In this document: positions 1 through 59,032 of the stretch, one piece after another
Layout: each line of letters begins with the position of its first letter
Position numbering within the stretch: the first letter of the stretch is position 1
Assembly (NCBI GenBank): GCA_016235455.1
Contig: JACRKZ010000136.1
Coordinates: 1 to 59,032 of the forward strand
DNA: 59,032 nucleotides
Direction: 5' to 3'
Source: Armatimonadota bacterium
GTDB taxonomy: Bacteria > Armatimonadota > UBA10988
Notes under the pieces: model-generated
Told to the model about the DNA's origin: nothing
What the model saw: only the letters and a program-made list of their open reading frames with translations
Database searches by the model: none
Program-made: the position numbers and the translations under genes

Positions 1-362
1 AGCTCCTGCAGCACGAGTTTGGCGCGTTCGATGTCGTAGATGATGTGGCCTTTGTGCCCGCGCCAGCGCTGGCCGTAGCCGGTGGCCTGCGCCAGCGCGT
101 CCGCCACCTCCAGCGCGATGCCCCCAGTGCCCAGCCGCCGCGGCTCGCCGCCGGTGTAGAACGTGTTGAAGATACTGCAGCACATGCCGGCCGTGGCCAC
201 GCCACCGAGGAAGCTGTGCCGCTCGACCAGCAGCGTGCGCGCGCCGGCCCGGGCCGCGGCGACCGTGGCGGCCACGCCGCCCAAGCCGCCGCCGCAAACG
301 ACGACGTCGTACTCGCCGCGAACGGGTATCTCGCGCGCTGGTTCGTGGATGCTCTGCGCCAT
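1..362 (-). CDS. FAD-dependent oxidoreductase (5' part; runs off the window start)
   Basis: Manual translation from the ATG at 362: MAQSIHEPAREIPVRGEYDVVVCGGGLGGVAATVAAARAGARTLLVERHSFLGGVATAG. It has a Rossmann GxGxxG motif and the LGG-x-x-T motif. Not in the ORF track because it has no stop within the window. Confidence 0.85.
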   Translation of the reverse strand, partial: MAQSIHEPAREIPVRGEYDVVVCGGGLGGVAATVAAARAGARTLLVERHSFLGGVATAGMCCSIFNTFYTGGEPRRLGTGGIALEVADALAQATGYGQRWRGHKGHIIYDIERAKLVLQE

Positions 363-470
363 GTCTGATGTCGTCCCCGGCACCGTACGGGCTGCCGCGC
401 ACGATCATACCGCGTAACAAGGACCCGTGCCACCAGCGCCGAACGCGCCAGCGGTCAACGGAGCACTCCG

Positions 471-1457
471 ATAGCACACCAGGTCCTGGCCACGGCCAGC
501 GCATTCTGGCATCACGGCCACATCGGTGAGCCGGCACTCCGCGAGGCGGGCTTCGCGGTGACGCCGTCGCCCCGGCCGGGCGCCTACGCGGCCGACGAAC
601 TGATCCCGCTGCTGGACGGCATCGACGCGGTCATCGCGGCCGTCGATGCCTACACGGCCAGCGTCTTCGCCGCCTGTCCCCGGCTCAAGATCGTCTCGCG
701 CTGGGGCATCGGCATCGACTCGATCGACCTCGACGCCGCCACCGCGGCCGGCGTGGTGGTCTGCAACACGCCTGGCACCACCACCGAAGCCGTGGCCGAC
801 TACGCCTTCGCGCTGCTGCTGGCCGCCGCGCGGCGGATAGTGGAAGGCGAGGCCGCCGTGCGCGCCGGCCTGTGGTCCGAGCTCACCGGGCCACTGGTCC
901 ATGGCAAGACTCTGGGCCTGGTCGGCTACGGCCAGATCGGCGCCGCCGTGGCCCGCCGCGCGGCGGGCTTCGCCATGCGCGTGCTGGCCTACGACCCGTA
1001 CCGCACCACGGCCGACGGCGCCGAGCTGGTGTCGCTGGAGCACCTGCTGGCCGAGAGCGACTTCGTCTCGCTGCATGCCGCCGTGACGCCCGAGACGCGC
1101 GGCCTCATCGGCACCGCCGCGCTGTCGCTCATCAAGCCCAGCGCCTACCTGATCAACACCGGCCGGGGCGCGCTCATCGACGACCGGGCCCTGTGCCGCG
1201 CGCTGCGCGAGGGCCGCCTGGCCGGCGCGGCGCTCGATGTGTTCGGCCGCGAGCCGCTGCCGCCCGACGACCCGCTGCGCGATGCGCCACGCTGTCTGCT
1301 CACCCCGCATACGGCCTACAACGCCACCGAGGCCGCCGTCGCCACCAGTACCATGGCCGCGGACAACATCCTGAAGCTGTGGCGCGGCCAGCCGGGCGCC
1401 GCCGTCTGCAATCCCGCCGTGCTCGCGGCGGTCAACCTGCGCCTCAAGGAGATCTGA
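471..1457 (+). CDS. D-isomer-specific 2-hydroxyacid dehydrogenase (phosphoglycerate dehydrogenase-like)
   Basis: Motifs GLVGYGQIG, LINTGRG, AALDVF.EP and TPH. The track start is GTG 558, but the frame stays open and family-like back to an ATA at 471 that follows GGAG. Confidence 0.88.
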   Translation: MAHQVLATASAFWHHGHIGEPALREAGFAVTPSPRPGAYAADELIPLLDGIDAVIAAVDAYTASVFAACPRLKIVSRWGIGIDSIDLDAATAAGVVVCNTPGTTTEAVADYAFALLLAAARRIVEGEAAVRAGLWSELTGPLVHGKTLGLVGYGQIGAAVARRAAGFAMRVLAYDPYRTTADGAELVSLEHLLAESDFVSLHAAVTPETRGLIGTAALSLIKPSAYLINTGRGALIDDRALCRALREGRLAGAALDVFGREPLPPDDPLRDAPRCLLTPHTAYNATEAAVATSTMAADNILKLWRGQPGAAVCNPAVLAAVNLRLKEI

Positions 1458-1459
1458 CC

Positions 1460-2251
1460 ATGCGTGCCAACCCCGTCAAAGCCGCTCTGCGGGCCGGCCA
1501 GCCGAGCGTGGGCTCGTGGCTGTCGCTGGCCAGCCCCATGGCCGCGCGGTTCATGGCGCGCGCCGGGTTCCCCTGGCTGACCGTGGACATCGAGCATAGC
1601 CCGGTGGACTGGGAGACCGCCTCGATCATGTTCGGCTGCGTGGCCGATGCCGGCTGCGTGCCGCTGGCGCGGGTGCCCTCGAACGACCCCACCGACGTCA
1701 AGCGCGCGCTCGACTCGGGCGCCTACGGCATCGTCTTCCCCATGGTCAACACCGTGGAGGAAGCCGAGCAGGCCGTGGCCGCGGCCAAGTACGCGCCGCT
1801 GGGCCGGCGCAGCGTGGGCGGCGCGCTCCACGCCCTCAACTTCGGCGCCGAGCCCAGCGCCTACTACGCAAGGGCCAACGACGAGATCCTTGTGGTCATC
1901 CAGGCCGAGCACATCCGCGCGGTGGAGAACTGCGAGGCGATCTTCGCCGTGCCGGGCATCGACGCCATGTTCGTCGGGCCCAACGACCTCATGTCATCCC
2001 TGCACATCACCCCCGCGCTGGAGTCTGACGACCCGCGCTACACCGAAGCCATCGCCCATCTGCTGGCTACCGCCCAGCGCTGCGGCATCGCGCCCGGCAT
2101 GCATGTCGGCGACACGGAGTCAGCCCTGCGCCGCGTGGCCGAGGGCTGGCGGTTCGTCGCCGTGGCCAGCGAGTTGGCCTTCATGATGCAGATGGCCAGC
2201 GAAGTCGCGGCCCTGGTGCATGGCGCCGGGGGCATGGCAGTACGGTACTAG
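1460..2251 (+). CDS. HpcH/HpaI aldolase family protein
   Basis: MRANPVKAALRAGQPSVGSW, DIEH, KRALDSGA, FVGPNDL. An AAGGAG RBS precedes the ATG at 1460. Confidence 0.92.
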   Translation: MRANPVKAALRAGQPSVGSWLSLASPMAARFMARAGFPWLTVDIEHSPVDWETASIMFGCVADAGCVPLARVPSNDPTDVKRALDSGAYGIVFPMVNTVEEAEQAVAAAKYAPLGRRSVGGALHALNFGAEPSAYYARANDEILVVIQAEHIRAVENCEAIFAVPGIDAMFVGPNDLMSSLHITPALESDDPRYTEAIAHLLATAQRCGIAPGMHVGDTESALRRVAEGWRFVAVASELAFMMQMASEVAALVHGAGGMAVRY

Positions 2252-2382
2252 ACATCCACGCCGCTGTACCAATGTAACTCCGGCCACCCCAAACTCACTT
2301 GATCCGACCCGGATCCGTATGCTAGCCTCGCTGTGGGTTAGCACAATGGTCGGCTATGTGCCACCGGGGAAAGGGGTTTGGC

Positions 2383-3531
2383 ATGACCACTGGTCACGCT
2401 CGTCGTGTCGTACTCGGTCTGTGCGCGCTGGTCTGCGCACTGTCGCCCAGTCTGGCCCAGGCGCCGCGCACGGCCCTGCCGGGCACCTGGGACACGGTCA
2501 ACAAGATCGACGCCCAGGTCAAGCAGATGCGCGCGACCGGCCAGACCATGGCCGCGCTGGCGTTGTGCGAGCAGTTTCTGGTCGACAATCCCAACGCCGA
2601 ATGGATGACCGGCACCGTGGTCGACAAGGCCATGGCCTGCCTCGTCGAGCTGTCACCCACCCAGGCCCAGCGCGAGGAACTGTGCCAGCGCGTGCTCAAG
2701 CTGTATCCCAGCGTGCCCTGGTACCACGCCGCGGCGACGTTCCATCTGTCCACCGGCTACCTGTTCTCCGGTAACGGCTTCAAGGAAGACTTCCCCAAGG
2801 CGCTGGCCGTCACCCAGGGCAAGTTCGAGCAGTATCTTGGCAAGCTGCCGGGCGATCTGTACCTGCTGCACTTCGCCGGGCTGTATGAGGCGCGCGCGCT
2901 GGGCCGCATGGGCAAGCACGAAGAAGCCAAGGCCAAGATGGCCAACTTCATCGCCAAGCTGCCCGCCGCGCTGCGCAGCAACGACACCTGGGCCGCCTGG
3001 ACCGACATCCTCGGCGCCGCCGGCGACACCGCCGCGCTGCAGAGCGTGGCCAAGCTGGGCTACGTCTGCTGCGACTACGACACGGACAACCTCAAGAAGG
3101 CCATCGACCGCTGCGCCGCGGCCCTGCGGCTGGGTGGCGGGCCGGGGCCGGGCGTGCTGTTCACGCGCTGTCAGGACGACCCGACCCTGACCAACCCGCT
3201 GGCCAAGGTGGCGCTGCCCGAGGTGCCCAAGCCCGACGAGTGGCTGCAAGCGGCGGGCAAGGACGCGCAGGCGCAGTTCCTGGTCTACCTGGCCACCGGC
3301 CAGATTGACACCGCGCTGGCGCTGAGCAAGAAGCAACTGGCCGAATGGACCGCGGGCGACGAGAAGAAGCTGGCGCGGGTGATGAAGAACGTGGCCTGCT
3401 GCTTCAAGGCCAAGGACCTGAGCCTGAAGCGGGCCAACGCGTTCCTGGAGTACAACCGCACGGGCGAGGGCGAGGACCCGCTGCCGGCGCTGGAGGCGGA
3501 GTTGAAGGCCGCCAAGGAGGCGCCGAAATGA
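2383..3531 (+). CDS. Secreted helical-repeat (TPR-like) hypothetical protein
   Basis: Signal peptide ending SLA-Q, helical composition, host-like codon usage. Its stop overlaps the next start (ATGA). Confidence 0.7.
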   Translation: MTTGHARRVVLGLCALVCALSPSLAQAPRTALPGTWDTVNKIDAQVKQMRATGQTMAALALCEQFLVDNPNAEWMTGTVVDKAMACLVELSPTQAQREELCQRVLKLYPSVPWYHAAATFHLSTGYLFSGNGFKEDFPKALAVTQGKFEQYLGKLPGDLYLLHFAGLYEARALGRMGKHEEAKAKMANFIAKLPAALRSNDTWAAWTDILGAAGDTAALQSVAKLGYVCCDYDTDNLKKAIDRCAAALRLGGGPGPGVLFTRCQDDPTLTNPLAKVALPEVPKPDEWLQAAGKDAQAQFLVYLATGQIDTALALSKKQLAEWTAGDEKKLARVMKNVACCFKAKDLSLKRANAFLEYNRTGEGEDPLPALEAELKAAKEAPK

Positions 3532-4754
3532 GGCAGCTCTGGTGGCACCGGCGTCCTCGCCGGTGGCTGGCCATGGGCACGGTTCCGCTGGTGCTGGGCA
3601 CAGCCTGGGCTCAACAGGCGCCGCTGCATTACGACCTGGACCGGCCGCTGTGTCGCCAGATGCAGCTTTCGCCCGACCTCATCGGCGCCCTGACACCGCC
3701 CAGCGCTGCGGTGCTGGGCGTGCCGGCGGCGGTGCAGGTGGCGGCGCCGCTGGGCGGCGTAGGTGCGGTGCGCATCGGCGCAACACCCGTCGGCGCTGGC
3801 GGCGCGGCGCCGGTGGCCGGTCTTGGCGGGCTGGGCGCGGTGAAGCTGGATCTGGGCTTGCCGGCGCCGACGACCGGCGGGCAGTCGGCGATTCTGCTGG
3901 CGCGGGTACGCGCGGGCGACCAGGGGCCGGAGCTTGAGGCGGCGCTGCGGAAGGCACCCGCGGCGGATCTGCTGGCTGAGGTGCAGCGCTGCCCGTGGTG
4001 GTCCGAGCCCGATCAGGTCATCGCCGACCGCCTGCTGACCGTGCTCATCGAGCGCGGCGATATCGATCTCAAGCAGCCCGACACGCTGGCGCCGGACGTG
4101 GCGCTGATGGCCGCCGAATGCCTGCGCCGTCGCGTCGACGCCCGCTGCGTACCGATCTTCGAGCATCTGCTGGCCCAGCAGGCGACCAAGCCGGCGGACA
4201 CCTGGGTGCAGCCGGTCTACGGCCTGGCCACCTATTACCGCCTGGCCGGCGACTACCAGCGCTCGGCCGAGGTTTGGCTCAGTGGCGACCGCTACACCAC
4301 CTCGCCCGCGACGCTGGACGACTTCCGGCTGGAAGCGGCCTGGACCAAGCGCGCCGGCGGCGACGTGGCCGGCGCGGACCAGATCGAGGACGAACTGCTC
4401 AAGTCCACCAGCGGCGCGGCCTGGACCATCGGCCTGGTCACTTACGGCCGCGCGCAACGCCTGCTGCTGAGTGGGAAGCACAGCGAACTGCGCGAGCTGT
4501 TGCGCCGCGACCTGCCGCTCGGCGGGCCAGCGGCCAAGGCGACCGAAGCGGCGGCGGTGCGTGTGGCGCTGGACGGCCTGCTGGCCGACTCCTACGCCCG
4601 CACGGGCGAACGCGAGCTGGCCGCGGCGCAGTATCGCAAGGTGCTCCGGGGATTCGAAGCGCTGCCCGCGGGGCGCGGCGGCAACGGTTTGGACAATGTG
4701 GTGGCGACGGCGCGGGTGCGCCTCGCCGAGTTGGCTGGCCCAGGGGGCCATTGA
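3528..4754 (+). CDS. Secreted TPR-like hypothetical protein
   Basis: ATGA coupling to the upstream gene, signal peptide ending AWA-Q, TPR-like helices (YGLATYYRLAGDYQRSAEVW; LADSYARTGERELAAAQYRKV). Confidence 0.65.
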   Translation: MRQLWWHRRPRRWLAMGTVPLVLGTAWAQQAPLHYDLDRPLCRQMQLSPDLIGALTPPSAAVLGVPAAVQVAAPLGGVGAVRIGATPVGAGGAAPVAGLGGLGAVKLDLGLPAPTTGGQSAILLARVRAGDQGPELEAALRKAPAADLLAEVQRCPWWSEPDQVIADRLLTVLIERGDIDLKQPDTLAPDVALMAAECLRRRVDARCVPIFEHLLAQQATKPADTWVQPVYGLATYYRLAGDYQRSAEVWLSGDRYTTSPATLDDFRLEAAWTKRAGGDVAGADQIEDELLKSTSGAAWTIGLVTYGRAQRLLLSGKHSELRELLRRDLPLGGPAAKATEAAAVRVALDGLLADSYARTGERELAAAQYRKVLRGFEALPAGRGGNGLDNVVATARVRLAELAGPGGH

Positions 4755-4765
4755 GGAAGCAAGCA

Positions 4766-6643
4766 ATGAGACGGTGCACATGTGCGAGGTGGGTGGGCGT
4801 TTTCGCGGCCATCTTCTTGTTGGCGGCGCCCGGCTGGGCAAACTACTTGCCAGGCGGCATCGAGGGCCATGTCATCGACAAGGACAAGAACGACCAGGGG
4901 TTGGCCAACCTGTACGTTACGATGACCACTAAGAGCGGCAACGGCTCGTGGTCGGCGATGACCGACTCAGGCGGACACTACAGCTTCTCGTCGATCTACG
5001 CCGGTGACTACACGGTGCGGATCTGGCCCGGACCCAGGTACGGCGGCGGCTATGCCGGGTTCAAGCAAGACTGCACGGTGGTCGGCGGGCAGGTGACCAC
5101 GGTCAATTTCGACCTGACCCACCTCCAGCCGAGCGTCAGCGTGGACGTCATCGCGCCCAGCGGCACGGTCAGCGGGTCGGCGCCGATCCAGATCAAGGTG
5201 GTCACCAACCCCGGCGTCTACGATCTGAGCACCCTGTCGGTCTGGACCTGGGATGCCAGAGCCGAGTACGGCATCACGCTGCTGAACGGCGGCGGGCTGT
5301 CGAGCGCGCAGATGGTCAGCTCCCGGCCGCTGGACGACAACGGCGTCGCCATGGAGTACATCCTGCAGATGCCGTTCGACCCGACCGCTCTGGACTGTCC
5401 GTTCTACGGCGGCGGCGCGGACGCCGACGGCAAGGCGACCGTGGAGATCAAGGCCGCGGCCGAGTTCACCGACGGCTGGGCCACGGATGGGACGACGATC
5501 AAGAAGGGCCAGGCGCCCACGGGCAACGCCTCGGCGGGCACGGCCGGCGGGGCTACCACGCAGGTGAGCTGGACCGTGACCCAGCCGCAGATCACGGCCA
5601 CCGGTCAACCGCTGTACCCCAACCCGGCTGATGTGGGCGAGACCATGTACACCTCGCTCGCGGCCAGCCTGACCAACCAGGGCTACGGCTCGTTCTACTA
5701 CTACGGCGGCGGCGGTCAGACCATGACCTGGTCGTGGGCGGCCGGCGCGGTGGAGCGGCAGGCGACCGACGGCAGTTGGGCGGCGGCCGAACATGCCACG
5801 GCCACACTCAACCAGTCCGACCCGAACCAGCCCGGCGCCTGGCTGACGCTGGTGGCCCAGCAGGCGGGCAGCTACCGTCTGTCGCCGACGGTGACGCTGA
5901 CGGTCAAGCGCGGCGAGACCGTGCTCTATACGGCCAGCGCGACAGTGAGCCTGAGCGCGACGGTGGCGCCGCCGACGGTGACGCTCTCGTCGGGCGGCCG
6001 CACCTCGGTCTGCGCGGGCGGGTTCGACGGCGTGGCCCATCGCGTGCCGGTCACCGCGACCGTCACCGGCCGCTATGGGCAGGGGCTTGGCGGCCTGGCG
6101 GTGGCCTTCACCGCGGACCACGACTCGGTGGAGAAGGCGCCGACGTTCTCGGCGGCGAGCGCCACGACCGGCGGCGACGGCAAGGCTACCGTCGACTTCA
6201 TCTCGGGCGACTTGGTGAACAGCAGCCAGATCCATGCGGTGTGCGCCGACGTGAAGGCGGACTTGGCGATGGCTATCGGGGCGCCGGCCATCGCCTTCAG
6301 CTACTACTACGAGGGGAGCAGCATTCCAGTCACCTATGCCTACCCAGGCGCGCCGTTCTACATCAAGGCCACGCTGACCCACGCCAATCGCTCGGCCTGC
6401 TACCACCCGGTGAAGTGGGTGCTCAAGTGGTGGTCGCCCGACCATCCGCCTGCCAGCAACCCCACGCCGGACTACGACGGGCCGAGCGATGCCGAGCACG
6501 GCCTGTTCATGAGCCCGGAGCTGGTGACCAACGAAGCCGGCGAGGTCAAGACCAAGTTCATGCCCAGCGACCTGGGCGGCTACTACCGCTGGATCCTCGT
6601 GGACGACAAGGTCTACGTTAGCAAGCCGCAGTCGGGCCAGTGA
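4766..6643 (+). CDS. Secreted protein with carboxypeptidase-regulatory-like and bacterial Ig-like (Big_1/invasin-type) domains
   Basis: Signal peptide ending GWA-N; TDSGGHYSFSSIYAGDYTV; VTATVTGRYGQGLGGLAVAF...ATTGGDGKATV; Thr/Ser-rich beta composition. Confidence 0.75.
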   Translation: MRRCTCARWVGVFAAIFLLAAPGWANYLPGGIEGHVIDKDKNDQGLANLYVTMTTKSGNGSWSAMTDSGGHYSFSSIYAGDYTVRIWPGPRYGGGYAGFKQDCTVVGGQVTTVNFDLTHLQPSVSVDVIAPSGTVSGSAPIQIKVVTNPGVYDLSTLSVWTWDARAEYGITLLNGGGLSSAQMVSSRPLDDNGVAMEYILQMPFDPTALDCPFYGGGADADGKATVEIKAAAEFTDGWATDGTTIKKGQAPTGNASAGTAGGATTQVSWTVTQPQITATGQPLYPNPADVGETMYTSLAASLTNQGYGSFYYYGGGGQTMTWSWAAGAVERQATDGSWAAAEHATATLNQSDPNQPGAWLTLVAQQAGSYRLSPTVTLTVKRGETVLYTASATVSLSATVAPPTVTLSSGGRTSVCAGGFDGVAHRVPVTATVTGRYGQGLGGLAVAFTADHDSVEKAPTFSAASATTGGDGKATVDFISGDLVNSSQIHAVCADVKADLAMAIGAPAIAFSYYYEGSSIPVTYAYPGAPFYIKATLTHANRSACYHPVKWVLKWWSPDHPPASNPTPDYDGPSDAEHGLFMSPELVTNEAGEVKTKFMPSDLGGYYRWILVDDKVYVSKPQSGQ

Positions 6644-6691
6644 GCGGCCAGCCGCTGCACGCACTTGTGGGACGAAGACAAGGGTGACACA

Positions 6692-7927
6692 ATGAAGCAC
6701 ATAACGATGCGCGCGCTCGCGCTGGCGAGCCTCTTGGTGTGCGGTCTGGGCGCGGCTTGGGCGCAGGGGCCGACCGATCCGAACGGGAACAAGAACAAGG
6801 AGCCGGACGACAAGACGGGCGAGGTGCCGGCGGTGGAGTTGTACTGCGACGAGTTGAAGTGGAAGGACAAGCTAGCTGACGGGTGGCTTGCCTTCTGGGA
6901 CCCAGGTGACGGCAAGCAGCCGCCTCAGTCGCTTGCCGCGGAGGTGCGCCTACCGGAAGATGCGCGCCCCTGGCACGGCAAAGTGGCCCTGCTCCTGAGT
7001 GGCGACGGCGGCGGCGTCCGGCTGGTGAAATCCGATCAGACGGAGATAGCGCCCGGATCGCTGTTTGATGCCGCTGAGCTACCGCTGTCGTTCCGCATTG
7101 TTGGCACATACCCATCTATTCACATGAGGGATCTGCGGCTGTCCGCACTGGCGTACCCGGAGGTTCCGCCGAACGTGCCGCGCAAATGGTCGGACGACGT
7201 GGCGTTGACGGTAGTTGGTGCCACCGAGCTTGGTGCTCGAGCGGACGGCCGACCGAGTCTGACCAACTGCAACAAGACCGCGTGGGAGGCCGAGTTGGGC
7301 AGGGGGCTGGGCCGGTATGACGACTTTGCGGCTTGGCAGTTCACGCCACCGCCTGAACAACGCATTGGCTATGGTACCGGCATTGCATACGAGCAGTGCG
7401 CGCAGATTCTACCGAAGGACTTCAACTACGGTGGGTATCGTCCGTACATATCGAGATCGTGTGAAGAAAGAACCTGGAATAATGGTGTTTTGAACACCGC
7501 CAGCGTCCAAAGTCATCAGGACACGCTCCCTCAGAACGACGATCCCCTGGATGCCTACGGTCACCCGTCTCACGTCTGGGATGACCAAACGCCTGATTCT
7601 GATGGATACATATTCGGCTTGGATGTCCCAAGCAGCGAAGTTGGATGGGGCAATACCGACGCATTGCTGCGTAGGAGGCGTCTTGGTTTCAGAATCTGCG
7701 TAGCTATTGAGGATACAACAACTCATCTATGCAGAAAGGTATCTCGGTATGTAGAGTTTGCCACACCGTACTCGGCGGAAAGAGATAGGCATCATATCGA
7801 CGATGACTGGAACAATGTCCACGGCGTGGCGACGCACTGGCACCGCAACGATGTTGACTTCGACGCTTTCGACAACATGCTGTGGTATGGCAGGATCATC
7901 CTATTGGAGCATCTGGGCAAGCCATAG
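6692..7927 (+). CDS. Secreted protein with AT-richer variable C-terminal domain (polymorphic-toxin-like)
   Basis: Signal peptide ending AWA-Q; beta-rich N-module ending DDVALTVV; visible drop in GC across the 3' half. Confidence 0.65.
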   Translation: MKHITMRALALASLLVCGLGAAWAQGPTDPNGNKNKEPDDKTGEVPAVELYCDELKWKDKLADGWLAFWDPGDGKQPPQSLAAEVRLPEDARPWHGKVALLLSGDGGGVRLVKSDQTEIAPGSLFDAAELPLSFRIVGTYPSIHMRDLRLSALAYPEVPPNVPRKWSDDVALTVVGATELGARADGRPSLTNCNKTAWEAELGRGLGRYDDFAAWQFTPPPEQRIGYGTGIAYEQCAQILPKDFNYGGYRPYISRSCEERTWNNGVLNTASVQSHQDTLPQNDDPLDAYGHPSHVWDDQTPDSDGYIFGLDVPSSEVGWGNTDALLRRRRLGFRICVAIEDTTTHLCRKVSRYVEFATPYSAERDRHHIDDDWNNVHGVATHWHRNDVDFDAFDNMLWYGRIILLEHLGKP

Positions 7928-7947
7928 TCGCACGGGGAGGAGACCAG

Positions 7948-9141
7948 ATGACGGCGCTAGGTTTGGTGATGATGGTGTTGTGTGGCAGCGCGACAACGGT
8001 CACAGGGCCGGCGACAGGTCGGTATGCGAGTCTGCTTGCCGAGGCCGGACCTGAGACGGCCGAGGAGGTGGTGCGCACAGCCCAGAGCGACGTGGACGGC
8101 CAGGCCCGCCGGTCGATGGCGACACTGGCTGAATCCAGCAGACGGCCCGGCGTGATCACGCCCGAGGGGCGTAGCGCGTTGGTGGTGATCGGCATGTTGC
8201 GCCTGGCGGCCGCGGCCGAGATGGTGGTGCCCCTGTTGACTGCTGAGGCGCCGCTGGGCTCCGAAGACGACCGGCCGCTAGGAGGCAGCCGTGTGACGGG
8301 CCTGCACCCAGCTTGGCAGGCGACCGTTGAGATCGGTGCGCCAGCGCTGCCCTACTTGGACCGACAAGCCGCCCGGAGCGACGCAGACCTCAACTGCGGG
8401 CTCTGCGCCCAGGCCTATCGGAACATCCTTGGGTCGCACAGCACCGTGCCACCGCGCCAGCCATCGGCGGCAGCCATCCGCCTGACGCGGCTCATATCGA
8501 CGGCTGCCGATGCCCAAACACGCGAACGCTATCGGATCATCCAACGGTCACTGCTCCCGCAACCCGCCTTCCTGCCCTTGGGCCGTTGGTCGGCTGAACG
8601 TCAGGCCGACTATGCCGCCGGTCCGCCCTTGCCACCGTGGTGCTTTGAGCAGAAGCGCTACCAGGAGACGATGGCGCTGCTTGGTTCGTTGGAGAAGTGG
8701 TTGGATGACAGCACCCAGCACTTCCGCGCGCTAGCGGCCATCCGCATCCTCGCCATCATGCGATCGCCCGAGGCGGCGCCGTTGCTCTGCAAGCGACTGA
8801 CCTACATCAACCAGCAGGCAACGCCTGGGGCGTCGCTTGGCGATCGCTATCCGGCGGTGGCGGCCCTAAGCGCCATTGGTCATCCCGTGCTCGGCGCCCT
8901 GGTCACCAAGATCCGGGCCAGCGATGTCGATATCGAACTGCGGTGTGAAGCCGTGGTGCTGACCAGTGTGTTGGATGGCAAGGAGGAGGCACGAGCCTTT
9001 CTAGCAGCCGAAGCCGAGGCCGCGCGCCTGCGGGAATTTGGTCGAGGGGCGCCCGACCAGGGGCCGAGCGAGCGGCTCAAGGCCTTGGCCGAGTCCGAGT
9101 GGCTCAAGGGCGGCGACCCGCCGCTGGTGGTCAAGCCGTGA
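7948..9141 (+). CDS. Exported HEAT-repeat-like protein with internal duplication (candidate immunity/partner)
   Basis: GGGGAGG RBS, hydrophobic N-terminus, two copies of a helical module (A..IG.LR...A / P A..AL..IG.P.L). Confidence 0.6.
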   Translation: MTALGLVMMVLCGSATTVTGPATGRYASLLAEAGPETAEEVVRTAQSDVDGQARRSMATLAESSRRPGVITPEGRSALVVIGMLRLAAAAEMVVPLLTAEAPLGSEDDRPLGGSRVTGLHPAWQATVEIGAPALPYLDRQAARSDADLNCGLCAQAYRNILGSHSTVPPRQPSAAAIRLTRLISTAADAQTRERYRIIQRSLLPQPAFLPLGRWSAERQADYAAGPPLPPWCFEQKRYQETMALLGSLEKWLDDSTQHFRALAAIRILAIMRSPEAAPLLCKRLTYINQQATPGASLGDRYPAVAALSAIGHPVLGALVTKIRASDVDIELRCEAVVLTSVLDGKEEARAFLAAEAEAARLREFGRGAPDQGPSERLKALAESEWLKGGDPPLVVKP

Positions 9142-9175
9142 CCGGCGTGCCGCGGCGGGTACACTCGTGGCAGGG

Positions 9176-9856
9176 ATGGTGACGGCGACAGGGCGTTGGC
9201 TGGTGGTGGTGATGGCGGTGGTGGTGGCCTGCGGCGCGGCCACACTCGAGACCCAGCGCCCGCGGCTGGTGGCCCTGGCCACCGACGACAACCAGGCGGC
9301 GCCGGGCTACGACAAGCTCGGCGCCACCTGGGTGCCCATTGCCCAGCGCGGCCGCTCGCTCAGCCGCGTCACGCTGACCGCCGAAGGCGACCTCTGGCGC
9401 GCCGAGGTGGTCCAAAAGCTCATCCTCGAAGGCCCACGCGATGCCCAGGTGCAGGGCTGGGTGGACGCCTACTACGCCGCGCTGAAGGCCCAGGCCAGCG
9501 CCGCTGACGCGAGCTTCCCGCGGCCCGCCCAATGCCTGCCGTGCCACGAGCCAGTGGTGAAGGCCTGGCGCGGCCATGCTCATGCGCGAGCCGTGGCCAC
9601 GCTGGAGAAGGCCAACCGCGCCGTGCCCGAGTGCCTGGCCTGTCACGACGAGCAGGCGCGCCGCGGCGCGGGCCGTGCCGCGGACGGTGGTGGGGTCGAG
9701 TGCGCCAGTTGCCATGACAAGCTTAGCGAGCACGTAGCGGACGGCCGCAAGACAGCTTTGCTGCCCTGCGGCCGTTGTCACGCGCCCGAGCACAGCCCGC
9801 GGTTCGACGAGGCGCGCTATCGGGCTTTGGTGCGTGCGGTGTGTGGCGCGCGCTAG
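9176..9856 (+). CDS. Tetraheme c-type cytochrome (cytochrome c554-like)
   Basis: Four CxxCH motifs (CLPCH, CLACH, CASCH, CGRCH), W..H.HA motif, N-terminal hydrophobic segment. Confidence 0.85.
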   Translation: MVTATGRWLVVVMAVVVACGAATLETQRPRLVALATDDNQAAPGYDKLGATWVPIAQRGRSLSRVTLTAEGDLWRAEVVQKLILEGPRDAQVQGWVDAYYAALKAQASAADASFPRPAQCLPCHEPVVKAWRGHAHARAVATLEKANRAVPECLACHDEQARRGAGRAADGGGVECASCHDKLSEHVADGRKTALLPCGRCHAPEHSPRFDEARYRALVRAVCGAR

Positions 9857-9866
9857 GAGCCTGGCC

Positions 9867-11192
9867 CTACACCTTCCAGGGCGAGCGGTAGTCGCGCGTC
9901 AGCCACTTGGCGTCGCCGGTGCCGCCGGTGAACGCGTACTTGGCCGGGTCCCACGTGAGTCGCGCGTGGTTGTAGTAGGCCTGGTTCATCAGGTGGCAGG
10001 CGATGGCCGTGTGGCCGCCGACGATCTCGCTGGTGATTGGCTTCCGGCGCGCCTTGACGCAGTCGAGGAAGTCGCCGATGTGGTTGCGGCTGTTGTAGAG
10101 CTTGACCTTGGCGTCCTTGAGGAAGGCCTCCTCGGCCTTGTTCAGCTCGGCGCCCAGCGAGGTGGCGCCGCTCTTCTGCTCCTCGTTGGCGAACTGAGCG
10201 ATGGTCTTGCCATCGACGATCAGGGCGAACCGACCGCGGTTGACCTTGACCTCGCCATGCTCGCCGAAGAAGTGCACACCGAATCCGTCGCTGTGTTGGA
10301 CGTAGATGCCGTTGGCGTAGACCAGCTTGCAGCCGCGCTTGGCGTTCGGGTCGGTCGGCGGGATGACCTCCACCGGGCCGCTCTCGTCCATGCCGAGGCC
10401 CCACTGGGCGATGTCGATGTGGTGGGCGCCCCAGTCGGTGACCATGCCGCCGCCGTACTCACGGAAGCCGCGCCAGTTGGGGAAGTGGTTGTGGTTGCCG
10501 CGCGGGCTGAGTACCGAGTTGTAGGGCCGCACCGGCGCCGGACCGGTCCACATGTCCCAGTCGAGGCCTGGTTCCATCGTCTCTTCGGGCAGGTTGCAGG
10601 GCACAGCCGGGTCGCCAAACTGCGTCTCGACATGGTGGATCTTGCCGATGACGCCGTTGCGCACCAACTCGGCGGCCACGCGGAACTCGCGGCTGGAGCG
10701 CTGCATGGAGCCGGTCTGCAGCACGCGCTTGTTGGCGTCCACGCCGCGAATGACCTCGACCGCCTCGTGGATGTTGTGCGTCAGCGGCTTCTCGCAGTAC
10801 ACATCCTTGCCCGCGCGCAGAGCGGCCAGGGTGGTGATGGCGTGCCAGTGGTCGGGCGTGGCGATGCACACCGCATCGATGTCACGGCGCGCGATGATCT
10901 CGCGGAAGTCGTTGTAGGCCGCGCAATCGGTGTTCTGATACTTCTCGTCGACCCGCTTCTTGGCCGCATCGCGGCGGGTGGTGTCGACATCGCACACGGC
11001 CACGACGTGCGTGTCCTGGCTGAGGAAGCCGCCCATCAGGCCGCGGCCCTGGATGCCGACGCCGATGAAGGCCATGGTCAGCTTGCCATTGGGGCCGGTG
11101 CCTTGGGCCCACGAGCGTGATGGCATGATGAAGGGCGCGGCCACGGCCGCGCCGGCGGCGCGCTTGAGGAAGTCTCGACGTGAAGTCGACAT
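9867..11192 (-). CDS. Tat-exported Gfo/Idh/MocA family oxidoreductase
   Basis: SRRDFLK signal; IGVGIQG, ATPDHWH, CEKP, DWGAHHID. Confidence 0.93.
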   Translation of the reverse strand: MSTSRRDFLKRAAGAAVAAPFIMPSRSWAQGTGPNGKLTMAFIGVGIQGRGLMGGFLSQDTHVVAVCDVDTTRRDAAKKRVDEKYQNTDCAAYNDFREIIARRDIDAVCIATPDHWHAITTLAALRAGKDVYCEKPLTHNIHEAVEVIRGVDANKRVLQTGSMQRSSREFRVAAELVRNGVIGKIHHVETQFGDPAVPCNLPEETMEPGLDWDMWTGPAPVRPYNSVLSPRGNHNHFPNWRGFREYGGGMVTDWGAHHIDIAQWGLGMDESGPVEVIPPTDPNAKRGCKLVYANGIYVQHSDGFGVHFFGEHGEVKVNRGRFALIVDGKTIAQFANEEQKSGATSLGAELNKAEEAFLKDAKVKLYNSRNHIGDFLDCVKARRKPITSEIVGGHTAIACHLMNQAYYNHARLTWDPAKYAFTGGTGDAKWLTRDYRSPWKV

Positions 11193-11250
11193 ACGGTCTA
11201 TCCTTTCCTGATCCTGAACTCAGCGGTCGGCGCGGGCCGTGGCTGCCAGC

Positions 11251-13155
11251 TCACCGGGTGGCCTCGGTGCCGACCTTCAGATTGCGAATGATGCCTGCAA
11301 AGCGCTTCTGCCCGTCGTAGTCATCCACAGGCTTTTGCTCATCGAAACCAACGCAGAACGCTTCGGCCGGCTGGTTGGTCAGCGCGCCGCTCACCCGGCC
11401 CGTCGCCACTTTGCGGCCATCGACCGACAAGGTCATCGTGCCGTCGGCGGCCAGTCGAGCTTCCAAGGTGGCCTTCGCACCAATGGCCGACGGCGATGTG
11501 ATGCGCACGACATCGTTACCAGATTGATGGACGGCGAAGACGGCGCAGCCGTTCCGCAGGTAGAGCGCGTAGCCGGTAGTCATGCCGCCGTGCGCGACGA
11601 TGACGCCGTCGTTGGCCGTCGTGGCCACCTCGCAGGCGATGGTCAGCGCGCGGCCCTTGACCAGCGGCGCCTGCTCGCCGCGCAGCGTGTCGCCGACCTT
11701 CAGGCCTTCGATCACCGCCGTGGTGCCCGCGGCGGTGCCCTCATCGAGCGGGTAGAGCGTCCGCGGGTGGTCGACATGGCCGGCGGGCCGCACAGCCGGG
11801 CCGGGCTTCCCGTCGCCCAGCTCGGCGGCCATGGCGACGGCCAGCGCCCGCAGTCGCGTCACCACCTCGGCCTGGTCGGCGGCGACATCGGTGCGCTCGC
11901 CGAGGTCCTTGTCCAGGTTGTAGAGCCGGGGCTGCTCCAGCGAGGCCGCGACCTGTTCCTTGCCGTCGTTCTGCGGGGCCACGGCGAGCTTCCAGGGCCC
12001 GACACGCACGGCCTGCAGCCGATAGCCGTTGTAGTAGTAGTGCGCCTGACGCTGTGAGGCGGTGCTGGCGCCAAACAGCAGTGGCGAGAAGTCAGCACCA
12101 TCGATCTTGCGGTCGGTGGGCACCTGGCCGCCGGCCAGCGACACGAATGTGGGTAGGAAGTCGATGTTGCCGGCGGCCGCGTCGCACGCCGTGCCGGGCT
12201 TGACCTGGCCTGGCCACCAGGCGATGGTGGGCTCGCGGACGCCACCCTCCCAGGTGCTGCCTTTGCCGCCGCGCAACGGCCCGGCCGAGCCGCCGTTGGC
12301 GCCCTGGGTGAGCCATGGTCCGTTGTCGCTGGTGAAGATGACCAGTGTCTTCTCCGCCAGGTTCAGCTCGCGCAGCTTGGCCAGCACGCGGCCGACGCTC
12401 CAGTCGACCTCTTCGACCCAGTCGCCGTAGCGGCCGTTGGCCGATTTGCCGCGGAACTGCTCGCCAGGATGGACCGGCACATGCACCGCCGTGTGCGGCA
12501 GATAGAGGAAGAACGGGCGGTCCTTGTTGTCGGTGATGAATCGGACGGCTTCGTTGGTGTAGATCTCGGTGAGCCGGTCCTGCCCGTCGCCGGTCAGCAG
12601 TTCGCTCACCTGCTCATCGCGCACCAGCGGCACGACGTTCTGGCCGTTGACCTGGGCCTTCTTCATCATGTCGTTCGAGTAGGGCAGACCGAGGTAGTGG
12701 TCGAAGCCGTGGCGGGTGGGCAGGAACTCGGGCTGGTCGCCCAGATGCCACTTGCCGATGCACATCGTGGCGTAGCCCTGCGCCTTCAGCAACTCGGCGA
12801 CCGTGTGCTCCTCAGCGTTGATGCCATACTCCCCGCCGGGGAAGAACACGCCTGGGATCGACACGCGTGGGCCGTAGCAGCCGGTCATCACCTGCGCACG
12901 CGACACCGAGCAGACCGGCGCGGCATAGAACGACGTGAGCTTCATGCCCTCGGCGGCCATGCGGTCCAGGTTCGGCGTGCGGTTCTTGGTCGAGCCATAG
13001 GGCCCGACATCGCCGTAGCCCATGTCATCGATGAAGACCAGCACGATGTTGGGACGCGCTGGCGGCGCCGCCACGGCGCGCGACGATCCGAACAGCGGCG
13101 TCGCGGCGGCTGCCGCCAGCGTGCGCTTGAGGAAGTCACGACGTGTCGAGGGCAT
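11251..13155 (-). CDS. Tat-exported arylsulfatase A-like sulfatase with C-terminal LamG/ConA-like domain
   Basis: TRRDFLK; NIVLVFIDDMGYGD; CSVSR...TG; GKWHLG; SDNGP; GGVREP; beta-sandwich tail. Confidence 0.92.
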   Translation of the reverse strand: MPSTRRDFLKRTLAAAAATPLFGSSRAVAAPPARPNIVLVFIDDMGYGDVGPYGSTKNRTPNLDRMAAEGMKLTSFYAAPVCSVSRAQVMTGCYGPRVSIPGVFFPGGEYGINAEEHTVAELLKAQGYATMCIGKWHLGDQPEFLPTRHGFDHYLGLPYSNDMMKKAQVNGQNVVPLVRDEQVSELLTGDGQDRLTEIYTNEAVRFITDNKDRPFFLYLPHTAVHVPVHPGEQFRGKSANGRYGDWVEEVDWSVGRVLAKLRELNLAEKTLVIFTSDNGPWLTQGANGGSAGPLRGGKGSTWEGGVREPTIAWWPGQVKPGTACDAAAGNIDFLPTFVSLAGGQVPTDRKIDGADFSPLLFGASTASQRQAHYYYNGYRLQAVRVGPWKLAVAPQNDGKEQVAASLEQPRLYNLDKDLGERTDVAADQAEVVTRLRALAVAMAAELGDGKPGPAVRPAGHVDHPRTLYPLDEGTAAGTTAVIEGLKVGDTLRGEQAPLVKGRALTIACEVATTANDGVIVAHGGMTTGYALYLRNGCAVFAVHQSGNDVVRITSPSAIGAKATLEARLAADGTMTLSVDGRKVATGRVSGALTNQPAEAFCVGFDEQKPVDDYDGQKRFAGIIRNLKVGTEATR

Positions 13156-13176
13156 GGGCTCTTCGCCTCCCGCCGG

Positions 13177-14058
13177 TCAGGCCGGCCGGCGCGTGACCAG
13201 CGTGCCCACGCCGTGGTCGGTGAAGACCTCCATCAGCATGGAGTGGGCCAGCCGGCCGTCGATGATGTGGACGCGCTTCACGCCGCCGTCGCTGGCCATC
13301 AGGCAGCCTTCGAGCTTGGGGATCATGCCGCCGGTGATGCGGCCGTCTTCGATGCGCTGCCGCACTTCGGCCGAGGTGATGCGCTGGACCAGCGTGCTGG
13401 GGTCCTTGGGGTCGTCGAGCAGGCCCGGCACGTCGGTCAGCATGATGAACTTGTCGGCGCCGAGCTTGGCGGCCAGGCGGCCGGCCAGGTGGTCAGCGTT
13501 GATGTTGTAGCTGGTGCCGTCCTCGCCCACGCCGACGCTGCTCAGCACCGGGATGTAGCCGTTGTCGACCAGCAGCGTGATGAGCGCGGGGTTGATGGCG
13601 ACGATCTCGCCCACAAAGCCCAGGTCGATGGGATGGCCTTCATGCTCTTCCATCTTGCGCGCCAGGATGGTGCGGTCGTCCTTGCCGCTCAGGCCCACGG
13701 CGCGGCCGCCGGCCATCTGCAGGCCGTCGACCAGGTCCTTGTTGAGCCGACCACCGAGCACCATCTCGGCGATGTCCATGGTCTCGGCATCGGTCACGCG
13801 CAGGCCGCCGCGGAACTCGGGCTCCTTGCCCAGCCGCCGCATCAGCGCAGACACTTCGGGGCCGCCACCATGCACCAGCACCGGCTTGATGCCCACGTAG
13901 CGCAGCAGCACGATGTCCTGGAGCACCGACCGCTTCATGTCCTCGTCGACCATGGCGGCGCCGCCGTACTTGACGACGACAATGGCGTCCTGGAACTTGC
14001 GAATGTAGGGCAGCGCCTCGATCAGGACCTGCGCGCGCGCGCCAAGATCGTCCATCAC
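13177..14058 (-). CDS. argB: Acetylglutamate kinase
   Basis: EALPYI, VKYGGAAM, VHGGGP, NINAD, GGMIPK. Confidence 0.97.
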   Translation of the reverse strand: MMDDLGARAQVLIEALPYIRKFQDAIVVVKYGGAAMVDEDMKRSVLQDIVLLRYVGIKPVLVHGGGPEVSALMRRLGKEPEFRGGLRVTDAETMDIAEMVLGGRLNKDLVDGLQMAGGRAVGLSGKDDRTILARKMEEHEGHPIDLGFVGEIVAINPALITLLVDNGYIPVLSSVGVGEDGTSYNINADHLAGRLAAKLGADKFIMLTDVPGLLDDPKDPSTLVQRITSAEVRQRIEDGRITGGMIPKLEGCLMASDGGVKRVHIIDGRLAHSMLMEVFTDHGVGTLVTRRPA

Positions 14059-14073
14059 CGCTCCTCCTTGTGT

Positions 14074-15342
14074 CTAGCGCACCTGGCCATCGCCTTCGAC
14101 GATGTACTTGGCCGTGGTCAGCTCAATCAGGCCCAGCGGCCCGCGAGCATGGAGCTTCTGGGTGGAGATGCCGATCTCCGCGCCAAAACCGAACTCGCCG
14201 CCATCGGTGAAGCGGGTCGAGGCATTGATGTACACCGCCGCGGCATCCACCTCGTGGGTGAAGCGCCGGCCGGCGGCGTAGCTGCTGGTCACAATCGCTT
14301 CGCTATGACCCGAGCCGTGCGCCGCGATATGGTCCATGGCGTCGTCGAGGTCGGCCACGACCTTGACTGACAGGATCAGGTCACCGTACTCGGTGTCCCA
14401 GTCCTCGTCGGTCGCGGGCTTGATGCCGCTGACCTTGGCGCAGGTGACCGGGCAGCCGCGCAACTCGACGCCCGCGGCCTGGAGCTCGGCGGCCACGCGC
14501 GGCAGGAAGGTGTCGGCCAGATCGGCATGGACCAGCAGCGTCTCCATGGCATTGCACACCGCGGGATAGCTGCACTTGGCGTTGAGCACCACCGCGCTGG
14601 CCATGTTCTGGTCGGCATCGTCGTTCACGAACGTGTGGCAGATGCCGTCGCCATCGATGATGTAAGGGACCTTGGCGTTGTCCTTGAGGTTGGCGATGAG
14701 CCCGCGGCCGCCGCGTGGGATGAGGCAGTCGATGAGGCCCTCGGCCTGCATCAGCGCCAGCGCCGAGTCGCGCGTGATGTTGGTGACCAGTTGGATGGCC
14801 TCGGCGGGCAGGCCCGCGCTGACACAGCCGGCGGCCAGCACTTCGCGGATAGCGCGGTTGGAGTTGATTGCTTCCTTGCCGCCGCGCAGAATGCAGGCGT
14901 TGCCCGACTTGAGGCACAGGCCCGCGGCGTCGGCGGTGACGTTCGGTCGCGACTCATAGATGATGCCAACCACGCCGAGCGGCACGCGCACCCGGCGGAT
15001 ATCGAGCCCGTTGGGCCGGCGCCAGCCATCGACCACGCCACCGACCGGGTCGGGTAGGGCGATCAGGTCGCGCAGGCCCTGCACCATGCCGGCCAGCCGC
15101 TTGTCGTTGAGCGCCAGGCGGTTGAGCATGGCGCCGGTCACGCCATTGCCGGCCGCGGCATCGAGGTCGAGCTGGTTGGCGGCCAGCAGCGTGTCGCGGG
15201 CGGCGGCCAGGCCGTCGGCCATGGCGGCCAGTGCGGCGTTCTTGGTGCCGGTGCTGGCTTGGGCCAGGCTGCGCGCGGCCGCCTTGGCGGCCAGGCCCAG
15301 ATCCCGCACTTGCGCGCGAGCGGTGTCGAGCGAGTCGCTCAT
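14074..15342 (-). CDS. proA: Gamma-glutamyl phosphate reductase
   Basis: IYESRPNVT, CNAMETLL, NASTRFTDGGEFGFGAEIGISTQKLHARGP. Confidence 0.97.
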   Translation of the reverse strand: MSDSLDTARAQVRDLGLAAKAAARSLAQASTGTKNAALAAMADGLAAARDTLLAANQLDLDAAAGNGVTGAMLNRLALNDKRLAGMVQGLRDLIALPDPVGGVVDGWRRPNGLDIRRVRVPLGVVGIIYESRPNVTADAAGLCLKSGNACILRGGKEAINSNRAIREVLAAGCVSAGLPAEAIQLVTNITRDSALALMQAEGLIDCLIPRGGRGLIANLKDNAKVPYIIDGDGICHTFVNDDADQNMASAVVLNAKCSYPAVCNAMETLLVHADLADTFLPRVAAELQAAGVELRGCPVTCAKVSGIKPATDEDWDTEYGDLILSVKVVADLDDAMDHIAAHGSGHSEAIVTSSYAAGRRFTHEVDAAAVYINASTRFTDGGEFGFGAEIGISTQKLHARGPLGLIELTTAKYIVEGDGQVR

Positions 15343-16484
15343 GCGTCGTCTCCGTTGGTCAAGGGTACTCCGGCCGGGTCGACCGTGGCCAGGTTGTCCA
15401 AATGGATGACCTCCGGCCCGGTCTCGTAGCCCAGCGCCTCGGCCAGTTGGTGGCCGTGCAGACCGGCGATGCGCCGGACCTGCTCGGCACTGAAGTTGCT
15501 CAGCCCGCGCGCCACTTCGGCGCCGTCGGCGGCGCGCACCAGCAGCAGGTCGCCGGGCCCGAAGTCGCCTTCCACGTTACGCACGCCCACCGCCAGCAAG
15601 CTGCGGCCCCCGGCCAGCAACGCACGGGCGGCGCCGTCGTCGACCGTCAGCGTGCCCTCGACCGGCGCGCTCGACGCCAACCAGCGCTTGCGGCCGCGTA
15701 GCGTGTGGTCGCCGGGCCAGAAGGTGGTGCCGACGGGCTCGCCATGCGCCACGGCCACCACGGGCGGCTGGCCGCCCCGCGGCTTTCCTTTGGCCATGAC
15801 CACGCGGCAACCGAGACGCGAGGCGACTCGCGCGGCGTTGACCTTGGAGGTCATGCCGCCGCGGCCGAAGCCGCTGACGCTGCCGCCGGCGGCGGCGATG
15901 ACGGCCGGGGTGATCTCGTGGATGTCGCTCTGCAACACCATCTTGCCGTCGACATCGGGCATCATGAAGCCGTCGATGTCGGTCAGGAAGAGCAGAATGT
16001 CGGCCGTGACCAGCTGGCAGACCTGCGACGCCAACTGGTCGTTGTCGCCGAACTGGATCTCCTCGGTGGTGACGGTGTCGTTCTCGTTGATGATGGGCAG
16101 CACGCCGTGGGCCAGGAGCGCCCGTAGCGTATTGCGCGCGTTGAGGTAGCGCTCGCGGTTGGCCACGTCGCCGCGACTGAGCAGGATCTGCGCGGTGTTC
16201 AGGCCCTGGTCGCGGCAGAAGTCGCCGTACACGCGCATCAGGCGGATCTGTCCAACCGCGGCCGCCGCCTGCGAGCTGGGCAGATCGCGGCAGGCCTTGA
16301 GGCCGAGTTGGTACATGCCGGCGCGGATGGCGCCCGAGGTGACCAGGACGACACCCAGGCCCTCGCGCGTGAGCTGGCAGAGCTGGCCCGAGAGCGCGCG
16401 CATGAAGTTCAGATCGAGGTCGCCCTGCGGTGTGGTGAGTGTGCTCGTGCCGACCTTGACGACGATAACAGGCGACTCGGGCAT
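15339..16484 (-). CDS. proB: Glutamate 5-kinase with PUA domain
   Basis: VVKVGTS, NENDTV, FGDND, GGMTSK, PUA C-terminus. Confidence 0.97.
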   Translation of the reverse strand: MPESPVIVVKVGTSTLTTPQGDLDLNFMRALSGQLCQLTREGLGVVLVTSGAIRAGMYQLGLKACRDLPSSQAAAAVGQIRLMRVYGDFCRDQGLNTAQILLSRGDVANRERYLNARNTLRALLAHGVLPIINENDTVTTEEIQFGDNDQLASQVCQLVTADILLFLTDIDGFMMPDVDGKMVLQSDIHEITPAVIAAAGGSVSGFGRGGMTSKVNAARVASRLGCRVVMAKGKPRGGQPPVVAVAHGEPVGTTFWPGDHTLRGRKRWLASSAPVEGTLTVDDGAARALLAGGRSLLAVGVRNVEGDFGPGDLLLVRAADGAEVARGLSNFSAEQVRRIAGLHGHQLAEALGYETGPEVIHLDNLATVDPAGVPLTNGDDA

Positions 16485-16488
16485 GGCC

Positions 16489-17814
16489 TCACTCCATGAA
16501 GTCCAGATAGATGCCGCCGATGCGCACCACCATGCCGTCCTCGCAGCCGGCCTCGCGCAGCGCGGCGATGATGCCCATGCGCATGAACATGCGGTGCAGG
16601 TGCATCACAGCCTCTTCGTTCTCCAGATCGCACATGGCCACCAGTCGCTCGGGCACGCGGCCCGCGACCACAAAGACTTCCTCGTCGGCGTCCAACAGGA
16701 CCTCGAAGCTGTCGTCCTCATCGTCATCGACGGTGTCGGCCTCGGCTTCGGCCTGTTCGACTTCGGCCTGCTGCGCGACGACACTGTCGGCGCGGGCCGA
16801 GAAGACCATGGCCGACAGCTCGGCGAGCAGCTCCGGCACGCCCCAGCCGGTCACCGCGGACACCGGCAGGATGCGCTCGACGCCCAGCGGCTCCAGCTCC
16901 TCCTGGACGATCTCGACCAGGTCGTGGTCATCCACGAGGTCGAGCTTGGTGCCCACGACCAGCTCGGGCAGATGCGCCAGCCGCTCGTCATAGGACTCGA
17001 GCTCCGCGCGAATCGTCTTGTAGTCGGCGACCGGGTCGGGCCGCTCGAAGCCGGACAGGTCGAGCAGATGAACGATGACCCGGGCTCGCTCGAGGTGGCG
17101 CAGGAACTCGTGGCCGAGTCCCTTGCCGTCGGCGGCGCCTTCGATCAGGCCCGGCAGATCGGCCACCACGAAGCTCGCGCCGTCGTCCAGGCGGACTACG
17201 CCCAGGTTCGGCGTCAGCGTGGTGAAGGGGTAGTTGGCGATCTTGGGCTTGGCCGCGCTCAACCGGCTGATCAGTGTCGACTTGCCCGCATTGGGGAAGC
17301 CCACCAGAGCCGCGTCGGCCAGGAGCTTGAGTTCCAGGCGCAGGTTGCGCGCCTGGCCGGGCTCGCCCAGCTCACGCATCATGGTGATCTGGTTGGCCGC
17401 GGTCACGTAGAAGGCGTTGCCATGGCCGCCCCGCCCGCCACGACAGACGAGATGGGTCTGGCCGGGATCGGAGAGGTCGACCACCAGGCGACCTGTATCG
17501 TCGTCGTAGACGAGGGTGCCGGCCGGCACGGGCACGATGACATCGTCACCGCTGGCGCCAGTGCAGTCGTTGGTGCCGCCGTTGTCGCCGTCTTCGGCAA
17601 TGAACTTGCGTCGGAAGCGGAAATCGACAAGCGTGCGGAGATTGGGGTGGACGCTGAGGATAACGTCGCCACCGCGGCCACCATCGCCACCGTCGGGGCC
17701 ACCACGAGGAGCGTACTTCTCGCGGCGCATGTGGGACGCGCCGTCACCGCCGCGTCCCGACGCTACCTCAATCGTCGCGCTATCGACGAACGATGCGTGG
17801 GACGCGGCAGACAT
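16489..17814 (-). CDS. obgE: GTPase ObgE/CgtA
   Basis: GGPDGGDGGRGG, GFPNAGKS, YPFTT, DLPG; DUF1967-like C-terminus. Confidence 0.97.
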   Translation of the reverse strand: MSAASHASFVDSATIEVASGRGGDGASHMRREKYAPRGGPDGGDGGRGGDVILSVHPNLRTLVDFRFRRKFIAEDGDNGGTNDCTGASGDDVIVPVPAGTLVYDDDTGRLVVDLSDPGQTHLVCRGGRGGHGNAFYVTAANQITMMRELGEPGQARNLRLELKLLADAALVGFPNAGKSTLISRLSAAKPKIANYPFTTLTPNLGVVRLDDGASFVVADLPGLIEGAADGKGLGHEFLRHLERARVIVHLLDLSGFERPDPVADYKTIRAELESYDERLAHLPELVVGTKLDLVDDHDLVEIVQEELEPLGVERILPVSAVTGWGVPELLAELSAMVFSARADSVVAQQAEVEQAEAEADTVDDDEDDSFEVLLDADEEVFVVAGRVPERLVAMCDLENEEAVMHLHRMFMRMGIIAALREAGCEDGMVVRIGGIYLDFME

Positions 17815-17825
17815 AGATATATGGC

Positions 17826-18098
17826 CTAGTTGGCCTCGGCGACGTCCACGGTTACCCGCTTGCGCGTCTCGCCGGCCTTGCGCAGCTTCTCGAAGCGCAC
17901 CTTGCCGTCGGTCAGCGCGAACAGCGTGTCGTCCTTGCCGATGCCTACATTGCGGCCGGCCAGGATGTGACTCCCGTGCTGACGGACAATGATGTTGCCC
18001 GCCACGACCGTCTCGCCGCCGTACTTCTTGACACCAAGGCGCTGGCCATTGCTGTCTCGACCGTTGCGGGTCGAGCCCATACCTTTCTTGTGTGCCAT
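17826..18098 (-). CDS. rpmA: 50S ribosomal protein L27
   Basis: [24 protein letters not shown]. Confidence 0.97.
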
Positions 18099-18102
18099 GT
18101 GA

Positions 18103-18462
18103 TCAGGCCTCCTCGACCGTCGTTGCCGCGGCAACTTCGAACGTCTGTCCACCGGTCACGACGGCCACGATGTCGACCTGGGTCAGGTCGGCGCGGGCAC
18201 CCCAACGCTTGGAGTAGCCCTTCTTGGCCTTGTACTTGATGCCGTTGACCTTGGGGCCGCGCAGATGGCGACGCACCGTGCCACGCACCTCGGCGCCTTC
18301 CACCACCGGTGTACCCACCGTGGTGTCAGCGTCGGTGCGAACCAACAAAACACGGTCGAAAACGACCGATTCACCCTCGGCGACGGCCAACCGACCCAAG
18401 GTAACATAGCGGCCGGGCTCCACTTTGTGCTGCTGGCCACCGCTCTCAATCAGGGCGTACAT
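18103..18462 (-). CDS. rplU: 50S ribosomal protein L21
   Basis: [17 protein letters not shown]...[11 protein letters not shown]; lies directly upstream of rpmA. Confidence 0.95.
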
Positions 18463-18506
18463 GCTCTCACTGCTCCCTCGCAGGTTGCTCTTTGACGCAA
18501 TCGCCG

Positions 18507-18535
18507 AGGATAGCACCAGACCCCGGTTGTGTCAA
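18507..18535 (-). promoter_or_regulatory. Sigma70-type promoter of the rplU operon
   Basis: Minus strand reads TTGACA-17 nt-TATCCT with a TGn extension, 45 nt upstream of the rplU ATG. Confidence 0.75.
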
Positions 18536-18562
18536 ACTCGGCGGTGTGTCACCATGGCCCCA

Positions 18563-19966
18563 ATGAGCCTCCCACTGCTGCTGACACTCGCGCTCCAGGC
18601 CTCGCCCGCAGGCATGGAGGTGCTCGGCCGCCACTACCAGGCCGTGGTCGGTTCCGCCGGCCAGTTGCTGTCGCTCCGCGTCGGCGCGGCCGAGGCGCTG
18701 GACACCATGGCGCTGGGCGGCGGCGGCGCCATGCTCGACCCGCTGCCGGTCATCCTGGACCGCTTCCAGCGCGAGGTCGACTACGTTTCCGCGCGTGGCG
18801 CGGACGCCGTGATCACCTACCAGCCGGGGGCCGACCGCCTGCTCATCCACACGCTCAATGCCTCAGCCCGGCCGCGCGTCTACCGCCTGGCGACGGCGCC
18901 TGGTTGGCGCGTCGAGGGCCGCCGCGCGGTGGGTAAGTCGGGCGCGGCCCTGGTGCTGGCACGGCCCGAGTCGGTGACCGCCAGCCCGTGGTCGGTGCCG
19001 GTGCCGGCGTGGGGCGCGGCCGACATCGAACTGCGCTTCGAGCGGCCCGCGAGTCTGCTGGTGGGCGGCGACGCGGTGTGGGCCGAGGCCCAGACGCTGA
19101 CCCCTGGCCGCTTCGAGATTCCGGGCAAGCCGCCGTACGTCGATCCCACCGCGACCCAGATCAACCTGCCGCTGGTGTTGTGCAACGACTCCGACGAGGA
19201 CCGGGCCACCGTGGTCACGTCCAGCATAGGCGACACCGTGGTGAGCGAGTCGGTGACGCTGTCGGCACGGCGGGCTCACGGCTACGAGGTGCGCCTGTCC
19301 GCGCCGCCGCCGGGTGCGCATCGGGTGCGCGTGCGGGTGCGCGCCGGCGTGGCCGAGTCGGCTTCCGAGTGCACCTTGGCCTTCGCACCCGAGCGCTGGC
19401 CCGAGGCGGTTAGCCCGACCGCTCCGTTGCCCGCGGGTCGGCCGCTGCGGCCGGTGCTGCGCGCCGACAGCACGTTGCCCAAGGGTTGGCAGTCGGCGCG
19501 TCTGACCGACGGCGCGGCCGAGCACGGGGACGCGGTGTGGCCGGTGCAACGTGGCGGCGATGCGCTGCTGCTGCTCGGCACGACGCTGCCGGGCTCGCTG
19601 GCTGGCGCGCGCCTCGGGCTGGCCGTGGGCCAGGTCAACGACGCCTGGTTGCCGTCGCTCTGGAGCTTCATGGAGGAGCGTGGGCGCACGCGCTACGGCC
19701 TGTTCTGCGGGCTGAGCGAGGCGCTCGATCTGAGCCGATTGTCGCGTGCCGCGGTGGCGGTGGCCGCGTGGGGCCCACCATGGCCGCGCGGCACCGACCG
19801 GCCGCTGCTCATCGGGCAGGTCGTGGAGCCTGGCCAAGCCGTGTTCATGCCGCGCCAGGAGGCTGGAGAGACGTGGGTCTACACCTGCGCGGCCGAAGTG
19901 GCCCGACGGCACTTCGACAGCGCAGCGGCGGCCTGGCTGGCGGCGCGGCTCAAACGCGGTGGGTAG
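18563..19966 (+). CDS. Secreted hypothetical protein
   Basis: Signal-like N-terminus (MSLPLLLTLALQA); the long ORF fills the gap between neighbours. Alternative start at 18554. Confidence 0.6.
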   Translation: MSLPLLLTLALQASPAGMEVLGRHYQAVVGSAGQLLSLRVGAAEALDTMALGGGGAMLDPLPVILDRFQREVDYVSARGADAVITYQPGADRLLIHTLNASARPRVYRLATAPGWRVEGRRAVGKSGAALVLARPESVTASPWSVPVPAWGAADIELRFERPASLLVGGDAVWAEAQTLTPGRFEIPGKPPYVDPTATQINLPLVLCNDSDEDRATVVTSSIGDTVVSESVTLSARRAHGYEVRLSAPPPGAHRVRVRVRAGVAESASECTLAFAPERWPEAVSPTAPLPAGRPLRPVLRADSTLPKGWQSARLTDGAAEHGDAVWPVQRGGDALLLLGTTLPGSLAGARLGLAVGQVNDAWLPSLWSFMEERGRTRYGLFCGLSEALDLSRLSRAAVAVAAWGPPWPRGTDRPLLIGQVVEPGQAVFMPRQEAGETWVYTCAAEVARRHFDSAAAAWLAARLKRGG

Positions 19967-19989
19967 TTGGCGCGCCCAGGCGGCGCAGT

Positions 19990-21123
19990 CTACTCGCTGA
20001 CCAGCCAGCCATCCATGGTCAGGCCGCTGGGGCTGAACCAGTGGCCGGTGACCACATGACCCGCGTAGCGCGGCTCGACGACTTCGATCTTGGCGGCGCG
20101 CGCCAGGTCGGCCATGAACTTGCTCTGCGGGGCCAGTTTGTCGACCAGGAAGTCGGACTCCACCAGGCCGCGCACCTGGTCATACTCGCCGGCGAACGGC
20201 TCGGCGTGGCTGAGGAACTGCAGCAGCACGAAGCGGGTCCTGAACATCACCGGCTCGGTGATGACTTGGCCAGGCTTGGCGTCCTTGAACAGCGGCCGGA
20301 ACTCTTCTGGCAGCAGTTCGGCCGGCTGCGGCCCGACGCGTCCGCCGGTGCGTTCCGCCTGATCATCCTCGGAGACCAGGCGCGCCGCGGCCTCGAAGTC
20401 CCCGCCGCGCAGGATCTTATCGAGTTCGGCCTTGGCCTTGGCCCGGGCTTGGCCCTCGGGCGCGCGCTTGCCTTCGACATCGGGCCAGGGGATGTAGATG
20501 ATCCGATAGAAGTAGCTCTCCGGCCGGCTGTAGCGGTCGCGGTGCTCCTTGTGGTAGGTGCGCAGTTCGGCGTCGTTGATCTTGACCCCGCGGCTGCGCA
20601 GGCGGAAGGCGGCCAACTGCGCGGCCACCTCGCGGCGCAACACTGTCTCGCGGCGGCCGCCCGAGTGGCGCCAGGTCTCGAACCGTTGCGTATCACCGCG
20701 GAACTGCTCGAGGCGGATGCGCTCCAGGCCGGCGTCGATGTCGGCCTCGGTGGGCTGGAGGCCAGCACGCTCGGCGGCCTGGCGCAGCACCTCGGCCATG
20801 ACCGAGGTCTCCAGCATGGCCGCGCCGTAGCGCTGTTCGGCGTTCTCGGCGAGCACGCCGCGCGTGATGGGCTGGCCGTTGACCAGCGCGACCTCGGGCC
20901 GTGCCGGCCCCATGGCGCCCTGACTGTGCAGCGCGGTGACCACCGTGGTCAACGCCGCGGCCAGCACCAGCAGCCGCGCGGCCGGCCGATGCCGGCGGCG
21001 TGGTCGCTCAGCCAAGGCGTCCTCGGCCCACCCGCGCAGTTGCGCCGGGTCGTCGAGCGCGTCGCGCAGGCCAGGCCGGCGCAACATGGTCAGCAGTTCG
21101 TCGAGCGGGTCGCGGTGTGCCAT
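19990..21123 (-). CDS. PpiC-type peptidyl-prolyl isomerase (PrsA/SurA-like foldase)
   Basis: ALVNGQPIT, GGDFEAAARLVSED, TGGRVG, N-terminal TM segment. Confidence 0.85.
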   Translation of the reverse strand: MAHRDPLDELLTMLRRPGLRDALDDPAQLRGWAEDALAERPRRRHRPAARLLVLAAALTTVVTALHSQGAMGPARPEVALVNGQPITRGVLAENAEQRYGAAMLETSVMAEVLRQAAERAGLQPTEADIDAGLERIRLEQFRGDTQRFETWRHSGGRRETVLRREVAAQLAAFRLRSRGVKINDAELRTYHKEHRDRYSRPESYFYRIIYIPWPDVEGKRAPEGQARAKAKAELDKILRGGDFEAAARLVSEDDQAERTGGRVGPQPAELLPEEFRPLFKDAKPGQVITEPVMFRTRFVLLQFLSHAEPFAGEYDQVRGLVESDFLVDKLAPQSKFMADLARAAKIEVVEPRYAGHVVTGHWFSPSGLTMDGWLVSE

Positions 21124-21132
21124 GGCGGGTAC

Positions 21133-22194
21133 CTAGGGGTTGGGCGTCGTGGGACCGAGCGGGGCAGTCGAAGGCGTGCCGAACGAGCTCTGGATGGCCG
21201 CGTAGCGCGCGGGCAGGCCAGTCACCCTGGCCCGGCGGCTCAGGTCGGCGTAGTACTTGTCCTCGGGCACGGCCCGGCTGAGCAGATAGTCGCGCCGCAC
21301 GCGGCTCGCCACGTCGGCAAAGGCCATGTCGTGGCCCGCATCGCGTTTGACGAGCAGCAGGATGTACCACTGCTTGTTGAACTCCACGGGCGCCTTGGTG
21401 AAGTCGCCCGGCTTGAGGCCACGGAGCGCGTCGGCCAGCGGCTTGGTGTTCTGCTCCAGGTAGGGCATCGGCTGCGGCGGCACGAGCCCGCCCTGGGGTG
21501 CGGTCTCGGCGTTGGTGCTGTTGGCCGCGGCGGCCTCGAAGAAGGCCGTCTTGCCGGCCGTCAGGTCGGCCAGCACGGCGCGCGCCTTGTCCTTCGAGTC
21601 CAGCACGATCTCGCGGAACGAGACCACCTCCGGCACGCTGTAGCGCTCCTTCTGATTGGCTGTGAAGAACGTCTGCAGGTCGGCGTCGGTAACGCTGACG
21701 CCTTGGGTACGCAGGCGCAGGTCGATGATCTCGCTGCGCACCATGCGGCGCAGGGCCTCTTCGTCCAGTCCGGCCGAGGCCATCCAGGCGCCGGCCTTCT
21801 CCAGGCTGCCGCCGAAGCGCTCGGTCATCATTTCGGTCAGTCGCTCATCGACCTCGGAGGCGGTGGGTTCGAGGCGCAGGCGCTCGGCATCCTGGCGGTT
21901 GAGCTCGTCGATGACCAGCAGTTGCGCGGTCTCGCCACCAGCCACGTCCTGCAGCTTGGTGTAGAAGCGGCCGTACTTGACCTGCTGGCCGTTGACCGTG
22001 GCGAACGTCTCGTCGATGGGCGCCACGGCGGCGTCCGCCCACAGTCCGGCCACCACCAGCAGCAGCCCCAACAACCAGCCCGCGCGCAGGTGCGCGCGCG
22101 GCGCCAGAGCCGCGGCCAGCGCGCGTTGCTCGTCGCTCGTCAGCGCGCCCTGGGCCAGCTTGGCCCGCCAATCGTCTTTTCGCCTGTCCTGCAT
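21133..22194 (-). CDS. PpiC-type peptidyl-prolyl isomerase (PrsA/SurA-like foldase), paralog
   Basis: ATVNGQQV, FREIV, FFEAAAANS, APQGG, LKPGDFTKAPV. Confidence 0.85.
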   Translation of the reverse strand: MQDRRKDDWRAKLAQGALTSDEQRALAAALAPRAHLRAGWLLGLLLVVAGLWADAAVAPIDETFATVNGQQVKYGRFYTKLQDVAGGETAQLLVIDELNRQDAERLRLEPTASEVDERLTEMMTERFGGSLEKAGAWMASAGLDEEALRRMVRSEIIDLRLRTQGVSVTDADLQTFFTANQKERYSVPEVVSFREIVLDSKDKARAVLADLTAGKTAFFEAAAANSTNAETAPQGGLVPPQPMPYLEQNTKPLADALRGLKPGDFTKAPVEFNKQWYILLLVKRDAGHDMAFADVASRVRRDYLLSRAVPEDKYYADLSRRARVTGLPARYAAIQSSFGTPSTAPLGPTTPNP

Positions 22195-22367
22195 TCCCTG
22201 TCGCTCCCGCTGCTGGCCAAAGCGTACCACAGGACGTGGGCGGACCGTGTGTCGGCACATGCCGCCGGGGCTGGCCATGGACGTACGCCTCGCCACGTGA
22301 CAAGATAGAGTAGTGAAAACGGACTGCTCACGGCGGTGGAGCGGGAGCGTTGTCACGGGGATGGACC

Positions 22368-25298
22368 ATGAGCGGATACCGAGGTGTTGGGCTGAACCTG
22401 GCGGCCCTGTGGCTGCTGGGCATGAGTGCGGCCGGGCAGACCGGCACGACGCCGGCCTACGATGCCTGGAAGCGCGCGCAACTGGGCGTGCCCGCGGGTC
22501 GGCTGGCCGATGCCGCGGGGATCTACAACGACCGCATTGCCGTGCAGGTCGGCGCCAGCGGGCGCTACAACTTCGGCGCGTTCCCCGTTGGCGGCGCGGC
22601 GGCTTCGGGCACCGGCAGCTTCAACCTGTCCTATAGCTGGCCCAACTCGCCAGCCTCGTCTTACGCCACCTTGCGCGTGGACGGCACCGACACCAAGCTG
22701 GGCGAGTCGGCCTCGATGCCCACCTCGCTGGTGAACAACGCCACGGTGAGCCAGACCGAGTACCGCCTGGGCGACATCGCCGTGAGCCAGCGGCTGAGCC
22801 TCGTGCGCGGCCCGAGTTCGGGTCTGATGGACACGGTGGCCATCGCCTACACCGTCACCAACCTCGGCACCGCCAGCCACGCGGTCGGCGTGCGCGTGAT
22901 GATCGACACGATGCTCGGCGGCAATGACGCGGCACCGTTCCGGGTGCCGGGCGTCGGCGCGCTGACCACCGAGCGCGACTTCGCACCGGGGCAGATCCCC
23001 AGCTTCTGGCAGGCCTTCAACAATCTGAGCGTACCGGACATGAACGCCCAGGGCACGTTGACCGGCAGTGGCGCCACGCCGCCTGACCGCTTCGTCATCG
23101 CCGCCTTCGGCAAGCTGAGCGGCTACCCCTGGGACGTCACCATCGACCCGGCCGCGAACACCGGCGACAGCGCGGTCGGCGTCTACTGGAACGCGGCGAC
23201 CTTGGCCCCCAACCAGAGCCGGACGGTCACGACGCTGTACGGTCTGGGCCAGCAGTCGGTGGCGCCCTCGGGATCGTTGCGCCTCGGCGTCACGGCGCCG
23301 GCGCTGATCGACCGCGATACCGATCCGGTGTTCGATATCGTGGCCCTCATCGAGAACCCGACGACGACGGCCGTACCCAGCGTCACCGCCACCCTGACTG
23401 TGCCGACCGGTTTCACGCTGGTGCCGGCCACCGGGCGAGCCAGCCAGGACAGCGTCCTGCTCGGCGACATACCGGCCGGTGCCGCGCGCCAAGTGACTTG
23501 GCGCGTCGATGCCTCGGGCGCCCCGCTGGGCACCGCGCAGCTCGGCGTCGCGGTGACGTCGACCGACACCAGTATCGTGCCGTCGCAGGTTGATCGTCAG
23601 GTGGAGGTGCAGGGCGCGTCGTCCGTGGCCATCGACCCGTTACGCTCGACCATCGTCGCGACGCACCCGGTCGGCCTGGCCGACGGGGTGGACACACTGT
23701 GGCTGGCCATCGTGCTGCGCGACGCCACCGGCGCGCCGGTGGCTGGCGTGCCCGGCTCCCGCATCGTGGTTGACGCTGGCGGGGCCGCCGGCGTGACCAT
23801 CGTGCAGCCCACCTTGACCACGGACAGCAGTGGCGCGACGCTGGCCGCCGCGCAGAGCACCGTGGCGGGACCGGTGGACTTCGGCTGCAGGGTCGGCAGC
23901 GTGGCGCTCAGCGCGCCGGCGCATGCTCTCTTCATCGCTCAGCCCGTGACCGAGGTCTACTCGCTGTCACCGGGCGCCAACCTGCTCACGCAGCCGCTGG
24001 CGGAGGTGACCACACCCAACACCCAGATCGCGGCGCAGGTCCAGGGCATGCGCTTCGTCACCTGGGATGCCGCCACGAGTGCGTACGTGCCGTTCGACCT
24101 GCTGTCGGCCCCCTTCACCATCGGTCGCGGCTTCTGGGGCTTGTCGCCCGACGCGCGGTCGCTGACCCTCGAAGGCGTGCCCGGTCTGCTGGGCGGCACG
24201 GTGTTGCGCTCGACAAGCAGAACTTCCGGTACATCGACGCCCGCCGCGGTGGACCTGCTCGGTCAGTGGAACCTGCTGGGCAACCCGCTGATGCAGGCCA
24301 TGCCGTGGAACCTGTCGGCCATCAAGGTCATGGTCGATGGCGAGGCCAAGGGCACCCTCGACCAGCCCGCCACCTGGGAGTGGGTCGACCCGTACGCCTT
24401 CGTCTACCAGGACGGGCAGTACCAACTGGTCTTCGACAACACCTGGCCGGGCTTTGAAGGGGTGCGCTCCTCGGTGGACATGCTGGCCGGCTTCTGGGCA
24501 CGGCGGGTGCCGGGCACGGCGACGGTGCAGCTGCTGCTCGACGTGGACGCACTGACCCGCTCCGGCACCGCCAGTCGTGCGACCGGCGCGGGCCGCGGCG
24601 CGAGCGTCGGCTGGGCCTTGGCGCTGTCCGCCACCGACGGACAGACCAGCTCGTCTGTGACGGTTGGCGCCAACAGCCGTCTGGCCCGTCCGCTGGACGT
24701 GGCCACGCCGCCGGCCCTGGCCGGCACGCCGCTGCTGTCGGTGCTCTCGGCCGGGCGGTCGCTGAGCGGGCGACTGGTGCCGGCGTCGGGTGAGGCCAGC
24801 TTCGATCTGCTGGCCACCGGCGCCGCCGGCCGCTTGGTGACCTTGTCGTGGCCCAAGCTCGGCCGCGAACTGCCGGCCGACCGTGGCGCCACGCTGGTGG
24901 ACCTGCGGACGGGCGCCCGCCTGGCCCTGGCCAACCGGGCGGCCTACAGCTTCCGCGCCGATGGCACGCCGCGGCAGTTGCGGCTGGTCATTGGCTCGCG
25001 CGGCGTCGGTCGGCCAGCGCTGACGTTGTCCGCCGGCGGCTCGCGCGCGTCCTCGGCGGCAGCGATCACCGTCACTGTCTCGGTTCCGGCCGAGGTCAGC
25101 GTGGAGGTGCGCGGTCTGGGTGGTCGGCTGGTGCGGTCGCTGGGCAGCCAGTCGGTACCGGCCGGCAGCACGGTGCTGGCCTGGGACGGGCGCGACGCCG
25201 AGGGTCGGCTGGTGCCTGCGGGCACCTACCAGCTCCTCGCCACCGCGCGCGGCGACGACGGCAGCCTGGCCCGGGCGCAGACGCTGATCAGCCGCTGA
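22368..25298 (+). CDS. Large secreted multi-domain protein with Ig-like domains and C-terminal FlgD-Ig-like domain
   Basis: Signal peptide; VGVRVMIDTMLGGND module; invasin-like ADGVD...LRDATGAPV; WNLLGNP; C-terminal GRLVRSL...WDGRDAEGRLVPAGTY. Confidence 0.8.
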   Translation: MSGYRGVGLNLAALWLLGMSAAGQTGTTPAYDAWKRAQLGVPAGRLADAAGIYNDRIAVQVGASGRYNFGAFPVGGAAASGTGSFNLSYSWPNSPASSYATLRVDGTDTKLGESASMPTSLVNNATVSQTEYRLGDIAVSQRLSLVRGPSSGLMDTVAIAYTVTNLGTASHAVGVRVMIDTMLGGNDAAPFRVPGVGALTTERDFAPGQIPSFWQAFNNLSVPDMNAQGTLTGSGATPPDRFVIAAFGKLSGYPWDVTIDPAANTGDSAVGVYWNAATLAPNQSRTVTTLYGLGQQSVAPSGSLRLGVTAPALIDRDTDPVFDIVALIENPTTTAVPSVTATLTVPTGFTLVPATGRASQDSVLLGDIPAGAARQVTWRVDASGAPLGTAQLGVAVTSTDTSIVPSQVDRQVEVQGASSVAIDPLRSTIVATHPVGLADGVDTLWLAIVLRDATGAPVAGVPGSRIVVDAGGAAGVTIVQPTLTTDSSGATLAAAQSTVAGPVDFGCRVGSVALSAPAHALFIAQPVTEVYSLSPGANLLTQPLAEVTTPNTQIAAQVQGMRFVTWDAATSAYVPFDLLSAPFTIGRGFWGLSPDARSLTLEGVPGLLGGTVLRSTSRTSGTSTPAAVDLLGQWNLLGNPLMQAMPWNLSAIKVMVDGEAKGTLDQPATWEWVDPYAFVYQDGQYQLVFDNTWPGFEGVRSSVDMLAGFWARRVPGTATVQLLLDVDALTRSGTASRATGAGRGASVGWALALSATDGQTSSSVTVGANSRLARPLDVATPPALAGTPLLSVLSAGRSLSGRLVPASGEASFDLLATGAAGRLVTLSWPKLGRELPADRGATLVDLRTGARLALANRAAYSFRADGTPRQLRLVIGSRGVGRPALTLSAGGSRASSAAAITVTVSVPAEVSVEVRGLGGRLVRSLGSQSVPAGSTVLAWDGRDAEGRLVPAGTYQLLATARGDDGSLARAQTLISR

Positions 25299-27306
25299 CC
25301 GTGCCGCCGCCGCTGGGCGAGGTCGGTGCCGTGTTGGCCTCGAGTTCGCCGCGCAGCGTCAGGTCGAGCAGCCGCAGCAGGATGGCCACGTTGCCCGAGC
25401 GCACCCGCGCGCGGTCCAGCCGGTCGACGACGGCGTGGCGGTCCTCACCCAGGTCGGTCAACAGCTTGCCAGGCTCTGTGCCGCTGCTCTTGGCGAAACC
25501 CAGCGCGTAGGCCGCCTCGCCGTAGCTCAGCCCGGCGTCGAACATGGTCTGCATCTGCTCGGGCGAGGTCAACATGAAGCGCGCCACTTGCCGCTGCGCC
25601 AGCGCGCGTTGCGGCCGGCGGCGGTCGAGCATGGTGATGTCGATGCTGCTCACCAATCCGCGCGCGCGCCCCGCGCGGATGCGGTTGATGGACCGGCTGG
25701 CGCGCGCCGAGGCCTTGTTGAGGGCCTCGTTGGAGGCCTTCAGCTCGGTGTCGAGCAGGTTGGTGGCGGCGGCGGAGACCGAGCCGTCGCGCAGTTCTCG
25801 GTGCAGCGCGGCCACGGCCAGGTGGCTGCCATGCACGGCGTCGGCCATCAGCTTGCTGTCCGAGCGCAGTTGGTCGGCGGCGTCGCGCATCTGGCCGATG
25901 AGTTCGTTGTTGCCGTCCAGCACGCGGCGGGCCAGGTCGAGCGCGGGCCGCGTGGGGCGGTCGGCCAGGATGGCCAGCAGCCGTTGGCGGTTGCTCTCCA
26001 GGAGTTGCACGGTCTCCTCGGCCTCGCGACCCGATTCGCCCACCTCCGCGGCGGCGGCCATGGCGGCGCCGCGCAGCTTGGTGCCCGCCTGTACTAGCTC
26101 CTGCCCGGCCTTGGCCATGTGGTCGCCCAGCGCGGTCAGCGCGTCGATCTGGGTGCCGGAATTCTTCTGGCCGCTCACCAGCGCCGAGGCGCCGTCCACC
26201 GGGTCGGCGGCCAGCGTGGCCGCGGCGGCGAGCGCCAGCTTGACCGGCTCAGCCTCGGCCTGGAGCGACTCGCGCGCATCGCGCACTTCGCGCGAACTGG
26301 CCAGCACAATACCGGGCCGCGGCTCGTCGGGCTCGTCGCGCAGCGCGGCCAGGTCGGTCTGGACCGACGACTGGTCGGCGCCGTGCCGCAGCGCTTCGTT
26401 GTACTTGCCGCGTGCTATCTGCGCATTGCCGCGCCAGGCCGCCACGCGCGCCAGGCCCAGGTAGGCGTCGGCGTACTGCGGGTCGGCCAGCACCGCCTGC
26501 TGGTAGTAGCGCTCGGCGGCGCCGAACTGCTCTCGGCGCCGGTAGCCATCGGCGATGGTGGTCAGCGTGACCGGGTCGGTCAGGCTGAGCATCGCGTTGC
26601 GCCTGAGCGCGCTGATGCGGTCGACATTGATGGGGTGCGTCTGGAAGTAACCCCAGAAGCGCGGCGTGGCACCGTAGCGCTCGTCGAGCCGGCGGAAGAA
26701 GTCCACCGCGCGGTGCGGGTTGTAGCCCGACCACACCGCGCCCGTGGCGCCCGACTGGTCGGCGCCGTACTCGGCGTCGCGGCTGAACTTGAGGTCGAGG
26801 AAGTAGCTGGCCAGGTAGGCGAGCTGCATGTAGTCCTCGTTCTTGCGGTTGGTGGCCAGCGCCAGGCCGATGTTGATGAGCAGGCCGCGCTGGAAGGCAA
26901 ACGAGCTGTGCCGCCGCTCGACGTGGCCGATCTCGTGGGCCAGCACGAAGGCCAGTTCATCCTCGCTGGTGGCAAAGCGCAGCAGGCCTTTGGTCACGTA
27001 GACGCCGCCGTAGGGAATGGCGAAGGCGTTGGGCGCTGACACATCGACCAGGGAGAAGCGGTACGGCACGTTCTTGCGCTTGACGTTGGCACGCTCCTCG
27101 GCACCCAACTGCTGCACCCAGCCGCGCACCAGCGGGTCGCGATCCATGGGGTACTGCATGTTGATGGCCAACTCACTCAGCGCGCCCAGCGGCTGCTCGA
27201 TGAGGAAGTCCGTCAGGTCGTTGGCGCAGCCCACGCTCAGCAGGCCGAGCGCCGCGCAGATGCCCGTCAGGCGTACCGCCGTCCGCCACATGGTCGTCCG
27301 CCGCAT
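25288..27306 (-). CDS. M48 family metallopeptidase with TPR and coiled-coil C-terminus, probable lipoprotein
   Basis: PNAFAIP, ELAFVLAHEIGH, FSRDAEYGAD, THP...RI; lipobox-like LSVGC. Confidence 0.88.
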   Translation of the reverse strand: MRRTTMWRTAVRLTGICAALGLLSVGCANDLTDFLIEQPLGALSELAINMQYPMDRDPLVRGWVQQLGAEERANVKRKNVPYRFSLVDVSAPNAFAIPYGGVYVTKGLLRFATSEDELAFVLAHEIGHVERRHSSFAFQRGLLINIGLALATNRKNEDYMQLAYLASYFLDLKFSRDAEYGADQSGATGAVWSGYNPHRAVDFFRRLDERYGATPRFWGYFQTHPINVDRISALRRNAMLSLTDPVTLTTIADGYRRREQFGAAERYYQQAVLADPQYADAYLGLARVAAWRGNAQIARGKYNEALRHGADQSSVQTDLAALRDEPDEPRPGIVLASSREVRDARESLQAEAEPVKLALAAAATLAADPVDGASALVSGQKNSGTQIDALTALGDHMAKAGQELVQAGTKLRGAAMAAAAEVGESGREAEETVQLLESNRQRLLAILADRPTRPALDLARRVLDGNNELIGQMRDAADQLRSDSKLMADAVHGSHLAVAALHRELRDGSVSAAATNLLDTELKASNEALNKASARASRSINRIRAGRARGLVSSIDITMLDRRRPQRALAQRQVARFMLTSPEQMQTMFDAGLSYGEAAYALGFAKSSGTEPGKLLTDLGEDRHAVVDRLDRARVRSGNVAILLRLLDLTLRGELEANTAPTSPSGGGTVSG

Positions 27307-27329
27307 CGTTCTCTCCTCTGCTCGACCCG

Positions 27330-29507
27330 TCAGCCGGCCGGCGTGCCCAAGGCCGCCCTGGCCGCCGCCACGTCGCCGGCGCCGTCGTCGCCCTGGCCGT
27401 CGATGTGGCCGATGCCGATCTCGCCGACCAGCGTCATGAACGCTGTGACGCAGCGCGGGTCGAATTGTAAACCGCTGTTCTTGAGGAGTTCTTCAAGCGC
27501 GACCCGCCGCGGCAGCGCCTGCCGGTAAGGTCGACTCGAGGTCATGGCGTCGTAGGTGTCGGCCACGCCGATGATGCGGGCCATGAGCGGGATGTCTTCT
27601 TCGTGCAGGCCATCGGGATAGCCAAACGAGCTGTACCGTTCGTGATGGTGGCGCATGCCGGGCAACAACCCGCGCAGCTGCTTGACCGGGTAGAGGATTT
27701 CGGCGGACTTGACCGGATGCGACTGCATGACGTGGAACTCGTCGTCGGTCAGCTTGCCCTGCTTGAGCAGGATGTCGTCGCGAATGCCGATCTTGCCCAC
27801 ATCGTGCAGCAGGCCGCAGTTGTAGAGCTTGTCGCACTCCTCTTCATCGAGCCCGAGCAGTTCGCCGATCATGCGCGACAGCCGCGCCACGCGCTCGCTG
27901 TGGCCACGCGTGTACGGGTCGCGCGCGTCGATGGCGTTGGCGATGACGCGGATCGAGTGGACGAACTGCTCCTCGAGATCGTCGTACAACTGCGCGTTCT
28001 CGATGGCGGCGGCGGCCTGCGCGGCCAGCGTGACGGCCAACTCGATCTGGTCCTCGCGGAAGTCGCCGCCCTGGTGCTCAGAGAGGTTGAGCACGCCGAT
28101 GACGCGTTCCTTGACGATCAGCGGCAGGCACAGGCTGGCGCTGCGCTGCGCCGACTGCGAGCCCTCGGCCACCTGGCCCTGGTTGAGCACGACCCGCTGG
28201 CCGCTGAGCGCCACGCCGCCGGCGATGCCTTCGCCCAGGCCGATGCGCGTGGACTCCACCACCTCGCGCGGCAGTCCGCGGGCCACGACGATGTGCAGGT
28301 GGCGCTCCGTATCCGGCGGCGTGCCGTCGTCGCGCGGGGTGGGGTCGAACTCGTCGCTCTCCGCCGGCTCGACGATCAGCATCAGCGAGCCCTTGTCGCA
28401 GCTGAGCAGCCGCAGTGCGCTGTCCAGGACCTGCGTGAGCAGTTCGTCGCGCTGTAGGGTGGTGGAAAGCGCCTGCCCGATGACATTGAGCGCGGCCAGC
28501 GCCTCGGCCCGCTGGCTCAGGCCGTCATACAGGCGCGCGTTGTGGATGGCCAGCGCGGCCTGCGTGCCCAGCGCCAGCAGCACCTCCTGGTCATGCGCGG
28601 AGAAGTTGCCGCCGTTGCTGCGCTCGGACACGTTGAGCACGCCGATGATGGTGCCCGACAGCGTCAGGGGGACACACAGCGCCGCGGGCAGCGCGCGGGC
28701 CTCGCTGTGGCTGTCGGCCACCCGCACGCCGGCGGCCAGCCGGCGCGGCTCGCCGCTGCGGGCCACTTCGCCGGCGATGCCTTCGCCCAGGCCGACGCGG
28801 GTGCTGGCGATGACCTCATCGCTCAGCCCATGGGCCACGGCGATGCTCAGCTGCGCGGTGGGCGCGTCGAGCAGCATTACCGAGCCCTTGTGGGCACCGA
28901 GCAGCTCAATGGCGCGGCTGAGCACGCGGCCCAGCGTCTCCTCGAGCGACAGGCTCTCGTTGACCGCCAGCGACACCTCATAGAGCGCGCGCAGCTCGGC
29001 GGCACGATGCTCCTGCTCCTGGTAGGCGCGGGCGTTGGTGATGGCCACGGCGCTCTGGGCGGCCAGCAGTTCGACCAGGCGCACATCGTCGTCGGCGAAG
29101 CTGTCCTGGCCGTCCGTGCGGTCCGACAGGTTGAGCACGCCGATGACCCGGCCATGGGCGGAGAGGGGCACGCAGACGGCGGCGGGCAGATGGACCACGC
29201 GGCCCTCGCGCTCGCGGCTGCCGGCGGCCAGCACGCGGGAACGACCGGACTCGGCGACACCGCCGGCGATGCCTTCGCCCAGGGGCACGCGGGTGTTGGC
29301 CACCACATCGTCCGCCAACCCGTGCGCCGCGGCGATGGTCAGCGCCGCGCCGGCCTCCTCCAGCAGCATAATGCTGCCGTGGCGCGCGGCGAGCAGCTCG
29401 CAGGCGCGGGTCAGAATCACGCCGAGGACCTGGTCGATATCGAGGGTGGAGCTGACCGCGACCGCCACCTCCCAGATCGCTTCGATACGTTGGGCTTCAG
29501 CGGACAT
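27330..29507 (-). CDS. Triple-GAF HD-GYP cyclic-dinucleotide phosphodiesterase
   Basis: Three GAF repeats (LGEGIAG.VA...VIGVLN); DPYTRGHSERV, LHDVGK, HHER...GYP, ADTYDAMTS.RPYR. Confidence 0.92.
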   Translation of the reverse strand: MSAEAQRIEAIWEVAVAVSSTLDIDQVLGVILTRACELLAARHGSIMLLEEAGAALTIAAAHGLADDVVANTRVPLGEGIAGGVAESGRSRVLAAGSREREGRVVHLPAAVCVPLSAHGRVIGVLNLSDRTDGQDSFADDDVRLVELLAAQSAVAITNARAYQEQEHRAAELRALYEVSLAVNESLSLEETLGRVLSRAIELLGAHKGSVMLLDAPTAQLSIAVAHGLSDEVIASTRVGLGEGIAGEVARSGEPRRLAAGVRVADSHSEARALPAALCVPLTLSGTIIGVLNVSERSNGGNFSAHDQEVLLALGTQAALAIHNARLYDGLSQRAEALAALNVIGQALSTTLQRDELLTQVLDSALRLLSCDKGSLMLIVEPAESDEFDPTPRDDGTPPDTERHLHIVVARGLPREVVESTRIGLGEGIAGGVALSGQRVVLNQGQVAEGSQSAQRSASLCLPLIVKERVIGVLNLSEHQGGDFREDQIELAVTLAAQAAAAIENAQLYDDLEEQFVHSIRVIANAIDARDPYTRGHSERVARLSRMIGELLGLDEEECDKLYNCGLLHDVGKIGIRDDILLKQGKLTDDEFHVMQSHPVKSAEILYPVKQLRGLLPGMRHHHERYSSFGYPDGLHEEDIPLMARIIGVADTYDAMTSSRPYRQALPRRVALEELLKNSGLQFDPRCVTAFMTLVGEIGIGHIDGQGDDGAGDVAAARAALGTPAG

Positions 29508-29526
29508 GAGCTTCCTTCGCGCGGCG

Positions 29527-29694
29527 TCAGTCGTCGAGGCGGATGGAGTTCTGGAACTCCGCGACGGTGTCCTTGAGCTTGCGCGACACCTTGGCGACGG
29601 TCTTGGCGACCTCGGGCAGCTTCTCGCCGAACAACAGCACCGCAACGAAGGCGATGAGGATCATCTCTTGCGGACCGACGCCCAGGAACTCCAC
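29527..29694 (-). CDS. tatA: Twin-arginine translocase TatA/TatB family subunit
   Basis: MEFLGVGPQEMILIAFVAVLLFGEKLPEVAK: TM helix, FG hinge and amphipathic helix. Confidence 0.8.
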   Translation of the reverse strand: MEFLGVGPQEMILIAFVAVLLFGEKLPEVAKTVAKVSRKLKDTVAEFQNSIRLDD

Positions 29695-29741
29695 GGCCGA
29701 CTCCCAGCAGGTGTCCGCGCAATGCCGGACTACCATCGATC

Positions 29742-29770
29742 AGTATATTCCTCAGCGGCCCCGCCAGCAA
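29742..29770 (-). promoter_or_regulatory. Putative sigma70-type promoter for tatA and the HD-GYP gene
   Basis: Minus strand reads TTGCTG-17 nt-TATACT. Confidence 0.5.
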
Positions 29771-29836
29771 TCACAAGGTGAAGTGGACGTGGGCCGTGGG
29801 TCGTGGGAAGCAACAGCGCGCCGACGCACGGCCTGG

Positions 29837-32176
29837 TCATCCGCACAGCACATGCAGCACACCCACGGCCCAACTGCCTGGCAGCGGGCGGCCGTCGCGC
29901 GCGTCCAGCGGATGCAGGGCGCTGGCCGGTGGCAGGCCGGCCTGATGCCAGATCTCGCCCAGCTCGGCCGGCGCGGGCTCGTAGCCTGGCGCGACGATGA
30001 TCCGCTGGCCCAGCGTCATGGCTGCCAGGCCGAGCGTGGCCTCGGTGCGGTCGGGCCCCGGCGTGCCAGGCAGCACCACGTCCAGCGAACGGCCATCGGG
30101 CAGGCGCGGGAGATCGGCGGCGACTGCGGCGATATCGCCCAGCAGACCGCGCCGGGTCCGCAGTCGGTCGCCCGCGCGCGGCCGAACGCGCGCCGCCAGC
30201 GTCAGCGCCACCTGCGTCACCGCGCCGCGCGCGTCCACCTGATCGCGCACGGCGGCCACCTGCCAGGCATCACCGGTCTCCGGCGCGTGCTGTGTGGCGT
30301 CGCCGTTGTTGTGGCGCCAGAGGCGGGCCACGAGCGGCTCCCCCGGCGCCACGACCGCGCCCACGCGCACCACGCCGCGCTGATCAAGCCAGCGCGGGTC
30401 ACGGACCGCCGAGCGGGTCAGGACATACTCGCCCGACACCGGGCAGAGCAGCGTCAGCCACTGGGTGTGCGATAGCAGTTCGGCCGCGACCAGACGGTCG
30501 GATACCACCAGGCCGCCTGGCCACTGGTCGCACCAGCCGACCAGCAGGTTGCGGCCCAGCGCCAGCTCGCCGTCAAGCACGCCCGGCCCGTCGGCCAGGG
30601 CATCGCCGCCAGACACCCGCTCGCCGACCTGAACGCGCGGTCGCCAACCGTGCGCGGGCAACGGCAGGTCGGCCTCGCCCAGGCGCAGTGTCGTGTCGGT
30701 CAGCGCCTCCACCAGGCCGTCGCGCGGCGCCGCGAGCCGGGCCGGCGCGGCCACCTCGCGTTCCAGCCCGGTGCCCACCCACGGCACCTGGCCCTGATCG
30801 AGTGGCAGCGTAAGCGCTGAAGCGAAGCCCGCACGCGCAATGGGCGGTGTGTCGGCCACCGGCTCGACATACGCGTCCAGATGGGGCTTCAGGCCCAGGG
30901 CGGCCGCCTCGTGGGCCTCCGCGTGCACCGTCGCCACCGCGTCGGCCAGTGCCAGCGGGTTCTCGCGGCTCACCGCGCGCGCCGTGGGGCCGCGCCGCAG
31001 CCAGTCCAGCCAGACGGCGCTCAAGCCCAGCCGTTCGACCAGGTCTTGCGCGTCGGCGTCGGTATCCAGCCCATCGGTGAGCTGGTCGAGCCGCTCGTTG
31101 TGCGTGCGGCGCGCCTGGTCGAGGAGCTGGCCAGCGGCGCGCTGCAGCCGGAAGCCGTCGCCCACCGCCACCGTGCGGGTCGTGGCCACCACCTCGCGGC
31201 CGTCGACGATGAAGGTGCCGCGCTCCGTGAGCCAGGGCAGCGAGGCCCAGCGCAGCCGGCGTCGCGTGACCGGCTGGCCGCGCTCACCGTGCAGTTCCAC
31301 GCCGACCAGCACCTCGCCCAGCCAGGTGCGCCCGGCGATGGCCGCCACCGACCAGGGCTCGGGCGGCGGCACCACGGCCAGTCCGGCGAAGGCCAGCCGC
31401 CGCCGGCCGGAAGGCCCGTCCAGCGGGAAGCGGCGCGCGATCTCGCTGCTCAGTGCCTCGCCGATCAGCTCCTCGAAAGCGGCCCGCCCGCCGGCCAGCC
31501 AGTCGACGGCGCGTGGCACGCGTCCCAGCGTCAACGGCACGCCCGGTGGTGGCTTCGTCGGCGCGGGCGGCACGGCGCGCGTGGTCAGGCGTTCGGCCAG
31601 ATCGCGCTGGTCGGCCGGCAGCAGCTCGGTCGCGCGGCGCAGCAGCAGCGCGGGGCTCATCTGGTCGTCGGTGGTCAGGTCCAGCAGCAGGTGCTCGTCG
31701 GCCCAGTCGACCCGCGCGGCCACCAGCGGCGTGAAGCGCACGGGCAGGGGCATGTAGCTGCCCTGGCCCAGGCCGATGGCGCCGCGTTGGCCGTGGCCGA
31801 CCTCGACCACCAGCGTCACCTCCAGGGCGCCGCGCGGCCCCACGCGGACGATCTCCAGGTCGGGGTTGGACACATCGAGTCCGGTGGCCAGGGCGATGTC
31901 CGCGCCGGTCACCGTCTGCGGGCCGCCGAAGGCGCACGTCTCCGAGCGCGCCGGCCCGTGGTGGCGCACGCTCAACCGACCTAACCGCCGGGCGATCTGG
32001 GTCAGCGTCAGCGGCAGGTCGTCGAGTCGAGTGTGCGCGGTCGGCGCCGGGCCGAAGCTGACACTGGTGACAGCGGCGCCCTCGACCTCACGCTCGGCGG
32101 CGCGCAGCAGCAGGCAGGCCAGGCGCCGGCCGGCGGCCTGGTCGATCGGCCCGAGGGATAAACGCTCAGTCGCCAC
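29837..32176 (-). CDS. Degenerate RNA polymerase alpha-NTD / mini-beta fusion protein (RpoA-RpoB-like, predicted non-catalytic)
   Basis: aa 1-186 are collinear with the RpoA NTD (GAAVTSV, GPQTVTGADI, NPDLEI, FTP, TDDQMSP). aa ~215-779 are collinear with RpoB blocks (LPWLTERGTFIVDG, ENPLA, VGTGLE, LADGP...GELALGRNLLV, LDQRGVVRVGA.V.PG, LP.LPDG..LDVVL, DARDG.P). Confidence 0.85.
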   Translation of the reverse strand: MATERLSLGPIDQAAGRRLACLLLRAAEREVEGAAVTSVSFGPAPTAHTRLDDLPLTLTQIARRLGRLSVRHHGPARSETCAFGGPQTVTGADIALATGLDVSNPDLEIVRVGPRGALEVTLVVEVGHGQRGAIGLGQGSYMPLPVRFTPLVAARVDWADEHLLLDLTTDDQMSPALLLRRATELLPADQRDLAERLTTRAVPPAPTKPPPGVPLTLGRVPRAVDWLAGGRAAFEELIGEALSSEIARRFPLDGPSGRRRLAFAGLAVVPPPEPWSVAAIAGRTWLGEVLVGVELHGERGQPVTRRRLRWASLPWLTERGTFIVDGREVVATTRTVAVGDGFRLQRAAGQLLDQARRTHNERLDQLTDGLDTDADAQDLVERLGLSAVWLDWLRRGPTARAVSRENPLALADAVATVHAEAHEAAALGLKPHLDAYVEPVADTPPIARAGFASALTLPLDQGQVPWVGTGLEREVAAPARLAAPRDGLVEALTDTTLRLGEADLPLPAHGWRPRVQVGERVSGGDALADGPGVLDGELALGRNLLVGWCDQWPGGLVVSDRLVAAELLSHTQWLTLLCPVSGEYVLTRSAVRDPRWLDQRGVVRVGAVVAPGEPLVARLWRHNNGDATQHAPETGDAWQVAAVRDQVDARGAVTQVALTLAARVRPRAGDRLRTRRGLLGDIAAVAADLPRLPDGRSLDVVLPGTPGPDRTEATLGLAAMTLGQRIIVAPGYEPAPAELGEIWHQAGLPPASALHPLDARDGRPLPGSWAVGVLHVLCG

Positions 32177-32233
32177 GGAAGGTACTTCCTCGCAGGTTCA
32201 AGAACTGCGCACCCAACTGCGCGGAGCATTCGC

Positions 32234-33694
32234 ATGACCATTCGCCACTCCTGCCGCTCGTGGCCGACGCTCTGCCTGCTGGCCGCGGCGCTCTCGGCCG
32301 GCGCCGCCGGCGCGGTCGACAAGCCCTGGCAACTGGTCGGCCTGCCAGCGGGCGGCTGGGCCGACCTGGGTGTCGTCGTGGGCGGTCTGACCATCGTCCG
32401 CGCGCAGGTCAGCCCCGAGCCGGCCGGCGCCAGCCTGGTGGTCGAGGTGCGGGCGCGCCACGCCGAGCCCACGCGGTTTGCCGTGTCGGCCTTCGATGAG
32501 CGCCGTCAGCCGCTGGGCGCCGGCTGCGACACGGTCGCCGTGCCGGGCGCCGGGGCGCCCTTGGCCAGCCGCGAGACGCTGACCAGCCTGCGCCTGCCGC
32601 TGGGTGCGGTCGATCCCGCCGCGGTGCGTTACCTGGCCGCCGGACCGGTGGCTGTGGCCGCGCCGCGCGACACCAGCCTGTGCGCCGCGGCGCGCGGTGG
32701 CCGCGTCAGCGCAACGTCGTCGAGCTACGGATCGAGCTTCGACGAGCAGCGCATCCTCGACGGTCTGCCCAACACCTTCTACGCCTCGAAGACCGGCCTA
32801 ATCACCAACCAGTGGCTGATGATCGACCTGCCCGGCGACGAGCCACTGGAGATAGCTGAGATTGGCATCGACGGGCATGGCGAGCCCAACGACCCCAAGT
32901 CGGCGCTGCGCCACTTCGCCGTGCTGGCCTCGGAAGGCGGCACCGCCGAGGCCGACTTCCACGAGGTGCTGCGCGACGAATGTGCGTTCGACGCCGGCCT
33001 CCAGCGCTGGCCGATCAAGCCTGTCCAGGCCCGCTGGATCAAGCTGCTCTGCCTGGACAACTGGGGCAGCACGCAGTGGGTGGAACTGGCCTCGTTCGAG
33101 TGCTACGCGCCGTCTGGGCCGCCGACCCCGCGCCCCGAACTGGTGCAGTCGCTGGCCGACTTCCCAGCGCCGGCGGCGCCGCCGTTGGCCGACAGCGATG
33201 GGCCTGTGTTCCTGCTCCGGTACATCGTGCCGACGGACCCAGCGCCGGCCCAGCCCGCCTGGCGCGTGGCGCTGGACGGCTGCCGCGAGGGTAGCGCGCG
33301 GGTCGTACACTGCGACAGCGACGGCGCCACCTTCGCCGCGCTCCGACTCGACTTCGCCTTTGGCAACCTGCTGGGCGGAGCGCCGCAGAGCTGCGCCGCG
33401 CTGTTCGACACGGCCTTCACCGGTGCGGCGCGGCGGGTGCAGGTCACCTACCGCACCGACCGGCCCGGCAACAGCCTGCGACTGGCCTGTGCCGGGCCGG
33501 ATGGGTCGCTGGTCTGGCGCGATGTGGCCCGACCGACCGATCGGGCCTGGCACGTGGGCAGCGTTGCCGTGGACGACACGCTGGGCCTGGGCTCACGCTT
33601 CGCGCGACTGGCGGTGGTGCCGCGCGGCCGCGACAACCTTACCGGCAGCCTGTGGGTGGCGCAGGCGCTGGCGCTCTACGCGCCGGCGCCGTAG
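32234..33694 (+). CDS. Secreted protein with discoidin (F5/8 type C)-like domain
   Basis: Signal peptide; ILDG...., QWLMIDL, ARWIKL..LDNWG..WVELASFE. Confidence 0.72.
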   Translation: MTIRHSCRSWPTLCLLAAALSAGAAGAVDKPWQLVGLPAGGWADLGVVVGGLTIVRAQVSPEPAGASLVVEVRARHAEPTRFAVSAFDERRQPLGAGCDTVAVPGAGAPLASRETLTSLRLPLGAVDPAAVRYLAAGPVAVAAPRDTSLCAAARGGRVSATSSSYGSSFDEQRILDGLPNTFYASKTGLITNQWLMIDLPGDEPLEIAEIGIDGHGEPNDPKSALRHFAVLASEGGTAEADFHEVLRDECAFDAGLQRWPIKPVQARWIKLLCLDNWGSTQWVELASFECYAPSGPPTPRPELVQSLADFPAPAAPPLADSDGPVFLLRYIVPTDPAPAQPAWRVALDGCREGSARVVHCDSDGATFAALRLDFAFGNLLGGAPQSCAALFDTAFTGAARRVQVTYRTDRPGNSLRLACAGPDGSLVWRDVARPTDRAWHVGSVAVDDTLGLGSRFARLAVVPRGRDNLTGSLWVAQALALYAPAP

Positions 33695-33699
33695 CGCGC

Positions 33700-34590
33700 C
33701 TAAGCGTTCAGCGCGGCCTGGAAGTTGACCAGCGTCTCGTCGATGTGCTCGATCGCCTCCAGCCCGATGACGATGGCGTCGACGCACTTCTCGGTGACGA
33801 CATACTTGAGGCTGGTCAGACGCTCGTCCGGCTGGCGGATCTCGCCTTCGCCGTAGAGCTTCATGCCGATCACGCCCTTGCCGGCGTCTCGCATGGCGCG
33901 CAGGTGGGCGGCGATGTCGCTGGGCTTGCCGTCCATCTTCGAGCCGCGGTGGTTGACGCGGGCCAACACCACGTCGAGCCAAGGCGAGGCGAGGGCGGTG
34001 CGCAGTGCGCCGAAGCTGTGGCAGGAGACACCGTGAGAGCGGATCAGACCGCGCGTCTTGCAGTCCTCCAGTTGGCCCATGAAGTCTTCCAGGCGCGTGG
34101 CCCATTTGTCATCCATGCAGCAGTGCAGCAGCACGCTGTCCAGGTGGTCGGTGCCGACCTCGCGCAGGAACCGCTCCACGGCCACCGTCGCGTTGGTGGT
34201 CTTCTCCGGCATGCTGCCATCCATCCACCAGATCTTCGACTGGATCTGCACCTTGTCTCGGCCGACCTCGGCCACCAGCCGGTGCAGGAAGTCGTGGGTG
34301 CCATACAGGTCCGCCACGTCGAAGAACGTGATGCCATGATCGAAGGCATACTTCATCAACGGCAGGAACTTCTCCGCGCCCATGCGCGTGGCGTTGGAGC
34401 TGCGATTGCCGCCGCGCACGCCGGTGCCCATGCCCAGGCGTGAGACCTTGACGCCGCTGCGACCGAGAGTCACCAGATCGGTAGGCGACATCTTGGCGGC
34501 CGCGGGCTGGGCGGATGCCGGTGAGAGGCGCGTCGCCGCCGCGCCGGCCAGCACGGATCCCATGAACTCGCGACGATTGAACCTTGCCAC
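33700..34590 (-). CDS. Tat-signal aldo/keto reductase
   Basis: NRREF; LGRSGVKVSRLGMGT; GITFFDVADLYG; GVSCH; AAGGAG RBS. Confidence 0.9.
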   Translation of the reverse strand: MARFNRREFMGSVLAGAAATRLSPASAQPAAAKMSPTDLVTLGRSGVKVSRLGMGTGVRGGNRSSNATRMGAEKFLPLMKYAFDHGITFFDVADLYGTHDFLHRLVAEVGRDKVQIQSKIWWMDGSMPEKTTNATVAVERFLREVGTDHLDSVLLHCCMDDKWATRLEDFMGQLEDCKTRGLIRSHGVSCHSFGALRTALASPWLDVVLARVNHRGSKMDGKPSDIAAHLRAMRDAGKGVIGMKLYGEGEIRQPDERLTSLKYVVTEKCVDAIVIGLEAIEHIDETLVNFQAALNA

Positions 34591-34687
34591 AAGACGACTC
34601 CTTGTATCATGGGTCAGTCTAGCACAGCCCGTGGGCCGTGTCCGTCGTGTCGGCCAAGGCGCGGCGGGCGGGCGGTTGGAGGAAACG

Positions 34688-36495
<1,808 letters not shown>

Positions 36496-36511
36496 GAGTG
36501 GAGGACGGACC

Positions 36512-37033
36512 ATGGCGAGCAAGGGCCCGTTGGTGGGCATTCTGATGGGGAGCAGCACCGACTTGCCGGTGATGGAGTCGGCCGCGCGGCTGCTGCAGTC
36601 GTTTGGCGTGGAGTGGGAGATGCGCTGCATCTCCGCGCATCGCAACCCCGGTGGCGTGGCGGACTACGCCGCGAGCGCCTCCGACCGCGGCTTGCGTGTG
36701 ATCGTCGCCGGCGCGGGTGGCGCCGCGCACCTGCCCGGCGTGGTGGCTGCGCATACCATCCTGCCCGTCATCGGTGTGCCGTGCAGCGGCAAGTCGCTGG
36801 CTGGCGCCGATTCGCTGTACTCGATCGTGCAGATGCCGCCCGGCATTCCGGTGGCGACCGTGGGCATTGACGCGGGTCGCAATGCCGGTATCCTTGCGAT
36901 GCAGATCCTGGCAGTGCGGGACCGCACGCTGCGACCCAAGCTGGACCAGCTGAAGGTCGACCTGCTGGCCGAAAACCAGCGCAAGGACGACGAAGTGCTG
37001 GCCGCGTCGCGCCGGATCCGAGAGGGCAAGTAA
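36512..37033 (+). CDS. purE: N5-carboxyaminoimidazole ribonucleotide mutase
   Basis: [34 protein letters not shown]. Confidence 0.96.
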
Positions 37034-38329
37034 GTGATCACCCGCTACACCCGGCCCGAGATGCTCGCGCTTTGGAGCGAAGAGGCCAAGTTCGGCTCCT
37101 GGCTCGACGTCGAGCTCGCCATCTGCCGCGCCTGGGCCAAACTGGGCGTCATCCCGCCCGCCGAGGTCGAGACGCTACTGGCCGCCCAGATCAACATCGA
37201 CGTCGCCCGCATCGAGGAGATTGAGCGCACCGTCGACCACGACCTGATCGCCTTCGTCAAGAGCGTCACCGAGCAGCTCGGCGACGAGGGCCGGCACGTG
37301 CACTTCGGCGTTACCTCGTATGACGTGGAAGACACCGCGCTGTGCCTGCGCATGGCCAAGTCGCTGGAACTCGTGCGCTCGGGCGTCAAAGAGCTGCGCG
37401 ATGTCGTCTGGTCGCTGGCCCGGCAGCACAAAGACACCGTGATGATGGGCCGCACCCACGGCGTGCATGCCGAACCCATCACCTTGGCCTTCAAGCTGTG
37501 CGTCTGGCTGGACGATCTGGATCGCGCCATCGAGCGCATCGACCAGACTCTGCCGCGCGTGCGCGTGGGCAAGATCTCCGGCGCCGTGGGCACCTATGCC
37601 AACGTCGACCCGCGCGTCGAGCAGCATGTCTGCGAGGCGCTGGGCCTGACGCCGGCGCCCATCTCCACCCAGATCCACTCTCGCGACCGACACGCCGAGG
37701 TGGTCTGCCTGCTGGCGCTCATCGCCGGGCAGGTGGAACGCATGGCCACCGAGGTGCGCAACCTGCAGCGCACCGAGCTGCTGGAGGTCTCCGAACCGTT
37801 CAAGACCGGCCAGCGCGGCTCATCGGCTATGCCCCACAAGCGCAACCCGTGGCGCTGCGAGACTGTCTCCGGTCTGGCGCGCGTGGTGCGCGGCTACGTG
37901 GTGCCGGCGCTGGAGAACGAGCTGACCTGGCACGAGCGCGACCTGGCCAATTCCAGTGTCGAGCGGGTCATCATCCCCGATGCCTTCCTGGCCGTCGATT
38001 GGCTGCTGCACCGCTTCGCCGGCATCATTGGCGGGCTCAATGTGCATCAGGACAACATGGCGCGCAACATTGCGCTGACCCAGGGCGTCATCCACAGCCA
38101 GCAAGTGCGCCTGGCGCTGAGCGAGTCGGGCTTGAGCTACGATCAGGCCTACGACATCGCCCAAGAGTACGCTCTGCAGGCCTGGAATGAGCGCGTGCCG
38201 TACCGCGGCCTGCTGGAAGCCGACCCGGCCGTCACCGAGCGCCTGAGCGCCGCCGACCTCGACGCCTGCTTCGACCTCAGCCACCACCTGGCCAACCTGG
38301 GCGTCATCTACGAGCGCTTCGGGCTGTAG
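37034..38329 (+). CDS. purB: Adenylosuccinate lyase
   Basis: [31 protein letters not shown]. Confidence 0.97.
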
Positions 38330-38342
38330 GCCCTGGTGAATT

Positions 38343-38418
38343 CACCACGAGATGTCGCAGAGAGCACAGAGAAGGACAACCTTGAGGATCCCTCTGTGTT
38401 CTCTGTGCTCTCGTGGTT
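38343..38418. repeat. Imperfect inverted repeat (CACAGAG-type REP-like element) between convergent genes
   Basis: Left arm caccacgagatgtcgcagagagcacagag; the right arm's reverse complement is aaccacgagagcacagagaacacagag. Confidence 0.7.
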
Positions 38419-38431
38419 GATGAACCGCGTT

Positions 38432-39676
38432 CTAGCGCCCGACGACCACCTCGACCCCACCGGCTTCGCCCTGGATCGCGCCGTCGGCCCAGATCCACTC
38501 GCCGCGCCGCAGCGTGCGCAGCACCGTGCCCCGCACCCTCCGACCGTCGAACGGCGTCCAGCCAGGCATGGTGAGCTGGTCGGCGTTGGTGATCGTCGAT
38601 TCCGCGCTGGGATCGACCAGCACCAGATCCGCGTCCTGGCCCACGCGCACGGCACCCTTGCCCTGCAAGCCGAAGATGGCGGCCGGCGCACGACTGGTCA
38701 GGCGCGCGATGTCGGCCAGGCTCAGCCGGCCCGCGGCGGCGGCGTCGAGCAGCAGTGGCAGCATGGTCTGAATGCCCGGCACGCCGGGCGGCGCGGGCAC
38801 GCGCTGCTTGTCGCTGAGCAGGTGCGGCGCATGGTCCGTGGCCACGGCGTCGATGGTGCCGTCGGCGATGCCGGCCCAGAGCGCCGTCACGTCGTCCGCG
38901 GTCTTGAGCGTGGGGCGCATGTCGCCCAGGGGGCCGAGTCGCGCGGCATCGGTCTCGTCGAGGAACAGGTGGTGCGGCGAGGCCTCGGCGGTGACCCACT
39001 GCCCCGCGGCGCGCGCGCGGCGCAGCGCCTCGACCTCGCGCGCCAGCGCGACATGGCCGATGTGCAGCGGGCCGGTGCCCCATTGGGCATGGGCGGCCAG
39101 CAGCATGTTGAGCGTGTCGCCTTCGGCGTGGGCCATGAACGGCAGGCCGGTGGCCAGCAGACCGCGCAGCCGGGCCTCATCGGCCAGGGGCGAGGTGATG
39201 CCGGTGGTCTCGTTCAGGTACAGCTTGTGCGCGGCCACGTTGCGCACGGCCAGCATCTCGGCCAGGTTGTCGCCGTCGGCCATAAAGTGGAAGCCGTAGT
39301 CGATGACCGACCGCCGCGCGCACTCGCGCACCACCTCGAGCTGGGCGACGGTGTTGGTGAAGGGGTTGGTGTTGGGCATGGTCAGCACGCAGGTCACGCC
39401 GCCGGCCGCGGCGGCGCGGCTCTCGCTGGCATAGGTGCCCTTGTGCGCATGGACGCCCGGTTCGCGGAAGTGCGCGTGCACATCGACCAGGCCTGGCAAC
39501 GCCGTCAGCCCGTCGGCGTCGAGCGTGGCGTCGGCCACGCCGTCGAACGAGCCGACAGGACCCACATGAACAAAGCGCCCATCGTGAGCGGCCAGATCGG
39601 CGGCGAACGAGCCGCCCGCGGTGACGAGCCGGGCGCCGCGAACCAGCAACAAGGCACGAGTGGCCATGGTGTTCAT
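38432..39676 (-). CDS. pyrC: Dihydroorotase / cyclic amidohydrolase family protein
   Basis: PGLVDVHAHFREPG, MPNTNP, HHL, ATDHAPH, G.DADLVLVD, WTPFDG. Substrate specificity is not certain. Confidence 0.75.
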   Translation of the reverse strand: MNTMATRALLLVRGARLVTAGGSFAADLAAHDGRFVHVGPVGSFDGVADATLDADGLTALPGLVDVHAHFREPGVHAHKGTYASESRAAAAGGVTCVLTMPNTNPFTNTVAQLEVVRECARRSVIDYGFHFMADGDNLAEMLAVRNVAAHKLYLNETTGITSPLADEARLRGLLATGLPFMAHAEGDTLNMLLAAHAQWGTGPLHIGHVALAREVEALRRARAAGQWVTAEASPHHLFLDETDAARLGPLGDMRPTLKTADDVTALWAGIADGTIDAVATDHAPHLLSDKQRVPAPPGVPGIQTMLPLLLDAAAAGRLSLADIARLTSRAPAAIFGLQGKGAVRVGQDADLVLVDPSAESTITNADQLTMPGWTPFDGRRVRGTVLRTLRRGEWIWADGAIQGEAGGVEVVVGR

Positions 39677-39688
39677 CCCTTCCCAAGG

Positions 39689-39748
39689 GAGAAAACGGTG
39701 TCAGGACCTGTTTTCGCCTGCGAAAACGGGTCCTGACACCGTTTTCTC
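39689..39748. repeat. Near-perfect 29-bp-arm palindrome (GGTGTCAGGA / TCCTGACACC REP doublet)
   Basis: gagaaaacggtgtcaggacctgttttcgc-ct-gcgaaaacgggtcctgacaccgttttctc, with one mismatch (G-U compatible). Confidence 0.9.
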
Positions 39749-39826
39749 GCGGCTCCAGCCCCTGGGCTTGAACCGATGCTCCGAGAAGAGTACCATGAGG
39801 CCCCAGAGTGGGATAGGGAGCAGTCG

Positions 39827-40939
39827 ATGGGCAAGGATCGTATCGCGCGTGTGGAGGTCATCCCGGCGGCACTGCCGGTCAAGACGCATGAAGACTCTTC
39901 ACGCGGCGAGGTCCAGCAGCATGTCTTTCTGCGGATCGAAACGCAGGACGGCGCTGTAGGTTGGGGTGAAGCGCGCGCGCTGCCGTCGTGGACCGGTGAG
40001 ACGCTCGAAGGCATCACCACGGCGCTGAGCGACTATTTCGCGCCGGTGCTGTTGGGCGCCAGCCCGTTCGCACGCAATGCCATCTTCAACACCATCGACG
40101 AGATCGTCACCGGCGCCGTGTCGAACGGTATGCCCGCGGCGCGTTCGGCGGTGGACATTGCGCTGCACGACCTGCAGGGCAAGCTGGCCGGCGTGGCCGT
40201 GCATGAACTGCTTGGCGGCAAGACCTGCGACCACCTGTACCTCAGCCACAGCCTGCGCGCCGAGTCGCCGCAGGCCATGCGCGAAGCGGCCATGCGCTAC
40301 CATGACAGCCGGTGCCTCAAGGTCAAGCTGACCGGCGATGCGGGGCTCGACAGCGAGCGGCTGGCCGCGGTCAGCGATGCCGCGCCGCAGGCCGCCATCT
40401 GGCTGGATGGCAACCAGAACTACTCCGCCACCAGCGCCATGACCATGCTCGACCGCATCCGCTCGGCCAAGCGCTGCACTTGCCTGCAGCAGCCCGTCGG
40501 CAGCAACGACTGGTTCGGCATGGCCCGCCTGCGCCAGCGCTCCTGGCTGCCGCTGGCCGTGGACGAGGGCTGTTTCTCACCCGACGACGTGCTGCGCATC
40601 GCCCGGCTCGAAGTGGCCGATCTGGTGGTGCTCAAGCTGTGCAAGGCGGGCGGCCTGCGTGACCTGGCGCGCCAGGCGGTCATCGCCCAGGCGGCCGGCT
40701 TGGACCTGCTGGGCTCGGGCCTGACAGAATCGGGTATCGGCATGGCGGCCGCGGTGCACGTCTTCAGCACGCTCCGGCTGCGGCTCCCGCCGCAGCTCAA
40801 CGGCTCGCAGTACCTGGACGAAATGCTCGTTTCCGGGCTGGAGACTACCGCCAAGGGCGCCATCCGCGTCCCCAACGGCCCCGGCCTGGGCATCGAGGTC
40901 GACGAGGAGCGCCTGCGCGCGCTGGCCATCGACGACTGA
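39827..40939 (+). CDS. Mandelate racemase/muconate lactonizing enzyme family protein
   Basis: GWGE, AVDIALHDL.GK, KVK, LDGNQ, DE, LKLCKAGG, P.GPGLGIEVD. Confidence 0.88.
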   Translation: MGKDRIARVEVIPAALPVKTHEDSSRGEVQQHVFLRIETQDGAVGWGEARALPSWTGETLEGITTALSDYFAPVLLGASPFARNAIFNTIDEIVTGAVSNGMPAARSAVDIALHDLQGKLAGVAVHELLGGKTCDHLYLSHSLRAESPQAMREAAMRYHDSRCLKVKLTGDAGLDSERLAAVSDAAPQAAIWLDGNQNYSATSAMTMLDRIRSAKRCTCLQQPVGSNDWFGMARLRQRSWLPLAVDEGCFSPDDVLRIARLEVADLVVLKLCKAGGLRDLARQAVIAQAAGLDLLGSGLTESGIGMAAAVHVFSTLRLRLPPQLNGSQYLDEMLVSGLETTAKGAIRVPNGPGLGIEVDEERLRALAIDD

Positions 40940-40949
40940 AGTCGGGCGA

Positions 40950-41648
40950 CTACTGCAACCGGTCGTCGGCCAGGGCGTTGCGCAACAGGCGCAGCGCTTC
41001 GGGCCGGTGCGCCAACCATCCCGCGCGTACCGCCGCGGGCAACCACAGCGCGTGCGCATCGGCGTTGAGCACGGCCGGACCACAACCGACCGACCGGCGC
41101 CAGGCGCGCACATCGTGCGGCCGCCGCCAGAGCGGGTCATCGTCGGCCAGGGCGCGCCAGTCCGCGGCCGCCGCGGGCGCCGTGTCGTCGGCCGCGGCGA
41201 TGACCAGGCCGGTCGCCGCCGTCGGCGCGGGCTGGTCCGCGCGCGGCAGCACCACGTGCAGCGTGCGGCCCTTCTCGGTCAGCCAGCCCTCGCCCGTGCG
41301 CAGCGCGGTGTCCAGCGCATCGCGTAGGGGATCGACCGGGTTGGACAGTGCCATCCAGCCGGGGTTGGGCTGCGGCAGTGGGGTCATCCACGGCCAAGGC
41401 GGCTTGGGCATGCGCGGCGGCGCCACCTTCGGCCCCGGCACATGGTGGACGACCTGTTTCTTGATGGTGACCTGGTCGGGTGGGGCCGGGGCGGACGGCG
41501 CTGGCGTGACAAGTTCGGCGCGCGGTGCCGTGCTGTCGGTGGTGCGTGCGTCGGGCAGGTGGCGCGCGGTGGAGAACAGCACCAGCAGCGCTACGCCGTT
41601 GGCGGCGGCGGTCCACGGCAGCAGGCTGAGCCGGCGGCGCGGCCTCAC
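40950..41648 (-). CDS. Membrane-anchored hypothetical protein with Pro-rich spacer
   Basis: N-terminal TM segment and Pro-rich stretch; start overlaps the stop of the upstream ExbB-like gene (GTGA). Confidence 0.55.
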   Translation of the reverse strand: MRPRRRLSLLPWTAAANGVALLVLFSTARHLPDARTTDSTAPRAELVTPAPSAPAPPDQVTIKKQVVHHVPGPKVAPPRMPKPPWPWMTPLPQPNPGWMALSNPVDPLRDALDTALRTGEGWLTEKGRTLHVVLPRADQPAPTAATGLVIAAADDTAPAAAADWRALADDDPLWRRPHDVRAWRRSVGCGPAVLNADAHALWLPAAVRAGWLAHRPEALRLLRNALADDRLQ

Positions 41649-42247
41649 AGCGCGGCCTCGGAGGGCCGCAGCAACTCGCGTGCTTCATTGGCCACGGTGC
41701 GCAGCGCCAGCAGCGTCGCCAGGCGCCGGCGCTCGAGCATGAGCACCGCCAGACGCCCGGCCAGCGCCAGCAGCAAGCCGGCGGCCGTGACCACCAGCGC
41801 GTGACTGTAGATGGACTGAATGCGGGCGTGGTCGGGCGAGGCCACCAAGCGATTGACCGACGAGAGGCTGATCAGGCTGACGGCGCAGCCCAGCAGAGGG
41901 GTCAGGTCGCTGACCACGCGCAACAGCGTCAGCGGCCCGTCGAGTCGGCGGTCGACGGCATCGAGGGTCTCGCTCACCGCCTCGGAGTTGTGGTCGCGCG
42001 TATCGGCCACGACGCGCACCACGGCCGCCACCGTGGGGCCTTGCGCCTCGGCCTCGGCCAGCAGTGCCGGCGCGCCGCCGTCACGATACGCCTGATGCAG
42101 TGCCTGTACCACGGGCAGCGCGGCGCGGGGCTCGCGCCGCAAGGTCGACAGCCGTTCGAGGGTGACGGCAACGATGAACGCGCCGACCACGACGAGTGGC
42201 AGCAGCAGCCATCCGCAGTTCACCAGCAGTTCGAGCAGCCGAACCAA
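41645..42247 (-). CDS. Divergent MotA/TolQ/ExbB proton-channel family protein
   Basis: Three TM segments; TPLLG and ALVVTAAGLLLA resemble the ExbB/TolQ motifs; GGGAGG RBS. Confidence 0.65.
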   Translation of the reverse strand: MVRLLELLVNCGWLLLPLVVVGAFIVAVTLERLSTLRREPRAALPVVQALHQAYRDGGAPALLAEAEAQGPTVAAVVRVVADTRDHNSEAVSETLDAVDRRLDGPLTLLRVVSDLTPLLGCAVSLISLSSVNRLVASPDHARIQSIYSHALVVTAAGLLLALAGRLAVLMLERRRLATLLALRTVANEARELLRPSEAAL

Positions 42248-42259
42248 CAGACCGCCTCC

Positions 42260-42775
42260 CTAGCGCACGTCCCACTGGGGTCCGCCCACCGGCAGACCCA
42301 GGTCACCCAGCTGTCGGCACAACGCCTCGGCCGAGCCGCGAGTCAGCTCGACGAGCCCGCGCGGACCGTCGCCGACCCAGCGCAGCACGCGGCCGTGCAC
42401 GACTTCTACCCGGACCGGGCCGCGCCGACCCGCGGTGAAGCAGAGTCGCGCGGTGGCCGGACAACCGCAGTCGGCAGCCACAGTGCCGCTGCCCACCAGG
42501 GCCGAGATCAGCGCGCGCGGCGCTGGGCCGACCACCGCCTGAGTGCCAGTGCCCTCAGCCATGGGCCCGCATTGCACCACCACGCCATCGGCTTCGGCCA
42601 GGGCGGCGAGCGCCGCTGCCGCGGCTTGCGCCGTGGCCCGCCGCGGCGCGGCCGGGCTGGTCGGCGTACAGAGCCAGGCCGCGAGCACCGCCGCCACCAG
42701 CGCCCACACCGCGACGAACTGGGTGTGTCGCGGGCGGCGGGCACTCGATGGCAGACGGATCTCGTAGCTGGGCAC
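42260..42775 (-). CDS. Hypothetical membrane-anchored protein
   Basis: GGGAGAG upstream of GTG 42775; one TM segment; 12 bp from the next gene. Confidence 0.5.
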   Translation of the reverse strand: MPSYEIRLPSSARRPRHTQFVAVWALVAAVLAAWLCTPTSPAAPRRATAQAAAAALAALAEADGVVVQCGPMAEGTGTQAVVGPAPRALISALVGSGTVAADCGCPATARLCFTAGRRGPVRVEVVHGRVLRWVGDGPRGLVELTRGSAEALCRQLGDLGLPVGGPQWDVR

Positions 42776-42848
42776 TTGGCTCTCCCGAAATGCGGCTATC
42801 ATCTTACCACAGCGCGCGGCGGGCCGTTCGCCGCGGCCGGACAACCAT

Positions 42849-45017
42849 GTGGCAGACGCAGCGCCCGAGATCAGAGCCGAACGACGACGTGAGAGGCAGG
42901 CGTGGGCCGCCATGACGCTGGCGGTGTGTCTCGTCGCCGCGCCCATCTTCGCCGGCAACACCTTGTACTACGGCGACATCACCGTGCAGTTCGTGCCTTG
43001 GCGCACCTTTGCCCGGCAGCACCTGCTGGCTGGGCACCTGCCGCTGTGGCTAGACGGCCTGTTCGCCGGGATGCCGTTCGTGGGCAACTGCCAGAGCGCG
43101 GTGTTCTACCCGTTCCACTGGCTGACGCTGCCCCTGGCGCCGGCGACCACCATCGCCGTCGGCTACCTGCTGCACCTGTGGCTGGGCGTGGCGGGCGGGT
43201 ACCTGCTGGGCCGGCGACTGGGCCATCGCCGCGCCGCCGCGGTGCTGCTCGGGCTGGTCTATGGCCTCAGCGGGTATGTGGTCAGCAAGCAGCAGTTCCC
43301 GTCACTGGCCTACACCATCGCCTGGCTGCCCTGGTTGCTCTATGCCGGCGCGCGGCTGTGGCGCGAGCCCGGCGCGCGGTCCATGCTGGTGCTGGCCGGC
43401 ATCACCGGCCTGCAGTGGCTCACCGGCCACGCGCAGATGTCGTTCCTGCAGCTCTGCCTGCTGGCGGCGTGGCTGCTCTTCCAGCGCGGCTCGGGCTCAG
43501 CGGCACGGCGCTGGGGGCTGGCCTGGGCTGGCGTGCTGTTGGGCACGGCGCTCGGCGCGGTGCAGATCGCGCCCACGCTGGAACTGCTGAGCCTAAGCCA
43601 GCGGACCTCCTTCTCCTTCCACGATGTGGCCCGCTTCTACCTGCCACCGTGGCAACTGCTGATGACCCTGTCGCCGCAACTGTATGGCGCGCCCCATGCG
43701 TGGCTGCCGTACCTGGGCTTCGGCCCCTACTGGGAAGGTCTGTGGTACGTCGGACTGCCGACTCTGCCGCTGGCCGCCGCCGCCACTGCCCGGCACGGCG
43801 GGCGCTGGTTCTGGTTGCTGGTGGGTGCACTTGGCCTGATCCTGGCGCTGGGGCCGGGCACGCCGGTCTACGGCTGGCTCTACCAGGTGGTGCCGCCGGT
43901 CCGGCTGTTCCGTGACCCGGCGCGGTTCACGCTCTACACCGTGGTGGCGCTGAGCCTGCTGGCCGCCGCCGGGCTCGACGGCGATGCCCGCGTGGCCCGT
44001 GCCTGGGCCCTGGGCCTGTTGGTCGTGTTGGCGGCCATGCTGCTGACCGTCAGCCTGGCCAGCGCCGGCACCATCAAGGGCTGGCTGCTCGGCGTGATCG
44101 AAATCCAGCCGCTCAAGCGGCTCGACCAGGTCGACGCTGTGGCGCGCGCCTGGCAGGGCTGGATGACGCTCGTGCTGCTGCAGGCGGTCGCCTGGTGCGG
44201 CGCCACGGTGCTGGTGCTACGCTGGCCGGCCCAGCGTCGCCGGCCGGCGCTGGTGGTGCTGATCGGCCTGGATCTAGTGTTCCACGCCGCGCCGGTCAAC
44301 CCGACCGCGCCGGCCGCCGGGTTCGCGCGCGACGTGCGACCGGCCGAGGTCCGCAACCTGACTGGCCCCATCGCCTTCGCCGAGTCGGGCGAGAGCAGCT
44401 ACACCGTCTTCCACAACTATGCCCGCGTGCCCAAACCCGACATCGAGGGCAGCCGGCGCACGCTCATGCCAGACGTAACGATTGGTACCTCGACTCGACA
44501 GATCACCGGCTATGACCCGCTGGCGCCCGCTGCGGCGTATCGCTGGATGGGTGCGCAGATGGCTCGCCACTGGCCCGCCCGGCCAGCGGCATTGGCGGCC
44601 GTGGGCGTGGTGGGCGAATGGACCGGTCGTCGCTTGTTGCCTTACCCGAATGTCGCGCCGGAAGTGCGGCTGGCGGGCACCCACGAGGCGGTGGCCAACG
44701 GCTGGACAACCAGCCAGCGCCGCTGGCTGACCATCGCGGCCGGCGCCGCCGCCGAGGTCGACGTGTTGCAGACGCGGCTGCCCGGCTGGCGCGCCACGGG
44801 CGCCGCCTTCGGGCCGTCGCCCGAGCCCGTGACCACGCGGCTGCGGGTCCCGCCGGCGGACGCCGCGCGGCAGGTGCGGCTGACCTATGCGCCGACGAGC
44901 TTCGCCGTGGGCTGTTTCGCCTCGCTGCTGGCGATGGCCCTGTTCGCGGCCGCCGCGACGGCCAGTTGGGGTTGCCGCGACAACGGACCGGTGCCTGGCC
45001 GCCCGCCTGTGGTATGA
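42849..45017 (+). CDS. YfhO-like polytopic membrane protein (GT-C fold glycosyltransferase-like)
   Basis: GD...F.PW...G.LPLW....F.GMPF....Q..VFYP, R.PARF, C-terminal PGW.A and LTYAP.SF..G. Confidence 0.8.
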   Translation: MADAAPEIRAERRRERQAWAAMTLAVCLVAAPIFAGNTLYYGDITVQFVPWRTFARQHLLAGHLPLWLDGLFAGMPFVGNCQSAVFYPFHWLTLPLAPATTIAVGYLLHLWLGVAGGYLLGRRLGHRRAAAVLLGLVYGLSGYVVSKQQFPSLAYTIAWLPWLLYAGARLWREPGARSMLVLAGITGLQWLTGHAQMSFLQLCLLAAWLLFQRGSGSAARRWGLAWAGVLLGTALGAVQIAPTLELLSLSQRTSFSFHDVARFYLPPWQLLMTLSPQLYGAPHAWLPYLGFGPYWEGLWYVGLPTLPLAAAATARHGGRWFWLLVGALGLILALGPGTPVYGWLYQVVPPVRLFRDPARFTLYTVVALSLLAAAGLDGDARVARAWALGLLVVLAAMLLTVSLASAGTIKGWLLGVIEIQPLKRLDQVDAVARAWQGWMTLVLLQAVAWCGATVLVLRWPAQRRRPALVVLIGLDLVFHAAPVNPTAPAAGFARDVRPAEVRNLTGPIAFAESGESSYTVFHNYARVPKPDIEGSRRTLMPDVTIGTSTRQITGYDPLAPAAAYRWMGAQMARHWPARPAALAAVGVVGEWTGRRLLPYPNVAPEVRLAGTHEAVANGWTTSQRRWLTIAAGAAAEVDVLQTRLPGWRATGAAFGPSPEPVTTRLRVPPADAARQVRLTYAPTSFAVGCFASLLAMALFAAAATASWGCRDNGPVPGRPPVV

Positions 45018-45132
45018 GTAGCCAGCCGCACCCGAGGGCCGCGCCGGACAGGGCCGTGTCATGAGCGACCACTGTCGGCGTCGGCGCGCGGCTGACGCTC
45101 CATCGCCCATCGGAAAGGAGGTGAATCCGCCC

Positions 45133-45297
45133 ATGATGACCCGTTTGTTCATCGAGGAAGAGGGTCAGACCCTCATCGAGTATGGCTTGTTGACGGCGCT
45201 GATCGCGGTGGTCGCCATCGCGATCCTGTCCGTGCTGGGCCGCAAGACCCGCGATGTCTATGTCACGGTCAACGAGAACATGCGCACACAGGCCTGA
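45133..45297 (+). CDS. flp: Flp/Fap (Tad) pilin 1
   Basis: EEG|QTLIEYGLL prepilin motif; strong AAGGAGGTG RBS. Confidence 0.92.
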   Translation: MMTRLFIEEEGQTLIEYGLLTALIAVVAIAILSVLGRKTRDVYVTVNENMRTQA

Positions 45298-45307
45298 GAG
45301 CAGGCCA

Positions 45308-45347
45308 GCGACAAAGCCTCCGGCCGGCTGGCTGGGGGCTTCGTCGC
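45308..45347 (+). terminator. Stem-loop after the first pilin gene
   Basis: gcgacaaagcctccggcc pairs with ggctgggggcttcgtcgc. There is no U-tract, so it may stabilise mRNA or attenuate rather than terminate. Confidence 0.5.
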
Positions 45348-45424
45348 GTCCCGTGGGTGGCCGGGCGGTTCGGTTGCATCAAGCCCGCGAACCGGTGCAT
45401 AATGACGGCCCGGATGACAACTTG

Positions 45425-45589
45425 ATGATGACCCGCCTGTTGGTCGAGGAAGAGGGCCAGACGATGGTGGAGTACGCCCTCCTCACCGCGCTGAGCGCCG
45501 TGGCTGCCATCGCCATCGTGTCGGTCTTTGGTCGCAAGACGCGTGACGTGTTCGTCACGGTCAATATGAGTTTGGTCACGGCGGGCTGA
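45425..45589 (+). CDS. flp: Flp/Fap (Tad) pilin 2
   Basis: EEG|QTMVEYALL; close paralog of pilin 1. Confidence 0.9.
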   Translation: MMTRLLVEEEGQTMVEYALLTALSAVAAIAIVSVFGRKTRDVFVTVNMSLVTAG

Positions 45590-45649
45590 CGCTCCGTGTG
45601 ACGGCCGCGATGTGGTGTCGCGCCGCCGGGAGCGCGGAGGGGCGCTGAC

Positions 45650-47710
45650 GTGACGGGTTTTGACTGGCGAAGCAACCGGGTGACCGTGGGTGGCGTCGGC
45701 CTGTTGGCGCTGCTCATCTACGCCTACAGCCTGCCGCCCGACGTGCACTACGGGGGCGATTGCGGCGAGATGGCCTGTGGCGCCTACTGCCTCGGCGTGG
45801 GCCACCCGACCGGCTACCCGCTGTACCAGATGCTGGGCAAACTGGCCACGCTGTTGGTCCCCGTCGGCAGCATCTCCTGGCGCATCGGCCTGGTTTCCGC
45901 CGCCGGCGGTGCGTTGGCGGTGATGCTCCTCACCTGGCTGGTGACCCTGGCCACCCGCGACCGCGTGGCCGGCCTGTGCGCCGGGCTGGTGATCCTGTTC
46001 GACAACACCTTCTTCTCGCAAGCGGTCATCTGCGAGGTCTATGGCCTGTCCATGGCCTTCCTCGCGCTGTTGCTCCTGGCATTGACGCGGTTCGGCGCCA
46101 CGCGCGACCGCCGCTGGGTGAACGTGGCTGGCCTGGCCGTCGGCCTGGGCGGCGTCCACCACATCTCCATCTTGTTCAACGCGCCGGCCTGCTTTCTCTA
46201 CCTGCTGCTCATCGCCTGGCGCCGCGACGACATCTGGGCGGGTATCCGCGAGGCGTTCGGCGTCCTGGGCCGCTTGGCGATGTGGGCCGTGGCGGTCCTC
46301 CCCATCTACGTCTACCTGCCCATCCGCTCGGCGCTGCAGCCGGCGATGAACTGGGGCGAGACGCACACCTTGGATGGGTTCATCGCCCACATCAGCGGCC
46401 GCATGTACGCCACCACGCTGCTCAACGTGAGCCCCGGCGATGCCGCGCGGTTCGCCTACAACCACACCTACCTGGTCCTGCACGACCAGCAGTGGGGTGC
46501 CGTGCTGGGCGTGGTCGGGCTGCTGGTCTGCCTGCGCCGGCGCACGGCGGTCGGCGTGCTGCTGGCCGGCGTGTTCGCCAGCAACATCTACTTCGCCGCG
46601 CATTACCGTGTGGGCGACCGCGCCAACTACGCCTTGCCCGCCCATGTCGCCGCCGCGCTGCTGTGCGGGTTCGCCGCCGCTTGGCTCGGCGAGCTGGCTG
46701 GCCGCGCGCGGGGCGGGTTGCTCACCCACCGCCGCGTGGCCGCGTTGGTGGCCACCGTGGTGCTGCTCCTGCCCATGCTGCCGGGACCGCCGTCCTACGT
46801 GCCGCCGCTGCGCCGCTGCATCGACTACTCCTTCATGCGGCACAACCTGCGCTGCGCGCAAGAGACCGACGCCGTGCTGGCCGAGGTGCCCACGAACGGC
46901 GTGCTCAACTCGGCACTCGATGAGTTGACCAACGCCTTCTGGTACCGCCAGTTGGTGCAGGGCCTGCGGCGCGATGTGACGCTGCTGCAGTTCACGCACA
47001 TCGACCGCCCCGACGAGAAGCAGAAGGCCGTCGGCTGGATCCGCTACTACCTGGCCACCAACCGCGTGTTCCTGGCCTGGTTCGACCCCTTCCTGCTCGA
47101 GCATTTCGACCTGATCGCCCACGATGCCACCGTCGAACCGCGCCCCAAGGGCAGCCTGCCGCCGAATCCGCTCGGCTTGGCCCCGGTGGCGAAAACTTGG
47201 GAGTTGCCCGGATGTCAAAGTTGGCGACTGGGCGGTTCACGGGTCGACGGTCCCGTCAAACTGCCGGGCGCCACGGTCCAGGAAACCGTGGTCGGCTTGC
47301 GGGCGCGCATGGTGGCCAAACTGCAGGCGCAGTTGGTCAGCCAGGGCGTCGAGGCCGGCGACGAAGAGGCGGTGGTGCTCATCATCCATCGTGATCTGGA
47401 GGACTATCTGGCCGGCCGGCGGGCCGCGCCACCCAGCGCGCTCAACGATTCGACGACGACGGTCAACTGGTCCTGGTCGCTGCGCTGGCCGCTGCGCTGC
47501 GAGCCGCGGGCCGGAGCCGACACCACGGGTCTGTCCACGGTGCTGGCGCTGCCGGTCTGGATGCCCGATGTCGCGGGCGGCGGCGACTACCAGGTGCGGC
47601 TCGGCGTCGTGCCGCGAAATCCGGCTCGAGTGCGCGACAATGCGCAGGATCCCAGGCTCTTGCGAACCCAGACTCAGCCCGTTGGCTGGGTGCGCCTCTA
47701 CTGGCGCTGA
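45650..47710 (+). CDS. DUF2723 / TMEM260-like membrane glycosyltransferase (protein O-mannosyltransferase-like)
   Basis: GDCGEM......LGVGHPTGYPLY.MLGKL, SQAVICEVY, YLPIRS...P.MNWG. Confidence 0.85.
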   Translation: MTGFDWRSNRVTVGGVGLLALLIYAYSLPPDVHYGGDCGEMACGAYCLGVGHPTGYPLYQMLGKLATLLVPVGSISWRIGLVSAAGGALAVMLLTWLVTLATRDRVAGLCAGLVILFDNTFFSQAVICEVYGLSMAFLALLLLALTRFGATRDRRWVNVAGLAVGLGGVHHISILFNAPACFLYLLLIAWRRDDIWAGIREAFGVLGRLAMWAVAVLPIYVYLPIRSALQPAMNWGETHTLDGFIAHISGRMYATTLLNVSPGDAARFAYNHTYLVLHDQQWGAVLGVVGLLVCLRRRTAVGVLLAGVFASNIYFAAHYRVGDRANYALPAHVAAALLCGFAAAWLGELAGRARGGLLTHRRVAALVATVVLLLPMLPGPPSYVPPLRRCIDYSFMRHNLRCAQETDAVLAEVPTNGVLNSALDELTNAFWYRQLVQGLRRDVTLLQFTHIDRPDEKQKAVGWIRYYLATNRVFLAWFDPFLLEHFDLIAHDATVEPRPKGSLPPNPLGLAPVAKTWELPGCQSWRLGGSRVDGPVKLPGATVQETVVGLRARMVAKLQAQLVSQGVEAGDEEAVVLIIHRDLEDYLAGRRAAPPSALNDSTTTVNWSWSLRWPLRCEPRAGADTTGLSTVLALPVWMPDVAGGGDYQVRLGVVPRNPARVRDNAQDPRLLRTQTQPVGWVRLYWR

Positions 47711-47798
47711 GAAAGGACTGGACAACGAGTTGGCGAACAGCCACACTAGGGACGCTGGGCCATCGTCCGCGGAACCGCCACCAGTGCGGCTCCCGCGA

Positions 47799-47828
47799 TT
47801 GACGCTGGCTGGCGGTCGTAGCTATAAT
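47799..47828 (+). promoter_or_regulatory. Near-consensus sigma70 promoter for the cpa/tad operon
   Basis: TTGACG (47799) - 18 nt - TATAAT (47823), 20 nt before the cpaA ATG. Confidence 0.7.
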
Positions 47829-47848
47829 TGGCTAGTTCAGGGGCTGGG

Positions 47849-48424
47849 ATGTTGACGGAACCTGGCGCGGTTGCTCTGACACCGTGGGTAGCGGCGGGGC
47901 TGATCCTGACCGGTATCATGGTGACGGTCACCGATCTGCGAGAACGGCGGATCTACAACAAGGTGACCTTCCCCATGATTCTGGCGGGCTTGGTCGTGAA
48001 CGCCCTGCCCGTGGCGTGGGGAGTGGCTGCCGGCGACTACCGCATCGGACTCTACGGCTTCGCCGTGGGTCTGGGGGTGCTGCTGCCAGCGTTTGCCATC
48101 AACATGATCAAAGCGGGTGACGTCAAGTACCTGGCGGGTGTCGGAGCGTTGGGCGGGCCCTGGGTGGCATTGTTCACGTTCCTGTATGGCTCGCTGGCAC
48201 ATGGAGCCCTTAGTCTTGTCGTGCTCGCGCGGCGGGGTGAGGTCAAGGCGGCGTTCACCAACATCGGCTACTGGTTCTCGCGCACGGCGCTGACCATGAA
48301 GCCCGCGGATTTCGAAGCGCGCACCCAAGGGCAGTTGCCGTACGCGGCAAGCTTGGCGTTGGGCTTGGTTGTGTCGGTCGGCATCGGGCTGACACGTGGG
48401 AATGTCTTTCCGCCCTGGGCGTGA
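47849..48424 (+). CDS. cpaA: Prepilin peptidase (A24) CpaA/TadV
   Basis: TDLRERRIYN, AGDVK, LPYA. Confidence 0.9.
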   Translation: MLTEPGAVALTPWVAAGLILTGIMVTVTDLRERRIYNKVTFPMILAGLVVNALPVAWGVAAGDYRIGLYGFAVGLGVLLPAFAINMIKAGDVKYLAGVGALGGPWVALFTFLYGSLAHGALSLVVLARRGEVKAAFTNIGYWFSRTALTMKPADFEARTQGQLPYAASLALGLVVSVGIGLTRGNVFPPWA

Positions 48425-48439
48425 AAAGCGGGGTAGGCC

Positions 48440-49747
48440 ATGAACCGAAGGGTATTGGCGATCGGCGTAGTCGCGGTGGTCCTCATCGCGATCGCCCTGA
48501 TCAGTGCGATGGGCCGCGGCCGGCAGCAGCAGGCTCAGCAGAAGAAGGTCGACGAGGTGCCTGACCAGCGGGTTGTGGTGGCCGTCGTCGACATCCGGCC
48601 CGGCAAGAAGATTGAGCCGGAGATGCTCGACGCCAACAAGTTGGTCACCGCCACCGAGAAGGCCGAAAAGTATGCCGGCGCCGTGCTCGATCCCGCCAAG
48701 ATCGTGGGTGGTACCGCCAACGTGGCCATCGCCAAGGACGCGCCGATCCGGGTCGACCAGATCACCGCGCCGCCCGACAGCGTGTCGCAGAAGGTCAGTG
48801 CCGGCTATGTGGCCATCACCGTGGCCGCGCCCGAGAAGCCCAGCCTCTACGACCTCAAGTTCCTCAAGCCCGATGACCACGTCGACGTCATGGGTGTGAC
48901 CTACGACGACAAGGGCAACTGGACCACCTCCACGCCGCTGGCCGCCAGCGTGCGCGTGCTGGCCGTGGACGTGGTGTGGGACAAGTTCAAGGAAGAGATG
49001 CGGCGCAAGCGCGTCGAGGCCGAGATCGCGCAACTGCAGAAGGAGCGCCAGGAGAAGGCCAACGCGCCCGGCGATGCCACCAAGAACCTGGATGAGGCCA
49101 TCAAGGCCAAGCGCGAGGAACTCGACCCCAAGTTCGAGAATCCCAGTGTGACCGTGGAAGTCACGCCGAGCATCGCGCAACTGCTGGCGCTGTGGCGCAC
49201 CAGTCCGCGCACCACGCTCAAGATCGCGCTGCACCGCCAGGAGGACGCGGCCGGTGTGATCATGGGCGCCGAGGCGCTGGCCGCGCCGGCTTCGGCCGCG
49301 CCGGCGGGTGCCGCGCCGACCGGGCCGCGCCCGATGAGCGCGCTCAACCTGGCGGCGGCCGGCGGCACCATGCCGACGGTGCTGTCCATGGACGATGTGG
49401 TGCCGCTCATCCAGCGTGACCCCAAGCAGTACGCCGACATGCTCGAAATCCAGAAGACCATCGCCGAGTCGCGCATGCAGGGCGAACTGCGCAAGTCGCA
49501 GATCGCGCTCGAGCGAACGCGCAACGCCGTGGAGATGCGCAACTGGACGCGCTATGGCACCAGCACGCCGCCGGTCACGGTGGCGGGCTCGCCCATGGGC
49601 AACGTGCCGCCGCTGATGGTGCCGCGCACGACGGGCGCCACGGAGCCGGTCAAGCCGGTGGAGAAGCCCAAGCCGCAGGCGCCTAACCGCTACTCGGCGC
49701 CGATCGAGGTCTACCGTGGTAGCCAGGTCAGCGTAGTGGGTTCGTGA
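48440..49747 (+). CDS. cpaB: Flp pilus assembly protein CpaB/RcpC
   Basis: TM segment, SAF domain (VVVAVVDIRPG), LKPDDHVDV, VRVLAVD, VTVEVTP. Confidence 0.85.
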   Translation: MNRRVLAIGVVAVVLIAIALISAMGRGRQQQAQQKKVDEVPDQRVVVAVVDIRPGKKIEPEMLDANKLVTATEKAEKYAGAVLDPAKIVGGTANVAIAKDAPIRVDQITAPPDSVSQKVSAGYVAITVAAPEKPSLYDLKFLKPDDHVDVMGVTYDDKGNWTTSTPLAASVRVLAVDVVWDKFKEEMRRKRVEAEIAQLQKERQEKANAPGDATKNLDEAIKAKREELDPKFENPSVTVEVTPSIAQLLALWRTSPRTTLKIALHRQEDAAGVIMGAEALAAPASAAPAGAAPTGPRPMSALNLAAAGGTMPTVLSMDDVVPLIQRDPKQYADMLEIQKTIAESRMQGELRKSQIALERTRNAVEMRNWTRYGTSTPPVTVAGSPMGNVPPLMVPRTTGATEPVKPVEKPKPQAPNRYSAPIEVYRGSQVSVVGS

Positions 49748-49820
49748 TCAAGGCCGTTCGCGCGCTGCCTACAGGGCGGTCGGCGTGCGCGGGGAGCCAG
49801 CCCGGAAAGGAGAGCCGGCC

Positions 49821-52073
49821 GTGAGGATCCGGTCGGTGCGAACAACGTGGGGTAAGGTGCTGTGCAGCAGTGCGGGGTCGGTCATGTTGGCCGCCTTGCT
49901 GACGCTGTGGAGCGGGCCTGCTTCCGCGCAGAACGCTGCCGGCGACGACATTGTCGTCACCGTCGGCGGCGAGACCTCCGTGAAGGCCGGCGGCTATGTC
50001 CGCCAGAGCGCTATTCCGGCCAACGTGGTCGAGGTGGTCTGCGGCCCCGAAGCGGTCACGCTCCGTGGCCTCCAGGCCGGGCGGGCGTCGGTTGTCCTGT
50101 GGGATAACAACGACAAGGCACGCCGCCTGCGGGTGAACGTGATGGCCGCCGGCCAGACCGCCGCGCCCGCTGGCAACGCGCCGGCGCCGGCCGGGACCAC
50201 GCCGACGGTCGTGCCGGCCGTGGCCGGTGGGCCGGGCCTGCCGCCCGTGGTGGCGCCCAGCGGGCCCCTGGCCCCGCTGCGCATGCCCTCGGTGCAGGTC
50301 GATGGTGGCCTCCAGGGCCAGCCCATCGAGTTGATGGTCAATGAAGCGGTGCCGCTCAGCGTGCCCACGCAGTTGCGCCGCATCCATACCGCCAACGAAG
50401 CCATTGCCGACGTGGTGGTCATGCCCCCGCGTGAGGCCGTGCTGATCGGCAAGGCCCCCGGCGAGACCACGGTCATCGTGTGGTACGTGGGTGGCGACGC
50501 CTACCTGGGCGAGATGCAGCGCATCACCTTCCCCGTGCGCGTCGTGGCCCCTCCGGTCAACACCAACGACGGTGGTCTGGCGGCGCTGCGCGACCAGGCC
50601 TTGTCGGTCATGGCCAAGAAGGGCATCACCGGCGTGGAACTGGTGACCGCCGGTGGCTCGCAGAACATCAGCCTGCTGCTGGTGGGCACCGTGGAGTCCA
50701 AAGAGCAGGTCAAGCTGGCCGAGACCATCGTGGCCGCCTTGTTCCCCACGGGCACGCGCATCGCCAACCTGCTGACGGTCCCGGTGCGCAGCCTGAGCGA
50801 GGCCGATCTGCTGGCTCGGGCCAAGGCGCTGGAGAAGCTGCTGGCCCAGGAGCTGCCCAACTCCGAGGTGCATGTGCAGTTGCGGCCCGACGCGGGCAGC
50901 GACCGGCTGCGCGTGTGGCTCAGCGGCACGGCCTACCAGCCGGCCGACCGCATCAAGGCCGAGGAGCTGACACGGTTCGACCTCGGGCCGACGGCCGAGA
51001 TCAACAACAATCTGGAGACGCCGCTGCCGCCGACTCCGCCGGAGTTGGCCAATCTGGCGCTGACCACGCCGGCGTCCGGCGCCGCCACTGGCCCGACCAA
51101 GCCCATCGAAGAGGCGGTCATGGCCTCGCTGGAAATGACCTCGGCGCTGCGTGACGGCGTCCAGGTGCGGTTCCATCGCGACCAGAAGCGCATCGAGCTG
51201 GTCGGCAGCGTCCGCAACGACGACGACCGATCGGAGATCGTCGACGCGGTGACTGAAGTGGCCCAGGAGTACGGTGACTACGAAGTGCGCGACCGCGGCC
51301 TGGTGGTCAAGCCGGCCAAGGTGGTGACGACGGTGCAGATCGTCGAACTCACCGACTCGGACAACTCGAGCCTGGGCTTCACTTACGGCCTGCCCGTGGG
51401 CGGCCAGGCGAGCCAGAGCAACAGCGGTACGGGTGGCAGTTCCAGCACGGTCAACACGCCGACCACGACGCTGTTGGCCACTAACGGCGAACTGGCGGTC
51501 TACGGACAGCGGCAGGCCGGCGACCCGTTCAAGATGCTGGAAGGCTTCGCCTCGAGCATCCGCGCGCTGGTCACCCAGAACCGCGCCCGCGTGCTGTCCG
51601 AGCCGGTGATTGCCAGCGATAACGAGGTCGAGGGCCGGTTCGAGGTGGTGGACGAGATCCCGCTGCCCAGTTCCACCTCGGGCAACAACGGTCAGGTCGG
51701 CACCAGTGTCGAGTACAAGCCGGTCGGTATCCGTCTGATCCTCACGCCCAGCATCCACTGGGGTGAGCCAGACAGCCAGATTGAGCTGAACATCGAGACC
51801 GAGGTGTCGGCGGTGGACTACGGCAAGGCGGCCACCATCAACGGCACGACCGTGCCGGCCATCACGCAGCGGCGCGCCAAGACGGTGGTCACCATCAACG
51901 ACCACGAGACGCTGGTGCTCGGTGGCCTGACCACCGAGTCCGAACAGCGCAACGTCAGCCGCTTGCCGTTCCTGAGCGACATTCCGCTCTTGGGGCAGTT
52001 GTTCCGCTACAAGGACAACAAGCGCGGCAAGACCACCATCGTGGTGGTCTTGACCCCACGTATCGTCAACTAG
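49821..52073 (+). CDS. cpaC: Tad pilus secretin CpaC/RcpA with BON-like domains
   Basis: IGKAPGETTVIVW, ARVLSEP, VEYKPVGIRL.LTP, LGGL, LPFLSDIPLLGQLF. Confidence 0.9.
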   Translation: MRIRSVRTTWGKVLCSSAGSVMLAALLTLWSGPASAQNAAGDDIVVTVGGETSVKAGGYVRQSAIPANVVEVVCGPEAVTLRGLQAGRASVVLWDNNDKARRLRVNVMAAGQTAAPAGNAPAPAGTTPTVVPAVAGGPGLPPVVAPSGPLAPLRMPSVQVDGGLQGQPIELMVNEAVPLSVPTQLRRIHTANEAIADVVVMPPREAVLIGKAPGETTVIVWYVGGDAYLGEMQRITFPVRVVAPPVNTNDGGLAALRDQALSVMAKKGITGVELVTAGGSQNISLLLVGTVESKEQVKLAETIVAALFPTGTRIANLLTVPVRSLSEADLLARAKALEKLLAQELPNSEVHVQLRPDAGSDRLRVWLSGTAYQPADRIKAEELTRFDLGPTAEINNNLETPLPPTPPELANLALTTPASGAATGPTKPIEEAVMASLEMTSALRDGVQVRFHRDQKRIELVGSVRNDDDRSEIVDAVTEVAQEYGDYEVRDRGLVVKPAKVVTTVQIVELTDSDNSSLGFTYGLPVGGQASQSNSGTGGSSSTVNTPTTTLLATNGELAVYGQRQAGDPFKMLEGFASSIRALVTQNRARVLSEPVIASDNEVEGRFEVVDEIPLPSSTSGNNGQVGTSVEYKPVGIRLILTPSIHWGEPDSQIELNIETEVSAVDYGKAATINGTTVPAITQRRAKTVVTINDHETLVLGGLTTESEQRNVSRLPFLSDIPLLGQLFRYKDNKRGKTTIVVVLTPRIVN

Positions 52074-52104
52074 GCAGGATCAAGCAGACGACGAGGAGCC
52101 GGGT

Positions 52105-53340
52105 GTGGCACGGGTATTGATCGCGGACGCTTCCATCGACACCAGGCGCATGATGCGCGAGGCCCTCGAGGCCGAGCAGCGCCTGGAAGTCGTTGACGAC
52201 GTCGACGACCCGGGTGAGGTGCAGCAATGCATCGGCCCGCTGAACGTCGATCTGCTGCTGTTGGACCGGGACTTGCCGGGCGGCAGCGCCTATGATCTGG
52301 CTGCCAAGCTGCGTGCTCAGCACCGGCACCTGGGCCTGATCATGACGGGCAATACGCCCAGCATCAACGACCTGCGACAGGCCATGCAGGCCGGGTCGGA
52401 CGACTTCGTGCCGAAGCCGTTCGACGCGGTCACGCTGTCGCAGAGCGTGAGTTCGGTGCTGCGCAAGGTCGAGCAGCGCCGCCAACAGATGGCGGCCGCT
52501 GAAATGGGCCTGGGTTCGGTGCCGTCCAAGGTGGTCGCTGTCTACAGCCCGCAGGGCGGCGTGGGCAAGAGCATGCTGGCGGCCAACTTGGCCGTGGTGC
52601 TGGCCCGCGAGTCGGGTCGGCCGACGGTGCTGGTGGACCTCAACCTGCAGTTCGGCGACATCGACCTGATGCTCAACGTGACCCCCGAGCGCACCATCGC
52701 GGCGGTGATCCAACGCCTCAACCAGCTGGATCCCGACCTGATGGAGAGCTTCCTCACCGAGCACGAGGAGAGCGGGCTGAAGGTGCTGGCGGCGCCGGCC
52801 CGGCCCGAGTATGCGGACACGATCACCGTATTCGTGGTCGAGAAGGTGCTGCAGGTGCTGCGCGAGCGCTACACCTACATCATCATCGACACGCCGAGCT
52901 TCCTGCAGGACACCACGCTCACGGCGCTGGACAACAGCGACCAGGTGATCTTGCTGACGGCGTTGGACCTGTTGGCGCTCCATAATACCAAGACGGCACT
53001 GGCCATGATGGAGAAGCTGCGCTATGGTCCAGACAAGGTGAAGCTCGTGCTGAACCGGTCGAACGCCGACGTCGGCATCAGCGTCGACGATGTGGAGCAG
53101 ACGCTGGAGTACGACATCAGCGCGTTCATCCCGTCGGACGGGCGCGTGGCCGTGACCAGTGTCAACGAGGGCGACCCCTTCGTCATCAGCCAGCCGCGGA
53201 CGCAGATTGCGCAGTCGATCCGCAAAATCGCCTGGCAGGTGGTGATGGACCGGGAGCAGGAGTTCCTCGACGAGAACCCCGAAGCGGCCGCGCCGCCGGT
53301 CAAGCGACGCCGAGGCGGCGGCCTGTTGGGCCGGCGCTGA
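52105..53340 (+). CDS. cpaE: CpaE/TadZ (receiver domain plus MinD/ParA-like ATPase)
   Basis: N-terminal REC domain (LLLD...KPF); GGVGKS, DLNLQFGD, LVLNR. Confidence 0.9.
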   Translation: MARVLIADASIDTRRMMREALEAEQRLEVVDDVDDPGEVQQCIGPLNVDLLLLDRDLPGGSAYDLAAKLRAQHRHLGLIMTGNTPSINDLRQAMQAGSDDFVPKPFDAVTLSQSVSSVLRKVEQRRQQMAAAEMGLGSVPSKVVAVYSPQGGVGKSMLAANLAVVLARESGRPTVLVDLNLQFGDIDLMLNVTPERTIAAVIQRLNQLDPDLMESFLTEHEESGLKVLAAPARPEYADTITVFVVEKVLQVLRERYTYIIIDTPSFLQDTTLTALDNSDQVILLTALDLLALHNTKTALAMMEKLRYGPDKVKLVLNRSNADVGISVDDVEQTLEYDISAFIPSDGRVAVTSVNEGDPFVISQPRTQIAQSIRKIAWQVVMDREQEFLDENPEAAAPPVKRRRGGGLLGRR

Positions 53341-53404
53341 GCAGCGTTGAGGCCGCCGGCGAGCGCGCCCGGGCGTTGGCGTTCCGAGAGGCGGAGGAGC
53401 AAAG

Positions 53405-55366
53405 ATGTCGTCACTGCTGGACCGACTGAACCGACTGAGCAGCCAGACCGAGGTCGGCCCGGCCGAGGACTCGCCGGATGCGCCGTTGCTGGCGGCCGGC
53501 GATCTGCCCGCGGTCGACACGGTCAGTGACACCTACTATGCGCTGAAGCACGCGCTGATGGACGACGTCATCGACGCGGTGGATGACCGCGCCGTGGCCA
53601 ACGGCGATCAGGACCGCCTGCGCCTGCAGATTGAAGACATGCTGGCGCGCAAGAACATGCCCGACGGCAGCAGCATCGAGCGGGGCATCAAGGGGCGGTT
53701 GACCGGTGACCTGATCAACGAGTTGCTCGGCTACGGGCCCATCGATCCGTTCCTCAGCGATCCCACGGTGTCGCGGATCACGGTCAATGGCCCCGAGGAT
53801 GTCTACGTGGAGCGGCTGAACCGCCTGGACAAGGTGGACGTGCGCTTCCGCGACGACGAGCACATTCTGGAACTGGGCAAGCGCATCGCCGCGCAACTCA
53901 ACGCCAAGCTGGACGCCGGCACACCGATGCTGGACCGCAAGCTGGGCAGTGAGGGCAAGGTGCGGGTGGTCATCCCACCGCTGGCGCGCAAGGGCCCGAC
54001 GATCACCATCAACAAGGGCCTGAAGAACCCCTTCTTGCAGAACGCGGAGGAGAAGCGCGTTCGCGAGATGGAGCGCGAGGACCCGTTTGTCCGGCTCAAG
54101 TTGCAGATCATGGAGCGCGTGGTGCGCGACATCGACCCCGATGTCGCCGCCAGCAACGATCTGGACCGTCTGCGCACGCAGGTGGAGAACCAGGTCGACG
54201 CCATGGTCGGCGAGTACGGCGCGGTGGTGTCGCGCTCCGAGCGCACGCAGGTCGTCCAGGAAGTGCTCAACGAGATGAAGGGCCTCGGCCCGCTAGAGCC
54301 GTTGCTGGCCGACCCGAACGTCTCGGAAATCATGGTCAACGCGTTCAACATGGTGTTCGTGGAAAAGAAGGGCAAGCTGGAGCTCAGCGAGGTCAAGTTC
54401 CGCGACGACCAGCATGTGCTGCAGACGATCGAGAAGATCGTCGCGCCGCTGGGCCGCCGCATCGACGAGGCCAGCCCGATGGTGGACGCGCGCTTGAAGG
54501 ACGGTCCGGCCGCCGGCTCCCGCGTCAACGCCATCATCCCGCCGCTGGCGCTCAAGGGGCCCTGCCTGACCATCCGCAAGTTCTCGGCCGACCCGTTCAC
54601 CATCAACGACCTGATCGGCTTTGGCACCGTCACCCCCGAGAGCGCGCAGTTCCTCGACGCCTGCGTTAAGGCGCGGCTCAACATCGTGGTGTCCGGTGGT
54701 ACCGGTTCTGGTAAGACGACGCTGCTGAACGTGTTGTCCGGGTTCATCCCGACCGACGAGCGCATCGTGACCGTCGAGGACGCGGCGGAACTCCAGTTGC
54801 GCCAGCCTCATGTGGTCACGCTGGAGACGCGCCCGGCCAACGTGGAAGGCAAGGGTCAGGTCTCGATCCGCGACCTGGTCAAGAACACCCTGCGTATGCG
54901 GCCCGACCGCATCGTGGTGGGTGAGTGCCGCGGCGGCGAAGCGCTGGACATGTTGCAGGCCATGAACACGGGCCATGACGGCTCGCTGACCACGGCCCAC
55001 GCCAACAACCCGCGCGAGATGCTGGCCCGCCTCGAGACGATGGTGCTGATGGCCGGCATGGATCTGCCGCTGCGCGCCATCCGCGAGCAGATTGCCAGCG
55101 CGGTGGACCTGGTGGTCCAGCAGGGGCGCATGCGCGATGGTACGCGCAAGGTCCTGTACATCACGGAAGTGGTGGGCATGGAAGGCGACATCATCACCCT
55201 CCAGGACCTGTTCACCTTCGAGCAGGAGGGTGTGAACGACGAGGGCAAGATCCAGGGCAAGCTGAAGCCGACCGGCATTCGGCCGCGCTGCTACGACAAG
55301 ATCGTGCACAGCGGCATCCGGTTGCCGATGGACATCTTCCGCAGCGACGACCGACGCTTCGGCTGA
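53405..55366 (+). CDS. cpaF: Tad pilus ATPase CpaF/TadA with duplicated N-terminal region
   Basis: [42 protein letters not shown]. Confidence 0.95.
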
Positions 55367-55399
55367 GGTCGCGCACGGCATACTCAAAGGGCGTGGCAC

Positions 55400-56503
55400 G
55401 TGTGGGGACAGGGCGCTGAGTTGGTTGGCCTGATAACGCCGCTCCTGCAGTTTGGAGCGCGCGAGATCATCCTGCTGAGCCTGGGCGGGCTCATGCTGGC
55501 CTTCATGTTCTGGTCGCTGAGCAGCAGCCTGAACGCGCCGGTGGCGCGTCGGCAGGCCATGTCTCGGCTGCGCCACTACATTGATCGCGAGGAGAACCTG
55601 TCGCCGCTGGAGCGCATGCTCGACCGCGCCGAAGCCGAGATGCGCGGGAGCAAGAGTGCCAAGGCGCGGCGCAAGGCCGACCTGCTGCCGACCGTCACCC
55701 GTTGGATCAATAACTCCAGCAACGCCTTCCTCAACGGCATGGCATCGGACTTGACGCGCATCGGCTCCAACTGGCGGCCGTCGGAGATCCTCTACGCGGC
55801 GATGGCGCTGGCGGCCTTTGCCTTCCTGGTCTTCGGCGTGGGCCTGCGGATGATGGCGCTGGGCCTGGGCACCGCCGCAGCGGGCTTCGCCGCACCGTTC
55901 ATGGTGGTCAAGTTCTTCGCCAAGCGCTGGACGGCGCGTTTCGAGAACCAGTTGGCGGACACGCTGCTGCTCATGTCCAACGCGACGGCGGCCGGCTACG
56001 GCTTCCAGCAGGCGATGGAGATGGTCGCACGCGAGGGCATGCCGCCGATGAGCGAGGAGTTCTCCAAGATGAACCAGGAGGTTCGTCTTGGCGTGCCCAT
56101 CGCCGACGCGCTGATGCACATGTCCGAGCGGGTCAAGAACCGCGACATGACGCTGACGGCCACGGCGTTGATCATCGCCATGGAGGTCGGCGGTGCCATT
56201 TCCGAGATCCTGCGCACGATCTCGGAGACGATCCGAGAGCGCGTCCGCATCCGCGGCGAGATTTCGGTCCTGTCCACCCAGGGCAAGATGACTGGCGGCA
56301 TCCTGAGTGCCTTGCCGATCTTCTTGTTCTTCATCCTGAACGTGGTGACCCGTGGCACGGCCGGTCCCGGCGAGCCGCCGTACATGGACCCGCTGTTCAA
56401 CGGCAAGGAGTACCCCTGGGGTCCACGCATGGTGGTGTTCGGCATCTTCTCCCAGGTGACGGGCTACATGATCATCCAGAAGATCGTCAGCATCGATATC
56501 TGA
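55400..56503 (+). CDS. tadB: Tad platform protein TadB
   Basis: FENQLADTL, PPMSEEF, EVGG.ISEIL, RER. Confidence 0.9.
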   Translation: MWGQGAELVGLITPLLQFGAREIILLSLGGLMLAFMFWSLSSSLNAPVARRQAMSRLRHYIDREENLSPLERMLDRAEAEMRGSKSAKARRKADLLPTVTRWINNSSNAFLNGMASDLTRIGSNWRPSEILYAAMALAAFAFLVFGVGLRMMALGLGTAAAGFAAPFMVVKFFAKRWTARFENQLADTLLLMSNATAAGYGFQQAMEMVAREGMPPMSEEFSKMNQEVRLGVPIADALMHMSERVKNRDMTLTATALIIAMEVGGAISEILRTISETIRERVRIRGEISVLSTQGKMTGGILSALPIFLFFILNVVTRGTAGPGEPPYMDPLFNGKEYPWGPRMVVFGIFSQVTGYMIIQKIVSIDI

Positions 56504-56513
56504 GGAGCGGCGA

Positions 56514-57431
56514 ATGGCACGAAAGACCAATCCGGTACAACGCCTGCAGCGCCGCTATGCCGGTGGGCCGAGCGGGCCCAACGCCTGGGACGTCCGCAAC
56601 CGCGAGTTGGAAGATTCCTGGGGCGCGCGCGTGGTCCGGCCGGTGCTGGACAATCTGGGCAAGATCGCCGGGCGCATCGGCTCCAAGAAGGACCAGAACC
56701 AGCTCGGCGACCTGCTGGCCAAGGCGGGCTACCCTGGTGGGCTCGGCGTGGGACAGCTCCAGGCGGTGCGCATCGTCCTGGCCGTCGGTCTGCCCATCGC
56801 CGCCTTCCTGATCGGTCTGGCCATCCGGTTCATCTTCGGCATCGGTCAGATCCTGACCCTGCAACTGCTGGCGCTCTTCGCGCTGGGCTTCGCGGCCATC
56901 GGCTACATGTCGCTGCCGTTCATCCTGCGCCGTCAGGTGAAGAAGCGGCAGCGCGAGATCTCCAAGCAGTTGCCCGACGTGCTCGACCTGATCACCATCG
57001 CGGTGGAGGCGGGCATGGGCTTCGACTCGGCCATGGACCGCGTCGGGCAGCGCTACATTGGCGCCATGGGCGAGGAACTGGTGCGGACCAACAACGAGAT
57101 CCGCATGGGCCGGCCCTGGAACGACGCCATGCGCGACCTGGGCGAGCGCACGGGCGTGGACGACCTGCGCAGCTTGGTGACAGCGCTGCTGCAGTCGCGC
57201 GAGTTGGGCGTCAACCTGGCCAACGTGCTGCAGGCACAGTCGCTGCGTCTACGTGAAGAGCGGGCCCGCCGGGCCCGCGAGGCCGCGCAGAAGACGCCGA
57301 CCAAGATCATCTTCCCGCTGGTCGGCTGCATCTTCCCGACGCTGTTCATCGTGCTCATGGGGCCGGCGGTGCTCAAGGCGCTCAAGCAGGTCAAGGAAGC
57401 CGGCGTCTTCGGCATGGGCCAGAACAAGTAG
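56514..57431 (+). CDS. tadC: Tad platform protein TadC
   Basis: LPDVLDL.TI.VEAGMGFD, KIIFPLV.CIFP. Confidence 0.93.
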   Translation: MARKTNPVQRLQRRYAGGPSGPNAWDVRNRELEDSWGARVVRPVLDNLGKIAGRIGSKKDQNQLGDLLAKAGYPGGLGVGQLQAVRIVLAVGLPIAAFLIGLAIRFIFGIGQILTLQLLALFALGFAAIGYMSLPFILRRQVKKRQREISKQLPDVLDLITIAVEAGMGFDSAMDRVGQRYIGAMGEELVRTNNEIRMGRPWNDAMRDLGERTGVDDLRSLVTALLQSRELGVNLANVLQAQSLRLREERARRAREAAQKTPTKIIFPLVGCIFPTLFIVLMGPAVLKALKQVKEAGVFGMGQNK

Positions 57432-57435
57432 CCCG

Positions 57436-57789
57436 ATGGTTCTTGTCACCAACGTCTCCCGCGGCACCGTCGTGGCACATCAATGCGTGCTGGGCGTCAG
57501 CTTCGGCTGGCGGCTGCGCGGCCTTATGTTCCGGCGCGGGTTCGGGCCGTTTGACGGCCTATGGTTGGCGCCGACGGCCGAAATCCACATGTTCTGGGTG
57601 CGGTTCCCCATCGACCTGGTGTGGCTGGACGCGGAGTTGCGGGTGGTCGACGTGACGCCGGCGATTGCCCCGTGGCGCGTGAAGACGTGTCGGGGCGCTG
57701 CTTCGGTGCTCGAACTGCCCGTTGGCACGCTGGCGAACTCGCGCACCCAGGCGGGCGACCAACTCGTGTTCGGCGCGCTGCCCGCGTGA
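57436..57789 (+). CDS. DUF192 family protein
   Basis: RLRGLMFR, IHMFWVRFPIDLVWLD, SVLELP.G. Confidence 0.85.
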   Translation: MVLVTNVSRGTVVAHQCVLGVSFGWRLRGLMFRRGFGPFDGLWLAPTAEIHMFWVRFPIDLVWLDAELRVVDVTPAIAPWRVKTCRGAASVLELPVGTLANSRTQAGDQLVFGALPA

Positions 57790-57796
57790 GCCTGGC

Positions 57797-58699
57797 CTAA
57801 GCCATCTTGTCGAACAGGGTCGGCTGGACCACCTTGGCGGCGGCCGAGAGCGCGGCCTGGTGGCGGGCCTGGTTGTTCTGCAAGTCCACGATGGTCTGCA
57901 CCATGTCCGCGTCCTCGACTTTGGAGAGCGACGCGGCGGTCTCCACCGAGGCGCTGGCCAGCGTATCGACGGTACGTGTCAGGCTGGCGGCGGCGGCACC
58001 GACCTTGGAGGTCATGGTGCTGATGTTGTCCGAGGCGTCGTCGAGCGCCTGCGCCACCGTGGTCGAGAGTACCTGCACGTTGCCCGTCTTGGCTGCGTCG
58101 CGGAAGGCGATGAGCGCGGCGAAGGCATCGCCCGTGGCGCCGGTGGCGAAGGCCGTGCTGCCGGGGAGTGTGGTCCCGATGTTCACGCCGGTGGACGGCG
58201 AGACGGTCTGGATGCCGGTGTCGCCATTGTAGGTGACCGCGGTGGGGGGCGAGCCGGTGGCCACGAACGGTCGTGTGCCGGTCTTGTTACCCGCGAAGAT
58301 GTAGCGGCCGTTGACCTGGCGGTTGCCAACCGACAGCATCTCGTTGATCAGCTGGTCGGCTTCGGCCGTGATGGCCGCGAAGTCGGCGGCGCTGTGCGCG
58401 GAGCTGGCGCCCTCGATGGAGAGCTCCTTGGCGCGCTGCAGGATGCTGTTGGCATCACCGACCGCCAACTCGGCGGTGCGCAGCCGGTCCACGCCGCTCT
58501 GTAGCGACTCGGAGCTGTTGTTGTAGTCGCTCTGCTGGCGCTTGATGCGGAGCTGGGCCACGGCGGCGCCGGGATCGTCGGACGGCTTGAGCAACTTCAT
58601 GCCGGTGCCGCTCTGCTTGAGCAGTCGGGCGTTGTCGGCCGAGATGTCGTTCAGGTCCGTGAGTGCCATGCGGAACAGGGTTATGGTGGGCACGCGCAT
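57797..58699 (-). CDS. flgL: Flagellar hook-associated protein 3
   Basis: TG.KLLKPSDDP, GRYIFAG.KT...PF, EDADM, downstream of flgK. Confidence 0.92.
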   Translation of the reverse strand: MRVPTITLFRMALTDLNDISADNARLLKQSGTGMKLLKPSDDPGAAVAQLRIKRQQSDYNNSSESLQSGVDRLRTAELAVGDANSILQRAKELSIEGASSAHSAADFAAITAEADQLINEMLSVGNRQVNGRYIFAGNKTGTRPFVATGSPPTAVTYNGDTGIQTVSPSTGVNIGTTLPGSTAFATGATGDAFAALIAFRDAAKTGNVQVLSTTVAQALDDASDNISTMTSKVGAAAASLTRTVDTLASASVETAASLSKVEDADMVQTIVDLQNNQARHQAALSAAAKVVQPTLFDKMA

Positions 58700-58713
58700 C
58701 GCTGGTCTCCTGG

Positions 58714-59032
58714 CTACCGGCCGAGCGTCAGTACGGCGTCGGTCATGTCCTTGACGGTCTGCACCAACCGGCTGGAGGCGTTGTAGACCTGCTGGAACTG
58801 GATGAGGTTGGCCATCTCCTCGTCGAGCGACACGCCCCGCACCTCGTCCACGCGGTTCTTGAGTTCGCTGACGACGGAGTTGAGCGACGTCTGCTGACTG
58901 GTGGCGGTCAGCGTCTGGCCGCCGATGCCGCCAACGATGGACTGGTAGTAGTCGTCCCACGTTTGCCCGGCGATGTAGCCGGTCCGGCGCATGTTGAGCA
59001 TCGACTTGGTGATGCCGTTGTTTCCGGTGGTG
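58714..59032 (-). CDS. flgK: Flagellar hook-associated protein 1 (3' part; runs off the window end)
   Basis: GVSLDEEMANLIQFQQVYNASSR. Confidence 0.92.
   Translation of the reverse strand, partial: TTGNNGITKSMLNMRRTGYIAGQTWDDYYQSIVGGIGGQTLTATSQQTSLNSVVSELKNRVDEVRGVSLDEEMANLIQFQQVYNASSRLVQTVKDMTDAVLTLGR

Follow-up and report, generated by a model that had tools for sequence, protein, structure and literature searches.

The open reading frame P0001 encodes a single chain in which an RpoA-type N-terminal domain (NTD) is followed by a much reduced RpoB body; judged from its sequence, it is a catalytically dead paralog. The gene is under purifying selection, and P0001 is very probably a selected, non-catalytic α–β pseudo-subunit. 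Bacterial core RNA polymerase (RNAP) is usually described as α2ββ′ω, each subunit having its own gene. The reading frame occupies 29837..32176 on the minus strand of the window (the whole stretch of 59,032 nucleotides that was analysed). Translation gives 779 codons plus a stop, with a GTG start and no internal stops, in agreement with the single uninterrupted 779-residue frame described in the initial annotation; the peptide blocks quoted there are all present in the order given, and its mapping of residues 1 to 186 to 32176–31619 is correct. Codon GC is 0.82, 0.55 and 0.895 at positions 1, 2 and 3. The protein holds 2 Lys in 779 residues, with a net charge of −10 and a pI of 6.0. A terminator-like hairpin (29817..29830, minus strand), called from a consensus scan only, lies a few bases past the stop; the scan found three such sites against 0.4 expected in shuffles.

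The homologies to RpoA and to RpoB are both real. Residues 5 to 186 match positions 3 to 200 of the 298 in the NCBIfam rpoA model TIGR02027 (E 4.7e-8). The NCBIfam rpoB models PRK00405 (81.4 bits, E 3.4e-23) and TIGR02013 (74.7 bits, E 3.4e-21) also match; RpoB homology spans residues about 230 to 777 with the blocks in native order, the best HMM stretches being 455–625 and 650–777. A phmmer search of PDB chains gave 70 distinct sequences at E <= 0.01, and all 60 of those listed are RNAP β or α chains. The top β match is 8i23_C (E 6.8e-20) and the top α match 7vpd_A (E 1.4e-8). Collinear stretches pair residues 232–353 with 33–158 of 8i23_C, 457–620 with 670–861 and 655–777 with 922–1052. The proposal of an RpoA NTD and a shrunken RpoB in one chain is thus borne out by the rpoA and rpoB matches. 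Of the HMMER comparisons, those with NCBIfam and PDB are significant, whereas Pfam alone stays under its curated cut-offs (PF00562, 20.5 against 23.4 bits; PF01000, 19.3 against 33.9 bits, E 1.4e-3). In the ortholog P0004, PF01193 reaches 9.3e-5 and PF01000 9.4e-4.

The α-NTD-like module (aa 1–195, 31592..32176, minus strand) was assigned from TIGR02027, the PDB α chains and the structural model, and consists of the dimerisation part and the insert domain. As in RpoA, both NTD sub-domains are recognisable; unlike RpoA, the whole protein scores 32.6 bits against the TIGR02027 cut-off of 227.8, has no C-terminal domain (CTD), is covalently joined to a β-like body and is encoded outside the ribosomal-protein operon. 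R25 is invariant and lines up with the second Arg in the α block ALRR; the domain retains the Arg that matches E. coli α R45. A Pro-rich linker, TRAVPPAPTKPPPGVPLTLG (aa 196–227, 31496..31591), sits between the α-like and β-like modules. The β N-terminal, protrusion-type blocks FPLDGPSGRRRL and LPWLTERGTFIVDG (aa 228–345, 31142..31495) were placed by the 8i23_C alignment. The following segment (aa 346–464, 30785..31141) contains a helical part (the RLQRAAGQLLD block), an NPLA fork-domain remnant and a low-confidence stretch, and the central β body (aa 465–779, 29840..30784) carries PWVGTGLE, GELALGRNLLV, LDQRGVVRVG and LPRLPDGRSLDVVL. All of these lie on the minus strand. Block order is native, as in RpoB, and the fold matches β chains; the β-like part differs from RpoB in its size, about 570 residues against 1100–1450, and in its scores (74.7 bits against a cut-off of 801 for TIGR02013 and 81.4 against 896 for PRK00405).

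An AlphaFold (AF2) model of all 779 residues has a mean pLDDT of 85.4 and a pTM of 0.82; the predicted single-chain fold is confident. In the α-like module pLDDT is mostly 82–97, with helices at 13–30 and 175–194, and the dimerisation helices of α are predicted. The value falls to 58–81 in the linker and is below 50 at residues 430–454. RNAP β chains account for all 50 of the best listed Foldseek matches in the PDB (E 1.5e-32 to 1.3e-28, TMq 0.54–0.61), and the α-like module finds Rpb3-like matches in BFVD. A prediction of the complex between residues 1–205 of P0001 and residues 1–240 of the host RpoA, run without controls, scored 0.00, which counts neither for nor against pairing.

Several elements of RpoB are absent from the β-like part: the fork motif, the lobe and the flap tip, together with the catalytic residues and the C-terminal clamp module. 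By motif search, ETPEG, ANMQRQ, NFED, the lysines of GDKxxxRHGNKG and HLVDDK are absent from all five family members examined; ETPEG and ANMQRQ, which would be expected in aa 346–464 of P0001, are not found there. The counterpart of the catalytic loop, GDRLRTRRGLLG (aa 669–680, 30137..30172, minus strand), was located by alignment to 8i23_C and 1i6v_C and by family comparison; it is degenerate, with the first Lys of GDKxxxRHGNKG replaced by Arg and the second by Leu. The lobe is missing after aa 345 (no match to PF04561 in Pfam) and the flap tip is absent from the β body. The chain stops at VGVLHVLCG, the residue aligned immediately ahead of HLVDDK, and the C-terminal clamp/anchor module (Rpb2_7) is not matched (PF04560 in Pfam); in β this module normally holds β′. 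PF03118, the α CTD, is not among the Pfam matches, and from residue 196 onwards the protein is linker and β-like sequence. NCBIfam profiles and motif search found no β′-type region or NADFDGD. Having lost the motifs together with the C-terminal module, P0001 cannot be a normal catalytic subunit, and the description of it as a pseudo-subunit agrees with these absences.

An assembly artefact is excluded by independent contigs and assemblies. A 26,423-nt contig from run X2 covers 29700–32300 without a gap and differs at 11 letters, and the α/β junction, where a check of the reads had been suggested, is spanned by it and by second-study contigs from X5 (31323–31663) and X6 (31475–31645). The same architecture occurs in other assemblies (P0160, 780 aa and 72% identical; P0004, 798 aa; P0010/P0024, 734 aa). 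Orthologs of 734–798 aa are 30–73% identical to P0001, and three of them have a common end point. Where DNA is available the orthologs are only 30–47% identical, and synonymous sites between them are therefore saturated; selection was measured as pN/pS from strain differences. The 33 listed differences in the reading frame comprise 26 synonymous and seven non-synonymous changes, giving a pN/pS of about 0.11 (binomial p 4e-9). Two of the seven fall in the linker (codons 204 and 205), and the one indel seen, of 3 nt, is in frame. The initial annotation had allowed for a decaying gene without intact orthologs; the intact orthologs and this ratio show that it is not decaying.

The family is very narrow and lies within Armatimonadota: it is found in two of 401 genomes of the phylum, to which a single partial ortholog and a small number of metagenome proteins can be added. 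The communities that carry it are from groundwater and freshwater. Because it is so rare, its function must be dispensable for most relatives. Over residues 228–345 the identity is 81% with P0160 and 57% with P0004, and aa 346–464 are the least conserved region of the family (21–39%). Short forms of 331–334 aa retain the α-like domain, which is thus the constant module of the family. A partial ortholog in G001 is syntenic with P0001. Over its first 78 residues the ortholog from the same genus is 47% identical, less than its flanking genes (59–85%). A search with the three-row family alignment recovered the G005 locus (L035) and a partial ortholog (L038). Its remaining matches are of low identity and to the β part only, L039 being a canonical rpoB–rpoC pair. 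A sequence in G004 (C117) was rejected as a relative; it is a fragment of a canonical-type rpoB in which every motif is present. In a protein atlas comparison the best cosine was 0.79, under the usable level.

The same genome carries canonical rpoA on contig C55 (338.8 bits) and, on contig C159, canonical rpoB (1521.5 bits, summed over the frame) and rpoC (a summed score of 1574.5 bits; frame of 1876 aa), so that P0001 is, as first proposed, a stand-alone gene with the canonical genes elsewhere. On contig C40 the genome also encodes P0002, a 988-aa β–β′ fusion with SNRHGQKG and NADFDGD intact; it is a single-chain mini polymerase without α and with a reduced β part. Six-frame translation of the genome gives 42,333 ORFs, and apart from rpoC and P0002 none of them is β′-like. 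The next ORF after P0001 lies 191 bases away, with no β′ downstream. The neighbours are housekeeping genes; the neighbouring ORFs scanned gave no match to defence or mobile-element families, the window contains no tRNA, and no family of PADLOC-DB v2 matched P0001 at E <= 0.01. Across G000, G001, G005 and L038 no conserved gene neighbourhood names a partner. An ORF lies upstream of the G005 ortholog, but its homolog in G000 is on a different contig, and downstream of L038 the ORFs show no relationship to the neighbours in the window.

Since its motifs are lost yet selection keeps it, P0001 is probably a non-catalytic mimic or regulator of RNAP. We tentatively suggest an action by way of the RNAP subunits of the host, with P0001 as an α-I/β look-alike affecting RNAP assembly partners. 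On this reading it would catalyse nothing and would imitate, already assembled, the α-I/β half of core RNAP. The functions put forward in the initial annotation (mimicry of the α–β assembly intermediate, titration of α, a decoy) are candidate roles. It could pair with free host α, because the dimerisation helix pair and the R45-aligned Arg are kept, and would then display a β-like surface. Lacking the clamp module as well as the catalytic residues, it would be unable to complete an active enzyme. The likely outcome would be that RNAP assembly partners (α, perhaps β′) are sequestered or modulated. Binding to β′ may be weak, the C-terminal module being absent, and the α dimer interface may have changed, because the α-like domain is very diverged (a long starred branch, and Pfam scores under cut-off). 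The fullest form of the proposal, in which a lysine-poor dead ‘half-polymerase’ has long been kept in a small Armatimonadota branch and sets the amount of active RNAP that can be assembled in the cell, or shields it, by occupying α and/or β′, is doubtful as a whole. If it is true, no natural pseudo-subunit of bacterial RNAP would precede P0001, which would also point to an undescribed clade of single-chain α–β–β′ polymerases. If the finding itself holds, a selected, inactive α–β chain would count as a natural pseudo-enzyme of transcription and as a tool for the α2β assembly step, and would demonstrate that α can be naturally tethered to β by a covalent bond.

An exapted scaffold is the alternative that survives best, though we consider it unlikely. 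Here the fold would be kept and would now bind nucleic acid or a protein complex unrelated to host RNAP, and the RNAP ancestry would therefore say little about the present job. The loss of all active-centre and sigma-contact elements is consistent with this, as are neighbours that differ between all genomes, the unusual composition with its two lysines, and a restricted, fast-evolving family with long branches in both trees. Against it, P0001 preserves the α and β modules, which contact each other as partners in core RNAP, and what stays constant across the family is the α-like domain; the net charge and pI give no sign of a general nucleic-acid binder.

It is improbable that P0001 is a decoy, the third idea of the initial annotation, in which a stand-in for the α/β surface absorbs RNAP-directed toxins or phage proteins. 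A non-catalytic, patchily distributed copy of a common phage target would suit such a role, as would the lower identity of the same-genus ortholog relative to its flanking genes; the near-absence of Lys could, speculatively, avoid lysine-directed modification. The housekeeping surroundings, the lack of a tRNA in the window, the lack of defence and mobile-element matches among the neighbouring ORFs scanned and the empty PADLOC result all speak against this; differences within the population are strongly conservative (pN/pS 0.11) and give no sign of diversifying selection.

We regard it as slightly less probable again that P0001 serves as an accessory subunit of P0002. The idea draws on the intact motifs of P0002 and on its being the only other β′-like sequence of the genome, but the two genes lie on different contigs and their occurrence does not coincide. 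G005 (95% complete) has a P0001 homolog, and its best P0002 match is the canonical rpoB frame; P0002 homologs are present in G002 (93% complete) and G003 (72% complete), where a search with P0001 found no homolog of it; P0002 homologs also occur in G017, G035, G036 and G038, all without the P0001 family.

That P0001 is a decaying, functionless relic of a fused α–β(–β′) polymerase or of duplicated rpoA/rpoB is very improbable. Motif loss, truncation, the shorter 734-aa and 331–334-aa forms and the rarity of the family would fit decay, but 26 of 33 listed differences are synonymous, the sole indel is in frame, frames are intact at 30–73% identity with an end point common to three lineages, the AF2 fold is confident, and no β′ remnant is found in the 191 bases to the next ORF or as an extra β′-like ORF genome-wide. 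A working alternative β in an active RNAP with host β′, comparable to duplicated actinomycete rpoB, is hardly credible: the β fold is retained (Foldseek) and Arg is a conservative replacement of the first catalytic Lys, but ETPEG, ANMQRQ, NFED, the second Lys, HLVDDK, the C-terminal module, lobe and flap tip are missing and the scores are 10-fold under the rpoB cut-offs.

The reading as a non-catalytic α–β pseudo-subunit also sets P0001 apart from known systems. Two-barrel single-chain RNAPs (YonO-like, crAss-like) differ in having two double-psi barrels and a DxDGD Mg-binding loop, which P0001 lacks. Extra core-subunit copies beside the canonical set are described in Nonomuraea, where a second RNA polymerase form arises from the two rpoB paralogs (PMC5431353), and in Francisella, where two rpoA genes both encode RNAP subunits (PMC3294249); unlike these paralogs as there described, P0001 is fused, truncated and motif-less. 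Table 1 of PMC2919709 lists as RNAP fusions only the Helicobacter rpoB–rpoC and the yeast killer plasmid Rpb2::Rpb1. These are natural covalent fusions of core subunits, as is P0001, but they join two catalytic subunits and are active, whereas P0001 joins α to β and is, by its motifs, inactive.

The rpoB–rpoC fusion had been given in the initial annotation as the only natural one known. The α–β fusion as such is not unique to P0001, since at least seven of the best 150 representative matches are metagenomic α–β or α–β–β′ single chains: P0034 (1005 aa), P0013 (1948 aa), P0014 (1966 aa), P0015 (2309 aa), P0043 (2241 aa), P0022 and P0101. P0013, P0014 and P0015 are the top-scoring non-family matches of the exhaustive search (E 4e-32 to 5e-24). 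The α NTD precedes β in one polypeptide, as in P0001; unlike P0001, which lacks the motifs and has no β′ in cis, five of the seven have the catalytic loop with both lysines, three have β′ with NADFDGD, and P0034, P0013, P0015 and P0043 each retain three to five of the searched motifs. A full-text search, with most subscription journals outside its coverage, found no published description of such fusions. Among 151 genomes of the phylum of P0001, none was seen to carry such a fusion. Viral contigs matched P0013 and P0034 in the β part only, from near residue 213; no phage record covers the α and β parts of P0034 together (0 of 41 cover >=80% of it), and plasmid records gave canonical rpoB pieces only. 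If the finding holds, these relatives suggest that whole α–β–β′ single-polypeptide polymerases exist in uncultured organisms, which, if real, would be relevant to minimal transcription systems. P0001 may derive from this single-chain clade or from a host duplication. In the α tree and in the β tree (from which P0101 was omitted because its C-terminus looks frameshifted) the P0001 family forms one starred long branch, separate from a starred clade that holds 13 of the 14 canonical RpoB rows.

P0001, the alpha-beta fusion protein, is encoded on the minus strand at 29837-32176 by a single open frame of 779 codons with a GTG start. The frame is open for only about 7 codons further upstream (786 aa), and the closest full-length relative, P0160, has its start, a Met, at the matching position. 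The peptide blocks cited in the initial annotation were all found in the translation, in the order stated, and the proposed resemblance to the RpoA N-terminal domain and RpoB is real, since NCBIfam, phmmer and Foldseek matches all agree. The NCBIfam rpoB models PRK00405 and TIGR02013 match at E 3.4e-23 and 3.4e-21; the rpoA model matches at E 4.7e-8 and aligns its positions 3-200 (of 298) with residues 5-186. A phmmer search of all PDB chains gave 70 distinct sequences at E ≤ 0.01, and the 60 listed are all RNAP beta or alpha chains (best scores 6.8e-20 and 1.4e-8, respectively). The beta similarity comprises three collinear stretches, residues 232-353, 457-620 and 655-777 of P0001 against 33-158, 670-861 and 922-1052 of the beta chain 8i23_C. 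Pfam scores are slightly below the cut-offs when Pfam is used alone. The AlphaFold2 model, based on a 25-row alignment, has a mean pLDDT of 85.4 and a pTM of 0.82; residues 430-454 are its sole stretch with pLDDT < 50. In Foldseek the best 50 PDB matches listed are all RNAP beta chains (E 1.5e-32 to 1.3e-28, TMq 0.54-0.61). Viral models gave weaker matches than the PDB, to Rpb2-type and, separately, Rpb3-type (alpha-like) proteins.

The beta lobe, located between the GTFIVDG and RLQRxxGQLL blocks, is missing from P0001, and ETPEG (the fork motif), ANMQRQ and NFED were not found in it. The counterpart of the catalytic loop GDKxxxRHGNKG reads GDRLRTRRGLLG, and a short WRHNNGD link stands in place of the flap-tip segment. 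The chain ends in VGVLHVLCG, immediately before the position of the HLVDDK block, so that nothing remains of the C-terminal module (Pfam Rpb2_7); a Pfam scan also found no alpha C-terminal domain. For these lost beta motifs we have presumed the customary roles and E. coli residue numbers. In a motif search five losses were identical in all five family members examined, and related fused polymerases keep the majority of the searched motifs. By cut-offs, C-terminal domain, motifs and C-terminal module P0001 falls outside both RpoA and RpoB as functional families, although it clearly has the folds of both.

A single 26.4-kb contig from sequencing run X2 spans 29700-32300 unbroken and gap-free, differing at 11 letters; as it possibly comes from the sample behind the window, it is not independent. 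Contigs of runs X5 and X6, from a second study, also bridge the alpha/beta junction, which is therefore not an assembly artefact. The same two-module build recurs in proteins of other assemblies: P0160 (780 aa, 72-73% identical to P0001), P0004 (798 aa, 48%), P0010/P0024 (734 aa, 29-31%) and L038, an incomplete gene from a metagenome contig (46%). Orthologs at about 30-73% identity keep the open frame, three of them ending at the same residue, and conservation in the family covers both modules and drops furthest in the linker and at residues 429-464. Across four runs from two studies, contigs give 33 listed differences in the ORF, 26 synonymous and seven non-synonymous; the 2.6-kb stretch around the gene holds 6 differences more than those listed. 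The resulting pN/pS is about 0.11 (673 synonymous and 1664 non-synonymous sites; binomial p 4e-9), where some difference rows are a single contig at depth < 5 and four of the seven non-synonymous changes fall, two per codon, in one low-depth X6 contig, about 87% alike, which may come from a related organism. The sole indel listed in the ORF is of 3 nt, an ACG insertion behind window position 30338 in one contig of the freshwater run X6, giving an in-frame length variant.

An exhaustive search of 1.84 billion representatives with P0001 returned 717 matches at E ≤ 1e-3, of which just four reach E ≤ 1e-30: three family members and the triple fusion P0013. The family members are P0011/P0160, P0004, P0024 and a short form of 331-334 aa (the P0012 cluster, four members on contigs of 7-17 kb, one with the source label Armatimonadota). 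The short form combines the alpha-like domain with a piece aligning to P0001 residues 597-665, and may be a minimal functional unit or a decayed copy. In P0012, P0162 and P0163 (331-334 aa) a Pro-rich linker separates the alpha-like domain from the single beta-derived piece (LDGRGVARVG...WQVAAV). Three of 401 genomes of the phylum pass E ≤ 1e-14, and the gene is present in two, its own genome and G005, whose locus is titled uncultured Fimbriimonadaceae bacterium; the third match is a canonical rpoB frame of 1420 aa. In G001, of the same genus, the first 78 codons of an ortholog (47% identical; flanking genes 59-85%) lie at a contig end right after an aldo-keto reductase gene. This position is syntenic, since that gene adjoins the locus in the window too.

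The best matches outside the family are long metagenome proteins. By Pfam, P0013 (1948 aa), P0014 (1966 aa) and P0015 (2309 aa) carry alpha (RNA_pol_L, RNA_pol_A_bac), then beta, then beta' in one chain; P0034 (1005 aa) combines alpha with a complete compact beta, and P0101 is alpha plus beta. A phmmer search with the first 200 residues of P0001 found alpha-like N-termini in P0022 and P0043 as well, so that at least 7 of the 150 best representatives listed are alpha-fused. P0043 counts among the alpha-beta-beta' chains (1948-2309 aa) and P0022 among the alpha-beta ones. GDKxxxRHGNKG is kept in P0034, P0013, P0015 and P0043, and NADFDGD in the last three. In 151 Armatimonadota genomes the alpha-insert-domain matches listed (all but one) sit in frames of 274-461 aa and are thus ordinary rpoA. 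No alpha-beta fusion was found in the phage records, plasmid records or viral contigs searched. Trees of the alpha and beta modules each gather the P0001 family on a single long branch with full support; in the beta tree, 13 of the 14 canonical RpoB rows, host RpoB included, form a starred clade to which this branch does not belong. Neither tree fixes where the branch attaches, and the fusion may have been inherited from alpha-beta(-beta') polymerases or may have arisen on its own. The core-subunit fusions in a survey table are beta::beta' and Rpb2::Rpb1 (PMC2919709); P0001, in contrast to those tabulated, joins alpha to beta. A full-text literature search, mostly of journals outside subscription, found no alpha-beta fusion, dead beta paralog or description of single-chain alpha-beta-beta' polymerases.

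Between P0001 and the aldo-keto reductase gene is a 486-aa ORF (32234-33694, plus strand) that encodes an F5/8 type C (discoidin) domain; it runs on the opposite strand to P0001, and 57 bases separate the two starts. The reductase gene and the ortholog are adjacent in G001, thus this ORF was inserted here or lost there. The next gene downstream of P0001, also on the minus strand (27330-29645), encodes a 771-aa GAF-GAF-GAF-HD-GYP protein, by its domains a predicted c-di-GMP phosphodiesterase-like signalling protein; 191 bases and a terminator-like hairpin separate it from P0001. An M48 peptidase with TPR repeats, PPIases, adenylosuccinate lyase and an enolase-superfamily enzyme follow. There is no tRNA in the window, no mobile-element family among the neighbouring ORFs scanned, no PADLOC defence match, and no neighbour shared with the ortholog loci of G005 and L038; the ORF abutting the G005 gene has its homolog in the P0001 genome on a contig other than that of P0001. 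P0001 is therefore a stand-alone chromosomal gene.

Canonical rpoA, rpoB and rpoC are present elsewhere in the genome, with scores far over curated cut-offs (rpoB and rpoC together on contig C159, rpoA on C55). A 2.5-kb canonical-type rpoB fragment with all motifs kept, in another genome (G004, C117:1-2492, L023), was rejected as a P0001 relative; that genome already has an rpoB on C79, and the fragment represents a second copy or bin contamination. A beta' profile derived from nine fused polymerases matched, among 42,333 six-frame ORFs, only rpoC and P0002, so no dedicated beta'-like partner of P0001 is detectable. P0002 (988 aa, C40:54658-57621 = L011:8659-11625, plus strand) is a single-chain mini polymerase with a reduced beta (SNRHGQKG intact) followed by a reduced beta' (NADFDGD intact). 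It lies within a tight same-strand run of ORFs (682, 202, 164 and 215 aa) without Pfam or PADLOC matches; the 202-aa ORF upstream of it matches no Pfam family at E ≤ 0.1. Homologs of P0002 at 39-67% identity occur in G002, G003, G017, G035, G036 and G038.

A selected, folded, non-catalytic alpha-beta chain thus accompanies the complete set of canonical RNAP genes, which is of real interest to transcription specialists; the mechanism is our proposal. RNAP assembles as alpha2, then alpha2-beta, before beta' is added, and alpha-I and beta pair first. With the clamp module and catalytic residues gone, P0001 therefore resembles a frozen assembly intermediate. Helices 13-30 and 175-194 of the model appear to be counterparts of alpha's two dimerisation helices, and an invariant Arg aligns with the second one of alpha's ALRR block. 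These retained features, with the intermediate-like build, lead us to favour, tentatively, action through host RNAP parts: P0001 would pair with free host alpha, perhaps occupy beta', and as a result damp or buffer assembly. Exaptation of the folded chain as a scaffold is a weaker but still serious contender. A decoy for phage proteins or toxins targeting RNAP seems unlikely, and a role as accessory to P0002, encoded on another contig, slightly more so. The low pN/pS and intact orthologs make a decaying relic improbable. Duplicated rpoA in Francisella yields two RNAP subunits (PMC3294249) and duplicated rpoB in Nonomuraea a second form of the polymerase (PMC5431353); that P0001, non-catalytic as it is, works as an alternative beta is very doubtful.

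The gene has the window's highest G+C (0.756 at 30001-32000; 0.62-0.725 in the remaining 2-kb bins), and its codon-position values of 0.82/0.55/0.895 (positions 1/2/3) are typical of coding sequence in a high-G+C genome. Lysine is nearly missing from P0001 (2 of 779 residues, against 80 Arg) and entirely so from P0160 (0 in 780); host RpoB has 60 in 1452. By a crude frame filter its lysine share is the 18th lowest among the genome's 1763 long ORFs (median 2.1%). This scarcity may reflect G+C drift or avoidance of lysine-directed modification.

Follow-up and report, generated by a model that had tools for sequence, protein, structure and literature searches.

The RNA polymerase of bacteria is, in the textbook account, one multisubunit enzyme in which alpha, beta, and beta′ are separate chains. 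ORF 29837-32176, on the minus strand of contig JACRKZ010000136.1 from an Armatimonadota bacterium (GCA_016235455.1; the window analyzed here is a stretch of 59,032 nucleotides), joins an alpha-like and a beta-like part in a single chain, and the beta-like part lacks the residues on which catalysis depends. This raises the question of whether the product is a polymerase subunit, a selected protein with another role, or a relic.

The gene and its predicted product

The features of the gene are as follows.

29837..32176, minus strand: whole ORF, 779 amino acids plus stop, with a GTG start at 32176
32185..32190, minus strand: Shine-Dalgarno-like AGGAAG, 8 nt upstream of the GTG start (consensus resemblance only)
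31562..32176, minus strand: alpha-NTD-like part, residues 1-205 (dimerization and insert domains), from NCBIfam rpoA and PDB RpoA matches; pLDDT 89-98
31505..31561, minus strand: Pro-rich alpha/beta linker, residues 206-224, by alignment; pLDDT 71-88
31175..31504, minus strand: beta N-terminal (protrusion) part, residues 225-334, aligning to E. coli beta ~30-150
31151..31174, minus strand: TVAVGDGF, residues 335-342, in the place of the lobe (E. coli beta ~154-445), by alignment
30923..31150, minus strand: residues 343-418, RRVR...NPL (region C and the start of region D), by alignment; pLDDT 61-82
30797..30922, minus strand: residues 419-460, low confidence, in place of fork loop 2, ETPEG, external domain 1, and region E; pLDDT 33-69
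30173..30796, minus strand: equivalent of regions F-G (first half of the barrel plus flap), residues 461-668; pLDDT 84-96
30512..30526, minus strand: QWPGG, residues 551-555, where GYNFED stands in RpoB, by alignment
30299..30319, minus strand: WRHNNGD, residues 620-626, where the flap-tip helix stands, by alignment
30137..30172, minus strand: GDRLRTRRGLLG, residues 669-680, where GDKxxGRHGNKG (GDKMAGRHGNKG) stands, by translation and alignment
29840..29866, minus strand: C-terminal VGVLHVLCG, residues 771-779, at the equivalent of RpoB VGYMYMLKL, by alignment

The GTG start agrees with the ortholog P0162, whose N-terminus is MATER. GC content at third codon positions is 0.894 in frame, similar to that of the neighboring genes, and 0.82 at first positions; lysine accounts for 2 of the 779 residues. 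The next gene, tatA, lies 100 bp beyond the chain end. Both strands also carry long spurious ORFs that overlap the gene.

The product is the N-terminal domain of RpoA fused to a shortened RpoB. Its homology to both is far above chance, with NCBIfam matches to rpoB (3.4e-23) and rpoA (4.7e-8) and PDB sequence matches to RpoB chains (6.8e-20; matched stretch 232-353) and RpoA chains (1.4e-8). The scores fall far below the curated cut-offs for the RpoB equivalogs TIGR02013 and PRK00405 (81.4 bits versus 896 and 74.7 bits versus 801, respectively) and for RpoA TIGR02027 (32.6 bits versus 227.8). In the latter match, residues 5-186 correspond to model positions 3-200 (E 4.7e-8), and both N-terminal sub-domains are present. 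These sub-domains are shared with the genome's own RpoA (P0161), from which the fused protein differs in having no CTD and no free C-terminus, at ~21% identity (alignment A2). Across the clade, an Arg is retained at the position of E. coli RpoA R45, a residue that takes part in binding beta.

The AlphaFold2 model is confident (pLDDT 87.5, pTM 0.86), with low pLDDT restricted to residues 335-338 and 431-451, the latter below 50; the unfolded or low-confidence outcome that would have spoken against the initial annotation did not occur. The whole-chain pTM of 0.86 suggests that the alpha and beta parts are held in a fixed predicted arrangement. In a Foldseek search with the model, all 50 of the 50 matches listed were RpoB-type chains (cellular and plastid beta subunits), with E values of 1.4e-30 to 6.6e-27 and query TM scores of 0.51 to 0.57 among them. 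A complex prediction pairing the alpha part with the host alpha NTD scored 0.00, below the mark.

Losses relative to canonical RpoB

Motifs were compared by alignment with the genome's own RpoB (P0160, contig C159) and E. coli RpoB (b3987). The beta part shares the fold of these proteins, and regions A, C, F, G, and H follow one another as they do there, up to the opening residues of region I. Apart from its fusion to alpha, it differs from them in having neither lobe nor fork, no regions D-E, external domain 1, or flap tip, and in being without the acidic and basic residues of catalysis and the clamp region at the C-terminus. The initial annotation had assigned the beta-like part to 29837-31534, coordinates that correspond to residues ~215-779, and the individual changes it reported were all recovered. 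In place of GDKxxGRHGNKG stands GDRLRTRRGLLG, where both lysines are gone (the first replaced by Arg, the second by Leu), and His and Asn are changed to Arg and Leu. The position of W(E/N)GYN(Y/F)ED(A/S), given earlier as GYNFEDA, reads QWPGG. The flap-tip segment is cut to WRHNNGD, and the lobe has given way to the eight residues TVAVGDGF between "...SQL.RSPG" and "RRVR." The fork region after NPLA (residues 403-406) is mostly deleted, and ~40 residues, modeled at pLDDT 33-57, stand in for ETPEGPNIGL and HDDANRALMGANMQRQAVP as well as for the fork loop and external domain 1. The alpha-CTD is absent, the alpha part ending near residue 205, and the chain stops at the VGYMY.LKL equivalent (...VGVLHVLCG*). 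Further losses are also apparent: region E HDDANRALMGANMQRQ is absent from the alignment, the NPLGVPSRMN stretch of RpoB reads LPGTPGPDRT with a gap, and region I, which docks beta′ in RpoB, is missing past VGVLHVLCG. As had been proposed, the deletions coincide with domain boundaries and are not random cuts through structural elements.

Orthologs, distribution, and neighborhood

Full-length relatives exist as five intact frames with 31-73% identity. The breakpoints are shared with P0162 (780 amino acids, 73% identity), P0003 (798 amino acids, 47-48%), P0009 of genome G005 (734 amino acids, 31%), and P0023 (734 amino acids), which agrees with the expectation that orthologs would have them in common. 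The chain end also corresponds, with P0003 (...VLYVLKVRE) and the G005 protein (...YLLRLRGA) ending at the position of VGVLHVLCG, and the equivalent of regions F-G (residues 461-668) is the best conserved part of the clade, as judged by invariant alignment columns. The G005 ortholog has lost more of the C-terminal part, and a short form of 331-334 amino acids (P0011, P0164, and P0165) consists of the alpha part and the flap remnant only. This further shortening looks like continuing erosion. The model of P0011 is good for the alpha part and poor for the beta remnant, and the short form therefore cannot show a minimal alpha-flap module.

The gene type is present in 3 of the 401 genomes of the phylum that were searched, and within the same family it was not found in three of six genomes: G002 (93% complete), G003 (72%), and G004 (95%). 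The carriers are a few related groundwater bacteria. A comparison of gene neighbors among the three loci revealed none in common. A metagenome scan with the clade-specific alignment piece A4 found the contig of P0003 alone. The scan of the genome collection with the ortholog alignment A1, which ran on the universal motif [DH]G[EA][LV]ALGR[NR]L, returned no ortholog among 80 loci; these were distant beta homologs, rpoB-like, with 26-35% identity mostly over query residues 457-777. The best scores in a protein atlas search were 0.77-0.79, all for RpoB-like proteins that serve as leads only, and none of the RNA runs searched contains the stretch with this ORF.

Selection and rate of evolution

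All six of the strain SNPs listed in the gene are synonymous, a result with a neutral probability of 6e-4 to 2e-3, and the single strain indel listed is an in-frame insertion of 3 nt. This variation points to purifying selection at present. Pseudogene status was considered and rejected on the intact frames of the five relatives, the synonymous SNPs, and the in-frame indel. Between G000 and G005, identity is 31-33% for the fusion protein compared to 78% for RpoB and 74% for RpoA. This very fast divergence, together with the extreme drift in composition, means that long-term constraint is weak, and part of the loss pattern is therefore decay.

Fused relatives and origin

Alpha, beta, and beta′ Pfam domains occur on a single chain in the metagenomic proteins P0012, P0013, P0014, P0025, and P0026, and alpha and beta domains in P0033 and P0100. 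As in ORF 29837-32176, the alpha-NTD is N-terminal to beta and there is no alpha-CTD. GDK..RHG.KG is readable in P0012, P0013, and P0033 and NAD.DGD in P0012 and P0013, and the catalytic-motif residues of the fusions are invariant across alignment A3. The lobe breakpoint falls at the same alignment columns in P0012, P0013, P0033, and P0100 as in our protein, with the lobe retained in P0014, and the flap tip is short in P0012, P0013, and P0033 too. Unlike the clade studied here, the metagenomic fusions retain regions D-E, NFED, and region I, and the long ones have a full beta′ part.

These comparisons bear on the proposal of the initial annotation that the deletions reflect selected streamlining towards a non-transcribing scaffold. 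Domain-boundary deletions, a confident model, common breakpoints, and purifying selection all agree with it. However, lobe loss, a short flap tip, and a missing alpha-CTD also occur in fusions that keep their catalytic motifs, and so these losses are no evidence of streamlining in that direction; they look inherited rather than shaped for a non-transcribing role. We infer that a catalytically competent, fused alpha-beta(-beta′) ancestor passed on the fused state along with the losses of the lobe and alpha-CTD and the shortening of the flap tip. As read from the alignments, the losses specific to the clade are the fork with regions D-E, NFED, the GDK...NKG lysines, NPLGVPSRMN, and everything past VGYMY.

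In phylogenetic trees, the five clade proteins form a single group (support 95-96) adjoining P0012, and all canonical RpoBs sampled group together (94-98) with the clade outside. The trees are "quick" searches with long branches and skewed composition. For the AU test, a tree of 23 of the 49 rows was used, with the 560 columns where the ORF product has a residue; the rows dropped were the compact protein P0159, the fusions P0024, P0044, P0020, P0026, P0100, and P0136, and 19 canonical RpoBs. A clade of our group with the RpoB of its own lineage was rejected (p 0.0018), and a split placing our group with all canonical RpoBs versus the fusions was not rejected (p 0.20). A trimmed recent copy of the genome's own rpoB was rejected as the source of the gene on its branching outside all canonical RpoBs sampled and on the AU result (p 0.0018). 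The beta tree does not prove common descent with the fused family. The alpha part matches canonical alphas with E values of 1e-17 to 1e-19 and the alphas of the fusions with 1e-9 to 1e-10.

Searches for further fused forms gave the following results. The matches listed in a search of the phylum with P0033 were dominated by canonical rpoB. A scan of viral contigs with alignment A3 showed no fused form among the 80 loci kept, whose matches had 25-31% identity, as for canonical rpoBC, apart from one at 40% (L141). This locus has separate full-length beta and beta′ genes beside dnaG, and so it is probably cellular DNA.

Comparison with other reduced or extra polymerase subunits

Natural beta-beta′ fusions in Helicobacter and Wolbachia are active and are the cell's sole polymerase. 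They resemble ORF 29837-32176 in combining large RNA polymerase subunits in a single chain, and two NCBIfam models named "subunit beta/beta′," PRK14844 and PRK09603, are among the matches in its profile search; however, they join beta to beta′ and are active, whereas in ORF 29837-32176 it is alpha that is linked to beta, in an additional copy that is probably catalytically dead. The same genome also encodes a compact beta-beta′ fusion (P0159, contig C40) of 988 amino acids, which has no alpha part and in which GDKLSNRHGQKG and NADFDGDQ are intact. Both are reduced proteins derived from RNA polymerase in the same genome and bacterial family, but the compact protein has catalytic motifs and a beta′ part, lacks alpha, and does not co-occur with our gene type. 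The other beta-like and beta′-like loci of the genome are the canonical rpoBC and this compact gene, with no further partner-like genes among them. Polymerase-derived pseudo-enzymes are a class known for DNA polymerases (ImuB). A polymerase homolog that has lost catalysis and is kept as a structural component is an analogy to the mode proposed here, not a homology, since its fold is unrelated and, unlike in our case, its partners are known. Other bacteria with extra RNA polymerase subunit genes are actinomycetes with second rpoB copies (Nonomuraea, PMC5431353) and Francisella, which has two alpha subunits (PMC3294249); these paralogs are reported to have their full length and to form part of active polymerase. 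In the literature searched, neither alpha-beta fusions nor dead RpoB paralogs were found described, and the words "fused" and "fusion" do not appear in a review of alpha-like subunits from 2026 (PMC13374769).

What the gene may do

The reading that we favor, with a probability of about 0.55, is that ORF 29837-32176 is a real, selected gene, a degenerate offshoot of a fused alpha-beta(-beta′) lineage, whose product would act as a non-catalytic scaffold or decoy. After inheriting the fused architecture, the clade would have lost NPLGVPSRMN, the acidic pair in NFED, the Lys and His residues of GDK..RHGNKG, and the fork with regions D-E, together with the whole C-terminal region that clamps onto beta′. 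Such a product would presumably synthesize no RNA and form no normal core with beta′. Catalytic loss combined with selection in a few related bacteria makes a role other than RNA synthesis probable. The surfaces retained for use would be the dimerization face of alpha and, on beta, the flap and barrel body docked to alpha, and the scaffold or decoy would bind another protein; free alpha or another transcription component is our best guess only.

The losses could also be those of an eroding relic of a once active fused polymerase, a gene with no present function whose frame has stayed open so far only through slow loss and the scarcity of stop codons at 75% GC. Every catalytic motif is lost, divergence is very fast and composition has drifted, G005 and the 331-334-amino-acid forms carry more deletions, presence within the family is patchy, and the overlapping spurious ORFs on both strands show that frames stay open easily here. 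This is nevertheless quite unlikely given six of six listed strain SNPs that are synonymous and a listed indel that is in frame, five intact full-length frames sharing breakpoints at 31-73% identity, third-position GC as in real genes, and a predicted fold that is confident including the placement of both parts. The origin of the fusion can be questioned separately, as alpha and beta may have been joined independently of the intact fused family, and the lobe and flap tip lost convergently. Part order and a lobe breakpoint at the same alignment columns argue against this, as do maximum-likelihood trees that put the clade on the fusion side adjoining P0012 and the rejection of a recent own-lineage copy (AU p 0.0018). 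The alpha part, however, is closer to canonical alphas than to those of the fusions, the AU test does not reject a position beside canonical RpoBs (p 0.20), and the lobe, as a discrete inserted domain, could be lost repeatedly; we regard an independent fusion as unlikely.

Far less probable is that the product is a structural subunit of an alternative RNA polymerase, with catalytic residues supplied by the compact enzyme on C40 or an undetected partner. The 988-amino-acid beta-beta′ fusion in the same genome, with its intact motifs and no alpha, would suit a product that retains the alpha platform. But the two do not co-occur: our gene type is present and the compact enzyme absent in G005, and the reverse holds for G002 and G003. 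The compact enzyme already has a beta-type barrel of its own, ORF 29837-32176 lacks the beta′ docking region, and the two genes lie on different contigs. A further reading, possible but doubtful, would make the gene the dead end-member of an undescribed single-chain polymerase lineage (alpha-NTD, beta, and beta′ in ~1950-2300 amino acids, without lobe, flap tip, or alpha-CTD), its alpha-beta half kept as a pseudo-enzyme that regulates, or acts as a decoy in, host assembly. That half, an "assembly intermediate," would enter host polymerase assembly, for example by pairing with free alpha.

ORF 29837-32176 shows that a natural alpha-beta fusion is possible, and it probably belongs with fused enzymes that are known from metagenomes only and for which no description was found in the literature searched. 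It also indicates that selection can maintain a probably catalytically dead half of a fused polymerase. Should a partner be found, the product would be a polymerase-derived pseudo-enzyme, of which no case from a bacterial RNA polymerase was found in the same literature, and the intact fused relatives would be natural models of single-chain minimal RNA polymerases.

Identity of the alpha-beta protein and its motif losses

The beta-like span picked out in the initial annotation belongs to a single open reading frame (ORF) with the following features.

29837-32176, minus strand: alpha-beta ORF, 779 aa, GTG start
8 nt upstream of the GTG start, minus strand: AGGAAG, read from the sequence
29837-31534, minus strand: beta-like part, residues about 215-779

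A weak hairpin lies 3′ of the stop codon. In Pfam, the encoded protein (the window protein) had sub-threshold matches only, to RNA_pol_Rpb2_6 (residues 595-772) and RNA_pol_A_bac (residues 83-131). NCBIfam matched it to rpoB (3.4e-23) and, over residues 5-186, to rpoA (4.7e-8), in both cases far under the curated cutoffs. In a sequence search of the PDB, the E-values were 6.8e-20 for RpoB chains and 1.4e-8 for RpoA chains. Therefore, the window protein is an alpha N-terminal domain (NTD) joined to a diverged beta. It fails membership of both RpoB and RpoA, by score and by motifs, and belongs among the paralogs or fusions of RNA polymerase subunits.

Alignment with the canonical RpoB of the same genome (P0160, contig C159; the genome is G000) and with Escherichia coli RpoB recovered every change that had been listed from the sequence alone. 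Where RpoB has GDKMAGRHGNKG, the window protein has GDRLRTRRGLLG (669-680), and the first lysine of the motif is not merely lost but replaced by arginine. QWPGG (551-555) stands in place of GYNFED, WRHNNGD (620-626) in place of the flap tip, and TVAVGDGF (335-342) in place of the lobe. Downstream of NPLA, ∼40 residues replace the fork loop, ETPEG, external domain 1, and HDDANRALMGANMQRQAVP. The chain terminates in VGVLHVLCG, and the alpha C-terminal domain (CTD) is absent.

Folding and purifying selection

An AlphaFold2 model of the window protein, built on a 40-row alignment, had a mean pLDDT of 87.5 and a pTM of 0.86, with weak confidence confined to the scars left by the lobe (residues 335-338) and by region D-E (residues 431-451). 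A Foldseek search with this model returned RpoB chains at 1.4e-30. The window protein is a folded single chain consisting of an alpha-NTD and a beta core. Its full-length relatives have intact frames.

Full-length relatives of the window protein (length, identity to the window protein, frame)
P0162: 780 aa, 73%, intact
P0003: 798 aa, 47-48%, intact
P0009 (genome G005): 734 aa, 31-33%, intact
P0023: 734 aa, 29%, intact

The breakpoints at the lobe, in region D-E, at the flap tip, and at the C terminus, at issue in the proposal of selected streamlining rather than random decay, are all common to the relatives. In the G005 version, loss from the C-terminal third goes further than in the window protein, and genome G001 carries an N-terminal fragment of a window-type gene at a contig end.

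The genes around the ORF are ordinary chromosomal ones.

100 bp downstream of the ORF, within 27330-29736, minus strand: tatA (69 aa)
Downstream, within 27330-29736, minus strand: triple-GAF HD-GYP-type protein (GAF-HD)
Window neighbor: M48-TPR peptidase
Window neighbor, divergently transcribed: F5/8C protein, secreted
Window neighbors: SurA-like isomerases, aldo-keto reductase, GDP-mannose dehydratase, adenylosuccinate lyase

Strain variation was assessed by comparing contigs from four DNA runs over 27330-33694. All of the listed single nucleotide polymorphisms (SNPs) in the ORF (6 out of 6) were synonymous, an outcome with a chance under neutrality of 6e-4 (equal rates) or 2e-3 (transitions only), and the sole listed indel within it was an in-frame insertion of 3 nt. 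Among the neighbors, 14 of the 15 listed SNPs were synonymous in the GAF-HD gene, 5 of 6 in tatA, and 1 of 5 in the F5/8C gene. The third-codon-position GC content of the ORF, in frame, was 0.894, similar to that of the neighboring genes. The gene is under purifying selection in present-day strains.

Distribution, divergence, and signs of erosion

Matches to the alpha part at E up to 1e-9 were found in 4 of 401 genomes of the phylum (G000, G005, G001, and G338). The G338 match, a 397-aa frame with 31% identity, may be that genome's own alpha, judging from its length and identity. Leaving that match out, the searches detected the clade in family f1 alone, in three of its six genomes. Within f1, no window-type gene was found in G002 (93% complete), G003 (72%), or G004 (95%). 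The neighboring genes at the G005 and P0003 loci include none in common with the window, tatA and GAF-HD among them.

The only other beta- or beta'-like loci in G000 are the canonical rpoBC and a compact fusion.

Contig C40, L031:8659-11625, plus strand: compact beta-beta' fusion, 988 aa, GDKLSNRHGQKG and NADFDGDQ intact

This fusion is present in G002 and G003 and was not found in G005, G004, or G001, a different pattern from that of the window gene; therefore, the two do not travel together. Elsewhere in the phylum, in genomes G038 and G062, two matches confined to the C-terminal fifth of the RpoB-type query used (G038:C1:15829-16455 and G062:C10:38683-39306) lie in open frames of 1024 and 1027 aa, which may be further reduced polymerase-like paralogs. 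A 63,973-bp IMG/VR contig (L141), with separate full-length rpoB and rpoC adjoining dnaG and an HD phosphohydrolase gene, appears to be cellular DNA classified as viral.

Three trends count against strong constraint on the window protein. Between G000 and G005, identity is 78% for RpoB and 74% for RpoA and only 31-33% for the window-type protein. Its composition is skewed, with 10% Arg, 14% Ala, and 0.3% lysine (2 in 779 residues) compared to about 4% lysine in the RpoA and RpoB of G000; the first-codon-position GC content of the ORF is 0.82. Finally, there is a short form of 331-334 aa (P0011, P0164, and P0165), with 51% identity to the window protein in the alpha part, whose beta part is reduced to the equivalent of residues 578-662, about 85 residues of flap. 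In its model, the alpha part is good and the beta remnant is poor. The short-form genes lie on contigs of 12-17 kb, and one cluster member, P0163, carries the name Armatimonadetes in its source record, which points to Armatimonadota as the phylum. Across all forms, the short one included, preservation is best in the alpha part.

Fused relatives and origin

An exhaustive representative search gave 717 matches at E up to 0.001, and among the best 150 of these, the top non-orthologous matches were very long proteins. Pfam found alpha-NTD, beta, and beta' in one chain in the metagenome proteins P0012 (1948 aa), P0013 (1966 aa), P0014 (2309 aa), P0025, and P0026, alpha and beta in P0033 (1005 aa) and P0100 (823 aa), and beta and beta' without an alpha match in P0024, P0044, and P0020. 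The alpha-NTD of G000 itself matched 12 proteins longer than 700 aa among 163 searched. P0042 is, by its alpha match, also a candidate single-chain fusion. The single polypeptides with alpha-NTD, beta, and beta' are about 1900-2300 aa long, most of them without lobe and flap tip. Among the proteins most similar to the alpha part of the window protein are two from metagenomes, P0140 (526 aa), a covalent alpha dimer of two tandem NTDs and one alpha-CTD, and P0105 (290 aa), an apparent partial tandem of alpha domains.

The fusions keep what the window protein has lost. GDK..RHG.KG is kept in P0012, P0013, and P0033 and NAD.DGD in P0012 and P0013, the residues of both being invariant in an eight-row alignment of alpha-beta-beta' fusions (A3), and P0012, P0013, and P0033 retain regions D-E, NFED, and region I. 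However, these three also lack the flap-tip helix, as the window protein does, and together with P0100 they lack the lobe, at exactly its breakpoint, and the alpha-CTD. Since these losses occur in motif-keeping fusions, they characterize a family of enzymes that are apparently active. The observation behind the streamlining proposal stands, with every loss present, but its interpretation is supported only in part: loss of the lobe, flap tip, and alpha-CTD does not mark a nontranscribing protein. The window protein shares the fused-family architecture but lacks the catalytic motifs. The openly accessible literature searched, a review of alpha-like subunits included, contained no description of alpha-beta fusions or dead RpoB paralogs, and the fused relatives are apparently an undescribed family of single-chain polymerases.

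The window clade (the ortholog set) formed one group both in a 49-row tree (5 window-clade, 5 alpha-beta, and 9 alpha-beta-beta' proteins, 29 canonical RpoBs from the match lists, and the compact enzyme; support, 96) and in a 23-row tree (95). The canonical RpoBs all formed another (98 and 94, respectively), with the window clade outside it and adjoining P0012. Both trees came from quick searches, their branches were long, and composition was skewed; the groups submitted to the AU test were chosen after the first tree. A grouping of the window clade with the RpoBs of its own lineage was rejected by that test (P = 0.0018). A grouping of the window clade with all canonical RpoBs versus the fusions was not rejected (P = 0.20), and the alpha part alone scored better against canonical alphas than against those of the fusions. 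The most economical interpretation is that the window clade and the fused family share an ancestor, but this is not proven.

Possible function

Judged from its sequence, the window protein has neither the catalytic residues nor the beta' clamp region, and it would be unable to transcribe or to complete a core enzyme. RNA polymerase assembles in the order alpha2, alpha2-beta, alpha2-beta-beta', and the retained half may correspond to the part that forms first, alpha on beta. With this early-assembly half retained, the protein could act as a scaffold or decoy, using either a free alpha dimerization face or the body formed by flap and barrel. The weight of the finding lies in the selection signal and in the link to single-chain polymerases, and it is tempered by how narrowly the gene is distributed and by signs that it is eroding.
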